Source: a virus. Taken from it: a DNA stretch of 42,456 nt. The DNA lies in UHGV virus genome UHGV-0171500; one strand, 5' to 3'. The notes beneath the pieces are model-generated. The model made no database searches. It was not told the origin of the DNA and saw nothing but the letters and a program-made list of their open reading frames with translations. Below are positions 1-42,456 of the stretch, piece after piece; positions within the stretch are counted from its first letter, which is position 1; each line of letters opens with the position of its first letter. The position numbers and the translations under genes were made by a program.

Positions 1-1377
1 AAACCGAAGTATGAAACGCAAGAAGAAATGATATTGCGCTTAGTTAGAGAACATAAAGAGAATATAGACAATATCACAATGGGTGAAAGATATTATAATC
101 ATCACCCAGATATATTAGACGCTCCTTTCAAAAGAGATGTGAACGGCGACTACGACGAAACTAAACCAGACTGGCGCATGTATACTAACTACCATCAAAA
201 CTTAGTAGACCAGAAAGTAGCATATGCAGTTGCTAATCCTGTGACATTTGGTGTAGATAATGACAAAGCATTAAAACAAATACAACATACACTTAATCAC
301 AAGTGGGATGACAAATTAGTGGATATATTAACTGCTGCAAGTAATAAAGGTATCGAATGGGTTCAACCTTATGTAGATGAAGAGGGAGAGTTTAAAACGT
401 TTCGTGTACCTGCAGAACAAGCTGTACCTATTTGGACTAATAAAGAAAGAGATGAACTGCAAGCGTTTATCCGTGTATATGAATTAGACGGAGCAGAACG
501 CGTTGAGTATTGGACTAAAGATGATGTGACATTCTATGAGTTGAAAGAAGGACAACTTATCCCTGATTTCTACCGTAGTGAAGATCATATACAACCTCAT
601 TATTATCAAGGTAATAAATTGATGAGTTGGGGACGTGTTCCTTTTATTCCGTTCAAGAACAACCCGCAAGAAGTATCTGACTTATTCATGTATAAGACAA
701 TCATAGATGCGTTAGATAAGCGATTATCAGATACACAAAACACTTTTGACGAATCAGTAGAGTTAATCTATATCTTAAAAGGTTATGAAGGCGAAGATAT
801 GAAAGATTTCATGCATAACCTTAAATACTATAAAGCGATTAGTGTTGCAGGGGAAAGTGGCTCCGGTGTAGATACTATCAAAGTAGAAGTGCCTATTGAC
901 TCTGTTAAGGAATACACGAAGATGTTACGTGATTACATTATAGAGTTTGGACAAGGTGTAGACTTCCAACAAGATAAGTTTGGTAATAGCCCAAGTGGTA
1001 TTGCACTTAAATTTATGTACAGTAACTTAGACTTAAAAGCTAATAAATTGAAGAACAAAACACTTACTGCATTACAAGAGCTATTGCAGTACATTATCGA
1101 CTTCTACAGATTAGATGTGAGAGTGCAAGACATCGAGATTACATTCAACTTCAATGTAATGGTTAATGAGTTAGAAAACTCTCAAATCGCTATGAATTCT
1201 ACAGGGTTATTATCTAAAGAAACTATTCTTGGTAATCATTCGTGGGTACAAGATCCTGTAGCTGAAATGGAAAGAATAGAGCAAGAAAACATAGAACTCA
1301 ATCAACAACTCCCTGACATTGAGGAGGGATTGAATGACGAACAACAAAGACAATCCGAAGATAACCAATCAGAATGA
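1..1377 (+). CDS. Portal protein (SPP1-family), N-terminally open at window start; reading frame continues in frame from 42397..42456 at the window end (circular permutation)
   Basis: Frame open from position 1 (KPKYETQEEMILRLV...); follows TerL as in phi11-like order; size ~470 aa when joined with the window end. Confidence 0.7.
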   Translation, partial: KPKYETQEEMILRLVREHKENIDNITMGERYYNHHPDILDAPFKRDVNGDYDETKPDWRMYTNYHQNLVDQKVAYAVANPVTFGVDNDKALKQIQHTLNHKWDDKLVDILTAASNKGIEWVQPYVDEEGEFKTFRVPAEQAVPIWTNKERDELQAFIRVYELDGAERVEYWTKDDVTFYELKEGQLIPDFYRSEDHIQPHYYQGNKLMSWGRVPFIPFKNNPQEVSDLFMYKTIIDALDKRLSDTQNTFDESVELIYILKGYEGEDMKDFMHNLKYYKAISVAGESGSGVDTIKVEVPIDSVKEYTKMLRDYIIEFGQGVDFQQDKFGNSPSGIALKFMYSNLDLKANKLKNKTLTALQELLQYIIDFYRLDVRVQDIEITFNFNVMVNELENSQIAMNSTGLLSKETILGNHSWVQDPVAEMERIEQENIELNQQLPDIEEGLNDEQQRQSEDNQSE

Positions 1378-2287
1378 CATAGATAACTACATCGACAAAC
1401 TGGTTAATCAAGCAGAGAAAGAAATCGAAATACTATTTGCTAAACGTTTGAAAGAAATCAAACAGATTATTGCGAATATGTACGAAAAGTACGATAGAGA
1501 TGAACCGAAAGTCACATGGACTGAATTTAATAAATACAACAGGCTCAACAAAGAACTTAATCGTATAGGACAGATGTTATCTCAAGACTACAGAGAAGTC
1601 GCTAAGGCTATCAAACAATCACAACAGAACGTCTATATCGAAAAGTACATGATGAGCCTATTTTTGTATGAAGTAGCAAGTCAAACGTCTATGAACTTTG
1701 ATATACCTACTTCGCAGACAATACAGACGGCAATTGAACAACCTATTGAGTTTATTAAGTTAGTACCTACACTGCAGAAACATCGTGACGATACATTAAA
1801 ACGTATTCGTACACACATAACACAAGGCATTATGAGTGGTGAGGGATATTCTAAGATAGCTAAAGCATTAAGAAATGATTTAGGTATGTCAAAAGCTCAA
1901 TCAGTGCGTGTAGCTAGAACAGAAACAGGGCGTGCATTGTCACAAGCTGGATTAGATAGCGCAATGGTAGCTAAAGATAATGGACTCGATATGAAGAAAC
2001 GTTGGTATGCTACTAAAGACACACGCACACGTGATACACATAGACACTTAGACGGCACTTCAGTCGATATTGAAGATAACTTTCATTCTAGTGGTTGTGT
2101 AGGTCCTGCACCTAAGTTATTTGTAGGTGTAGCTAGTGCAAAAGAGAACATCAATTGTCGTTGTAAGCTTCTTTATTACATAGACGAAGATGAATTACCT
2201 ACAACGATGAGAACTAAAGAAGATGGCGTAATACCTTTCACTAACTATAGAGAGTGGGAGAAGAATAAACGGAAAGGTAGTGTCTGA
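1334..2287 (+). CDS. Minor head / head morphogenesis protein (SPP1 gp7 family)
   Basis: 317 aa, overlaps portal stop; position portal->gp7-like->scaffold->MCP; C-terminal Cys-rich motif. Confidence 0.6.
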   Translation: MTNNKDNPKITNQNDIDNYIDKLVNQAEKEIEILFAKRLKEIKQIIANMYEKYDRDEPKVTWTEFNKYNRLNKELNRIGQMLSQDYREVAKAIKQSQQNVYIEKYMMSLFLYEVASQTSMNFDIPTSQTIQTAIEQPIEFIKLVPTLQKHRDDTLKRIRTHITQGIMSGEGYSKIAKALRNDLGMSKAQSVRVARTETGRALSQAGLDSAMVAKDNGLDMKKRWYATKDTRTRDTHRHLDGTSVDIEDNFHSSGCVGPAPKLFVGVASAKENINCRCKLLYYIDEDELPTTMRTKEDGVIPFTNYREWEKNKRKGSV

Positions 2288-2394
2288 TTATGAGCGAAGA
2301 TAATTTAATTAAGTTATATTTCTTAAAAGATTACATTCTTGTTATTCACTCAGACGGTAGTGAAGAAAGAAGAAAGTATAAAGAAGGTGTTTAG

Positions 2395-2601
2395 ATGGAG
2401 TTTAACGTAAAGGTTAATATTGACGCTGATGAAGCAATTGAGAAATTAGAGCGTATCAAACAACTATATGAAGAAATTAACCGATTAAAGAACGATAGAT
2501 CAGTTGTAAAGGTAGGAATAAGCAACGAAGCTAACACAGAACAAATTAAAAATCACATTAATAAAAGTAATGCTGAAAATGCAAATTTTAACTTATTCTA
2601 G
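2395..2601 (+). CDS. Hypothetical small coiled-coil protein
   Basis: 68 aa ORF with RBS, conserved position between head morphogenesis and scaffold genes. Confidence 0.4.
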   Translation: MEFNVKVNIDADEAIEKLERIKQLYEEINRLKNDRSVVKVGISNEANTEQIKNHINKSNAENANFNLF

Positions 2602-2631
2602 CTAACACTAAAATGTGTTGGCTATTTTTTA
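2600..2631 (+). terminator. Putative rho-independent terminator
   Basis: Imperfect hairpin GCTAACAC-taaaat-GTGTTGGC followed by TATTTTTT. Confidence 0.4.
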
Positions 2632-2715
2632 TGCCCAAAAATGCTCAAGGCGTTAAAAGGTGCAAACTCATGGTGGATAAGACCACCGTAATAAAAAATG
2701 TGAGGAGTAGTAATA

Positions 2716-3312
2716 ATGAAAAGAGAATTTTTACGTGGTTTAGGTGTCGAAGAAGATGCTATTCAAAAGATTATCGACGAACATCATGAAGGTTTGCAAT
2801 CATATAAAGAGAAGGCAGAGAAAGTTGATTCACTAAAAGAACAATTAGACACTGCTAACGAAGAAATTAAAAATCGTGATAATCAAATTGAAGAACTCAA
2901 AAATAATGTTGGTGATAACGATGAACTTAAACAAGAGTTAGAAAAATATAAAGAACAAAACGCTAACTACGATCAAAAACTCAAAGACGTTCAGTTAAAT
3001 AAAGCTATCGAAGTATCTTTAGCTAAAGAAAAAGCGATTAAACCTGAACAAGTAATCAAACTAATTGATAAAGATAATTTAGAAGTTGATGACAACGGAA
3101 ATGTCAAAGGATTAGATGATTACATGAGTGAGTTCAAAAAAGAGAATGAGCATTTGTTTGAACAATCTAAACCAAGCGGACGTACGCCGAATGACGGAAA
3201 AAGCGTTGCTGGCGGAATAACACAAGAACAGTTCAACAATATGAGCGTAGATGAAAGAACTGATCTATTTATGAATGATAGAAAAACATACGACGCTCTA
3301 ATAAACAATTAG
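2716..3312 (+). CDS. Scaffolding protein
   Basis: 198 aa, highly charged, coiled-coil (E/K-rich); immediately upstream of the major capsid gene. Confidence 0.65.
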   Translation: MKREFLRGLGVEEDAIQKIIDEHHEGLQSYKEKAEKVDSLKEQLDTANEEIKNRDNQIEELKNNVGDNDELKQELEKYKEQNANYDQKLKDVQLNKAIEVSLAKEKAIKPEQVIKLIDKDNLEVDDNGNVKGLDDYMSEFKKENEHLFEQSKPSGRTPNDGKSVAGGITQEQFNNMSVDERTDLFMNDRKTYDALINN

Positions 3313-3329
3313 AAAAGAGGTAATAACAT

Positions 3330-4160
3330 ATGGCACAAGGAACAACAACTAAAAGTACACAAATCGTTCCAGAAGTATTAAAACCTATGATGCAAGCAGA
3401 ATTAGATAAGAAATTGAGATTTGCACAATTTGCAGACATTGACAGTACATTAGTAGGACAACCAGGCGACACTTTAACTTTCCCTGCATTTGTTTACAGT
3501 GGTGACGCTACAGTAGTACCTGAAGGGCAAAAAATCCCTGTAGACAAAATTGAAACTAACAGACGTGAAGCTAAAATTCATAAAATCGGTAAAGGTACTG
3601 ATATTACTGATGAAGCTTTATTGTCTGGTTATGGTGACCCTCAAGGAGAAGCAGTACGTCAACACGGTTTAGCTATTGCTAACAAAGTAGATAATGACGT
3701 ATTAGAAGCTTTACGAGGTACTAAATTAACTGTAAGTGCAGACATCGGCACATTAGCAGGCTTAGAAGCTGCTATTGATACATTTGACGATGAAGATTTA
3801 GAACCAATGGTATTATTCATTAACCCTAAAGACGCTGGCAAGTTACGTTCTAGTGCTTCTTCAAACTTCACTCGTGCGACTGAATTAGGCGATAACATTA
3901 TCGTTAAAGGTGCATTTGGTGAAGCTTTAGGTGCAGTAATTGTACGTTCTAAGAAATTAGATGAGGGCGAAGCTATTTTAGCTAAACGTGGTGCAGTTAA
4001 ATTAATCACTAAACGTGATTTCTTCTTAGAAACTGACCGTGATCCTTCAACTAAAACAACTGCTTTATACAGTGATAAACATTATGTAGCATACTTATAT
4101 GATGAATCTAAAGCAGTTAAGGTTACTAAAGGCGCAGGAACTACAGACTCAGGCGCATAA
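3330..4160 (+). CDS. Major capsid protein (HK97 fold)
   Basis: 276 aa, strong RBS, position after scaffold, composition typical of MCP. Confidence 0.7.
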   Translation: MAQGTTTKSTQIVPEVLKPMMQAELDKKLRFAQFADIDSTLVGQPGDTLTFPAFVYSGDATVVPEGQKIPVDKIETNRREAKIHKIGKGTDITDEALLSGYGDPQGEAVRQHGLAIANKVDNDVLEALRGTKLTVSADIGTLAGLEAAIDTFDDEDLEPMVLFINPKDAGKLRSSASSNFTRATELGDNIIVKGAFGEALGAVIVRSKKLDEGEAILAKRGAVKLITKRDFFLETDRDPSTKTTALYSDKHYVAYLYDESKAVKVTKGAGTTDSGA

Positions 4161-4176
4161 AAGGAGGTAGTGACGT

Positions 4177-4467
4177 ATGTATAAAGTAATCGAATACTTC
4201 ACAGACTTACAAGATAACAACTACGAATATAACGTTGGAGATACGTTCCCTCGTAAAGGTTTAAATGTAAGTAATGAACGATTAACTGAACTATCCACAA
4301 AAGAGAACCGTCAAAACAAGCCCCTTATTGAGCGTGTAGAGAGCGACAAAGACTTAAAAGGTATGAAAGTATCAGAATTAAGAGAACTCGCTAAAGAACG
4401 TGAAATAGAGGGCTTTTCTAGTATGAAAAAAGATGAACTCATTGAAGCATTAGGAAGTGTTGAGTAA
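4177..4467 (+). CDS. Hypothetical head protein with C-terminal Rho_N/SAP-like motif
   Basis: C-terminal MKVSELRELAKEREIEGFSSMKKDELIEAL resembles the Rho N-terminal helix-hairpin motif. Confidence 0.45.
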   Translation: MYKVIEYFTDLQDNNYEYNVGDTFPRKGLNVSNERLTELSTKENRQNKPLIERVESDKDLKGMKVSELRELAKEREIEGFSSMKKDELIEALGSVE

Positions 4468-4781
4468 TGAACGCACAAGACGTTAAATTATTAAACAATC
4501 TCTCACTCGATGATACTTCAAATGACGAAACAATCGAATTACTTATTGAAAAGTATCTGAATGTAGCTGAAGAATATTGTAATCAAACATTCAATAGGAA
4601 GTCATTACCTAGTAATGTAGAGAAATTCATTGCTAATTGTATTAAACAAGGTACGACTAGCAATATTTCTTCACGTACTATGGGTACTGTGAGCTACACT
4701 TTCGTTACTGATCTACCTAAGGAAACATACGGTTACCTTAAACCATTTAGACGCTTACGTTGGACTGGTTATCATGTTTAA
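4467..4781 (+). CDS. Head-tail connector (gp6-like)
   Basis: 104 aa, start overlaps the preceding stop; standard position in HK97-like late operon. Confidence 0.5.
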   Translation: MNAQDVKLLNNLSLDDTSNDETIELLIEKYLNVAEEYCNQTFNRKSLPSNVEKFIANCIKQGTTSNISSRTMGTVSYTFVTDLPKETYGYLKPFRRLRWTGYHV

Positions 4782-5103
4782 TCCATTAAATGAGTTTCCT
4801 CATACAATCGAATTAGGCTCAAGAGAGGTTGTAGGAGAGTATCCACGTGAACAAGAGCGCTTTAAGAGCGAAAAAACAATACAAGGATTTATGGATACGC
4901 CTACTTCATCTGAACAACTCAAGTTTCATCAAATGAACCAATCATACGACAGAAACCTATATACGCCGTACAGCCTGCCAATAACTAACACAAACTTATT
5001 TAAATACAACGGTAAAACTTACGAAGTAGTAGGAGAACCTGTCGACCAAGGCGGACAACAAGAAATCAACTTAACGAGATTGAGAGAATGTCCTATTGGC
5101 TAA
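4774..5103 (+). CDS. Head-tail adaptor / head closure protein
   Basis: 109 aa, overlapping start, synteny. Confidence 0.45.
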   Translation: MFNPLNEFPHTIELGSREVVGEYPREQERFKSEKTIQGFMDTPTSSEQLKFHQMNQSYDRNLYTPYSLPITNTNLFKYNGKTYEVVGEPVDQGGQQEINLTRLRECPIG

Positions 5104-6512
5104 GGTTAAATACGGAAATTGGGATTTAGTTAAGGAACTTGAGGAGTTTGAAAAAGAAACGATTAGATGGGCTAAAAAAGGTATAGCCAAGACAACAACG
5201 ATTATTCACAATTCAATAGTTAGTAACATGCCTGTTGATACCGGTTATCTTAGAGAAAGTGTTTCTATGGACTTTAAGAAGGGCGGATTAACAGGCGTTA
5301 TTAATATTGGTAGTGAGTATGCAGTGTACGTTAACTACGGTACAGGGGTAGTGTGTATGCCCCACTTATCAGTAATGGTAAGTTAAAAATCGGGCAAAAT
5401 CGGTGAAAGTCTTATATGTAAAATATTGACTGGTATATACGATGAAGGTTTGGTATAATATCCATAAGGAGTGATGTTATGCTAACCAATTCTAAAGGCG
5501 AAGTTTTTGAAGGTAATTTTAGAGACTTGACAGGCAAAAAATTCAATATGTTAAAAGTCATAGAACCAGTAAGGATTCACAATCCACCTAAAGGAGATAG
5601 ATACCTGTATTGGTTAGTAGAGTGTGATTGTGGAAACACTGCAGTTAAATCTGCAAAATCTATAACAACAGGTTATTCCAAAAGTTGTGGATGCTTACAA
5701 AAGATAGCGACAAGCAAGGCTAAAAAAACTCATGGTGATACAGATTCTAGACTGTATTATATATGGGAAAATATGAAGAAACGTTGCTATAAACCAAATT
5801 CCGATAGATACAAAAATTATGGTGCTAGAGGAATAACTATCTGTGAAGAATGGAAAAATAGTTATAAAAATTTCTATGACTGGGCATATAATAATGGTTA
5901 CAATGAACGCTTAACTATTGAAAGAAAAGATATTAACGGTAACTACGAACCTTCAAATTGTACTTGGATAACAAGGAATGAACAAGCTAAAAACAGAACT
6001 AGCAATAAATGGGTATTCCTAGATGGTATTAAGTACTCGCCGCAAGAATTAGAAAAAATATACAAAATATCAATTAACACAATATATGCAAGGATTGCTC
6101 GTGGTGATAAAGGTTACGCTGTTGTTAGACCTTTAGGACAAAGACAATTCTGGAAAAGATAACACCGAGGTAACTTAATAGATTGCGAAAGGCTATTGAG
6201 CACTGTAGAGCGTAGGAAGTGAATAAATATAATCTTCCCAAGAGTGTCCGACAACCAATAATGGTTGTCTTTTTTATTGGTTGAAAATGTACGCCGAACT
6301 TACAGGTGACTGTAAGAAGTAAAGGATAAAAAGCCTTTACGATAACAAGATGATACGCAGTCGGTCCAGGTGGTAGTCGTGCAAAGAATATCCCGTGGCG
6401 TTACAAAGACGCAGACGGACATTGGCACACAACTAAAGGGCAACATGCACAACCTTTCTGGGAACCAGCAATTGATGAAGGTAGAGCGTTTTTCAATAAG
6501 TATTTTTCATAA
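5096..6512 (+). CDS. HK97 gp10-family tail-component gene split by a group I intron: exon 1 5096..5349, exon 2 6440..6512 (predicted 108 aa spliced product ...YVNYGTGV|QHAQPFWEPAIDEGRAFFNKYFS)
   Basis: N-terminal piece ends ...SEYAVYVNYGTG then enters stops; C-terminal AQPFWEPA motif typical of gp10 family lies 1.1 kb downstream with no start codon; 5 bp P1 pairing exon GGGGU with intron GCCCC (5359..5363); proposed 3' splice after G6439. Confidence 0.55.
5350..6439 (+). mobile_element. Group I intron (approx. boundaries) carrying a homing-endonuclease ORF
   Basis: Interrupts an essential structural gene; U at 5' exon end pairing with intron G; terminal G; GACUG...CAGUC candidate P7 (6307..6311 / 6359..6363); internal HEG ORF with own RBS and terminator. 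Confidence 0.55.
5479..6162 (+). CDS. Intron-encoded HNH-like (HNH_3/AP2-type) homing endonuclease with N-terminal Cys4 zinc finger
   Basis: CDCGNT...CGC zinc motif; C-terminal RLTIERKDINGNYEPSNCTWITRNEQAKN resembles the HNH_3 HIDGN..NL...EN core (first His appears replaced); own RBS AAGGAGTGA. Confidence 0.55.
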   Translation: MLTNSKGEVFEGNFRDLTGKKFNMLKVIEPVRIHNPPKGDRYLYWLVECDCGNTAVKSAKSITTGYSKSCGCLQKIATSKAKKTHGDTDSRLYYIWENMKKRCYKPNSDRYKNYGARGITICEEWKNSYKNFYDWAYNNGYNERLTIERKDINGNYEPSNCTWITRNEQAKNRTSNKWVFLDGIKYSPQELEKIYKISINTIYARIARGDKGYAVVRPLGQRQFWKR

Positions 6513-6524
6513 GGTGGTTAAGAT

Positions 6525-6962
6525 ATGTGGGTATCAGTAGAACGGTATCTGTTTAACAAGATATATAACAAATTAAAAAGCAACCCTATCATCAAAAAAC
6601 AGCTTGGTGGTAGGGTTTTTGATTGCGTTCAAAAAGACGCTGTTTACCCATGTATCGTTGTGGGTGAAACAAACGTCACTAACAAAGAGACAACGACAAG
6701 TATGTTTGAAGATGTAGGCGTTACATTGCATGTTTATAGCCAAGCTAGAAATAGAGATGAAGCATCACAAATCATCCAATACTTAGGTTTTGTACTTAAC
6801 TCTGAAATAGAAATAAATAACTATTCATTTATAAAAAGTCGAATTGATACACAAGAAGTGATAACTGACATTGATCAGTACACGAAGCACGGTATCATCC
6901 GGCTTGTTTTTAAATACAGACACAATACTTTACAAAGGAGTGTAACGAATGGCGCAGAATAA
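6525..6962 (+). CDS. Tail terminator / tail completion protein (gp11-like)
   Basis: 145 aa, synteny between gp10-like gene and major tail protein. Confidence 0.45.
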   Translation: MWVSVERYLFNKIYNKLKSNPIIKKQLGGRVFDCVQKDAVYPCIVVGETNVTNKETTTSMFEDVGVTLHVYSQARNRDEASQIIQYLGFVLNSEIEINNYSFIKSRIDTQEVITDIDQYTKHGIIRLVFKYRHNTLQRSVTNGAE

Positions 6963-7488
6963 ATACATTGCAGCGTTACAAATTGCTGACAAAGTTTTAG
7001 CAAGTCAGTTAAAAGAAGAAGATGCTATTCTGTTAGCTAGTTTAGCTGAAGGTGGACACACAATCAGTAATGACTTAGCTGAAATGATTACAGGTGGCAA
7101 AAAAGACTATGGTCGTAACTCTGTAGAAGAAGAAATCAAGTTAACTGTTGACCGTGTTCCTGGCGACAAAGGTCAAGAAGCTTTAAAAGAGTCAGTTAAA
7201 AACTTCAAGCAGTTACGTTTATGGATTTGGGAAGTTAAGAAACGTGACGGTAAACATCACGGTACTTTCGCTTATGTAATTGTAGAAGAGCACGAATGGT
7301 CATTTGATGATGAGGATGACAAAATCGAAATCACTGCAAAAGTTAAATTTAACAGTGCAGACGGTTCTGTTGATTCATTACCACCAGAATGGCTCAACCC
7401 TAGTGCTGCTGCTCCTACAGTTGAATGGGAAGATATGGGAGCTTATACAGACTCATACGAAAACCGTACACCTAGTGCTGATGCATAA
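6949..7488 (+). CDS. Major tail protein
   Basis: 179 aa, directly upstream of G/GT chaperones and followed by a strong terminator (high-expression structural gene pattern). Confidence 0.55.
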   Translation: MAQNKYIAALQIADKVLASQLKEEDAILLASLAEGGHTISNDLAEMITGGKKDYGRNSVEEEIKLTVDRVPGDKGQEALKESVKNFKQLRLWIWEVKKRDGKHHGTFAYVIVEEHEWSFDDEDDKIEITAKVKFNSADGSVDSLPPEWLNPSAAAPTVEWEDMGAYTDSYENRTPSADA

Positions 7489-7492
7489 GTTT

Positions 7493-7521
7493 TACGAGGG
7501 CATTAAGCCCTCTATTTTTTT
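7493..7521 (+). terminator. Rho-independent terminator after major tail gene
   Basis: GAGGGC-attaa-GCCCTC hairpin followed by TATTTTTTTG. Confidence 0.7.
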
Positions 7522-7550
7522 GTACAAAATAACAGAAAGAGGTTAAAAAA

Positions 7551-8045
7551 ATGACTGAAAATACATTCAATCCTATTACTACATTAGAGTTCAACGGAGA
7601 AGAAGTAGAAGCAAAAGCTACTTTCTTATTCGATAAAGCGGCTAAGAAATTTGCTAAAGACGAGCAAGACGAAAATGGTAAAACAACTAAAGTGTCTGGT
7701 TTTAATGCTATTTATAACGGTATTTTAGAACGCGATCCAATCGCAATTGCTGATTTTTGGGAATGTGCAACAGCTTATTTAGGTAAAAATGCACCTAAAC
7801 GTGAAGATATCGAACAAACACTAATGGAAATTATTGATGAAAAAGAAGATTCTATCGAATTATTACAAGGTGCATTGCAAGTATTAAATCATAGTGGTTT
7901 TTTCAAGCAGAAATCACGTCTATTCTGGACACAAATGAACTCAGCACCATCTATGGTCAAAGAAGAAGAGAAAGAGTCTACGAAGAACGGTATCGAGTTC
8001 ATGAAGAACAATTACAAAGAAATCATGGGCGAGCTACCTTACTAG
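7551..8045 (+). CDS. Tail assembly chaperone (gpG-like)
   Basis: 164 aa, immediately upstream of tape measure gene; contains the slippery site near 7898. Confidence 0.65.
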   Translation: MTENTFNPITTLEFNGEEVEAKATFLFDKAAKKFAKDEQDENGKTTKVSGFNAIYNGILERDPIAIADFWECATAYLGKNAPKREDIEQTLMEIIDEKEDSIELLQGALQVLNHSGFFKQKSRLFWTQMNSAPSMVKEEEKESTKNGIEFMKNNYKEIMGELPY

Positions 8046-8410
8046 ATTATTCAGAAATACGGCAGATAACCAGTCAATACATAGGCTATCTTCCTTATGA
8101 TGAATTAATGAGTTTGACGCCTAATGAATGGAAAGACTGGGTTGTAGGTCGTAGATTGGCGTTACTTGATGAACAAGAAACTTTATTATTTGGTGCTCAA
8201 GCTAACGGTCTTGTGCAAGCTGGTAAATCACTTAAACGATTACAGAAGCAGTTAGAGCGTGCAAGATACGAAGTACGTGGACAGTCAGAAGAATACGAAC
8301 GTATGAAAGAACGTAAGTTAGCACATAACAAACGCATTAGAAATGTTCAGAAACAAGGTACACGACGCTTTATGAATTCATTACGCAATACTAGTCAAAA
8401 AGGAGGTTAG
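7551..8410 (+). CDS. Tail assembly chaperone GT-like fusion produced by programmed -1 frameshift at T_TTT_TTC (7898..7904)
   Basis: -1 frame opens (TAG at 7892..7894) immediately before the heptamer and runs to 8410; conserved G/GT arrangement upstream of TMP. Confidence 0.6.
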
Positions 8411-8412
8411 CC

Positions 8413-11400
8413 ATGAATAAAAACTTTATGGCTCGTATATCGGCGATCATTACAGATTTCCAACGGAATATCAGAAAAGCTCAACGTATGGCTAAAACTG
8501 AAATACCTGACGAGATTGAAACACAAGTCGATGCGAATATCAGTAAGTTTAAACGAGCCTTAAACACTGCAAAAGCAATGGCTCAACGTTGGCGTGGACA
8601 CACCGTTGAAATAGACGGTAACAACAACCCTATCAAACGAGCAATTGCAGTAGTTAAAGAGAAATTACAGCAATTAAGAGATAAAGAAGTAGATATTAAA
8701 GGTAACAACAACCCCTTAAAACGTTCAGTATTAGGTGCTAAAGCTATGCTTGCAACCTTACATGATAAAACAGTAAAAGTTAACTTTGATACAAGGGGAA
8801 TGACAAGAGCTCAAGTATTAACTAGAGCTTTAAGTCAGTCTTTAGATGAATACGGCGACAAAATGGATAGATTAGCTACTCGTATTCGTACATTTGGTAC
8901 TGTGTTTGGACAACAAATCAAAGGTGTGCTAATCGCTAGTTTTCAAGGTCTTATTCCTATTATAGCTGGTTTAGTACCTGCCATCATGGCAGTAGCTAAC
9001 GCATTAGGTGTAGTTGCTGGTGGTGCCTTAGGTGTAGCTGGTGCATTTGGTATCGCTGCAGGTGGTGCGTTTGCATTTGGCGCTATGGCAGTAAGTGCAA
9101 TTAAAATGTTGAATGACGGAACATTACAAGCCACTGCACAAACAAGAAGATATCAAGCGTCTTTAGAACAAGTTAAGTCAACTTGGGAAGGCATTATCAA
9201 GCAAAATCAAGCGCAGATATTCAACACACTATCTAATGCTTTAGATACAGTTAACGTAGCTTTAGGGCGTATGAAACCATTCTTAGCAGGTATCTCTAAA
9301 GGAATGGAACAAGCGTCACAGAGTGTCTTAAAATGGGCTCAAAACAGTCAAACTGCTAGCAAATTCTTTAACATGATGAATACAACAGGTGTTAAGACAT
9401 TCAACACATTATTAAGTGCTGCAGGACGTTTTGGTGACGGACTTATTAATGTATTCACTCAATTAGGTCCACTATTCTTATGGACTGCTAAAGGCTTAGA
9501 TAATCTAGGTAAAAAGTTCCAAAACTGGGCTAACAGTGTAGCAGGTCAGAACGCTATTAAGTCGTTTATTGAATACACTAAAACTAATTTACCTAAAATA
9601 GGTCAAATATTTGGCAATGTATTCATGGGTATTGGTAACTTGATGAAAGCATTTGCTCAAAACAGCTCTAATATCTTTGATTGGCTAGTTAAAATGACTG
9701 CTAAGTTTAGAGAATGGTCTGAACAAGTTGGTAAATCTGAAGGATTTAAAAAGTTTGTTCAGTATGTACAAGAGAATGGTCCAGTCATTATGGATCTAAT
9801 CGGTAATATCGTAAGAGTTTTGGTTGCATTCGGCACTGCAATGGCGCCAATAGCAAGTGTGATATTAAAAGTAGTAACAGCATTAGCTGGTTTCATAGCT
9901 AAGTTGTTTGAAACACACCCAGCTATAGCTCGAATGATTGGTATAGGTATGATACTCGGTGGTATGTTGTGGGCTTTACTAGCACCAATCATCGCAGTAG
10001 GTACATTATTAGAAACATTCTTTAGTAGTAGTCTATTCAAAGCTATGACTAAAATGTTAGCTTTTGCTAGAAACACTCAAATACTTAGAAGCGCGTTAAA
10101 CCTAGTGAAAATCGCATTTAGACTTCTCATGAGCCCTATTAGTACAATTATGCGTATCTTACCTATGTTAAGTGGTGCATTCCAAGCGTTAGGTGTAGCT
10201 ATAGGTGCGATTTCATGGCCTGTATTGGCTATCATAGGCGTTATCGTTGCTTTAATAGGTATTATTGTTTGGTTGTGGAAAACAAATGAGAATTTCAGAA
10301 AAACTTGTATTGAAGCTTGGAACACAATTAAAGATACGATAATGAACGCTGTAAAATCAGTGATTAACTGGTTCAATCAGTTCAGAGCGTCTATCGAACA
10401 AACATTACAACCAATTATCCCTATCTTACAAATGTTAGGGCAAGTTGCAAACCAAGTTCTCGGCTTCTTATTCATCAGCCTTATCAATGGTTTAGTAACT
10501 GCTTTCCAATCTCTTTGGACTGTGATTTCAGTAGTATTCACTGCGATAGGTGGAATACTACAAGCTGCTACGCAATTGATTTTCGGTTTGTTTACTGCAT
10601 TAATACAGCTCCTTACCGGAGATTTTTCTGGCGCTTGGCAAACTTTACAAACTACGATTTCTAATGTAATGACTACGATTTGGAATACGTTAGTATCAAT
10701 TTGGAACCAGATTTCTAACTTCATATTCAACGTTTTAAACAGAATACTTGGTACTAATATTACAAGTTGGAACCAAATTTGGTCTGCGATTTCAGGCGCA
10801 GTTACTAGAATTTGGAACACGGTGTCAAGTTGGTTTTCACGTGTAGTTTCAACCGTTGCTCAAAAAATGATGCAAGCACTCAGTCGTATCATTTCTGGTG
10901 GTGCACAATGGGTTTCAAGTATCATTTCTGCAATGAGTAGATTTTTACAAGCAGTTGTTAGTGGTTTCTTCAGAGTGGTTGGCGCTGTAGGAAATGGCAT
11001 GAGAACTGCATTAAATCGAGCTCGAAGTTTTATTGGAGGTTTCTTTCAAGCAGGTGTTGATATGATAGCTGGAATGATTAGAGGTATCGTTCAAAAAGCT
11101 AAAGATTTAGCAGCAGCTGCATGGAACGCTGCAAAAGGTGCATTGAACGCTGCAAAAAGTGCTTTGGATAGTCATTCTCCTTCTCGTAAATTCATACAAC
11201 TAGGTAATGATAGTATGACTGGATTAGGTATGGGTATCTCTGAATATGCAGGAAAAGCTGCAAGAGAAAGTAAATTAGCGGCGTTAAAAGTTATGGATGC
11301 CTTCAACGCAGACTTAAAACCGGACTTTTTAGAAGAAGGATTGGCTGGTTTAGGAAATTCTTTCGATGCACATATGAGTAAAGACGTACGCCATAGCATG

Positions 11401-11517
11401 CAAGAGAACAATAAACCTATCGTCAACGTGACTGTTCGCAATGAGTCAGATATACCAGCTATTAAATCATACATTGAAGATTCCAACTCAAAAGACGCAA
11501 GTTTCGGATTATTTTAA
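8413..11517 (+). CDS. Tail tape measure protein
   Basis: 1034 aa, Gly/Ala-rich hydrophobic central segments, coiled N-terminus, position. Confidence 0.85.
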   Translation: MNKNFMARISAIITDFQRNIRKAQRMAKTEIPDEIETQVDANISKFKRALNTAKAMAQRWRGHTVEIDGNNNPIKRAIAVVKEKLQQLRDKEVDIKGNNNPLKRSVLGAKAMLATLHDKTVKVNFDTRGMTRAQVLTRALSQSLDEYGDKMDRLATRIRTFGTVFGQQIKGVLIASFQGLIPIIAGLVPAIMAVANALGVVAGGALGVAGAFGIAAGGAFAFGAMAVSAIKMLNDGTLQATAQTRRYQASLEQVKSTWEGIIKQNQAQIFNTLSNALDTVNVALGRMKPFLAGISKGMEQASQSVLKWAQNSQTASKFFNMMNTTGVKTFNTLLSAAGRFGDGLINVFTQLGPLFLWTAKGLDNLGKKFQNWANSVAGQNAIKSFIEYTKTNLPKIGQIFGNVFMGIGNLMKAFAQNSSNIFDWLVKMTAKFREWSEQVGKSEGFKKFVQYVQENGPVIMDLIGNIVRVLVAFGTAMAPIASVILKVVTALAGFIAKLFETHPAIARMIGIGMILGGMLWALLAPIIAVGTLLETFFSSSLFKAMTKMLAFARNTQILRSALNLVKIAFRLLMSPISTIMRILPMLSGAFQALGVAIGAISWPVLAIIGVIVALIGIIVWLWKTNENFRKTCIEAWNTIKDTIMNAVKSVINWFNQFRASIEQTLQPIIPILQMLGQVANQVLGFLFISLINGLVTAFQSLWTVISVVFTAIGGILQAATQLIFGLFTALIQLLTGDFSGAWQTLQTTISNVMTTIWNTLVSIWNQISNFIFNVLNRILGTNITSWNQIWSAISGAVTRIWNTVSSWFSRVVSTVAQKMMQALSRIISGGAQWVSSIISAMSRFLQAVVSGFFRVVGAVGNGMRTALNRARSFIGGFFQAGVDMIAGMIRGIVQKAKDLAAAAWNAAKGALNAAKSALDSHSPSRKFIQLGNDSMTGLGMGISEYAGKAARESKLAALKVMDAFNADLKPDFLEEGLAGLGNSFDAHMSKDVRHSMQENNKPIVNVTVRNESDIPAIKSYIEDSNSKDASFGLF

Positions 11518-11532
11518 AGGAGTGATTGTTAA

Positions 11533-12471
11533 TTGATATTACATGATGTTGAGGTATACAAAAATAAAGAACGTTTGCGTATTAGTAACAATCGCTTTAC
11601 TGGTACTGCGTTGAGAGTTGTTTCTTACGATGTTAAAGGTGCAGGCTATGACCGAAAGTTTGATGAAATTGATCGTGTTAACGGTAGATTTCATAATGCT
11701 ACTAAAGAAGAAAAGAAAAGTATATCTATGACGGTTAGGTACGATGTAGAAAAGATAGCTTACGCTTCTCATTTAAAAGCGAACATACAAGCTATGCTAA
11801 GAGGTCATTTTTATCTTAGAGAATTAGCAACGTCCGAAAGTGAAGTTAAATTCGAGAATATATTCGAACCTAAGGAACAATCTTTTGAACTAGAATATGT
11901 TGACGGCAGGCAGATACTTGTTGGCTTAGTTAACGAAGTGTCATTCGATACTACTAAAACGTCAGGTGAATTCACACTAGATTTCGAAACGATTGAATTA
12001 CCATACTTTGAGAGTATTGGGTATAGTACAGATTTAGAAAAAGAGAGTGGTAATTTGAATAAATGGGGTATTCCAGACAAAAATCCGTTCAACACATCTC
12101 ATAAAGAACGTAGATACACATTTTATGACACTAAAGTGGGCGATGTATATTATGGTGGTACAGCTGAAATAAACCAATTTAACCAAGACAGTGTTGTAGA
12201 AATGGTTCTAGGAGAAAACATCAGCAAAAAAGATAGCGACGGTTTTAACTTCTATATGACACATAGCGACATTATGAAAATAAGCGGTTTAGAGTTGAAA
12301 GCAGGAGATGTTATAAAATTTGACGGCATCCATGTATATCGTAATAACTTACGCATTGATGATTACAATAAGACAAAACAACAACCTGTGTTAATGCCTG
12401 GTTGGAATACTTTCCATACTACTAAGAAACTTCAAAAAATCACGTTTAAACACAAAAGATATTACTTGTAA
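11533..12471 (+). CDS. Distal tail protein (Dit)
   Basis: 312 aa, TTG start with RBS AAAGGAGTGA, follows TMP. Confidence 0.6.
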   Translation: MILHDVEVYKNKERLRISNNRFTGTALRVVSYDVKGAGYDRKFDEIDRVNGRFHNATKEEKKSISMTVRYDVEKIAYASHLKANIQAMLRGHFYLRELATSESEVKFENIFEPKEQSFELEYVDGRQILVGLVNEVSFDTTKTSGEFTLDFETIELPYFESIGYSTDLEKESGNLNKWGIPDKNPFNTSHKERRYTFYDTKVGDVYYGGTAEINQFNQDSVVEMVLGENISKKDSDGFNFYMTHSDIMKISGLELKAGDVIKFDGIHVYRNNLRIDDYNKTKQQPVLMPGWNTFHTTKKLQKITFKHKRYYL

Positions 12472-12484
12472 GGAGGTTGCTTAA

Positions 12485-14341
12485 TTGCCAATATTATTAA
12501 AAACGTTACAGGGCATTGGGCAATCCCTACCTGTAGAAACAAAATTAAATGAGAAATTAAATGAAGATGGCTCCTTAGAAATAGAAATGGTAGAAAACAA
12601 AGCTACATTTGATGCTATAGGAGCTATTACTAAAATGTGGACGATTACAGGCGTTGGTGGTGATGATGACCTGAACGAATACCGTATCGTTATGTTAGAC
12701 AAAACAACTGTAGGTCAAAAGGAAAAGTTAACAATCAAAGCGCGTCCTGTCGAATTAGATGATCTAAACAATTTAAGAGTATACGAAGTATATAACGGTA
12801 GTTTTACAGGAAAAAGCTACTTCGATTTAGTTTTTAAAGATACCGGTTATAAGTATGAATTACACGCTAAGGTTTCATCTTCCAAATTTGAAAATCTAGG
12901 TAACCACGATACCAATTTAGAATTATTCAAAAAAGGTTTGGAAAGATATAACTTAGAATATGAATATAACGCCAAAACAAAGACGTTTCATTTATATGAT
13001 ATTGTTCAAAGAAAGGCTAACTATTACATTAAAGCAGGTGTCAATGCTAATAATGTAAAAGTCCAAGAAGATGCTTCTAAGTGTTACACATACATTAGAG
13101 GATATGGTGGCTTTGATGAGCAACAAACTTTTAACGAAGCTAGCTTGCAATATGAGTACACACACCCCTTAGCTGACTTAGTAGGCAAACGTCATGCGCC
13201 ACCTGTTGTAGATGGGCGTATAACTAAAGGGGATACACTTAAAAAAGCTATGGAGTTAGTTATACAAGAGAGTTTAAAAACGTCTGTAACACTAGACTTC
13301 ATTTCTTTACAAAAGCATTTTAAAGAAGCAGTACCTAGAGTTGGGGATATTGTTAATGTAATCGATGACTTAATAGGGTTAAATGAGTTTGTTAGAATTA
13401 TCGAAATCACTACACAACGAGATATTAACAACAAGATTATTAAACAAGACGTAGTGCTTGGGGAATTCAGATTACAAGATAGATACATGAAAGCAGTAAA
13501 TACTGCTGCGAATTATGTTAAAGCTATCAAATCTAACAAATCTGATCCAGCTAAAGATTTAAGGATGATTCAAGCTCAAAATAATGCAAATACTAAGACT
13601 GCACAAGATTTGCAGAAGAAAACCGATGATATAAAAAGAAGATTAGAAAGTGCGCATGCAAAGAGTGTTACAACTGCAAATGGTACTATCGTTCACGACT
13701 TTACACCTAAGTCTAAGATTAGAAAAGTTAAAACAATAGGTACTATTGGAGATTCTGTAGCTAAAGGTACTGGCGCTAAAACTAACTTTACGCAAATGTT
13801 AGCTAAGAAGATAAAAGCTAAATCAACTAACTTAGCTGTTAGTGGTGCGACAATGAGCACAAACAAAGATAATAGCATTTATGATCAAGCAACCAAAATT
13901 AAAGCTGATTTAATCATTGTTCAAGGTACAGATGATGATTGGACTAATGATATTGATATAGGCACTGATAAAACGGATACTAAAACGTTTTACGGCGCCT
14001 TTTATAGTGCTATCACTAAAATCAAGAGTAATAACCCTAACTCTAAAATAATTGTTATGACACCTACTAAACAATGTTATATAAAAGACGGCAAAACCGT
14101 AAGAAAAGACACTACTAAGAACGATTTAGGTCACACTTTAGCTGATTATGTAGATGTTCAAATAGACGCTTGTAACGAACTGGATATACCTGTGTATGAC
14201 GCTTATCATTCAACACAATTCAAACCCAATATACCTTCGTACAGAAAATCGAGTATGCCTGACGGGGTACACCCTAATGAAAAAGGGCACGAGGTCATTA
14301 TGTATGAATTGATTAAAAACTTTTATGGTTTTTATGGCTAA
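12485..14341 (+). CDS. Tail-associated lysin-like protein (Tal) with C-terminal SGNH/GDSL esterase domain
   Basis: 618 aa, TTG start after AAGGAGG; GTIGDSVAKGTG (GDS block I) and DGVHPNEKGH (DxxH block V) in C-terminal third. Confidence 0.65.
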   Translation: MPILLKTLQGIGQSLPVETKLNEKLNEDGSLEIEMVENKATFDAIGAITKMWTITGVGGDDDLNEYRIVMLDKTTVGQKEKLTIKARPVELDDLNNLRVYEVYNGSFTGKSYFDLVFKDTGYKYELHAKVSSSKFENLGNHDTNLELFKKGLERYNLEYEYNAKTKTFHLYDIVQRKANYYIKAGVNANNVKVQEDASKCYTYIRGYGGFDEQQTFNEASLQYEYTHPLADLVGKRHAPPVVDGRITKGDTLKKAMELVIQESLKTSVTLDFISLQKHFKEAVPRVGDIVNVIDDLIGLNEFVRIIEITTQRDINNKIIKQDVVLGEFRLQDRYMKAVNTAANYVKAIKSNKSDPAKDLRMIQAQNNANTKTAQDLQKKTDDIKRRLESAHAKSVTTANGTIVHDFTPKSKIRKVKTIGTIGDSVAKGTGAKTNFTQMLAKKIKAKSTNLAVSGATMSTNKDNSIYDQATKIKADLIIVQGTDDDWTNDIDIGTDKTDTKTFYGAFYSAITKIKSNNPNSKIIVMTPTKQCYIKDGKTVRKDTTKNDLGHTLADYVDVQIDACNELDIPVYDAYHSTQFKPNIPSYRKSSMPDGVHPNEKGHEVIMYELIKNFYGFYG

Positions 14342-14355
14342 GGAGGTCAAAAAAT

Positions 14356-17022
14356 TTGAAATTAGATAACTTAATTACGAAACTTCACTCGTACTTTAGT
14401 CAAAAGTTTGTAAGTCAACTAGAAAATAACTTTGAACAAATTAAATACTGGACTAATAAAAGTGATGATACTTTTAACGAGCATTTAACCACTCAAAAAA
14501 ATGCGCATACAACTGATCAAATCAAACACAAAACTACAAAAGGTAAAGATGTCGTATTATCTAATCATGAAAATTATCAAGATGAACTTATTGAACATCT
14601 TGTGTTAGGTCATAACGGTGATGGCAATAACGAATTAAAAGCTAGTCACACATCAATGGACGCTCAAAGTTTCGATTCTTTACACCAACGTCTATATCAC
14701 GACTTTTTAAGAGAAAGTAACGCTAGAGAAGAACTAAGAGCCGACTTAACTAAGAAAATACAACGTATTGTTAACGTTGATGATTTCGGAGGAGATCCAA
14801 CAGGTCAAAAGGACAGTACAAAGGCATTTCAGGACGCATTAGGTAACGGCAATGTACAGGTAACTATGAGTGGTGGTACTTACCTTACAACAGGTATTAA
14901 AATGCCTAACAACTCTCGTTTGGTAGGACAAGGTAAAGACATTACTACAATTAAGTTTATGGACGAAACACCTGCAGAAAATATTGGTATCACTAACTTA
15001 AAAATGAGTGGTGGAGCTGAAAACATTTCATTAGAAAGTTTTTCGTTCAACGGGAATAAGTTTAGACAAAATAAAACACTTAAAGCTACCGGTGGCTCTC
15101 GTTCATCTAACATTAGATTTGCGGGTGTGACTAATGGTTATATCTATAACGTTAAGTCATATGACGCTTTACTACATTGCATAGATGTAACGTATGCAAA
15201 TGACAATTATTACTACGAGGGCGATGGCAATCGTGTCCCTTATTCATTAGAAAGCAAACACATATTTATCGATAATTGTGAGGTATATGGTTGCGGAGAT
15301 GACGGTATCACTACTCACCATTCAAGATATATTACAATTTCTAATTGTTACGCTCATGATCCGACTGGTGGTAGCAATAGTAATGGAATTGAAATCGATG
15401 ATGGCTCACAATTTGTTTTCTTATCAAACAACAGAACCAAAGGTAACTTCGGCGGTTTAGAAATCAAAGCGCACAGTAACGCAAACGCTGCAAGTGGTGT
15501 GTTCGTTAACGGTCACGTATCAATCGAAGATACAAGAGCTTACAACATTCGACACATCGGTCACCATAGAGCTAAAACAGACAATAAAAGTTTGACTGCT
15601 TATGACGTGGCGCTAAATAATTGCTTAGCTTTAAACCCTAAATACAATGGTGTGTATCCAGGCTCAACACCTAGAGCATTATTAATCAGTGCTTATAAAA
15701 ATGTATCAGTCAATAATTTCACTGCAATTGGTGATGATGATTTCGGAAAATTAGAAGGTGGAAAACTAGATAAAAAACAACCAGCAATAGCCATCCAATT
15801 CATGTCTGAAAACATCTCACTTAATAATATTAATGTACGTAACTTTAAAAACGCAGAAGTAGATATCAGATTATTTGGCGGAGATAATAGACCTTCAAGA
15901 GTTATTTTAAACAATATCAATATTTGGAATTCATCTAACAATATCGGTATCGGTGTTGGAAGTAAAATATACGATACTAAAATAACTAATTGTAATTTAC
16001 ACGGTAATGGTTCAGGTATAGGATTACGTTTGACAAATAACCACGCTATGATTAGTGGTATCACAGCAAACAATTATTCAACACCTGCATGGATAGCCGG
16101 CGAAAAATACGACACACCTCCTACAGTTGGAAAAGGCGGCGCTAGTATAGCGTCTACAGGAAGTGCAGGCGTAGCTAATGCTAGTGCAGTTATTGCGTCA
16201 ACAGGAGGTTCGAAAGCATACAGTAATCGTAGCTTTGTATTAGGTTCTGGTGCTAACTCCAAATCTTATGGTTCACGTAGCGGTATTATCAATTCACTTA
16301 ATTCTGAAACTGATAAAAAAGGCCATACACAACTGATTATGAATAGTAATCGTGTTAAGTCACCTGGTAACTATCATGTTGTCGCTGGATATGGTTCTAG
16401 TGGTAATGCTTCTACATCTAACATTAAATTTGATTTAAGCACTTATTCAGGAAACTTAACTTTAGCCGGTCAACTTAAACAAGATAGTGCCGATATCGCA
16501 GAGTTATTTGAGTCACAAAATGGATTAGCAATCGATTTAGGTACAATCGTTACATTAGACGGAGATAAGATAAGAAAAGCACAACCTAATGACACACCAA
16601 TTGGCGTCATATCTGGAACTGCTGCATTGGTAGCGAATGAAAAAACGTTCCACCACAAAGATAGATTTCTCAAAAACGAATACGGTGTAACTATCACAAA
16701 TAGAAAACAAGTTGAATTTGTAGATGATGAGGGCAACGTTTCTTTCGAATGGCGTGACATACCAGTAGAAAACCCTGAATATAACGACAAAATCGATTAT
16801 CAATCACGTTCAGAAAGACCTGAATGGAATGTAGTCGGATTATTAGGTCAAATCTACACAAACATTGAGAAAGACGTTATACCAGGCGACTATATCAATG
16901 GTAGAGCAGGTGTAGGTTACAAAGATAATGTGAACGGTAAAGGCAGAGTCATGAAGATAACTTCTGAATACACTGAAGAACGTGGCTGTGCAATAGCATT
17001 AGTATTGTGGGGTGCTAAATAA
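14356..17022 (+). CDS. Tail fibre / receptor-binding protein with pectate-lyase-like beta-helix and C-terminal phi29-gp12-like (peptidase G2) autochaperone domain
   Basis: 888 aa; repetitive N/G-rich beta-helix repeats (NNINIWNSSNNIGIGVGS...); C-terminus resembles intramolecular chaperone of phi29 pre-neck appendage. Confidence 0.55.
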   Translation: MKLDNLITKLHSYFSQKFVSQLENNFEQIKYWTNKSDDTFNEHLTTQKNAHTTDQIKHKTTKGKDVVLSNHENYQDELIEHLVLGHNGDGNNELKASHTSMDAQSFDSLHQRLYHDFLRESNAREELRADLTKKIQRIVNVDDFGGDPTGQKDSTKAFQDALGNGNVQVTMSGGTYLTTGIKMPNNSRLVGQGKDITTIKFMDETPAENIGITNLKMSGGAENISLESFSFNGNKFRQNKTLKATGGSRSSNIRFAGVTNGYIYNVKSYDALLHCIDVTYANDNYYYEGDGNRVPYSLESKHIFIDNCEVYGCGDDGITTHHSRYITISNCYAHDPTGGSNSNGIEIDDGSQFVFLSNNRTKGNFGGLEIKAHSNANAASGVFVNGHVSIEDTRAYNIRHIGHHRAKTDNKSLTAYDVALNNCLALNPKYNGVYPGSTPRALLISAYKNVSVNNFTAIGDDDFGKLEGGKLDKKQPAIAIQFMSENISLNNINVRNFKNAEVDIRLFGGDNRPSRVILNNINIWNSSNNIGIGVGSKIYDTKITNCNLHGNGSGIGLRLTNNHAMISGITANNYSTPAWIAGEKYDTPPTVGKGGASIASTGSAGVANASAVIASTGGSKAYSNRSFVLGSGANSKSYGSRSGIINSLNSETDKKGHTQLIMNSNRVKSPGNYHVVAGYGSSGNASTSNIKFDLSTYSGNLTLAGQLKQDSADIAELFESQNGLAIDLGTIVTLDGDKIRKAQPNDTPIGVISGTAALVANEKTFHHKDRFLKNEYGVTITNRKQVEFVDDEGNVSFEWRDIPVENPEYNDKIDYQSRSERPEWNVVGLLGQIYTNIEKDVIPGDYINGRAGVGYKDNVNGKGRVMKITSEYTEERGCAIALVLWGAK

Positions 17023-18554
17023 TGGAATTAGAAAAAGTAGGTAAACTTGATTTAAATGAAGAACCATATTTACAACCGATATCTAATAGAGGTATCGGTT
17101 TTTATAATCTCGATAAAAACACTGCTAAATTTCAATTTGTAGTACAAAAAGACAACAAACCTTTGTTAATCAGCGATAAGAACGTTAAAGGTTATGCTTT
17201 CTTTAAAGCTGCGAACGGAACAGAAGAAAAACGACCTAGTACATCGGGTGTATTAGACGTAGAATTCATTGATCCAATGAAAGGATTAATAGGTATTACG
17301 GTACCTCAATGGTTTCTGAAAAATGTTGTCGATTCTGAAGTGTTGGGTGAAATTTACTTATCACTCAATGATGTGAATAACGTAGGGAAAGACGACACTG
17401 TTGTGTTAGGTACTTTTAAATTCACGGTACGCGACAGTCTTATCAATCAAATAGAAAGCGACATTAAAGTATCTTATATTCGCATGTTTGATGATTTGCG
17501 TTCGGAATTAGAAAAGAAAGTGCAACAACTTAAGCAAGATATAGGCGATACACAAACGTTGATTGAAACTATAAGACAAACAGCTGAAGAGTACCTCATT
17601 AAAATAAATAAGGCTCAAGCAGACGCTCTTATTGCCATTACAGACGCATTATTGTCGTCTAACCAAAGCATCGAGTTAGAGAGAGAAGAAGCGTTAAGAC
17701 AAATAGATGCTAAACGTGACGCTATCAAAACGGATTATGATTTAGCTTCAGATACATTCAAAAAAACTTATGATAGCAATGTGGATGCTTTTAATTCAAA
17801 TGTTAATCAAGCTAACACAACAATTGACGAAAAACTACAAACATTTAATGAAACTCTTGAAAGAGATGGCTTTACTACTCCTGAATATGTAGAAAGTAAG
17901 TTTACAGAAAAGGATTGGCAAAAATTTAAATTAACAAATGATGATGGTACTAATTTTTATGATGCTAACCTACAAATAGATTTCGATAATAACGAACAAT
18001 TAATGTCTTTACCGGTAGGAACTAGATATGTTGTTCTTACTTTGAACAACCCAGCTGGAACAAATAATAATGGGTGGTTAACAAAGTATAAAAGAAATGG
18101 AGGTGCAGTTCTAATACAATACCAACCTTACAATTCAACTGTAATCTACCAAAAAAGATTTTATAAGAGTTGGAGTGGTTGGGAACGTGTCGGTTCAGAT
18201 GTTGTAGATACTGGTTGGATTGATTTACAACTAGTGAACAGTGCATCACCTCATAACGACTTAGTTTCTAAAGGTGGCTTTACTAGTGCGTACAGAACAA
18301 TCACACAAAATGGAATTACTAAGAAAATGTTACGCATTAATGCTACAACTATCAAACATGGACAGACTATTGCACTTTTACCTAAAGAATTCGTCAAAAA
18401 CTTAATGTTTTTCTCAATAAGTGCACCTAGAAACAAAAATAGTGGACGTATTTCGTTGAACACATCAGGAACAGTGAATTTTGACGCTACTGTAGATCCA
18501 TCAGCGTGGACTGATACAGATTATATTTACGGTCAATATGAATGGACGGAGTGA
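17022..18554 (+). CDS. Tail fibre / upper baseplate protein (coiled-coil stalk plus C-terminal globular domain)
   Basis: 510 aa, start overlaps the previous stop, long heptad-rich central region. Confidence 0.45.
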   Translation: MELEKVGKLDLNEEPYLQPISNRGIGFYNLDKNTAKFQFVVQKDNKPLLISDKNVKGYAFFKAANGTEEKRPSTSGVLDVEFIDPMKGLIGITVPQWFLKNVVDSEVLGEIYLSLNDVNNVGKDDTVVLGTFKFTVRDSLINQIESDIKVSYIRMFDDLRSELEKKVQQLKQDIGDTQTLIETIRQTAEEYLIKINKAQADALIAITDALLSSNQSIELEREEALRQIDAKRDAIKTDYDLASDTFKKTYDSNVDAFNSNVNQANTTIDEKLQTFNETLERDGFTTPEYVESKFTEKDWQKFKLTNDDGTNFYDANLQIDFDNNEQLMSLPVGTRYVVLTLNNPAGTNNNGWLTKYKRNGGAVLIQYQPYNSTVIYQKRFYKSWSGWERVGSDVVDTGWIDLQLVNSASPHNDLVSKGGFTSAYRTITQNGITKKMLRINATTIKHGQTIALLPKEFVKNLMFFSISAPRNKNSGRISLNTSGTVNFDATVDPSAWTDTDYIYGQYEWTE

Positions 18555-18558
18555 TGAA

Positions 18559-18897
18559 ATGAAAGTAGTTTATTTATGGAAAAATGGACAAGCAATTATT
18601 GTTCACAAAAACGAAGAAGATGAATATGTTTATCCTGATGAAAAATGGACTGAGAACCAACCTCCTCAAGGTATTATCTTACCTTGCTATTATGATGGTA
18701 AAAAATGGGTTGGACAAACCCAAGATGAGCTAGAAAAGATGTTGCCTGAAGTAGAAATTCCTGTTGATGACAAAGATATTGCTATAGCTAAATTAACGAG
18801 CTTAGTTGTCGATTTACAAGAAGAAGTTATGAGTTTGAAGCAGAACATCGCACTAATAACTGAAGAACAAGCAAATCAAAAATTGGGGGAAGTATAA
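18559..18897 (+). CDS. Hypothetical tail-module protein (XkdW-like position)
   Basis: Probable start MKVVYLWKNG; between fibre genes and XkdX-like ORF. Confidence 0.35.
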   Translation: MKVVYLWKNGQAIIVHKNEEDEYVYPDEKWTENQPPQGIILPCYYDGKKWVGQTQDELEKMLPEVEIPVDDKDIAIAKLTSLVVDLQEEVMSLKQNIALITEEQANQKLGEV

Positions 18898-18899
18898 TA

Positions 18900-19040
18900 T
18901 GGACAAAGTAGTAATCGATTTATATAAGAAAAAATTATACACTGACGAAACTTTCAAAAAGTTTGTTAGAGTTGGTTGGATTACTCCGGAGCAATTCAAA
19001 GAAACTACAGGTAAAGATTACGAACCACAAGTTAAATAGC
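18900..19040 (+). CDS. XkdX-like small protein
   Basis: 46 aa ORF MDKVVIDLYKKKLYTDETFKKFVRVGWITPEQF..., not in ORF track (<60 aa), typical partner of XhlA upstream of lysis genes. Confidence 0.45.
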
Positions 19041-19075
19041 TTGTGGTTTTTATTTTAAGTGAAGTAGGTGTTTAT

Positions 19076-19375
19076 ATGACAGAAAGTAGCCAAAGAGGAG
19101 ATTATGAACGACGTATAAAAAGGTTGGAAGATAACGACGAAAAAATCTTCGACTCTTTGGAAAAGATTAAAGATGGACAACACAGTCAAAATTTGATTAA
19201 TCAAAAAATGAATTTTACTTTAGATTCGATAAATAGAGAAAGGGAGTTAGAAAAAGAAAACAAAAAAGAAAGTAAAGAAGATATCAAAAAGATTAAATTC
19301 TGGGTGTTAGGACTTGTCGGTACGATTATTTCAACCTTAATCGTAACGACTGTCAAAATGATATTTGGTCTTTAA
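19076..19375 (+). CDS. XhlA-like membrane protein (coiled-coil N-terminus, C-terminal TM anchor)
   Basis: Probable start MTESSQRGD; C-terminal FWVLGLVGTIISTLIVTTVKMIFGL TM helix. Confidence 0.45.
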   Translation: MTESSQRGDYERRIKRLEDNDEKIFDSLEKIKDGQHSQNLINQKMNFTLDSINRERELEKENKKESKEDIKKIKFWVLGLVGTIISTLIVTTVKMIFGL

Positions 19376-19390
19376 AGGAGGTGAGTTACC

Positions 19391-19453
19391 ATGTTCGGAT
19401 TATTTTTAGGCGCAAGTTTTTGGGAATGTTTCTGGTTTGGTAAATGTAAATAA
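19391..19453 (+). CDS. 20-aa aromatic/hydrophobic peptide MFGLFLGASFWECFWFGKCK
   Basis: Perfect SD AAAGGAGGTGA 7 nt upstream of ATG; immediately followed by a rho-independent terminator. Confidence 0.35.
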   Translation: MFGLFLGASFWECFWFGKCK

Positions 19454-19463
19454 TTAGATTATT

Positions 19464-19490
19464 AAGCCGGCTTTTTAGTCGGCTTTTTAT
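19464..19490 (+). terminator. Rho-independent terminator
   Basis: AAGCCG-10 nt loop-CGGCTT followed by TTTTT. Confidence 0.6.
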
Positions 19491-19513
19491 TATCCCAGAA
19501 ATGAGGTGGATAT

Positions 19514-21661
19514 ATGGGATTACCTAATCCTAAAAGAAGAAAACCTACTGCTTCGGAAGTTGCAGCATGGGCAAAAAGAATGATTGGCAGAAGAGTTGAT
19601 GTAGATGGTTATTATGGCGCCCAGTGTTGAATCTAGCACCTTTGATGAGTAATCATCATAGCAAACTCCTCTAATTCATGGGAACCCTAAACAAGTTATG
19701 TTGTAGGCAATCATGAGCGAAGCCTATAAATAGGAACGTGCAACGACTAGTCGAAAGACGTACACTCAAGCGAGTGGAAACGGGGAGCAACCTAATAGGT
19801 TGATGATATAGTCTGAACATTCATAGAAATATGAAGAAGGTGACAAGTGGCGATTGTCATCGTAACAAAATTGTGGGATTTACCAAACTACATTTTCAAT
19901 AGATATTGGCATTTCAAAACAACAGGAAATGCGATTGCTATGGCGTGGTATAGATATCCTAAAGGGTTCAAATTCTATAGGAATACTAGAAACTTTGTTC
20001 CGAAACCCGGAGATATGGCTGTATGGGGTACAGGTTCTTTTAATAATGGCACAGGACATACAGCTGTTGTAGTAGGTCCATCTAACAAGAGTTACTTCAC
20101 CAGTGTGGATCAAAATTGGCGAAATGCAAACGGTTATACCGGTTCTCCCGGTTCGTTAGAAAAACACACATACTATGGTATAAGTGGGTTCGTCAGACCT
20201 CCCTACCACGCAGAAACTAAGAAACCATCGAAACCAAGTAGTACACCGTCCAAACCCTCTAATGAAAACACTCCTAAAAACACAAAAGAACAAACGAAAC
20301 CTATAACTAAAGAGGTTACCAAAGTTTCCTATACATCGTTCGCATATGATTTAGACGATGATTTGGAATATATTTATCATTATATGGTTGAAGGGCAAAA
20401 GTTGATAGGGAAAGTAAAAGGTATATATATCAAAGAGAGTACACATATGCGTTCTGTTGAAGAATTGTATTTACAACGTAATAAATATGTGAATGAAGAT
20501 GAATACCCTCATGTATATATAGACCGTGAGCGTGTATGGACACCTAGACCTGATTCAGAAGAAGCACCAGAACATCCAGGTTGGCTTGTTATGGAAGTTT
20601 GCGGAGGACAAACGGATAGCAAACGCCAATTCATGCTCAATCAAATCAGAGCGTTAATCTACGGCGTTTGGTTGCTAAGTTGGAGTAAGGTGAAACTTTC
20701 TGAATCGTCAATCAAAGCAGATCCTAACATATGGCGTTCTATGAAAGATTTAATCAATTACGACTTAATCAAAAATGGTATTCCTGATGAAAGTAAATAT
20801 AAAGAAGTCGAGAAGAAAATTATCGGTTTATATTTGAAAAGAGATAAATTACTTACAGAAACAATTACTACAACAACTACAAAGACAAAGATAAAAATTA
20901 AACCTAAAACTTCGGTCGACAATCCTTCACAGAACGATAAGTCGACAGGTAAAACGACAAACAGAACTTCAAATAAACCTCGTGTAGTTGTAGAGAAAAG
21001 TAAATATACTTTCCAACAAGCGCTTAATGCACAAATGGCTCATGGCATGCCTCAAAAATCTTATAGTTGGGGTTGGGGTAATGCTTCTAGGTCACAAACA
21101 AGTAAGTATATGAATCCTAACACTATATGGAATAGTTCAACTCAACGCTATCAAATGCTAGATTTAGGAAAATATCAAGGTATATCAGTAAGTAAGTTGA
21201 ATAAGATACTTAAAGGTAAAGGCACTTTATCTGGACAAGGTAAAGCTTTTGCAGACGGTTGTAAGAAGTACAATGTAAATGAAATTTACTTAATTGCTCA
21301 CGCTTTCTTAGAAAGTGGATATGGCCGTAGTAACTTTGCTAGTGGGCGCTATGGAATTTATAACTACTTTGGTATTGCAGCATATGATAACAACCCTAAC
21401 GCTTCTATAGCGTATGCCAAACGCCAAGGCTGGACAAGTCCACGTAATGGTATTATAGGTGGTGCTAAGTTCGTTAGGAAACAATACTTTAACAAAGGTA
21501 AAAACACCTTATACAGAATGCGTTGGAATCCTAGTAATCCAGGTCGTATGCAATATGCTACTGCTATCGAATGGTGTAATTTCCAAGCAACAACAATAAA
21601 CAGTTTGTACAAAAAAGTAGGATTAAAAGGTATGTATTATATCAGAGATAAATATAGATAA
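19514..21661 (+). CDS. Virion-associated peptidoglycan hydrolase (CHAP + glucosaminidase/LYZ2), two exons: 19514..19627 and 19874..21661
   Basis: Exon 1 ends ...VDVDGYYGAQC; exon 2 begins WDLPNYIFNRYW..., together an uninterrupted LytA-type CHAP motif; C-terminal YNYFGIAAYDNNP... glucosaminidase domain. Confidence 0.75.
19628..19873 (+). mobile_element. ORF-less group I intron in the CHAP domain of the tail lysin gene
   Basis: In-frame TGA right after Cys codon; P1 exon GUGU pairing with intron GCAC (19636..19639); R-like element AACGACTAGTC (19742..19752) and S-like GATATAGTCT (19810..19819); terminal G at 19873. Confidence 0.7.
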
Positions 21662-21682
21662 ATAATTAGTGAATTTTGATTT

Positions 21683-21715
21683 CAGATCTAATCGATAGTG
21701 GTTAGGTCTTTTTAT
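21683..21715 (+). terminator. Putative terminator after tail lysin
   Basis: AGATCTAA..TTAGGTCT imperfect hairpin followed by TTTTTATTTT. Confidence 0.45.
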
Positions 21716-21739
21716 TTTATTTAAAAAGGAGATATATGT

Positions 21740-22027
21740 ATGAGAAATTTCTTAGGAATAAATTGGCATGTAAGATTTAATAATCCTATAGCTATTATTC
21801 AATTAATTGTAGGTGCATTTATGCCTATTCTTGTTTATTTAGGAATTGATTGGCATTCATTAACTACTTGGGGTGCTGTTGGAGAAGCTTTATTAAAATT
21901 TATTAGCAATCCAATTGCTGTAATAGGTGTGTTGGTAAGTCTATATATGTCGGCAGTAGACGGTACAAGTGCTGGTTTGTCCGATAGTTTAATGGCTCAA
22001 GAATATAAGAAACCTAATAAGGAATAG
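21740..22027 (+). CDS. Holin
   Basis: 95 aa, two predicted TM helices, charged C-terminus, directly upstream of endolysin. Confidence 0.75.
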   Translation: MRNFLGINWHVRFNNPIAIIQLIVGAFMPILVYLGIDWHSLTTWGAVGEALLKFISNPIAVIGVLVSLYMSAVDGTSAGLSDSLMAQEYKKPNKE

Positions 22028-22039
22028 GAGGCCTATAAA

Positions 22040-23764
22040 ATGGCAGAAAAATGGAATGGAGTACCAGTGCGTTACGATTTGTTGCCTATTGGAACACGTC
22101 GTAGTGGAGAAGCATTACACACTAAAAATGGAAAGCCTAGTTTTGCAGTTATTCATGATACTGGGAATCCAAATACTACTGCACAAGATAATGTGAATTA
22201 TTATAAAAATACTTATAATATCGCTTGGAGTATGGTAGCGAGCGCTCATATTTTTGTTGATGACAAAGAAGCAATTATATGTATTCCAGTTACAGAGGTA
22301 GCATGGCACGTTATGTTGAATACTACTATAGATAATCAGTGGTATAATGTTGACGCTGACTATGCGGCATTTGGTGTAGAAGCATGTTACTTCACAGATA
22401 AGAAACGCAGCTTAAAGTCGTTAGATAACGCAGCGCGTATCATGGCTTATCTTACTAAATTTTGGAAGATTAACTATAAAAATGAAATGCCAGGTCATCA
22501 AGACATACAGTATGACAAGCAAGATCCTGGAAACTTATTAGAAGCTTGTGGCTTAGGTCGTAATACGAGTATCTTTGATGGGTATGTAGCTAAATATATT
22601 GACGGCGTTAAAGTTCCCAAAGTTAGCAAGAAGAAAGCCGGAAACAAAGGTAAAAACAAAGAAAAACCTAAATCTAAGCCATCAACAAAAGATTACCAAA
22701 GTGCAATCAATTATATGTATAGCTTGAAAGGTAAGTTTGTTGACTTTGATAATCGTTGGGCATATCAATGTATGGACTTAGCAGTTGATTACGTATATCA
22801 CATAACTAATGGTAAAGTTAGAATGTGGGGTAATGCGAAAGATAGTATCCTCAATATATTCCCTAAAGGTTGGAAGATTGTCAAAAATACACCGGATTAT
22901 GTACCACCAGTTGGAGCAATTGGTGTATGTACGTATGGTATATACCAAAGATACGGTCACATCTATTTAGTTTGGGATAATAGTGGAGGAACTAACACAC
23001 AAACTGTATTAGAACAAAACTTTGATGGTAACGCAGATACACCTGCAAAACTACGTGTTGATAATTTTTATGGAACAACGCATTACATTGTGCCATCATT
23101 TGTTGATGAAGATTATGATGTAAACAAAATCAAAACAGTTACAACTCGCAAGGCTACAAATAAATATAATGGTAAACGAGTACCTAAAAACTTAGTATGG
23201 AGTAAAACACCTCATTATATTGCAAAAGCAGACAGTGCAGGTGTCACTATCTGCAAAGATGTTAAAAACGGATATATGAAGAAAACTAATCTAGTATACA
23301 AAGCAGGTTATAGTCCGTTTTACGTATATGAAGTACGTGAAGGTTGGGCGCGTGTTTATTCTGAAAGTAGTAATTACTGGGTATGGCATGAGCGTTTGAT
23401 CATCACTAAAGAATATAAACACAATGAAACAAGAGATGGCAAAAAAGCAAGTAAGCAAACAAAAGAAATGAAAAAAATAGCAAAGAAATCTAAAAATAAG
23501 CTTTCTATAGGTCAAATACCACCTAAAAAATTAGGTTGGCAACGCAAAAAATACTTTGCAGCACGCGCAGATAGCTTTGGCGCAACTATACTTAATAGGC
23601 ATGGCGGTAAAGGTAATTATTCATGGAATATGACTAATACAACATATGGTAAAGGTCAATTATTCTATGTTTACGAGATTATCGACGGTTGGTGTCGTGT
23701 ACACGGTCCTAGTGATAACTACTGGGTATGGCACGAAAGACTTAGAATTACAAAAGTATATTAA
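22040..23764 (+). CDS. Endolysin: N-terminal amidase_2 (PGRP), central CHAP, two C-terminal SH3b-like repeats
   Basis: AWHVM / GHQD zinc-ligand motifs in N-domain; YQCMD...GHIYLVWD CHAP Cys/His; duplicated FYVYE..GW.RV....NYWVWHERL repeat. Confidence 0.8.
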   Translation: MAEKWNGVPVRYDLLPIGTRRSGEALHTKNGKPSFAVIHDTGNPNTTAQDNVNYYKNTYNIAWSMVASAHIFVDDKEAIICIPVTEVAWHVMLNTTIDNQWYNVDADYAAFGVEACYFTDKKRSLKSLDNAARIMAYLTKFWKINYKNEMPGHQDIQYDKQDPGNLLEACGLGRNTSIFDGYVAKYIDGVKVPKVSKKKAGNKGKNKEKPKSKPSTKDYQSAINYMYSLKGKFVDFDNRWAYQCMDLAVDYVYHITNGKVRMWGNAKDSILNIFPKGWKIVKNTPDYVPPVGAIGVCTYGIYQRYGHIYLVWDNSGGTNTQTVLEQNFDGNADTPAKLRVDNFYGTTHYIVPSFVDEDYDVNKIKTVTTRKATNKYNGKRVPKNLVWSKTPHYIAKADSAGVTICKDVKNGYMKKTNLVYKAGYSPFYVYEVREGWARVYSESSNYWVWHERLIITKEYKHNETRDGKKASKQTKEMKKIAKKSKNKLSIGQIPPKKLGWQRKKYFAARADSFGATILNRHGGKGNYSWNMTNTTYGKGQLFYVYEIIDGWCRVHGPSDNYWVWHERLRITKVY

Positions 23765-23802
23765 ATTATGTGGTATAATACAGGTACCACATCATTATAC
23801 AA

Positions 23803-23832
23803 GGGTAGTCGCTATGACTACCCTCTTTTTTT
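23803..23832 (+). terminator. Rho-independent terminator after endolysin
   Basis: GGGTAGTC-gctat-GACTACCC followed by TCTTTTTTT. Confidence 0.8.
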
Positions 23833-24092
23833 ATTGTATAATAATCTTTGTTCCTGATTTCAAACTAATACTATATTCTAAACTACGTTCTTATGAGCGT
23901 GGTTTTTTGTGTACACGTGTCAAATACGTGTCAAAATAGTTATAACCTTTTAGTTCTATTTAGAAAATAAATCTTTGAAAACACTGTACTTATGGCTATT
24001 TAGTTTTATTTAGAAATTTATTTTTATCCCTCCGTTTCCGTACTATACCGTTGATATGACGGGATTTCGAGAGAGTAAGTGTCAAATAAGTG
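23833..24092. other. attP region with integrase arm-type repeats
   Basis: Paired GTGTCAAA repeats at ~23910..23932 and ~24079..24098 flanking a region with two ~22 bp TTTAGTT(C/T)TATTTAGAAA direct repeats; lies between lysin terminator and int stop. Confidence 0.5.
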
Positions 24093-25142
24093 TCAAGAGA
24101 ATATTTCTCTGACACGTTGACCTTGCTCTTTTTTATGTTCTTCTAATAAATGTGAATACGTGTCTAGCGTTTGTGATATAGTAGCGTGACCTAAACGTTT
24201 ACTTATATACTCGATTGGTATGCCTTTAGATAGTAAGTAAGATGTGTGCGTATGTCTGAGTGAATAGGGAGTTATATTATTATCGTTTAATCCTATCACT
24301 TCTTTTGCTTTTCTAAATGCTTTACTTACTGATGTATGACTAACCGAGAATAGCTTGCCATCAATTCTACGCGGCATTTTAGCTAATTTTGAATTTATGT
24401 GCATGATATCTTTTGAATTAACTTCTACATCACGTTTTGAATTCTTTGTTTTCGTTCCAGGCAAATGAATTATGCCATTCGCTTTGTTTAGATCTTTGTA
24501 AGTCATATTGATGACATCGCTATATCTTGCGCCAGTAATGCCTAATAGATATAGCAAAACATAACTTTCTTCATCTCTTTTCTTAAAATAATCTAGCAAG
24601 TTTAAATAGTCTTTTATCGTAATAAACTTAAATTTCTCATCTTTAGCTTTTTCAGTCCCTTTGATATTTACATTATAAGTAGGGTCTTTCTTCAAATAGC
24701 CATCGTATAACGCGTCTCTAATACATCTAGCAAGACAACCGTGAACTTTTCTTACTGTTTCATCAGTGTGACCTTGTGCGTATTGATTTAAAAACTTTTG
24801 ATACTCACTACGTGTGATATTTTTAACTAACATATTTTCTCCGAAATACTCACTGAATAATTTAATCGATCTTTCATACCAGTAGAATTGTTTGCTAGAC
24901 AACTGTTTCTTGTTCTTAATTTTTATCCAGTCATCGTAGTAGTCAACGAATTTTTTATTATCTTCAATGTTGTTGCCATCTTCTAAATCTCTAATAAATT
25001 GTTGTGCTGCGTTTGTAGCCTCAGCTTTTGTTTTGAATCCAGATTTACGTTTTTTGCCAGATTTCAAACTAGGGTGTTTAACATCGTATTGCCATGATGA
25101 GCTTGTCTTATTTTTGCGTTTTGTTACTGTAAATGTTGCCAT
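24093..25142 (-). CDS. int: Tyrosine integrase
   Basis: 349 aa; LRHTHTS and GHATISQTLDTYSHL catalytic R/H/Y motifs; RBS GGGAGGAA. Confidence 0.9.
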   Translation of the reverse strand: MATFTVTKRKNKTSSSWQYDVKHPSLKSGKKRKSGFKTKAEATNAAQQFIRDLEDGNNIEDNKKFVDYYDDWIKIKNKKQLSSKQFYWYERSIKLFSEYFGENMLVKNITRSEYQKFLNQYAQGHTDETVRKVHGCLARCIRDALYDGYLKKDPTYNVNIKGTEKAKDEKFKFITIKDYLNLLDYFKKRDEESYVLLYLLGITGARYSDVINMTYKDLNKANGIIHLPGTKTKNSKRDVEVNSKDIMHINSKLAKMPRRIDGKLFSVSHTSVSKAFRKAKEVIGLNDNNITPYSLRHTHTSYLLSKGIPIEYISKRLGHATISQTLDTYSHLLEEHKKEQGQRVREIFS

Positions 25143-25167
25143 TTTAAGTGTTCCTCCCTAAAAAAGT

Positions 25168-25196
25168 AAAAAATAATAAGGGTACTAGGTACCCAT
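25168..25196 (-). terminator. Terminator between lipoprotein gene and int (minus strand)
   Basis: Perfect palindrome GGGTAC-TAG-GTACCC followed on the minus strand by a T-rich run. Confidence 0.55.
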
Positions 25197-25199
25197 AAA

Positions 25200-26123
25200 T
25201 TATTGTTGTAATGCTTGTGACTCATTTCTTGCTTTAGTTACGTCTTGTTTGAAACTATCATACGATTGGTTAGGACTAGATAATGCCATACCAGGCCCAC
25301 CACCTATATGTTGATATTTATCCGGATTATTTTGAATGTTTTCTGTAAGTTTTTTAGCATTTAAATATTCTTGGTAACTAGGAGAGTTTGGGTCTTGTTG
25401 TTCGGATTGCTGATTATTACTTTGTGCTGTTTGCACTTGCTTACCTTGCGTACGTTCATTATTACCATTATTGTCTTGTGATTTGCCATTATCATTTTTA
25501 GATGTGCTTTCTGATTCGTTATTCGCAACATCTTTATTACCTTCTTTTGAACTACTAGCAGAATCGTTTGTAATATCATCTGCTGCAGAATAATCTACGG
25601 TCTTTAGTTTACTAATATTTATTTTCTTGGTACCCAGTTTTTTACCCTCTGTGCCTTTAGTAGCTTTAAGTGTCACTTGCTTATCATTTTCTAATTCATA
25701 AGTAATAATACCTTTAGCAGTTTTACCTTTCTTAATTACATCATTGTTGTGTTTGTCCCATTCTTCGAATTTACCAGTATTAGGCGTTGGACCAACTTCA
25801 AGTTTACTTTCAGTATTTTCACTATCTTGTGTAGTCTCCATCGATGCTATCCAAACATTCATTGGTGTGATTTGTTCGTCCCCGTCTTTGCTTTTAACTT
25901 CGTATTTAAAAGCTAATAGTTTCTTACCATTATCCAAATCCTTATCATTAACTAAAAATGTATCTTTTATTTTTAAGACAGCTTGATCTAGGACTAAAGT
26001 ATCATTAGTGAATTGTACTTTGTTTTCATCAACGGACGTCGACTTTTTTGAATCGTTATTGTTGTTACTACATGCCGCTAAAACTAAGAAACAGGATAAT
26101 AAAATAAATAAGACTTTTTTCAT
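25200..26123 (-). CDS. Prophage-encoded secreted lipoprotein (lysogeny-module moron); probable start at MKKVLF
   Basis: Signal peptide MKKVLFILLSCFLVLAAC with lipobox LAAC; RBS GAGGAG; long N/S/Q/D-rich low-complexity C-terminal half; co-oriented with cI. Confidence 0.7.
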   Translation of the reverse strand: MKKVLFILLSCFLVLAACSNNNNDSKKSTSVDENKVQFTNDTLVLDQAVLKIKDTFLVNDKDLDNGKKLLAFKYEVKSKDGDEQITPMNVWIASMETTQDSENTESKLEVGPTPNTGKFEEWDKHNNDVIKKGKTAKGIITYELENDKQVTLKATKGTEGKKLGTKKINISKLKTVDYSAADDITNDSASSSKEGNKDVANNESESTSKNDNGKSQDNNGNNERTQGKQVQTAQSNNQQSEQQDPNSPSYQEYLNAKKLTENIQNNPDKYQHIGGGPGMALSSPNQSYDSFKQDVTKARNESQALQQ

Positions 26124-26178
26124 TTTACATTTCTCCTCTGAATAAATATTTATATTAAAGCGCCACAAAGGACGCTTA

Positions 26179-26790
26179 TTAAAACAGTTTTTGACTTGCT
26201 ACAACTCTACCAATTATTTTAACTTCGTCATCTTCTCCGTAAACTTGAGGTAAATGTTCTGGGTTGTTTGATTCTGGAATTAAGATAATTTGATTCTTGT
26301 TATATCTAACTCGTTTAACAGTAGCGTTATAACCATTAACCATAACGACGCCTAACTGACCATTTTCTACTATAGAATCTTTTTCGACTACAACTACATC
26401 GTTTTCTTGGAAAATTTTATCCATGCTATCGCCAGACACTCTCAAACCAAATTCTTCTTTGTCAGAATTAAGATTTTTAGTAGCGAAGTATATGTAATCA
26501 ACTAAATTTTCTTCACTATAGATAGGTAATCCTGCAGATATTTTTGAAACAACTGGTATCTTTTTGACTGGTAGGGTTTCTAGTTGAGGTTGTTCGATAT
26601 CCATAATTTCCTCTGGTTTAATATTTAACCCTTTACAAATTTTGATGACATTTTCTACCTTAGCATTAAATACTCCTCTTTCTAAAATAGATCTAACAGT
26701 TGTATAAGCTAAACCAATTTCTTTTGAAAAAGCTTTTATACTCCCAGATTTCAATTCCATAAGTCGTTTTAAATCTTTTTCTTTAGTCAT
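26179..26790 (-). CDS. cI-like repressor (XRE HTH + S24 LexA-like autopeptidase)
   Basis: N-terminal HTH; C-terminal GDSM...K Ser/Lys dyad region; divergent from cro. Confidence 0.85.
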   Translation of the reverse strand: MTKEKDLKRLMELKSGSIKAFSKEIGLAYTTVRSILERGVFNAKVENVIKICKGLNIKPEEIMDIEQPQLETLPVKKIPVVSKISAGLPIYSEENLVDYIYFATKNLNSDKEEFGLRVSGDSMDKIFQENDVVVVEKDSIVENGQLGVVMVNGYNATVKRVRYNKNQIILIPESNNPEHLPQVYGEDDEVKIIGRVVASQKLF

Positions 26791-26986
26791 TTTCGTTTAC
26801 CTCATTTCTAATTTGTACCTATATAATACCATGCGAAAAATCGTATATCAAGTAAAAATAAAAATAAAAAATGCGAATTTTAGTGTTGACTAAGTACGAA
26901 AATTCGTATACACTTTAGTTAAGCAATCGGAAAGGTTGCTAAAAATTATAATTTGAAATACGAAAATTCGTATTAGGAGGGGTACT
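26791..26986. promoter_or_regulatory. cI/cro divergent promoter-operator region
   Basis: Palindromic operator TACGAAAATTCGTA at 26897..26910 and 26961..26974 plus variants GCGAAAAATCG (26843) and GCGAATTTTAG (26872); TTGACT -35-like element. Confidence 0.6.
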
Positions 26987-27202
26987 ATGTTGAAGAATTT
27001 CAACGATATTAGAAAAGAGAAAAAAGTATCTCTGGTTGATTTAGCAGACTTATTAGAAGTCAGATACCAAACGGTAGCAGATAAGATAAATGGCGTTTCT
27101 GATTTTAAATTTGGAGAGGCATTACTTATTAAAAATGAATATTTTCCAGAGTATGACATTGAATATCTTTTTGAAAAAGAAAAAGAACACCAAACAACTT
27201 AA
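26987..27202 (+). CDS. Cro-like XRE-family regulator
   Basis: 71 aa HTH protein divergent from repressor. Confidence 0.7.
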   Translation: MLKNFNDIRKEKKVSLVDLADLLEVRYQTVADKINGVSDFKFGEALLIKNEYFPEYDIEYLFEKEKEHQTT

Positions 27203-27214
27203 GGAGGAATTCAA

Positions 27215-27379
27215 ATGAAAGAAGAAAAATTAGATACGATTTTAAAAATAATAGAAGGCATGCCTAAATACGAGTGGGACAGAATTGCACATGAAGTTAG
27301 CAAAGCTTACAGCCATAAGACCGTCAAGGTAGAGCTTGACAGTCATAGCTGTAAAACAATTAGAAAATCACTTAGTTAA
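27215..27379 (+). CDS. Hypothetical 54-aa protein
   Basis: RBS GGAGGAATTCAA-ATG; not in ORF track. Confidence 0.35.
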   Translation: MKEEKLDTILKIIEGMPKYEWDRIAHEVSKAYSHKTVKVELDSHSCKTIRKSLS

Positions 27380-27574
27380 AACTTGAATGAAACTAGGGTG
27401 GATTCGGTAATTCACATTATCAATTTTAATGTTGATGTAGTTGAAATTGAACAAGTTATCGATTTGTTCTTTATACCAAAGGTTTGCATCTGTATATGTG
27501 TTATCAATTACAACATCATTTGATTCAGATAGATTTACCCATTCGCCAAGTAAACAAGCATAAATGTTTTTCAT
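27368..27574 (-). CDS. Hypothetical protein encoded antisense to the early operon (probable start MKNIYACLLGEW)
   Basis: Minus-strand ORF with RBS AGGAGGTGA. Confidence 0.45.
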   Translation of the reverse strand: MKNIYACLLGEWVNLSESNDVVIDNTYTDANLWYKEQIDNLFNFNYINIKIDNVNYRIHPSFIQVLTK

Positions 27575-27623
27575 AAAATCACCTCCTTTTATAAGGAGTA
27601 TAGCAGAAAGGAGCATAAACAAT

Positions 27624-28364
27624 ATGCAAGATTTACAAGTATTTAATTTTGAAAAATTACCAGTAAGAAAAATAGAAGTAGATGGAGAACCATATTTTTT
27701 AGGTAAAGACGTGGCAGAAATATTAGGTTACACAAGATCTGATAATGCAATTAGAAATCATGTTGATGATGAAGATAAGCTGACGCACCAAGTTAGTGCA
27801 TCAGGTCAAAAACGAAACATGGTAATCATCAACGAATCTGGTTTATACAGCTTAATCTTTGACGCTGCTAAACAAAGTAAAAACGAAAGTATTAGAAAGA
27901 AAGCTAAACGTTTTAAACGTTGGGTAACCGAAGACGTTTTACCTACATTAAGAAAAACTGGAACTTATCAAATATCTAATGATCCAATGCAAGCATTAAA
28001 ACTGATGTTTGAAGCAACGGAACAAACCAAAGAAGAAATAGCGACTGTTAAAGCAGATGTTATTGATATCAAAGAAAATCAAAAGCTAGATGCAGGAGAA
28101 TACGGATTGATAACAAAAACAGTTCACCAACGCGTTGCTTATATCAGACAAATTCACGGACTACCTAATAATAAAGAAGTTAACAAACCTTTATATAGAG
28201 ATATTAACAGTAACGTAAATACGATGGCTGGTATTAAAACAAGAACACAATTAAAACAAAAACATTTCGATGACGTAATGAATATGATCACAAATTGGTT
28301 TCCATCTCAATCAACAATCTATGTCATCAAACAATTAGAAATGGACTTTGAAAACGAAGTGTAA
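27624..28364 (+). CDS. Antirepressor (Bro-N/ANT N-terminal domain)
   Basis: MQDLQVFNFEKLPVRKIEVDGEPYFLGKDVAEILGY is a Bro-N signature; probable start at 27624. Confidence 0.7.
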   Translation: MQDLQVFNFEKLPVRKIEVDGEPYFLGKDVAEILGYTRSDNAIRNHVDDEDKLTHQVSASGQKRNMVIINESGLYSLIFDAAKQSKNESIRKKAKRFKRWVTEDVLPTLRKTGTYQISNDPMQALKLMFEATEQTKEEIATVKADVIDIKENQKLDAGEYGLITKTVHQRVAYIRQIHGLPNNKEVNKPLYRDINSNVNTMAGIKTRTQLKQKHFDDVMNMITNWFPSQSTIYVIKQLEMDFENEV

Positions 28365-28376
28365 GGAGTGATAGCA

Positions 28377-28586
28377 ATGGAATACATTGGATTTGCGGAC
28401 GCTATCGAGTTTGTGAAAATAAGTGGAATTTCTAAAAACGATTTAGAAAAGCACGTTTATAGCAATAAAGAGTTCCAAGAGAAATGTATGTTTAGATTTG
28501 GCAAGAATCATAAACGCTACATCAAGATTAGACCGGCAATTGACTTTATAGAACAAAATTTAATGGTGTCAGAAACGGCACTTTAG
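28377..28586 (+). CDS. Hypothetical protein
   Basis: ORF with RBS. Confidence 0.35.
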   Translation: MEYIGFADAIEFVKISGISKNDLEKHVYSNKEFQEKCMFRFGKNHKRYIKIRPAIDFIEQNLMVSETAL

Positions 28587-28599
28587 AGGAGGTTTACCG

Positions 28600-28809
28600 A
28601 TGAACAAACTACAACTCATTAAAATAGCACTCCTAATCGTCATCTTGGCGGAGGAGATTAGAAGTGCTAAGAAGAAAACAATTTTATCTTCTTATTACAA
28701 CCAAATTACTGTTTATAATGCAAAAAATAAACCAGTTGTAACAATTGATAATACTGAGACACCAATAAATATCAATGATAATTATAAAGTGTCGCTGATA
28801 CCTAATTAG
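28600..28809 (+). CDS. Small membrane protein
   Basis: N-terminal TM helix LIKIALLIVILAEEI. Confidence 0.35.
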   Translation: MNKLQLIKIALLIVILAEEIRSAKKKTILSSYYNQITVYNAKNKPVVTIDNTETPININDNYKVSLIPN

Positions 28810-29033
28810 CCCTTAGGTGGATAAGGATCATTACCGTAACTATTGCGTTCTCGTATTCTACCGTCTCTACCATGAATGAATAACTCTGATTTACTTTTCT
28901 TGGCAGCTTCAGTTCCCCAATTAATTGCATCGCGCTGAGTAGAGAAGTTTTTAGAATTTTTTGAGGACCCTTCGGTTTTAACTCCCCATGAGCCATCGCT
29001 GTTATGGATTACATGTTTATTTGATTTACGCAT
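28806..29033 (-). CDS. DUF2188-like protein on minus strand (probable start MRKSNKHV)
   Basis: KHVIHNSDGSWGVKTEGSSKNSKNFSTQRDAINWGTEAAKK matches DUF2188 pattern; RBS GGGGGTGA. Confidence 0.5.
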   Translation of the reverse strand: MRKSNKHVIHNSDGSWGVKTEGSSKNSKNFSTQRDAINWGTEAAKKSKSELFIHGRDGRIRERNSYGNDPYPPKG

Positions 29034-29200
29034 TATTGATTCACCCCCAATCCAACGCAGTAGCGACAACAACATTATACACGAAAGGAATGGTTTTTAT
29101 GCCTGAACATATCCAACAAATGTTATTTGATTTCGCATTAGAAAGAGGATATATCGAAAAACTTTTAAAAATGAAAGAAGAGAAAGAAGAGGATGATAAA

Positions 29201-29376
29201 TGAAATATCTATTAAGTTACATGACGATGTTTATCGCAATGATCATCACATTACTTTTAGGAGGTGGTTTCTTTACGGTAATAGCATTTTCAATGTTAAC
29301 CCTTATTTTCAGCAGTTTCTTCTGGGAAAAGTGGCTTGAGATAACAAAAAAGACTGAAACTTGCGCCAACAAGTAA
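29201..29376 (+). CDS. Small membrane protein (58 aa, two TM helices)
   Basis: MKYLLSYMTMFIAMIITLLLGGGFFTVIAFSMLTLIFSSFFW; not in ORF track. Confidence 0.35.
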
Positions 29377-29437
29377 CAGTCAGAATCTAATCAAAATATA
29401 CAACTTAATTTAATCAAAATATACGGAGGTAGTCAAG

Positions 29438-29710
29438 TTGAGACACAAATTATTAAAAACGGCCAATGATTTAAATAAATTGATTTTGCATAGTGATGAA
29501 AAAGTGAAAGCAGAATTTCATACTTTTGATAATGGAGAAGTTGGTATTACCTTTTGGCACTATTCTCAAAAATATGAAAGTAATTGTAATCATCTGAATT
29601 TCTACGAATTTTTCACAGATGAAGAATTACAACAAAAATTTGAACTAGCAAAAGAAGTCATTGCAGGGGAGTGTTTGATTGATGAAAGAAACAGTGACAT
29701 ATCTAATTAA
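29438..29710 (+). CDS. Hypothetical early protein
   Basis: ORF. Confidence 0.35.
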   Translation: MRHKLLKTANDLNKLILHSDEKVKAEFHTFDNGEVGITFWHYSQKYESNCNHLNFYEFFTDEELQQKFELAKEVIAGECLIDERNSDISN

Positions 29711-29909
29711 ACTGAAAGACGCTCCTTTTGACTTGTATATCACTAATAAACCTAGTGCGAACTTTCCTACAATCAAATATTCAACAAGTAGTGGAGATGC
29801 TAAAGATTTTGACGGTTTAGATAAAACTGTTATTGACATGACAAAACACATAGCAATTAAAAAGACGGTAACTGAAACAACTAAATTTGAGGAGGTTGAG
29901 TATGACTGA
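29679..29909 (+). CDS. Hypothetical early protein
   Basis: ORF overlapping neighbours. Confidence 0.3.
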   Translation: MMKETVTYLIKLKDAPFDLYITNKPSANFPTIKYSTSSGDAKDFDGLDKTVIDMTKHIAIKKTVTETTKFEEVEYD

Positions 29910-30573
29910 AGAACTTAATTTATACCAAAAAATAGCTGACGTTAAAGCTAATATCGAAGGGTTTACAAAAGACACTAAAGGCTACAACTACAGTTACGTA
30001 AGTGGATCTCAAGTATTACACAGAATTAGAAACAAGATGATTGAACATAATCTATTACTCGTACCAAAAACATCAGATGAAAACTACAAGCAAATCGAGG
30101 TTACTAGATTTAACAAAAAAGCGTCTCGAGAAGTTACAACATCAGAGTTTGTTGTTGAGATGAAATTAACTTATTTATGGATTAATGCAGATAAACCAGA
30201 AGAACAACTTGAAGTGAACTTTTATTCTGTAGGTCAACAAGATGATGTATCGAAAGCACATGGTACGGCATTAACGTACGCAGAACGTTATTTCTTAATG
30301 AAATTCTTCAATATCCCAACTGATGAAGATGACGCAGACGCAAAACAAAAGCAAGAAAAGTACAACAAAGTAAGTAGTCAAACAGTCAGCGTTCTAAAAG
30401 AAGAAATACTTAAATTTGTCGACTTGATGAAATCGTTAGGAAAAGAAGTATCTCAACAACAAGCAGAACAAACTTTTGGCATACAAAACTATTCGTCAAT
30501 GTCAGAACAACAAGCAATCAATACAATCAACAAAATTCAAACAATGGCTAAAAAATATACGGAGGCGAAATAA
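29887..30573 (+). CDS. ERF-family single-strand annealing protein
   Basis: N-terminus LYQKIADVKANIEGFTKDTKGYNYSYVSGSQVLHRIRNKMIEHNLLLVP parallels P22 Erf; directly upstream of ssb. Confidence 0.65.
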   Translation: MRRLSMTEELNLYQKIADVKANIEGFTKDTKGYNYSYVSGSQVLHRIRNKMIEHNLLLVPKTSDENYKQIEVTRFNKKASREVTTSEFVVEMKLTYLWINADKPEEQLEVNFYSVGQQDDVSKAHGTALTYAERYFLMKFFNIPTDEDDADAKQKQEKYNKVSSQTVSVLKEEILKFVDLMKSLGKEVSQQQAEQTFGIQNYSSMSEQQAINTINKIQTMAKKYTEAK

Positions 30574-30992
30574 TGACTAACTTAACGATTTTGACAGGAC
30601 GTATCACTAAAGATTTAGAACTTAAACAAGCAGGACAAACACAAGTAACTAACTTCTCTATGGCAGTGGACAATCCATTCAAAAAAGATGACACATCATT
30701 CTTTGACATCGTAGCGTTTGGCAAAACTGCACAACTATTAAACGACTATTGCGGTAAGGGAAGCAAAGTTTTAATCGAAGGCAACTTGAAGCAAGACCGT
30801 TTCCAAGATAAAGAAGGTAACAATCGTTCAGTAGTACGAGTAATTGCTAACAGAATTGAATTTTTAGATAGCAAAGGTAGTAATCAACAAAATAGTCAAT
30901 CTCAACAACAAAGAGGACAAGCACCAGCAGGCAATAACCCGTTTGCAAATAACAACAATTCGAATATAGAAGATGACGATTTACCCTTTTGA
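30573..30992 (+). CDS. ssb: Single-stranded DNA-binding protein
   Basis: OB-fold N-terminus MTNLTILTGRITKDLEL, Q/N-rich linker and acidic DDDLPF tail. Confidence 0.9.
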   Translation: MTNLTILTGRITKDLELKQAGQTQVTNFSMAVDNPFKKDDTSFFDIVAFGKTAQLLNDYCGKGSKVLIEGNLKQDRFQDKEGNNRSVVRVIANRIEFLDSKGSNQQNSQSQQQRGQAPAGNNPFANNNNSNIEDDDLPF

Positions 30993-31167
30993 TAAGCCTA
31001 CAATAAGACAAATTGAGTACGCCGAATACTTGCAATCATTTTTAAGAATAGATGACGACTTATCAAAAATGAATAAGAGAGAAATAAGTAACTATATTAA
31101 TTTAATAAAACCTGAGGCAGAAAATATTATTGATGAATTGCAATCGCATACAGATATTGTTTGGTAG
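30973..31167 (+). CDS. Hypothetical protein
   Basis: ORF. Confidence 0.3.
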   Translation: MTIYPFDKPTIRQIEYAEYLQSFLRIDDDLSKMNKREISNYINLIKPEAENIIDELQSHTDIVW

Positions 31168-31175
31168 GTGATTGA

Positions 31176-31865
31176 GTGCCAATTATTAAAAATTACATCA
31201 CTGAAGATGACGGTACAACGACTGTAGTCATCAAAGGAGTAGAACTAGATAACAAAACATCATTGCTTTTAGACAACGGTTACGAAGTAGAAGCAGATGT
31301 AAGAGTTGTAGATCCATTCAAGATTACAGATAAGCAGCGTAGAAAAGTATTTGCTCTCTGTAACGACATAGAAGCTTACACAGGACAACCACGCGACTAT
31401 ATGAGGTATTTGTTCATGGATTACGTAGAAGTTCTCTATGGCTATGAAAAACACCTCTCATTGAGCGACTGCACAAGAGAACAAGCTAAACAAGTTATAG
31501 AAGTTATTCTCGACTGGGTGTTTCACAACAATATACCACTTAATTATAAGACGAGTGACTTACTCAAAAATGATAAAGCGTTCCTTTACTGGTCAACAGT
31601 CAATCGTAACTGTGTAATATGCGGAACACCACGTGCCGAACTTGCACATTATCACGCAGTAGGTCGAGGACGTAACAGACGAAAGATAGATCACACAGAT
31701 AACAAAGTATTAGCGCTATGTTCAAGACATCATAAAGAGCAGCACCAAATAGGAATGGACAGTTTTAATGAGAAATACAAATTACATGACAGTTGGGTGT
31801 CCGTAGATGAACGACTCAACCGAATGTTGAAAGGAGAAGTAAATGGCAGAAGTATCGTGGATTAA
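31176..31865 (+). CDS. DUF968-family protein with C-terminal HNH-like zinc-binding motif
   Basis: CVICGTPRAELAHYHAVGRGRNRRKIDHTDNKVLALCSRHHKEQH. Confidence 0.5.
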   Translation: MPIIKNYITEDDGTTTVVIKGVELDNKTSLLLDNGYEVEADVRVVDPFKITDKQRRKVFALCNDIEAYTGQPRDYMRYLFMDYVEVLYGYEKHLSLSDCTREQAKQVIEVILDWVFHNNIPLNYKTSDLLKNDKAFLYWSTVNRNCVICGTPRAELAHYHAVGRGRNRRKIDHTDNKVLALCSRHHKEQHQIGMDSFNEKYKLHDSWVSVDERLNRMLKGEVNGRSIVD

Positions 31866-32643
31866 ATTAAAAGTCGGAATGTTCGATGATAGCAAAATCA
31901 AGTATATAGAAGCATTGCCAGAACGAGATACAATCATCACTTTATGGGTTAAGTTACTGACATTAGCTGGAAAGTACAACGAACAAGGATACATTATGTT
32001 ATCCGAAAGTCTACCCTATAACGAAGAAATGTTAGCTAACGAATTTAATAGACCTATCAATTCAATAAGATTAGCGTTACAAACATTCGAAAAGCTAAGC
32101 ATGATTGAAGAAGTGAATGGTGTCTTTAAAGTAACTAATTGGGAAAAACATCAAAGCTTAGATAGTAAAAGTAAGCACAGAGAAAAGAACCGACTTCGAC
32201 AACAAAGATATAGAGAAAGACAAAAACAACTAGAGAATAACGTTACAGTAACGTTACGTAACGATACAGAAGAAGAATTAGAAGAAGAATATAAGAATAA
32301 GAAAAAGAATAAAGAAGATAGAAGTGACGACGTCTTTAAAAATTCAATTAATTACATCATGAATAACCTTGATAATAACTTAACTCCTCATCAGATGGAA
32401 CAGATAGGATATGCAGTTGATGATATTGGGGAACATGCAGATGAAGTTGTTGAGGTAGCTACTAATTATACAAAAGACAAAGGTTGTCATGCAGGTTACC
32501 TAATCAAAGTGTTAAACAACTGGGCTAAAGAGAACGTTAAGAATAAAAAAGAGGCTGAAAATAAAATTGAACCTAAAAATAAAAAATCTGTAACAGATGA
32601 TGTAATTGCTCAAATGGAGAAAGAGCTAGGAGATGAAAGTTAA
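31843..32643 (+). CDS. Replisome organizer / replication initiation protein (phage_rep_org_N + DnaD-like C-domain)
   Basis: WIKLKVGMFDDSKIKYIEALPERDTIITLWVKLLTLAGK is the phage_rep_org_N signature. Confidence 0.7.
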   Translation: MAEVSWIKLKVGMFDDSKIKYIEALPERDTIITLWVKLLTLAGKYNEQGYIMLSESLPYNEEMLANEFNRPINSIRLALQTFEKLSMIEEVNGVFKVTNWEKHQSLDSKSKHREKNRLRQQRYRERQKQLENNVTVTLRNDTEEELEEEYKNKKKNKEDRSDDVFKNSINYIMNNLDNNLTPHQMEQIGYAVDDIGEHADEVVEVATNYTKDKGCHAGYLIKVLNNWAKENVKNKKEAENKIEPKNKKSVTDDVIAQMEKELGDES

Positions 32644-33002
32644 TGCCTATGACTAAACAACAAGCCCTAGAAGTAATTAAGACAATTAGACATGTATACA
32701 ACATTGACTTTGACAGACCTAAATTAGAAACATGGGTTAACATTTTGAGCCAAAACGGGGATTATGAACCGACTAAAAAAACAGTAATGCAATATATCAA
32801 TGATGCTAATCCTTATCCACCTAGTATTCCAAACATAATGAGGAAAGAAGTCAAAGTCGTAAAAGAAGAACCTGTCGACGAAAAAACTGCTAGACATCGT
32901 TGGAGAATGAAAAATGATCCAGAATACGTAGCACAACGTAAAAAGATATTAGACGACTTCAGAAAGAAGTTAAGTGAGTTTGGAGTGAGTGACGATGAAT
33001 GA
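32643..33002 (+). CDS. Hypothetical replication-module protein
   Basis: ORF between organizer and helicase. Confidence 0.35.
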   Translation: MPMTKQQALEVIKTIRHVYNIDFDRPKLETWVNILSQNGDYEPTKKTVMQYINDANPYPPSIPNIMRKEVKVVKEEPVDEKTARHRWRMKNDPEYVAQRKKILDDFRKKLSEFGVSDDE

Positions 33003-34230
33003 ACGTCATGAAATCGAAAGTACAATCGTTGCTAGTTTACTTCAAAAACCGGACATAATTGAGAAGTTACGTGTGAGACCGGAAATGTTCTCACATGATG
33101 GTATGAAGTCATTTATGGAATATGTATTCGAAGTCGGTAAGGTAGATCATAACGAAATCTATTTAAAAACCACAAAAGATAAGTCATTCCTAGATATGGA
33201 CACCATTTCAAATTTGTATAACTCAAAATTTATAGGTTACGGATTCTTTGAAAGATATCAACAAGATTTGCTCAATCTTTATCAAATAGAGCGTACGCAA
33301 AACGTATTACAAGAATTCAATTCTGATCCGAATATACAAAATTTTGATGAAATGCTTAACAAACTACAAAAGGTCAGTTTAATTAGTGCAAGTGAAGAAA
33401 GTGGGACTAAAAAAATTGTAGATCACTTTGTCGAAGAATTATATAGCGAAGAACCAAAACAAAAAATCAATACAGGTTATAAACTGGTGGATTACAAAAT
33501 AGGTGGTTTAGAGCCTACACAGTTGATTGTAATCGCTGCGAGACCGTCAGTAGGTAAAACGGGGTTTGCGCTTAATATGATGCTTAATATAGCGTCTCAA
33601 GGCTATAAAACTTCATTCTTCAGTCTAGAGACAACTGGCGTGTCTGTATTGAAAAGGATGTTATCAGCAGAAACTGGGATAGAACTAACTCGTATCAAAG
33701 AAATTAAAGATTTAGAACCGGATGAATTAACACGTTTAACAACTGCAGCAGACAAAATACTCAAACTTGATATAGATATACACGATAAAAGCAATATTAC
33801 TACACATGATATACGTAAACAAGCGATGAAAAACAAAGATGTGCAACAGGTTATCTTCATTGACTACTTACAACTTATGCAGACAGACAGTAAGTTAGAT
33901 CGTCGTAATGGTATCGAAAAGATATCGCGAGATTTGAAGATTATTGCAAATGAAACAGGTGCAATTATTGTGTTGCTATCTCAATTGAGCAGAGGTGTAG
34001 AAACAAGAAATGACAAAAGGCCTATGCTATCTGACATGAAAGAAGCAGGTGGAATTGAAGCAGATGCAAGTTTAGCTATGTTGTTATATCGAGATGATTA
34101 CTACAACCGTGATGATGTTGATGACTCAGGCAAGTCAATTGTTGAATGTAACATCGCAAAGAATAAAGACGGAGAAACAGGTGTAGTTGAGTTTGAATAC
34201 TACAAGAAAACGCAGAGGTTCTTCACATGA
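32989..34230 (+). CDS. DnaB-family replicative helicase
   Basis: Walker A ARPSVGKTGFALNM, DnaB C-terminal motifs. Confidence 0.85.
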   Translation: MTMNERHEIESTIVASLLQKPDIIEKLRVRPEMFSHDGMKSFMEYVFEVGKVDHNEIYLKTTKDKSFLDMDTISNLYNSKFIGYGFFERYQQDLLNLYQIERTQNVLQEFNSDPNIQNFDEMLNKLQKVSLISASEESGTKKIVDHFVEELYSEEPKQKINTGYKLVDYKIGGLEPTQLIVIAARPSVGKTGFALNMMLNIASQGYKTSFFSLETTGVSVLKRMLSAETGIELTRIKEIKDLEPDELTRLTTAADKILKLDIDIHDKSNITTHDIRKQAMKNKDVQQVIFIDYLQLMQTDSKLDRRNGIEKISRDLKIIANETGAIIVLLSQLSRGVETRNDKRPMLSDMKEAGGIEADASLAMLLYRDDYYNRDDVDDSGKSIVECNIAKNKDGETGVVEFEYYKKTQRFFT

Positions 34231-34448
34231 AAGTAGTTGAATATCAAAAGTTGTTAGGCGTTATGTATCGAGAAGATTATCAAAACGACCCATTAATAGC
34301 TAAGACGCTTATTGAGTCAGGCTGGGCAGTTAAACGTTTGTTAGAAAACAAAACGATATCACCATTTGACGAATATGAAAAAGTTCAGGAGTTAATCATG
34401 AATGAAACGAAGTGGAGGCAACCAGATGGGACTTATCGACGGACTTAA
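34227..34448 (+). CDS. Hypothetical protein
   Basis: ORF. Confidence 0.3.
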   Translation: MKVVEYQKLLGVMYREDYQNDPLIAKTLIESGWAVKRLLENKTISPFDEYEKVQELIMNETKWRQPDGTYRRT

Positions 34449-34671
34449 AAAACAATATACGTTATATCAGATTGACGGTTGGAAGATGTGCAGTGTAACG
34501 CCGTTAGGAGAAGATACATTCAAACTAGGTAACTATGCAGGCATACATTTTCGAAACACATTCTCAGGAACAGTAACGAAAGATGAACTAGAAAAACTGA
34601 AACGCAAACATAAGCTTTTCAGAAAAGAAGAATTGCAACAACAGATGACAATTAACGAATTATTATTTTGA
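34402..34671 (+). CDS. Hypothetical protein
   Basis: ORF overlapping previous. Confidence 0.3.
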   Translation: MKRSGGNQMGLIDGLKKQYTLYQIDGWKMCSVTPLGEDTFKLGNYAGIHFRNTFSGTVTKDELEKLKRKHKLFRKEELQQQMTINELLF

Positions 34672-34680
34672 GGTGGAGTT

Positions 34681-35094
34681 TTGAGTAAATACAATTCTAA
34701 AAAAGTTGAATATAAAGGTTTTGTGTTCGATAGCAAAATTGAATGCGACTACTACCAACATTTAGAACGTAACTTAGGTGATGGATATGATCGTATCGAG
34801 TTGCAACCTAAGTATGAATTACAACCTAAATTTGATGGAAACAAACCTATTTATTATGTAGCAGATTTTGCTTTATGGAAAGACGACAAGTTGCTGGAAG
34901 TTATAGATGTAAAAGGTATGCCGACACCAGTAGCGAAGATGAAAGCGAAGATGTTCAGGTATCAAAACAGAGATATACCACTTACATGGATATGTGAAGC
35001 ACCTAAATATACAGGTCAAGAGTGGATAACGTATGAAGAACTATTAAAAGCACGCAGAAAGCGCAAAAAGGAGAAGAAGAATGGTAAAGATTAA
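34681..35094 (+). CDS. DUF1064 PD-(D/E)XK-type nuclease
   Basis: YYVADFAL...LEVIDVKG matches D...E-x-K catalytic core. Confidence 0.55.
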   Translation: MSKYNSKKVEYKGFVFDSKIECDYYQHLERNLGDGYDRIELQPKYELQPKFDGNKPIYYVADFALWKDDKLLEVIDVKGMPTPVAKMKAKMFRYQNRDIPLTWICEAPKYTGQEWITYEELLKARRKRKKEKKNGKD

Positions 35095-35545
35095 ACGAAA
35101 AGTAGCATTAGAACCTAAAGAATTTTTAAAGTATTTATTAAAAAAAGAAGAAACAACAGTAGAGTTAAACGGTTATACGAGTGATGGTGAAATATTTTCA
35201 TTCGAACCAGAAGTAACTATAAATGAATTTGTGAGTTATTACCCATATGACAATACTTACACGGTAGAAATCGAAGAAGAAGTTACGGAAGAAACAAAAC
35301 TCCCTAAATGTTTAGAAATTTCTTTTGATCGAAAAAGTGGCAGAGACGTGGCGGTCGTTCATGAAAATTGCTCGGTTAAACAATTAACTGATAGAAATCC
35401 TGAACATTCACTAGATATAAGAACTATCCATCTAGTAAACGATGACGGAACGGTTGAACTCATCTGGAAAGATGGCGAAATGGTAGGTGATGAGCAATGG
35501 CTAACAGAGAAGAAACAATTGAAGTTGAAGCGACACTCAAAGTGA
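35081..35545 (+). CDS. Hypothetical protein
   Basis: ORF. Confidence 0.3.
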   Translation: MVKIKRKVALEPKEFLKYLLKKEETTVELNGYTSDGEIFSFEPEVTINEFVSYYPYDNTYTVEIEEEVTEETKLPKCLEISFDRKSGRDVAVVHENCSVKQLTDRNPEHSLDIRTIHLVNDDGTVELIWKDGEMVGDEQWLTEKKQLKLKRHSK

Positions 35546-35688
35546 GATGTAAATATCCAGTATGGATAAACAATCATATTACGAGAGATGAAGAAAAAGA
35601 GCGGATTTTAGATTTAATCAGTAAGAACCCTGACAAAGAGTTGATGAGCGAAGATTTTAAACTAGTTGAATTAATAGAGGTGGAATAA
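35497..35688 (+). CDS. Hypothetical protein
   Basis: ORF. Confidence 0.25.
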   Translation: MANREETIEVEATLKVRCKYPVWINNHITRDEEKERILDLISKNPDKELMSEDFKLVELIEVE

Positions 35689-36048
35689 ATGGAAGCAACA
35701 AAAATGAGAGTTAAAAATAAATACTTCTCTATTACACCTAATGTAGTAGAGAAAATGAAAGAAGCAGATATCAATCCCGATATCTTAAGACAAAGATTAG
35801 CTTCTGGTTGGAAGTTTGAAGATGCAATAGAAGCTCCTTTGGGAGTAAGACGTAGTGAATGGGATAGTTTAAAACCTAAAGAGGACGGAATCGCTAGTTA
35901 TAAAGAGAGAATGGCACAACGTAGATTACAAGAGTTGAAACGTAAGAAACCACATTTATTCACAGTGCCTCAAAAACACCCTCGTGGTGAATGGTGCAAG
36001 CATCTTATGGAGAATGACATATTCCCTAGAAAGGTGGTTAGATCATGA
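35689..36048 (+). CDS. Hypothetical protein
   Basis: ORF. Confidence 0.3.
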   Translation: MEATKMRVKNKYFSITPNVVEKMKEADINPDILRQRLASGWKFEDAIEAPLGVRRSEWDSLKPKEDGIASYKERMAQRRLQELKRKKPHLFTVPQKHPRGEWCKHLMENDIFPRKVVRS

Positions 36049-36488
36049 GCATTAAAGATTTGATTATAGGCGATAGAATCAGAATCCAAGAAGTTAACGG
36101 TGTTGAAATTACAGTGCAAATAAAAAATGTTTATCGTTTAGTTCAGTCAAGTCTTGATATAGATAAATGGGTTGCTGATGTAGAAGCAATTGACGGGAGA
36201 ACTTGGACTATTGATGATTGTTATGATTTTTACTCATTACCTAATGGAAATGAAGGAACTAAAAAGACATTAGATGACAAGGTTAACCACCCGTCACATT
36301 ACACGTATGGAGAAATAGAAATAATGGATTTTATAGAGTAAGTCACTAAAGATTACAAACCAGAGTTAGCATTTGCAATTGGTAATGCAATTAAATATAT
36401 AAGTCGAGCTAATCGTAAGAACGGAAAAGAAGATTTAGACAAAGCACGTTGGTATCTAAACAGAGCATTTGAAAAGTGGGAGGGTTAA
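36045..36488 (+). pseudogene. DUF3310-family gene interrupted by an in-frame TAA (36342..36344) inside the conserved domain
   Basis: ...VNHPSHYTYGEIEIMDFIE-stop-VTKDYKPELAFAIGNAIKYISRANRKNGKEDLDKARWYLNRA; both halves in the same frame match the DUF3310 consensus. Confidence 0.5.
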
Positions 36489-36492
36489 TGAA

Positions 36493-36723
36493 ATGAGAAA
36501 CACATTGACAGATTTAAACAATCATTTATTTGCACAATTAGAAAGATTAAGCGATGAAGATTTAAAAGGCGAAGAATTAAAAGAGGAGTTACAAAGATCT
36601 AGTGCAGTTTCTAAAGTAGCTCAAAATATCATTAATAACGGCAGTTTAGTGCTGCAAGCACAAAAGTTTAAAGATGAAAAATTAGACGCAGAATCAGAAA
36701 TGCCTAAGTTGTTAGGAGAGTAA
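36493..36723 (+). CDS. Hypothetical protein
   Basis: Probable start MRNTLTDLN. Confidence 0.3.
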   Translation: MRNTLTDLNNHLFAQLERLSDEDLKGEELKEELQRSSAVSKVAQNIINNGSLVLQAQKFKDEKLDAESEMPKLLGE

Positions 36724-36728
36724 TAGCC

Positions 36729-37343
36729 ATGAGACATGTATGGACTGATGAGCATGAAAAATATATTCGAAATAACATCAAAGGTAAAACTAAGAAAGAA
36801 ATGACAGAAATGTTTAATAAGGAGTTTGGCACTGATGTTACTACAGATAAAATGAAAGGTTTTTGTTCGAGAAAAAGGATAAGAAGTGGGGTTGATTGTA
36901 AGTTTAAAAAAGGTGTGCCTTCTTGGAACAAAGGTAAAAGTTTTCCGTCCAGAGGTAGAAGCGCTGAAACTCAATTTAAGAAAGGACAAATGCCCGATAA
37001 CACATTTCCTTTAGGAACGATAAAAACCACTACTGATGGTTATAAGTTTATAAAAATCAAAAAACGAGGTTCTAAAAACGAATGCTGGAAACAATACACA
37101 CATTATTTATGGGAACAAAAGCACGGACCTGTGCCCAAAGGATATTGTTTAATACATTTGAATCAAAACAGGTCAGACTGTAGCGAAGAAAATATAGCAT
37201 TGGTAAGTCGTAAAGAATTAGTACGTATTAACAAACTTAATTTAACTTCAACTGATCGAAACTTAACTAAAGCAGGAATCAACTTTGTTAAATTATTAAA
37301 CAAACAAAAAGAAGTTAAGGACAAAATAAATGCTACTAAGTGA
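36729..37343 (+). CDS. Free-standing HNH_3-family homing endonuclease
   Basis: HYLWEQKHGPVPKGYCLIHLNQNRSDCSEENIALVSRKE canonical HNH_3 core. Confidence 0.7.
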   Translation: MRHVWTDEHEKYIRNNIKGKTKKEMTEMFNKEFGTDVTTDKMKGFCSRKRIRSGVDCKFKKGVPSWNKGKSFPSRGRSAETQFKKGQMPDNTFPLGTIKTTTDGYKFIKIKKRGSKNECWKQYTHYLWEQKHGPVPKGYCLIHLNQNRSDCSEENIALVSRKELVRINKLNLTSTDRNLTKAGINFVKLLNKQKEVKDKINATK

Positions 37344-37530
37344 TACGGTATCTCAACGATACAGATACAACACACAAGGTAAGACGCCTACAGAAATACA
37401 ACAGGAGTTACGACAGATAGGTGTTAAAGGCTTTGTGGTTAAAGTAGCAGGAAGCAGAGTGACGATGAAAGTTGAGAAAGAAAATATAAGAAAGAATAGG
37501 GAGTGTATGAGGAATGGCAGAAATAACTAA
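37330..37530 (+). CDS. Hypothetical protein
   Basis: ORF. Confidence 0.25.
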   Translation: MLLSDTVSQRYRYNTQGKTPTEIQQELRQIGVKGFVVKVAGSRVTMKVEKENIRKNRECMRNGRNN

Positions 37531-37798
37531 AGAACAATTATTAGAATTTATCAAGAATAAAGACTTAGATTTAGACGAAAGCTATCCGCGTAGTGATTGG
37601 TGGAAGTTCAGAGATGAACGTGACTCATACAAGAAACAACGTGATGAACTCATCAATGATATGGCAGAAATTAAAAAGAAGGCAGAGGCGTTTGATGAGA
37701 TATTGGAAACAGCAGAGGAAGACTGTTGGGCAAAAGAGTTCACAGCTTATGTATTTCAAATAATTGATAATTACAAGGAGACCAAACGTGAAGGATAA
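37514..37798 (+). CDS. Hypothetical protein
   Basis: ORF. Confidence 0.3.
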   Translation: MAEITKEQLLEFIKNKDLDLDESYPRSDWWKFRDERDSYKKQRDELINDMAEIKKKAEAFDEILETAEEDCWAKEFTAYVFQIIDNYKETKREG

Positions 37799-38006
37799 AG
37801 AATATAAACGTGCATGGCTAGAGTTAAAAGAAGAAATGCTTTGTCAATATCCGTTAATACTTCATATGACAAAAATGGCTGATGGTAAAGAAGACGAGGG
37901 CTCACTATTTCAATTAGGAGAATACCTTAAACGCATGGACGAACTCGACGGAACACATGAGTTTCAAAATTTATTAAGTGATTTGGAGGCTTGCAATGGA
38001 CAATAG
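37764..38006 (+). CDS. Hypothetical protein
   Basis: ORF. Confidence 0.3.
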   Translation: MIITRRPNVKDKEYKRAWLELKEEMLCQYPLILHMTKMADGKEDEGSLFQLGEYLKRMDELDGTHEFQNLLSDLEACNGQ

Positions 38007-38175
38007 AGAGTTTATCCAACGCTGCATAGTATCATCTACAGCTTTTACAGGACACGATGGGTGTTTACTAATCAAAGAGCTTAACGAAGTATATCGCAAG
38101 GCAGAGTTGTACGACAAAATAGTGGAAAATAATTCAAAGAGTTTAGTAGAAAATGGAGGAACAATAAATGACTAA
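37996..38175 (+). CDS. Hypothetical protein
   Basis: Probable start MDNREFIQR. Confidence 0.25.
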   Translation: MDNREFIQRCIVSSTAFTGHDGCLLIKELNEVYRKAELYDKIVENNSKSLVENGGTIND

Positions 38176-38593
38176 AGAACTAGAAATTAAATTATTATCA
38201 GAAAACGCGACTATGCCTAAGAGAGCAAATTCTACAGATAGCGGATTAGATTTGTATGTATCAGAAACAACAACAATCAAAGCAGGAGAAACAAAAGCAG
38301 TTAAAACAGACGTGGCTATTAATTTACCTCACGGATATGAGGCGCAAGTGAGACCTAGATCAGGTAAGTCGCTTAAAACAAAGTTACGTGTAGCATTAGG
38401 AACAATAGACCAAACATACAATAAAGAAATCGGTATTATCACAGATAATATAGGTAATGATGATATCACAGTAGAAAAAGGAGAAAGACTAGCACAGTTA
38501 GTTGTAGCACCAGTTGTATATCCTACACCCAAGCAGGTTGATTGGTTTGAAAAAGAAAGTGACAGAGGCGCATATGGAAGCACAGGAGAATAA
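38168..38593 (+). CDS. dut: Trimeric dUTPase
   Basis: 141 aa; GLDLY, RPRSG, G.IDQTY, ERLAQL and C-terminal RGAYGSTG motifs I-V. Confidence 0.9.
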   Translation: MTKELEIKLLSENATMPKRANSTDSGLDLYVSETTTIKAGETKAVKTDVAINLPHGYEAQVRPRSGKSLKTKLRVALGTIDQTYNKEIGIITDNIGNDDITVEKGERLAQLVVAPVVYPTPKQVDWFEKESDRGAYGSTGE

Positions 38594-38642
38594 AGATATA
38601 GTAGCAGAGATTAAAAGAATACTAGGTAAGGAGTGAGTGGGA

Positions 38643-38900
38643 ATGAGCGTTAAAAAAGCTAGAAAGAAACCTGTAGAAATTGAGTTTATACAATTTACAG
38701 ACAAAGATAGTGTTATGGATATATTGTTTTGGGCGAAGTCTAAAGTTAAATACAAAACTACTAAAAATTATATCATTATAAATACTTTAGAGGGAGAAAT
38801 GACAGCTAATGTTGGCGACTATATTGTCAGAGGCGTAAACGGAGAATTTTATCCGGTTAAACCTGAGATTTTTGAAAAAACATATGAGGTGCTTGAGTAG
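38643..38900 (+). CDS. Hypothetical protein
   Basis: ORF. Confidence 0.3.
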   Translation: MSVKKARKKPVEIEFIQFTDKDSVMDILFWAKSKVKYKTTKNYIIINTLEGEMTANVGDYIVRGVNGEFYPVKPEIFEKTYEVLE

Positions 38901-39061
38901 TGACACAATACCTAATCACAACATTCACAGATTCAACAGGTATACAACACAAACATGTAGCGAAGCTTAAGGATAATCAGACGGCAACTGTGGTTAATGC
39001 AGAGAGTAAAGAAGAGGCTAAAGAAAAAGCAAAGGAGACGCATAATGGCCAAAAGACTTAA
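38900..39061 (+). CDS. Hypothetical small protein (GTG start)
   Basis: 53 aa ORF overlapping previous stop. Confidence 0.2.
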   Translation: MTQYLITTFTDSTGIQHKHVAKLKDNQTATVVNAESKEEAKEKAKETHNGQKT

Positions 39062-39503
39062 AAACGATATTTATAAAGCTTTAGGACAATACATTATTAA
39101 TAACGATTCTAGGTTACTGAATGAAGAACAGCTAAAAGTAGCTAAAGAATATGAACCTATATTAACAAAAATGTACAACAAAGTATTAAAAGAAAAAAAG
39201 AGACGTAGAATTAAAAATTTCATTAAACAGATACCTGAATATATTTTGTCTTTCATTTATGCATTAATGTATTGGATTACAATACCTTTTGATTACATTG
39301 GCGATAAAGCAGATGATTTGAGAGTGTCTTATGGTAACAACCATGGTTATGCTCGTTTTTCAAAGGTGCAAAAAGAATTAAACGAGTATGCTTATAACGA
39401 AGTTTTACCACGTTTAGAAGAAAAAGAAACTGATGATATGACAGAAGCTCAACAACGATTTTTAATAGACGAAGGTATTGTAAGAGAACCAATAAAAAAA
39501 TAA
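39045..39503 (+). CDS. Hypothetical protein with internal TM segment
   Basis: RBS AAGGAGA; YILSFIYALMYWITIPF. Confidence 0.35.
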   Translation: MAKRLKNDIYKALGQYIINNDSRLLNEEQLKVAKEYEPILTKMYNKVLKEKKRRRIKNFIKQIPEYILSFIYALMYWITIPFDYIGDKADDLRVSYGNNHGYARFSKVQKELNEYAYNEVLPRLEEKETDDMTEAQQRFLIDEGIVREPIKK

Positions 39504-39691
39504 GGAGTGAATAAGTTGATTAAACGTATATTAAATTAAAAATTTGGTTCACTATAGCAATGTACGAGTTAGGAAAATGGATTGGTATAGAGTTGTATTA
39601 CAAGTTAACTGCAAACGATGAGGTGGAAGTGCCTAAGGACTTCGACGAATACGACCACACTCATTTGAATGGCATATACGGAGGTTATTAA

Positions 39692-39832
39692 TATGTGGGG
39701 CGTAATAGCAATCATTATATTGGTGTTACTTTTGTTTGGCTCATTGCTTGAACAGAATGATCTAAAACATCAGTTAGAAGTGAAAGAGTATGAAGTTAAA
39801 AGACTTAAAGATAAGTTGGAGAATGGAGGGTA
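39692..39832 (+). CDS. Small membrane protein (46 aa)
   Basis: RBS ACGGAGG; MWGVIAIIILVLLLFGSLL TM helix. Confidence 0.3.
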
Positions 39833-39835
39833 AGT

Positions 39836-40252
39836 ATGATAACGATTGAACGACACGATATAAAGAAACTGGAAGATTATATCAAGAACATAGAACGCTA
39901 CAGACGAGAGTTAAAAGTAAGAGAGTATGAATTGTTAGAAAACCACGAACCCGAGAATGTAGGTGCAGGTAAGAGTAACATACCAGGTAATCCTATTGAG
40001 AGAGAATCAATTAAGAAGTTAAGCGACAATCGTTATAACAACTTACGTAATATTGTAAAAGGCGTAGATAAACTTATTTATGAATCAGATGAAGATACAC
40101 AAGACTTAATGCGTTTGAGATATTGGGAGTGTCCGATAGGTTGTAGTGAGTGGGAGGATATAGCTGACTACTTCGGAACAAGTAAGACGAGTATATTAAG
40201 ACGACGTGACGCGATGATAAATAGATTGGCAGAATTCATAGGTTATGTGTAA
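39836..40252 (+). CDS. RinA/ArpU-family late-gene transcriptional activator
   Basis: 138 aa, C-terminal sigma-region-4-like HTH (TSKTSILRRRDAMINRLAEFIG); located immediately upstream of terS as rinA in phi11/80alpha. Confidence 0.55.
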   Translation: MITIERHDIKKLEDYIKNIERYRRELKVREYELLENHEPENVGAGKSNIPGNPIERESIKKLSDNRYNNLRNIVKGVDKLIYESDEDTQDLMRLRYWECPIGCSEWEDIADYFGTSKTSILRRRDAMINRLAEFIGYV

Positions 40253-40707
40253 GGTGGACTTTTGAAGTGTGTAAGTCCGTTTATAATCGGTGTATTATGA
40301 TATTGTAAGAATTACCTCACAAGACATAGTATTTATCCTTTCGCACTATGGTGGGGTATTCAATATCGAAGTGATTGGATAAGTGTTTATCGTCCTTGAT
40401 TAGACGTTGCACATCCGATTGCTTAACTATCCGTCAGAGTGGCGGGTAGTTTTATTGAATCTTACAACACGGCTTCCGATACGATGATATGAATACTTGA
40501 CATGTAATTTTTCTCCTCCCTTAATTAGTTATCCGTGAGAACACACGGGTAACTAATTTTTATGTATTGATGTGACATAGAGGTGTGACATGAGTACATA
40601 AACTCAAATAAATAACAAAACATAATCATTAGGCACTGTTTACGCAGTGTCTTTTTTTTATACGTCAAACAAAGGTGTTTAACCGTGAGAGTAGGTGGTA
40701 ATATACG
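40253..40707 (+). promoter_or_regulatory. Long ORF-free leader upstream of terS with stem-loops and terminator-like structures (candidate late promoter / pac-proximal regulatory region)
   Basis: 16 bp hairpin TTAATTAGTTATCCGTG...CACGGGTAACTAATT (40519..40559) followed by TTTTTAT; terminator GCACTG-tttacg-CAGTG-TCTTTTTTTT (40632..40660). Confidence 0.45.
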
Positions 40708-41142
40708 ATGACGAAACTGAACCTTAAACAACAAACATTTGTTGATGAGTACATTAAGACAGGTACTGCTTATCAATCGGCAATCAGGGCTGGTTATAGT
40801 GAGAAATATGCAAAATCAAGTAGTCATAAATTGTTGGAAAATGTGGGAATAAAAGCAGAAATAGACAAACGAATGGAAAAACTGAAAAAAGATGCAATTG
40901 CAGACCAAGACGAAATACTTCAATATCTTACTTCTGTATTACGTGGAGAGGTAACAGACCAAGAGTTGATACCCATTCAGGTTGGCAGAGGTCAAATGGA
41001 TGTAGAAGAGCTAGAAAAAAGGTCAGATACTAACGCTAGAACTAAAGCTGCAGAATTATTAGGTAAACGATATATGATGTGGACAGACAAGCAACAAATC
41101 GAAACAACTGCGACGGTACAGTTCAATGACGATATCGATTAA
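40708..41142 (+). CDS. terS: Terminase small subunit (Terminase_2, pac-type)
   Basis: MTKLNLKQQTFVDEYIKTGTAYQSAIRAGYSEKYAKSSSHKLLENVGI matches phi11/80alpha TerS N-terminal HTH. Confidence 0.85.
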   Translation: MTKLNLKQQTFVDEYIKTGTAYQSAIRAGYSEKYAKSSSHKLLENVGIKAEIDKRMEKLKKDAIADQDEILQYLTSVLRGEVTDQELIPIQVGRGQMDVEELEKRSDTNARTKAAELLGKRYMMWTDKQQIETTATVQFNDDID

Positions 41143-42391
41143 TCTATCCGAACTGTTACCTAAACACTTTCATAGCTTGTGGAAAGCGACTAAAGATAGA
41201 GAGAAGCTTAACATAGTAGCTAAAGGTGGACGTGGTAGTGGTAAGTCCTCTGATATATCTATTATCATTACACAGTTAATCATGCGTTATCCTATGAATG
41301 CAGTTGTAGTACGTAAGACAGACAATACATTAGCTACATCAGTATTTGAGCAAATTAAGTGGGCGATAGAAGAACAAAAGGTGTCGCACCTGTTCAAAGT
41401 TAAAGTGTCGCCAATGGAAATCACGTATGTTCCTAGAGGGAATCGGATTATCTTTAGAGGGGCGCAGAACCCTGAGCGATTAAAGTCGTTAAAAGATAGT
41501 CGGTTCCCTTTTTCTATCATGTGGATAGAGGAGTTGGCAGAATTTAAGACAGAAGATGAAGTCACAACAATTACTAACTCTATGTTACGTGGAGAACTAG
41601 ACGACGGATTGTTCTACAAGTTTTTCTTTAGTTACAACCCACCTAAGAGAAAACAATCGTGGGTTAATAAAAAATATGAAACCTCATTCCAACCAGATAA
41701 CACATTCGTACATCATTCAACGTACTTAGATAATCCTTTTATCTCTAAGCAATTTATACAAGAGGCAGAGAGTGCGAAAGAACGTAACGAACAACGTTAT
41801 CGTTGGGAATATATGGGCGAAGCGATTGGTAGTGGCGTTGTGCCGTTTAACAATTTACAAATAGAGAAGATACCAGATGAGTTATACAATAACTTTGATA
41901 ATATTCGTAACGGTGCAGATTTTGGTTATGCTGCTGACCCTCTAGCGTTTACACGTTGGCACTATGATAAAAAGAAACGTATTTTGTACGCTATGGATGA
42001 AATATATGGGGTACAAATGAGTAACCGGGAATTTGCGAAAGAGTTGTGGAAACGTGGTTATCAATCCGATGAAATCTATTGTGACTCAGCTGAGCCGAAA
42101 AGTATTGACGAGTTGAAAAAAGAACACGGAATAAAACGTGTGAAAGGTGTAAAAAAAGGACCGGATAGTAGAGAATATGGCGAACAATGGTTATCTGATT
42201 TAGAAGCTATCATAATAGATCCGAAACGCACACCGAATATAGCTAGAGAATTTGAAAACATAGATTATCAAACTGATAAAGATGGGGATATTATTCCTAA
42301 ATTAGAAGATAAAGACGATCATAGCATAGACTCTTGTAGGTATGCCCTTTCTAGAGATATGAGGCAAAGCAAAATTAGTATATTAACGTAA
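41126..42391 (+). CDS. terL: Terminase large subunit (PBSX/Terminase_3 type)
   Basis: Walker A AKGGRGSGKS; 421 aa; overlaps terS. Confidence 0.9.
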   Translation: MTISINLSELLPKHFHSLWKATKDREKLNIVAKGGRGSGKSSDISIIITQLIMRYPMNAVVVRKTDNTLATSVFEQIKWAIEEQKVSHLFKVKVSPMEITYVPRGNRIIFRGAQNPERLKSLKDSRFPFSIMWIEELAEFKTEDEVTTITNSMLRGELDDGLFYKFFFSYNPPKRKQSWVNKKYETSFQPDNTFVHHSTYLDNPFISKQFIQEAESAKERNEQRYRWEYMGEAIGSGVVPFNNLQIEKIPDELYNNFDNIRNGADFGYAADPLAFTRWHYDKKKRILYAMDEIYGVQMSNREFAKELWKRGYQSDEIYCDSAEPKSIDELKKEHGIKRVKGVKKGPDSREYGEQWLSDLEAIIIDPKRTPNIAREFENIDYQTDKDGDIIPKLEDKDDHSIDSCRYALSRDMRQSKISILT

Positions 42392-42396
42392 ACGAG

Positions 42397-42456
42397 GTGA
42401 TTAGCATTAACTGGCCATGGGACAAACCATATCACGAACAAGTGGTAGAACAGATT
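42397..42456 (+). CDS. N-terminal end of portal gene, continuing at position 1 (wrap-around)
   Basis: RBS GAGGTGA at 42394..42400; frame is continuous with 1..1377 if the sequence is circular; start codon ambiguous (GTG 42397 inside the SD, or ATT 42406). Confidence 0.45.
   Translation, partial: MISINWPWDKPYHEQVVEQI

Follow-up and report, generated by a model that had tools for sequence, protein, structure and literature searches.

A predicted mobile group I intron with an endonuclease ORF in the HK97-gp10-like head-tail gene of a staphylococcal phage genome

The window analysed here is the whole 42,456-nt stretch of virus genome UHGV-0171500, and its source is a Rockefellervirus-type Staphylococcus epidermidis phage or prophage. 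In this window the gene for an HK97-gp10-like head-tail protein is interrupted by an insertion that carries a 227-aa ORF, and the question is whether the two parts of the gene are the exons of a gene that would be restored by RNA splicing or the remains of a gene that has been disrupted.

The interrupted gene and the ends of the insertion

The features at the level of the gene are as follows.

5096..5349, + strand, exon 1 of the HK97-gp10-like head-tail (tail completion) gene, colinear with PH15 ph11 to its last base; PF04883 match of 37-38 bits
5350..6352, + strand, predicted group I intron, 1,003 nt, IA-like (insertion relative to intron-less relatives, end rules, covariation, family-model match of 188.6 bits)
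5352..5363, + strand, internal guide sequence, in which the P1 and P10 strands are contiguous
5479..6162, + strand, intron ORF, 227 aa, putative homing endonuclease, within the P5 loop (PHROG 374)
6250..6275, + strand, terminator-like hairpin, GACAACCA-AUAA-UGGUUGUC and then U6 (stem 6250-6269; fold energies)
6353..6512 (to the stop codon), + strand, exon 2 of the gp10-like gene, where identity to PH15 begins at 6353

The ORF at 5096..5386 (96 aa, TTG start) matches PF04883 HK97-gp10_like with 38.6 bits, in agreement with the original prediction, which had assigned it to the N-terminal part of a gp10-family protein. When the locus is aligned with the intron-less gene ph11 of phage PH15 and with about 12 other intron-less relatives (a comparison of the spliced translation with intron-less relatives had been proposed with the original prediction), the insert is found to measure exactly 1,003 nt, and its removal restores the reading frame. 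The intron-less PH15 sequence at the insertion region is GGTACAGGGATATACGCAGTC. Exon 1 ends in ...GGU ACA GGG GU, and the 5' splice site after U5349, as predicted earlier, is in agreement with the comparison with PH15. DNA identity with PH15 resumes at 6353, where exon 2 begins with A TAC GCA GUC, and by this alignment the 3' splice site is at 6352|6353 and not at 6439|6440 as had been proposed. The intron starts with AGUGUGUAUGCCCC and ends in ...GAUAACAAGAUG, such that the end rules of group I introns are satisfied, having a U at position -1 (5349) and a G at the 3' end; the terminal G had been correctly expected, but it is G6352 instead of G6439. In all 17 relatives, the 3' end typical of the family, ...GAUAACA-N-UG, falls at the position of 6352 in the alignment. 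Two other choices of the ends have been discarded: the junction 5348|6352 would be in frame but violates the U/G end rules, and a 3' splice site at 6364|6365 (with CAGUCGG as P7 plus terminal G) is ruled out by the PH15 alignment.

The frame of exon 2 is open from 6354, and the motif AQPFWEPA is encoded at about 6447-6470. No ATG, GTG or TTG start is found in this frame, and exon 2 has no RBS of its own. The motif and the lack of a start codon had been recognized earlier, but the C-terminal fragment is not limited to 6447..6512, as the identity to PH15 extends from 6353. The five nucleotide differences between exon 2 and PH15 are all synonymous (five synonymous, zero non-synonymous), and the comparison with PG-2021_93 gives 14 synonymous and three non-synonymous changes; exon 2 is thus under in-frame purifying selection.

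The predicted mRNA junction is ...ACAGGGGU|AUACGCAGUC... (GGGGU|AUACGC), in a spliced transcript that would be about 1,003 nt shorter, and the predicted junction peptide is ...YGTGVYAVGPGGSR, spanning GTGVYAVGPGG. The predicted spliced product, which contains ...GTGVYAVGPGGSRAKNIPWRYKDADGHWHTTKGQHAQPF..., has 137 residues and differs at one residue (I85V) from the intron-less PH15 ph11 protein (137 aa); the 108-aa product with GT-x4-AQPF spacing suggested earlier is at variance with this orthologue. TIGR01725 matches residues 10-130 of the spliced protein with 38.1 bits (cut-off 30.8), covering both exons, and PF04883 matches residues 11-82 with 37.4 bits (cut-off 21.4). The gp10-like protein is also matched by PHROG 5, ‘tail completion or Neck1’ (E 1e-24).

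The guide sequence accounts for both ends of the insertion. In P1 (5 bp), GCCCC (5359-5363) pairs with GGGGU of exon 1 (5345-5349), having U5349·G5359 at the splice site, and in P10 (7 bp), UGUGUAU (5352-5358) pairs with the exon 2 bases 6353-6359. This P1 is the one described in the original prediction. In the S. aureus relative L019, which has its intron at the same site, P1 is GGGAU/GUCCC and P10 is GCAUAU/AUAUGC, and the compensating changes keep both pairings. The table of P1 helices is partly circular, because, for several relatives, P1 logic was used to place the 5' splice site; in the gp10 cases, this site is fixed by the comparison with intron-less genes.

The ribozyme core and its family

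The flanks of the intron ORF can be folded into the following elements.

5364..5383, + strand, P2 hairpin, 8 bp, GUAA loop (minimum-free-energy fold of the ORF-deleted intron)
5390..5413, + strand, 5' strands of P3 (5390-95), P4 (5400-05) and P5 (5410-13), with A-rich J3/4 and J4/5
6154..6204, + strand, 3' strands of P5 (6154-57) and P4 (6163-68), P6 (6169-71/6202-04) and P6a (6174-81/6193-6200) (covariation, RNAalifold)
6208, 6210-14/6290-95, + strand, P7 (100% paired, compensatory changes)
6215-19/6234-38, + strand, P7.1 (100% paired, compensatory changes)
6246-51, + strand, 3' strand of P3
6252-61/6274-83, + strand, P8, outer pairs covary
6299-6305/6310-16, + strand, P9, GUGA loop (95% paired, compensatory changes)
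6319-25/6334-40, + strand, P9.1, conserved AUAAAAAG loop (93% paired, compensatory changes)

The covariation set consists of 17 related introns, which interrupt gp10, terminase, tape-measure and helicase genes in many phages. In these 17 sequences, the helices P6, P7, P7.1, P8, P9 and P9.1 are 93.3% paired, as compared with 29-42% when the partners are slid, and double changes are seen at 33 of the 43 pairs from P6 to P9.1; the observed values are reached by none of 500 shuffles. P3 (the pseudoknot) and P4 are 99% paired across the 17 sequences, with double changes in nine of the 12 pairs; the 20-nt P3-P4 segments have been picked by a P4-based pattern, and P3 is independent of that choice. 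The same helices are recovered by RNAalifold from the 14 more distant relatives when the window is left out, and the minimum-free-energy fold of the ORF-deleted intron gives P1-P6, P7.1, P8, P9 and P9.1. All family-invariant positions are kept in the intron of the window. In P7, the pattern of a putative guanosine site is present, with A6209 bulged and with G6210-C6294 and C6211-G6293 invariant in 17 of 17 sequences, and the pair 6208-6295 flanking the bulge covaries (G-C, A-U or C-G). The P7 proposed earlier, GACUG...CAGUC, does not agree with this assignment, as CAGUC (6358-62) lies in exon 2. For P8, the long form is preferred to a short terminator-type stem, since J8/7 (AAAAUG) must follow the second UGGUUG copy.

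A covariance model built only from the 14 more distant relatives matches 6160-6353 with 188.6 bits (E 1e-47), as compared with 177-188 bits for the relatives themselves. A group I search with Rfam had been proposed with the original prediction, a missing match being counted against the intron, and RF00028 indeed gives no match at the gp10 locus, neither in the whole window at the gathering threshold nor in 5000-6800 at E<=10. It also gives no match in 16 related loci, including ORF-less introns and the JCL1032 terminase locus, which is annotated as a join. The missing match is therefore uninformative about the gp10 intron, since RF00028 misses every relative tested too. The same window also holds a hyd intron, at 19617-19836, which is certified by RF00028. 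The family model recognizes this hyd intron weakly (25.7 bits, E 4e-5), and the helix-for-helix alignment includes P4', P6, P7, P8, P7' and P9. The absent match reflects the coverage of RF00028; gaps in this model have also been pointed out in PMC11878797. A widespread family of phage introns escapes the standard Rfam group I model, and scans that rely on this model will therefore under-count phage introns.

From these sequence comparisons, it is highly probable that the HK97-gp10-like head-tail gene contains a mobile group I intron, at 5350..6352, which carries an endonuclease ORF. The core idea of the original prediction is upheld, being partly confirmed and partly supported, and several of its details are wrong. 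In the proposed mechanism, the late transcript of the gp10-like gene would fold into the ribozyme, and the guide sequence (5352-5363) would position the last five nucleotides of exon 1 (P1, with U5349·G5359) and the first seven of exon 2 (P10). A guanosine bound in P7 would attack after U5349, and the freed exon 1 would then attack after the terminal G6352, generating a ligated mRNA for a 137-aa protein that is colinear with the intron-less orthologues. Translation reading through from exon 1 in the unspliced transcript would halt at the stop codon UAA (5384-5386), which is located immediately ahead of the core.

It is improbable that the insertion is a free-standing endonuclease gene in gp10 for which there is no splicing, the two halves being separate polypeptides or the gene being dead, as in a decaying prophage. 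The loci of BE28 and ROSA are entered as separate CDSs in GenBank: in the annotated records of BE28, ROSA and phiCDKH02, the gene appears as a truncated “tail completion” protein and an “HNH endonuclease”, in BE28 also with hypothetical ORFs. The Pfam gp10 domain falls entirely inside exon 1, and RF00028 gives no match; both points, like the separate CDSs, speak for this reading. However, exon 2 is under purifying selection in frame although it lacks a start codon and an RBS, the non-coding sequence on both sides of the ORF folds into a group I structure that covaries, the ends of the insertion follow the U/G rules with a guide sequence present, and two deposited phage records, PG-2021_90 and BE20, contain the same intron (99.6% and 95.7% identity). 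The true product to be annotated would be the spliced 137-aa protein. Marginally less probable still is that the intron is a relic, formerly active but with its ribozyme activity lost, in a phage that is defective or has a second gp10 copy. Splicing of the window's intron is a prediction, and the insert in L8 creates a competing terminator hairpin, but the core scores as high as that of any relative, the family-invariant positions and exon 2 are conserved, and no second gp10-like ORF is seen in the head-tail module (3500-8500). An intron 5350-6439, with the junction 5349|6440, the 108-aa protein and P7 as GACUG...CAGUC, also preserves the frame and has U5349 and G6439 in accordance with the end rules, but it can practically be dismissed, as it would drop 6353-6439, which are 29 conserved codons with only synonymous changes that are present in the 137-aa intron-less orthologue, where DNA identity with the window begins at 6353, as P10 uses 6353-6359 and the family 3' end is at 6352 in the 17 relatives, and as CAGUC is exon sequence.

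The intron ORF and the terminator-like hairpin

The 227-aa ORF, located in the loop of P5, is a presumed homing endonuclease gene, through which the intron would spread into gp10 alleles that lack it when phages co-infect a cell. The ORF is preceded by the RBS AAGGAG at 5466-5471, in agreement with the original prediction of an RBS of its own, and its stop codon UAA forms J5/4. A possible -10 element, a TGnTATAAT-like box, has been spotted by eye at 5451-59 (TGGTATAAT); a sigma-70 promoter scan finds no significant promoter for the ORF. PHROG 374, ‘HNH endonuclease’, matches with E 8e-68, and PHROG 3377 carries the same label. The HNH label comes solely from the PHROG assignment and from a weak match in fold: no Pfam HNH family is found at E<=1, no NCBIfam match and no PDB sequence match, and Foldseek of the AF2 model (pLDDT 90) against the PDB finds nothing at E<=0.001. 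The earlier description of a group I intron with an HNH-like endonuclease splitting gp10 therefore holds for the intron and the ORF, while its HNH part lacks a curated domain match. The family has more than 1,400 members and a CxC...CGC zinc ribbon, without a Pfam or PDB sequence relative; its invariant residues are four Cys, R149, Y156, N160 and N172, and there is no invariant His. It is possible that this is an uncharacterised homing-endonuclease family, and it may have a degenerate HNH-like module lacking the canonical His. The ORF is 38-43% identical to the ORFs of the gp10 introns of BE28, ROSA and phiCDKH02. Presence and absence of the intron are patchy among close relatives, which suggests mobility.

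A terminator for the endonuclease gene had been predicted earlier, and the hairpin is present (6250-6269), but it overlaps P3' and P8 of the ribozyme. The hairpin and P3 plus the long P8 are mutually exclusive, with energies of -11.3 and -10.4 kcal/mol, respectively; being strong and located within the intron, this terminator-like hairpin could be in competition with the folding of the ribozyme. In the staphylococcal gp10 introns, an L8 insert may have evolved with an intrinsic-terminator hairpin that excludes P3/P8. If this is true, the L8 insert would act as a structural switch, by which either the endonuclease transcripts are terminated or a splicing-competent ribozyme is folded. The joint reading, in which a new endonuclease family and this L8 terminator/ribozyme switch are combined with cores that record guide retargeting, is speculative and rather unlikely as a whole.

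Related introns and insertion sites

Biologically, the intron is an unexceptional representative of the mobile group I introns, a well-known kind of element. The Twort orf142 introns are RF00028-type phage group I introns. The intron of the window shares with the RF00028-type phage introns the helix order, the P7 junction motifs and the inferred splicing chemistry, but it belongs to a separate sequence family outside the reach of RF00028, with its ORF in L5, a conserved P7.1 loop UGAAU...AAAUAUAAU and the P9.1 loop AUAAAAAG. Two PH15 introns, also of the RF00028 type, are described as spliced in vivo in a statement of PMC7235722 that cites Daniel 2007. The introns in capsid and tail genes of Cluster J mycobacteriophages (PMC3706429) are an earlier example of virion structural genes that depend on RNA splicing, in hosts and phages unrelated to those of the window.

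The group I introns of Bacillus cereus-group prophages (TMP-IVS1 to IVS3, term-IVS1/IVS2 and tail tube) have been classed as IA1 or IA2 (Tourasse & Kolstø 2008, PMC2504315). Like the intron of the window, they are located in phage morphogenesis or packaging genes, are inserted in frame, have an early intron stop codon and, optionally, an endonuclease ORF placed in one of the loops, and have homologous cores retargeted via changes of P1 and the guide; the HK97-gp10-like head-tail gene as host is a difference. Among the BLASTN matches that PMC2504315 lists for the catalytic RNAs of these introns, term-IVS2 matches phage ROSA, for which the host gene is not stated, and term-IVS1 matches Lactobacillus phage JCL1032. 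At both the ROSA and JCL1032 loci, introns homologous to the core of the window are found. The gp10 intron is probably of subgroup IA, IA1-like: extra P7.1/P7.1a helices between P7 and P3' are among the Michel-Westhof criteria of IA1, and in the window P7.1 is present and covaries, some relatives having an inserted hairpin inside it; the IA1 label is by analogy only, with the introns of PMC2504315.

Phages of Staphylococcus, Lysinibacillus, Clostridioides, Clostridium, Bacillus, Lactobacillus and Streptococcus contain members of the family, as do crAss-like phages, and the genes split by them are terminase, tape-measure, helicase and gp10 genes. The terL member of JCL1032 is annotated as a join in GenBank, and the predicted 226-nt intron leaves the annotated CDS span in frame (the comparison covering the frame of this span alone).

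Further interest comes from two insertion sites 24 nt apart, a guide that covaries with the exons and a poorly characterised endonuclease family. Site A of the gp10 gene is occupied in BE28 and PG-2021_93 (S. epidermidis), ROSA (S. aureus), a Lysinibacillus prophage and phiCDKH02 (Clostridioides). These introns have the same host gene and the same endonuclease family (38-61% identity) as the intron of the window, and their 3' cores are 76-98% identical to it, but they are inserted 24 nt upstream (EYA|IYVNYG, as compared with GTG(V)|YAVG for site B of the window). The guide also differs, being ACGUAU-G-UCGCA at site A and UGUGUAU-G-CCCC in the window, as does the sequence of P2, in which the GUAA loop is the same. 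Nearly identical cores at sites 24 nt apart would correspond to recent retargeting of the guide within one gene. Site B is common only to the window, PG-2021_90, BE20 and the S. aureus prophages L019 and L020.

Insertion boundaries and the restored reading frame

The window comes from a Rockefellervirus (PH15/CNPH82 type), a siphovirus of Staphylococcus epidermidis; phiIPLA5, E72 and PH15 are 95-96% identical to it over 24 kb, and none of the phage records searched is identical. The 96-aa ORF 5096..5386, predicted to be the front part of a split tail gene, is indeed HK97-gp10_like (PF04883 at 38.6 bits), and the predicted AQPFWEPA-encoding stretch exists, terminated by the stop codon 6510-6512; its frame has no ATG, GTG or TTG. 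The insertion is absent from about a dozen close relatives, including PH15, CNPH82, IME1348_01, CNPx and phiIPLA5/7, and in PH15 the gene, ph11, runs without interruption over 414 nt and specifies a 137-aa "HK97 gp10 family protein". When the window is compared base by base with ph11, the match extends over 5096-5349, breaks off, and restarts over 6353-6512, so the insertion is 5350..6352, exactly 1,003 nt.

Exon ends and 5' elements of the intron
up to 5349: 3' end of exon 1, ...ACAGGGGU
5352-58: P10 strand, UGUGUAU, adjoining the P1 strand and pairing with the 5'-terminal 7 nt of exon 2
5364-83: P2, 8 bp with a GUAA loop
5390-5413: 5' strands of P3, P4 and P5, before the ORF
up to 6352: 3' end of the insert, ...AAGAUG
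from 6353: 5' end of exon 2, AUACGCAGUC

The junction 5349|6353 is the only one combining a U at the last exon position with a G at the last intron position; 5350|6354 would generate an identical mRNA, and 5348|6352, which breaks both end rules, was rejected. The spliced product has 137 residues and differs from the PH15 protein by a single residue, I85V, the insertion boundaries being exact and the restored ORF colinear. The originally proposed junction, 5349|6440, is wrong, because it would remove 29 conserved codons (YAVGPGGSRAKNIPWRYKDADGHWHTTKG), and the CAGUC (6358-62) assigned to the 3' strand of P7 belongs to the exon.

Exon 2, which is translatable only once joined to exon 1 because it has no start codon of its own, is under purifying selection. 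Its nucleotide differences from PH15 are all synonymous (5/5), those from PG-2021_93 are 14 synonymous and 3 non-synonymous, and TIGR01725 (the gp10 equivalog model) spans both exons (residues 10-130 of the spliced protein).

Group I architecture and covariation

The insert opens with a 14-nt internal guide sequence of textbook form, in which GCCCC (5359-63) pairs with GGGGU of exon 1 in the predicted P1, including the U5349·G5359 pair. The exon-1 frame is closed by UAA (5384-86) immediately before the core; a stop shortly ahead of the core is general in phage and bacterial group I introns, according to Tourasse & Kolstø (PMC2504315). The core is split between the P5 and P5' strands by the 227-aa ORF (5479..6162, present as predicted, with the RBS AAGGAG at 5466-71), which therefore lies in L5. 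Downstream follow P5', J5/4 (the UAA stop of the intron ORF itself), P4', P6/P6a, P7 (in which an A is bulged), P7.1, P3', P8, J8/7, P7', P9 (closed by a GUGA loop) and P9.1, and the intron ends with G6352. When the ORF is deleted, the minimum-free-energy fold contains P1, P2, P3-P6, P7.1, P8, P9 and P9.1.

Relatives of the 3' core (6160-6352), at 67-98% identity, are found in many phages, each within a split gene.

Genes interrupted by related introns
gp10-like genes: BE28, PG-2021_93, ROSA, phiCDKH02, S. aureus and Lysinibacillus prophages
terminase large subunit: JCL1032 (annotated as join), S-CoN_Ph1, SA2, CpeS-1181, crAss-like cr7_1, cr131_1
tape measure: Javan355, MissB1, TPWB06
helicase or ATPase: PJN02, cr118_1, cr6_1

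In a 17-sequence alignment, P6a, P7, P7.1, P8, P9 and P9.1 are 93.3% paired, versus 29-42% with partners slid by 1-3 columns; in 33 of the 43 pairs both partners have changed, and none of 500 shuffles reached the observed values. P3 and P4 are 99% paired in this alignment, with compensatory changes in all six P3 pairs, P3 forming a pseudoknot with P7. RNAalifold, applied to 14 more distant members (leaving out the window, BE28 and ROSA), independently gave P6, P6a, P7, P7.1, P8 and P9. The guide sequence and exons also covary: in the S. aureus prophage L019, having its intron at the window's site, P1 is GGGAU/GUCCC and P10 is GCAUAU/AUAUGC, both exons and guide sequence being altered in a compensating manner.

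The originally suggested search with the Rfam group I model RF00028 gave no match over 5000-6800 down to E ≤ 10. It also gave none at 16 related loci, including the ORF-less introns of cr118_1 and MissB1 and the join-annotated JCL1032 terL, and the negative result thus tells more of the model than of the locus; a recent survey finds RF00028 incomplete for phage introns (PMC11878797). R1, a leave-out covariance model combining those 14 more distant members with the RNAalifold structure, matches the window at 6160-6353 (+ strand, 188.6 bits, E 1e-47). Its sole other significant match in the window, 19708-19873 (25.7 bits, E 4e-5), lies mostly within an intron certified by RF00028 (19617-19836), where P4', P6, P7, P8, P7' and P9 of R1 line up with their counterparts in the Rfam alignment; this second match links the family with canonical group I introns. 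The window intron is a family member by this independent model, and the distribution is patchy. The prediction of a group I intron with an ORF splitting the gp10-like gene holds, given the exact insertion, covarying fold, guide sequence and R1 match. Judged from its sequence, the intron RNA would self-splice, and by analogy it would be placed in subgroup IA1.

The wider family (L002-L017) occurs in Firmicutes and crAss-like phages, sharing UGAAUAAAUAUAAU (L7.1), GAUAAAAAG (L9.1) and the 3' end GAUAACA-N-UG; RF00028 at E ≤ 1 detects no member. A terminator-like hairpin at 6250-6283, GACAACCA-AUAA-UGGUUGUC followed by U6, is built on the P3'/P8 5' strand, and its energy is close to that of the long P8 (-11.3 versus -10.4 kcal/mol); UGGUUG occurs twice (6262-67 and 6278-83). 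BE28, ROSA and PG-2021_93 share this L8 hairpin and U-run, and L019 and the Lysinibacillus prophage L021 have a variant form; the hairpin could be a switch between termination and splicing.

The intron ORF and the two insertion sites

The 227-aa ORF, predicted to be of the HNH/zinc-finger type, is one of a large family (1,431 matches at E ≤ 1e-5), in which no match among those listed has a Pfam domain or a source-given functional name. The protein matches PHROG 374 and 3377, labeled "HNH endonuclease", and the invariant residues include four cysteines (CxC...CGC), R149, Y156, N160 and N172. It has no sequence match in Pfam, NCBIfam or PDB, and the family has no invariant histidine; to describe it as "HNH-like with a zinc ribbon" is plausible, though not proven. 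The product may be an active homing endonuclease. The other gp10 introns carry ORFs from this family too, with 38-43% identity in BE28, ROSA and phiCDKH02 and 61-70% in the prophages of Lysinibacillus and S. aureus. In many family members (5451-5459 in the window, and the equivalent position of the related loci L002, L003, L012, L018, L019 and L021), a TATAAT box, often preceded by TGn, lies some 10-20 nt ahead of the endonuclease RBS, which suggests an intron-internal promoter; a sigma-70 scan called none at 5451-5459, because there is no -35 element at the right spacing.

Two sites are used in the gp10-like gene. Site A (...EYA|IYVNYG), 24 nt upstream of the window's site, is occupied in BE28, PG-2021_93, ROSA, phiCDKH02 and the Lysinibacillus prophage, and site B (...GTG(V/I)|YA...) in the window, PG-2021_90, BE20 and the S. 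aureus prophages L019 and L020. The 3' cores of PG-2021_93 (site A) and the window (site B) are 97.9% identical; guide sequence, P2 and ORF are all different. This behavior is like that of Bacillus prophage introns, for which retargeting of homologous cores via P1 and the guide sequence is already described (PMC2504315).

Known and additional introns

Group I introns with endonuclease ORFs are well documented in phage morphogenesis and packaging genes (PMC2504315, PMC3706429, PMC3984707), and a 2008 Bacillus survey noted a BLASTN match between the catalytic RNA of term-IVS2 and phage ROSA (PMC2504315). The window gp10 intron is of this known kind; it is itself new and unannotated, since we found no paper on an intron in an HK97-gp10-like gene and the annotated records of BE28, ROSA and phiCDKH02 enter the pieces as separate genes.

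At the terL locus of Staphylococcus phage SA2, a core copy of this family (about 1478-1681) is followed by an RF00028-like core motif (UUCAUGGAAAC...CAAUCAUGAGCGAAG) with an ORF (about 1750-2610), after which terL resumes; RF00028 reported nothing there, and the arrangement may represent tandem introns or a twintron. In the crAss-like cr7_1 and cr131_1, the annotated terminase large-subunit CDS enters the intron and stops there, and more than 600 nt separate the end of the intron from the start of the portal CDS; annotation of the terL 3' exon thus seems to be missing.

The second group I intron of the window (19617-19836, + strand, RF00028 93.8 bits) is ORF-less and splits hyd, which encodes a tail-associated cell-wall hydrolase, at ...YYGAQC|WDLPNY, the CHAP active-site motif, the exons being about 19514-19616 and 19837-21661. 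It is probably an already known one, because PH15 reportedly has two introns, neither of them in gp10, that are spliced in vivo (PMC7235722), and a non-coding intron was predicted in hyd of phage E72.

Follow-up and report, generated by a model that had tools for sequence, protein, structure and literature searches.

The tail-associated cell-wall hydrolase gene of a Staphylococcus epidermidis siphovirus is almost certainly interrupted by a group I intron of the IA type which contains no ORF and whose removal by two-step, guanosine-initiated splicing would join Cys38 to Trp39. The window, i.e. the whole analysed stretch of 42,456 nucleotides (UHGV-0171500), was assigned to the PH15/CNPH82/phiIPLA5 group, genus Rockefellervirus, by megablast against 50,697 phage records. 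The intron is already known. It is a further copy of an intron that was described before and is supported by experiment, since a joined CDS and reported splicing exist for phage PH15 and the hyd intron of phage E72 has been published. The gene is composed of the following parts.

19514..19627, plus strand: exon 1 of the tail-associated cell-wall hydrolase, 38 codons (ORF list, phiIPLA7 junction, alignment with LysK CHAPK)
19628..19873, plus strand: ORF-less group I intron, IA-type, 246 nt (Rfam RF00028, boundaries, fold, covariation)
19873..19873, plus strand: terminal guanosine (omega-G) at the 3' splice site 19873/19874 (phiIPLA7 junction)
19874..21661, plus strand: exon 2, 595 codons and stop (spliced translation, phiIPLA7 ORF length, Pfam)

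Both ORFs given in an earlier note on this DNA are present as described. ORF 19514..19630 codes for 38 aa with the C-terminus VDVDGYYGAQC, followed by TGA. ORF 19847..21661 codes for 604 aa with the N-terminus MAIVIVTKLWDLPNYIFNRYW. The final codon of exon 1 is the TGT of Cys38, the CHAP nucleophile, and most residues of the Ca2+ loop (D29, D31, Y33) are encoded by this exon as well. Positions 1-3 of the intron form an in-frame TGA stop. Exon 2 codes for what remains of the CHAP domain, with His100, and then for a linker and the glucosaminidase domain at the C-terminus. The insert had been called ORF-less, and the ORF list indeed contains no plus-strand ORF of at least 30 aa inside 19628..19873 and thus no intron-encoded homing endonuclease.

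The insertion point was determined with an intron-less homologue, a comparison proposed in the earlier note. In phiIPLA7 the sequence GGCGCCCAGTGT/TGGGATTTACC is contiguous with a gap of 0 (CAGTGT/TGGGAT), and the window, phiIPLA5 and PH15 each carry 246 nt at this point. As phiIPLA7 reads through with nothing in between, the junction lies exactly at 19627/19874, between the codons of Cys38 and Trp39, and the insert 19628..19873 has exactly the 246 nt that had been claimed for it. The junction is ambiguous by 1 nt, T19628 and T19874 being the identical base. We chose 19627/19874, because it is the only placement in which the intron follows a U and has G (19873) as its last base, as group I rules demand; U19627 and G19873 are also the flanking bases named before. 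The intron end AUUG is conserved in the homologues at the same site. The end of the Rfam model at 19836, also a G, was considered as 3' splice site and rejected: if 19627 is joined to 19837, the reading frame is lost (37 nt), and phiIPLA7 fixes 19873/19874. Ligation of the exons results in an ORF of 1902 nt for 633 aa (38 + 595), colinear with the uninterrupted 633-aa ORF of phiIPLA7. The spliced length of about 642 aa in the earlier note has to be corrected to this value, since ORF 19847 begins with 9 codons that belong to the intron. In the spliced protein the tryptic peptide VDVDGYYGAQCWDLPNYIFNR crosses the exon junction.

With the Rfam model RF00028 (Intron_gpI) a match to 19617..19836 on the plus strand was obtained with 93.8 bits, E 4.9e-23 and model positions 1-253 of 253; the gathering score of this model is 50 bits. 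The Infernal-type search for Intron_gpI suggested in the earlier note was therefore clearly positive. This E value and the fact that the match is the sole one to Rfam in the 42 kb window exclude chance. Beyond 19836, where the model stops, a further 37 nt follow; they comprise the P9.1 hairpin and the tail GUAACAAAAUUG, which ends in the omega-G. Thus, the former description as a group I insert holds, but the 3' extension with P9.1 had been left undescribed. The minimum free energy (MFE) fold of 19618-19885 (z = -3.1) alone recovers P1, P2, P3, P4, P5/5a, P6a, P7.1, P7.2, P8, P9 and P9.1. The insert consequently folds into a group I core, a point on which the earlier proposal had been made dependent; the MFE structure recovers the helices and covariation supports them. 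The elements of the ribozyme are located as follows.

19624..19639, plus strand: P1, 5' strand 19624-19629 (exon GUGU and intron UG) paired with the guide 19634-19639 (UAGCAC)
19640..19661, plus strand: P2 hairpin with GUAA tetraloop, 19643-48 with 19653-58, outer pairs 19640-41 with 19660-61
19666..19671, plus strand: P3 5' strand CUCCUC, paired with 19782-19787 (Rfam, MFE, covariation)
19676..19739, plus strand: P4-P5-P5a-P6-P6a domain (Rfam, MFE, covariation)
19676-81 with 19711-16, plus strand: P4
19686-93 with 19699-707, plus strand: P5/5a
19717-18 with 19738-39, plus strand: P6
19723-26 with 19731-34, plus strand: P6a
19743..19749, plus strand: P7 5' strand ('R' element), aligned to the Rfam consensus GACUA
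19750-52 with 57-59, plus strand: P7.1 with GAAA loop (MFE, covariation)
19763-67 with 72-76, plus strand: P7.2 (MFE, covariation)
19782..19787, plus strand: P3 3' strand GGGGAG (MFE, covariation)
19788..19802, plus strand: P8 hairpin, 19788-93 with 19797-802 (MFE, covariation)
19803..19814, plus strand: J8/7 and P7 3' strand ('S' element, AUGAUAUAGUCU), Rfam alignment to AAGAUAUAGUCu, invariant in homologues
19820-25 with 30-35, plus strand: P9 with GAAA loop (MFE, covariation)
19839-46 with 54-61, plus strand: P9.1 (MFE, covariation)

The P1 recognised from the sequence before, exon GUGU (19624-27) with intron GCAC (19636-39), was found again in the Rfam alignment and in the MFE fold, and U19627.G19636 is its splice-site wobble. 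Likewise, in the alignment to the Rfam model the proposed R element (AACGACUAGUC, 19742-52) falls on J6/7-P7 and the proposed S element (GAUAUAGUCU, 19805-14) on J8/7-P7'. In P7, A19743 and G19745-A19749 are paired with 19809-19814 and C19744 is bulged. Together with P3, this helix (19743, 19745-49 with 19809-14) makes up the usual pseudoknot; it is presumably the guanosine-binding helix, as in group I introns generally. Peripheral hairpins P7.1 and P7.2 are typical of subgroup IA. The intron was assigned to this subgroup because both are present between the P7 5' and P3 3' strands, and it may be IA2-like in the Michel-Westhof classification. P9.1 encloses the Shine-Dalgarno (SD)-like AAGGUG and GTG 19847, the start codon in some GenBank records. 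A possible P10 may be formed by 19632-19635 (UCUA) and the exon-2 UGGG at 19874-19877, a candidate helix of 4 bp with two G.U pairs.

The helices were examined for covariation in an alignment of 15 related, Rfam-confirmed introns of staphylococcal siphoviruses and Twort-like myoviruses (13 distinct homologues). The counted model comprised 74 pairs in 14 helices; 3' partners slid by 1-3 columns and 500 shuffles served as controls. Standard pairs were found in 94.6% of the pair cells, compared with 33-43% in the slid controls, and compensatory changes on both sides in 42 of the 74 pairs. None of the 500 shuffles reached any of the observed measures. The splice-site U.G is unchanged in all 13 distinct homologues (13/13), and compensatory change is seen in four of the six P1 pairs. 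P2 and P3 are both 100% paired, with compensatory change in 4/6 and 5/6 pairs, respectively. Compensatory pairs were also detected in P7.1 (3/3), P7.2 (4/5) and P8 (4/6), and all 6 pairs of P7 are invariant in the 13 homologues. In general, score, fold and covariation of the core support that 19628..19873 is a group I intron.

The spliced protein matches Pfam PF05257 (CHAP) with residues 31-119 (36.5 bits, cut-off 26) and Glucosaminidase with residues 495-616 (45.6 bits, above the cut-off), so the architecture of CHAP and glucosaminidase predicted in the earlier note is found in the joined product. The N-terminal 155 residues match CHAP structures, namely 6ist with 3e-26 and the LysGH15/LysK CHAP domains (4olk, 4csh) with 6e-17. 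In the alignment with 4csh, DVDGYYGAQCWDL lies over DADGYYHAQCQDL; Cys38 corresponds to Cys54 of LysK CHAPK, and His100 in the 'GH' motif is aligned to CHAPK His117. The triad of LysK CHAPK is Cys54-His117-Glu134 with Cys54 as nucleophile, the roles of Cys54 and His117 were shown by mutagenesis, and C54A is inactive (PMC4126393). As Cys38 aligns with the nucleophile Cys54, the intron is inserted directly after the nucleophile codon, and the phiIPLA7 junction and the CHAPK alignment agree with the former view of an insertion between the catalytic Cys and Trp codons. The downstream ORF alone covers only positions 16-81 of the CHAP profile and is devoid of the cysteine. Hence, an active peptidase requires exon ligation, as had been claimed.

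For splicing as such we rely on the literature on PH15. We infer that the reaction takes the following course. The pre-mRNA ribozyme would fold into P1-P9.1, and an external guanosine in P7 would attack the phosphate after U19627; the guide GCAC/UAG would keep this U in P1 by means of the U.G wobble. The freed 3'-OH of exon 1, probably aligned by the short P10 (UCUA with UGGG), would then attack after G19873. Ligation would join TGT (Cys38) to TGG (Trp39), and only the ligated mRNA would encode a CHAP domain with its nucleophile.

The closest characterised relative is the intron in the 'hydrolase' gene ph24 of PH15. It shares the gene, the TGT/TGG site and the length of 246 nt with the intron of the window, and is 98.4% identical over 244 nt. 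Its Rfam score is 96.1 bits. The differences are a few base substitutions, e.g. it starts with UAA, in the window with UGA. In the GenBank record of PH15 (DQ834250, 2006/2007) ph24 is deposited as a CDS joined from two pieces, and terL is the one other CDS of this genome given in joined form. In vivo splicing of both PH15 introns was demonstrated according to a later paper (PMC7235722) citing Daniel 2007; the source study (Daniel, Bonnen & Fischetti 2007, J Bacteriol 189:2086) is referred to here through this citing paper. For E72 the hyd intron was predicted and described as non-coding in 2021 (PMC8125051).

Altogether, the same intron (98-100% identical) was found in seven S. epidermidis phages, about 11 phages are without it and two carry a different intron nearby. 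phiIPLA5, E72, E72m5, BE01 and BE21 contain a 100% identical copy at the same site as the window; PH15 and PG-2021_89 a copy with 98.4% identity. The records of phiIPLA5, BE01 and BE21 hold fragments or truncated CDSs of the hydrolase, which is a difference of annotation and not of biology. Intron-less sister phages, e.g. CNPH82, phiIPLA7, 459, 27, 48, CNPx, 456 and IME1348_01, match over 2016 nt compared with 2262 nt. Introns with about 87-90% identity were detected in the same gene and at the same site in StB12, IME1323_01 and IME1318_01 (phages of S. hominis, S. caprae and S. haemolyticus) and in the S. epidermidis element HOB 14.1.R1. The annotations 'endolysin' and 'autolysin' of the matches with about 89% identity in StB12, IME1323_01 and IME1318_01 could indicate another gene; this was rejected, as the annotated regions are the same hydrolase in fragments. 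The hydrolase gene of StB12 contains two Rfam-confirmed introns.

More distant relatives are the introns of Twort-like myoviruses (Kayvirus 812/K group, Silviavirus, Baoshanvirus), in which the nucleotide identity is about 75-77% across 97% of the intron. Their architecture, too, is P1-P9.1 with P7.1/P7.2. In contrast to the window, these introns interrupt other genes (tail tube/tmpA, capsid and others), their P1 guides differ, and sometimes they occur in tandem or with endonuclease ORFs. For S. aureus phage DW2 a putative ORF-less intron of 349 bp was reported in the tail hydrolase gene (Keary et al. 2014, PMC4124061). There, too, the interrupted gene codes for a tail hydrolase with CHAP domain, and the insert is a putative group I intron lacking an ORF. 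However, its site is another one, with about 35 N-terminal residues upstream and the catalytic Cys downstream of the insert, its length differs and its splicing is putative. In BE28 and PG-2021_93 the same gene and the same catalytic motif are interrupted 6 nt upstream (GCU/CAA, Ala36/Gln37) by an intron of about 983 nt. As in the window, a U precedes the insert and a G is its last base, but this intron carries a phrog_374 HNH endonuclease and its ribozyme sequence is unrelated to that of the window. The match of the BE28-type intron to Intron_gpI is below the threshold (39 bits, E 3e-8, gathering 50), with a separate 3' piece. At the gathering threshold BE28 gave no Rfam match; from the permissive match of 39 bits with its separate 3' piece, the insertion is regarded as a distinct, ORF-bearing intron and was rejected as a variant of the 246-nt intron.

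From the presence and absence of the intron among these phages we infer that it is an optional, probably horizontally moving element in a family common to staphylococcal siphoviruses and myoviruses. As an ORF-less intron it may be spread by recombination in the exon flanks or by an endonuclease acting in trans.

A second intervening sequence, 5350..6352 (1003 nt), splits the HK97-gp10-type tail-completion gene of the same genome. After its removal the protein is identical to PH15 ph11 except for an exchange of I to V at the junction. The exon 1 end GGGGU pairs with GCCCC, the insert ends in G, and a 227-aa phrog_374 HNH ORF (5479..6162) is located in the P5 loop. Rfam gave no match, even at E <= 1, for 5350..6352 or for nine relatives, some of which are compact and ORF-less. 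A hand-built P3-P9.1 model was examined with 11 sequences, originating from phages of Staphylococcus, Clostridioides, Clostridium, Bacillus, Lactobacillus and Arcanobacterium, one unassigned human-gut phage contig and two crAss-like phages. Pairing was 97.1% compared with 30-41% in slid controls, 38 of the 53 pairs were compensatory, and all seven P3 pairs covary. The 14-nt P7.1 loop UGAAUAAAUAUAAU is invariant in this family. The terminase intron of Lactobacillus phage JCL1032, annotated as joined CDS, is a further member; the JCL1032 introns were proven to be self-splicing, as cited in PMC6669764 (Riipinen & Alatossava 2004). For phage ROSA the intron RNA was linked to group I introns of B. 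cereus-group prophages, classes IA1/IA2 (PMC2504315). In ROSA, BE28 and IME1365_01 a related intron interrupts the same gene at a point 21 nt upstream, and its guide is altered accordingly (GCGAU with GUCGC). An insert other than group I, which the silence of Rfam could indicate, was overturned by the manual model with its covariation and by the literature on JCL1032 and ROSA. Due to this evidence 5350..6352 is regarded as a known kind of intron, missed by the single model of Rfam.

Both introns can be brought together in a joint reading, which we consider rather doubtful. The catalytic-cysteine motif of CHAP would be a contested homing hot-spot, occupied by two unrelated group I introns whose sites exclude each other and are separated by 6 nt, namely the ORF-less IA-type intron at Cys38/Trp39 and the intron with HNH ORF at Ala36/Gln37. 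The ORF-less one would persist through trans mobilisation by an HNH endonuclease of the phrog_374 type encoded elsewhere, e.g. at 5479..6162 in the second intron. A further HNH gene of the window is located at 36729..37343. Separately, the second intron would represent a compact group I subclass, widespread in Firmicutes and crAss-like phages, for which Rfam 15 offers no usable covariance model; this part of the reading is equally doubtful.

Two other explanations of the hydrolase locus were compared with splicing of an IA-type intron. The insert could be a dead, non-splicing relic and the 38-aa peptide irrelevant, while a 604-aa protein translated from GTG 19847 serves as structural protein and glucosaminidase with a dead CHAP domain. 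The CDS truncated at this GTG is annotated in GenBank for phiIPLA5, BE21 and BE01, and the SD-like AAGGUG 4 nt upstream could in principle allow translation of the Cys-less product. A mainly structural role was also stated for the phi11 tail hydrolase in the DW2 paper (PMC4124061). However, the ribozyme core is intact with helices kept by compensatory changes across phages, and the exons are in frame and match the intron-less alleles. In the MFE fold the SD and the GTG are buried in the P9.1 hairpin, and the 604-aa product would be without Cys38. Together with the splicing of the PH15 orthologue in vivo, as reported in PMC7235722 citing Daniel 2007, this makes two separate genes very improbable.

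An intron that is spliced but unable to do so by itself is unlikely, too. It would need a phage or host protein (maturase, chaperone) or ongoing translation, and the hydrolase, produced conditionally, would be a timing switch for late expression. Due to the exon-1 stop at intron positions 1-3, ribosomes reach P1, which resembles the td intron of phage T4. In td, translation aids the folding of the intron. Furthermore, the MFE fold contains an alternative pairing between exon 1 and exon 2, CCCA at 19620-23 with UGGG at 19874-77. Against the need for assistance, P1-P9 are all present, the Rfam score is high and no core element is missing. The Twort-like phage introns, which are close relatives, are known as a family for self-splicing. 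Moreover, no maturase-like ORF is associated with the intron. Thus, self-splicing of an ORF-less IA-type group I intron is the preferred explanation.

In several public records the hydrolase is given as fragments or as a truncated protein of 604-607 aa, which starts inside the intron and is without the catalytic cysteine. Records annotated in this way include phiIPLA5, BE01, BE21, StB12, IME1318_01 and IME1323_01. If such 'virion-associated peptidoglycan hydrolases' were cloned as antibacterials with the exons left unjoined, their CHAP domain would be dead. The intron opens no new question and follows a well-known rule, according to which group I introns of phages occupy the most conserved, catalytically essential codons. 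Its main value is practical, as the hydrolase gene is shortened or in pieces in many deposited annotations.

A second intervening sequence was found in the HK97-gp10-type tail-completion gene. The gene and its insert comprise the following features of the window:

5096..5349, exon 1 of the HK97-gp10-type gene
5350..6352, second intervening sequence, 1003 nt
5479..6162, HNH endonuclease ORF within this sequence, 227 aa, phrog_374
6256..6269, loop of a P7.1-like hairpin, UGAAUAAAUAUAAU (columns 110-134 of A2, the alignment of this intron family)
6353..6512, exon 2 of the HK97-gp10-type gene

The exon end GGGGU is paired with GCCCC and the last base of the insert is a G. No match to Rfam 15 was obtained for 5350..6352, even at E <= 1. 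A group I topology with a P3/P7 pseudoknot, P4, P6, P7.1, P8, P9 and P9.1 was built by hand. With this topology, 97.1% pairing was counted for the family and 38 of the 53 pairs were compensatory; the 11 phages of this count range from Staphylococcus to crAss-like phages. The second intron and the proven intron of the JCL1032 terminase are one family. In the A2 alignment, the 14-nt P7.1-like loop is invariant or near-invariant from Staphylococcus phages to crAss-like phages and its stem covaries freely (5/5 pairs). This pattern points to a tertiary contact or to an active-site function.

In the gp10-type gene, related introns are inserted at two positions that lie 21 nt apart. For ROSA (locus L014), BE28 (L015) and IME1365_01 (L016), at about 830..1800 of these loci, the intron follows ...EYAI, and in the window it follows ...YGTGV (5349|5350). 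Both sites have the local sequence (A/G)T|ATACG in common. The internal guide differs with the exon, GUCGC versus GCCCC, and is matched in each case. This is an apparent site switch.

Further introns were identified within the gene for the tail hydrolase in other phages:

L004 (BE28) 723..1705, ORF-containing group I intron, about 983 nt, also in PG-2021_93
L005 (StB12) 2489..2705, group I intron confirmed with Rfam, 100 bits
L005 (StB12) 2960..3227, group I intron confirmed with Rfam, 95 bits

The intron of BE28 and PG-2021_93 is different from that of the window. It is inserted at Ala36|Gln37, 6 nt upstream of where the window's intron lies, encodes an HNH/AP2-type endonuclease (phrog_374) and is flanked by an exon with synonymous and Y-to-H changes. 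The Intron_gpI score for the BE28 intron was only 39 bits. The StB12 gene with its two introns is recorded as three separate 'peptidoglycan hydrolase' CDSs. The hydrolase appears as a truncated CDS or as separate fragments in the records of phiIPLA5 (L001 2720..4543), BE01, BE21, IME1318_01 and IME1323_01. The truncated CDS starts at a GTG within the intron (equivalent to 19847 of the window), and these annotations are without exon 1 and the catalytic cysteine.

In the window, the hydrolase gene is directly followed by the lysis cassette and lies between two hairpins:

19464..19485 and 21684..21709, hairpins that resemble terminators and have T-runs
21740..22027, holin, Phage_holin_1
22040..23764, endolysin, 574 aa, Amidase_2 - CHAP - 2x SH3b_T

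Homology with PH15 and E72 ends at 21661, hence the lysis module is unlike that of these phages; it is common to phiIPLA5. With a terminator-like hairpin on either side, the hydrolase gene may form a transcription unit of its own or be under read-through control, although such hairpins are no more numerous than expected from shuffling.

Two endonucleases are encoded in the window, the intron-borne HNH enzyme (5479..6162) and a free-standing one:

36729..37343, HNH_3 endonuclease gene, 204 aa, replication/late-regulation region

Both are candidates for a trans-acting role on introns that lack an ORF.
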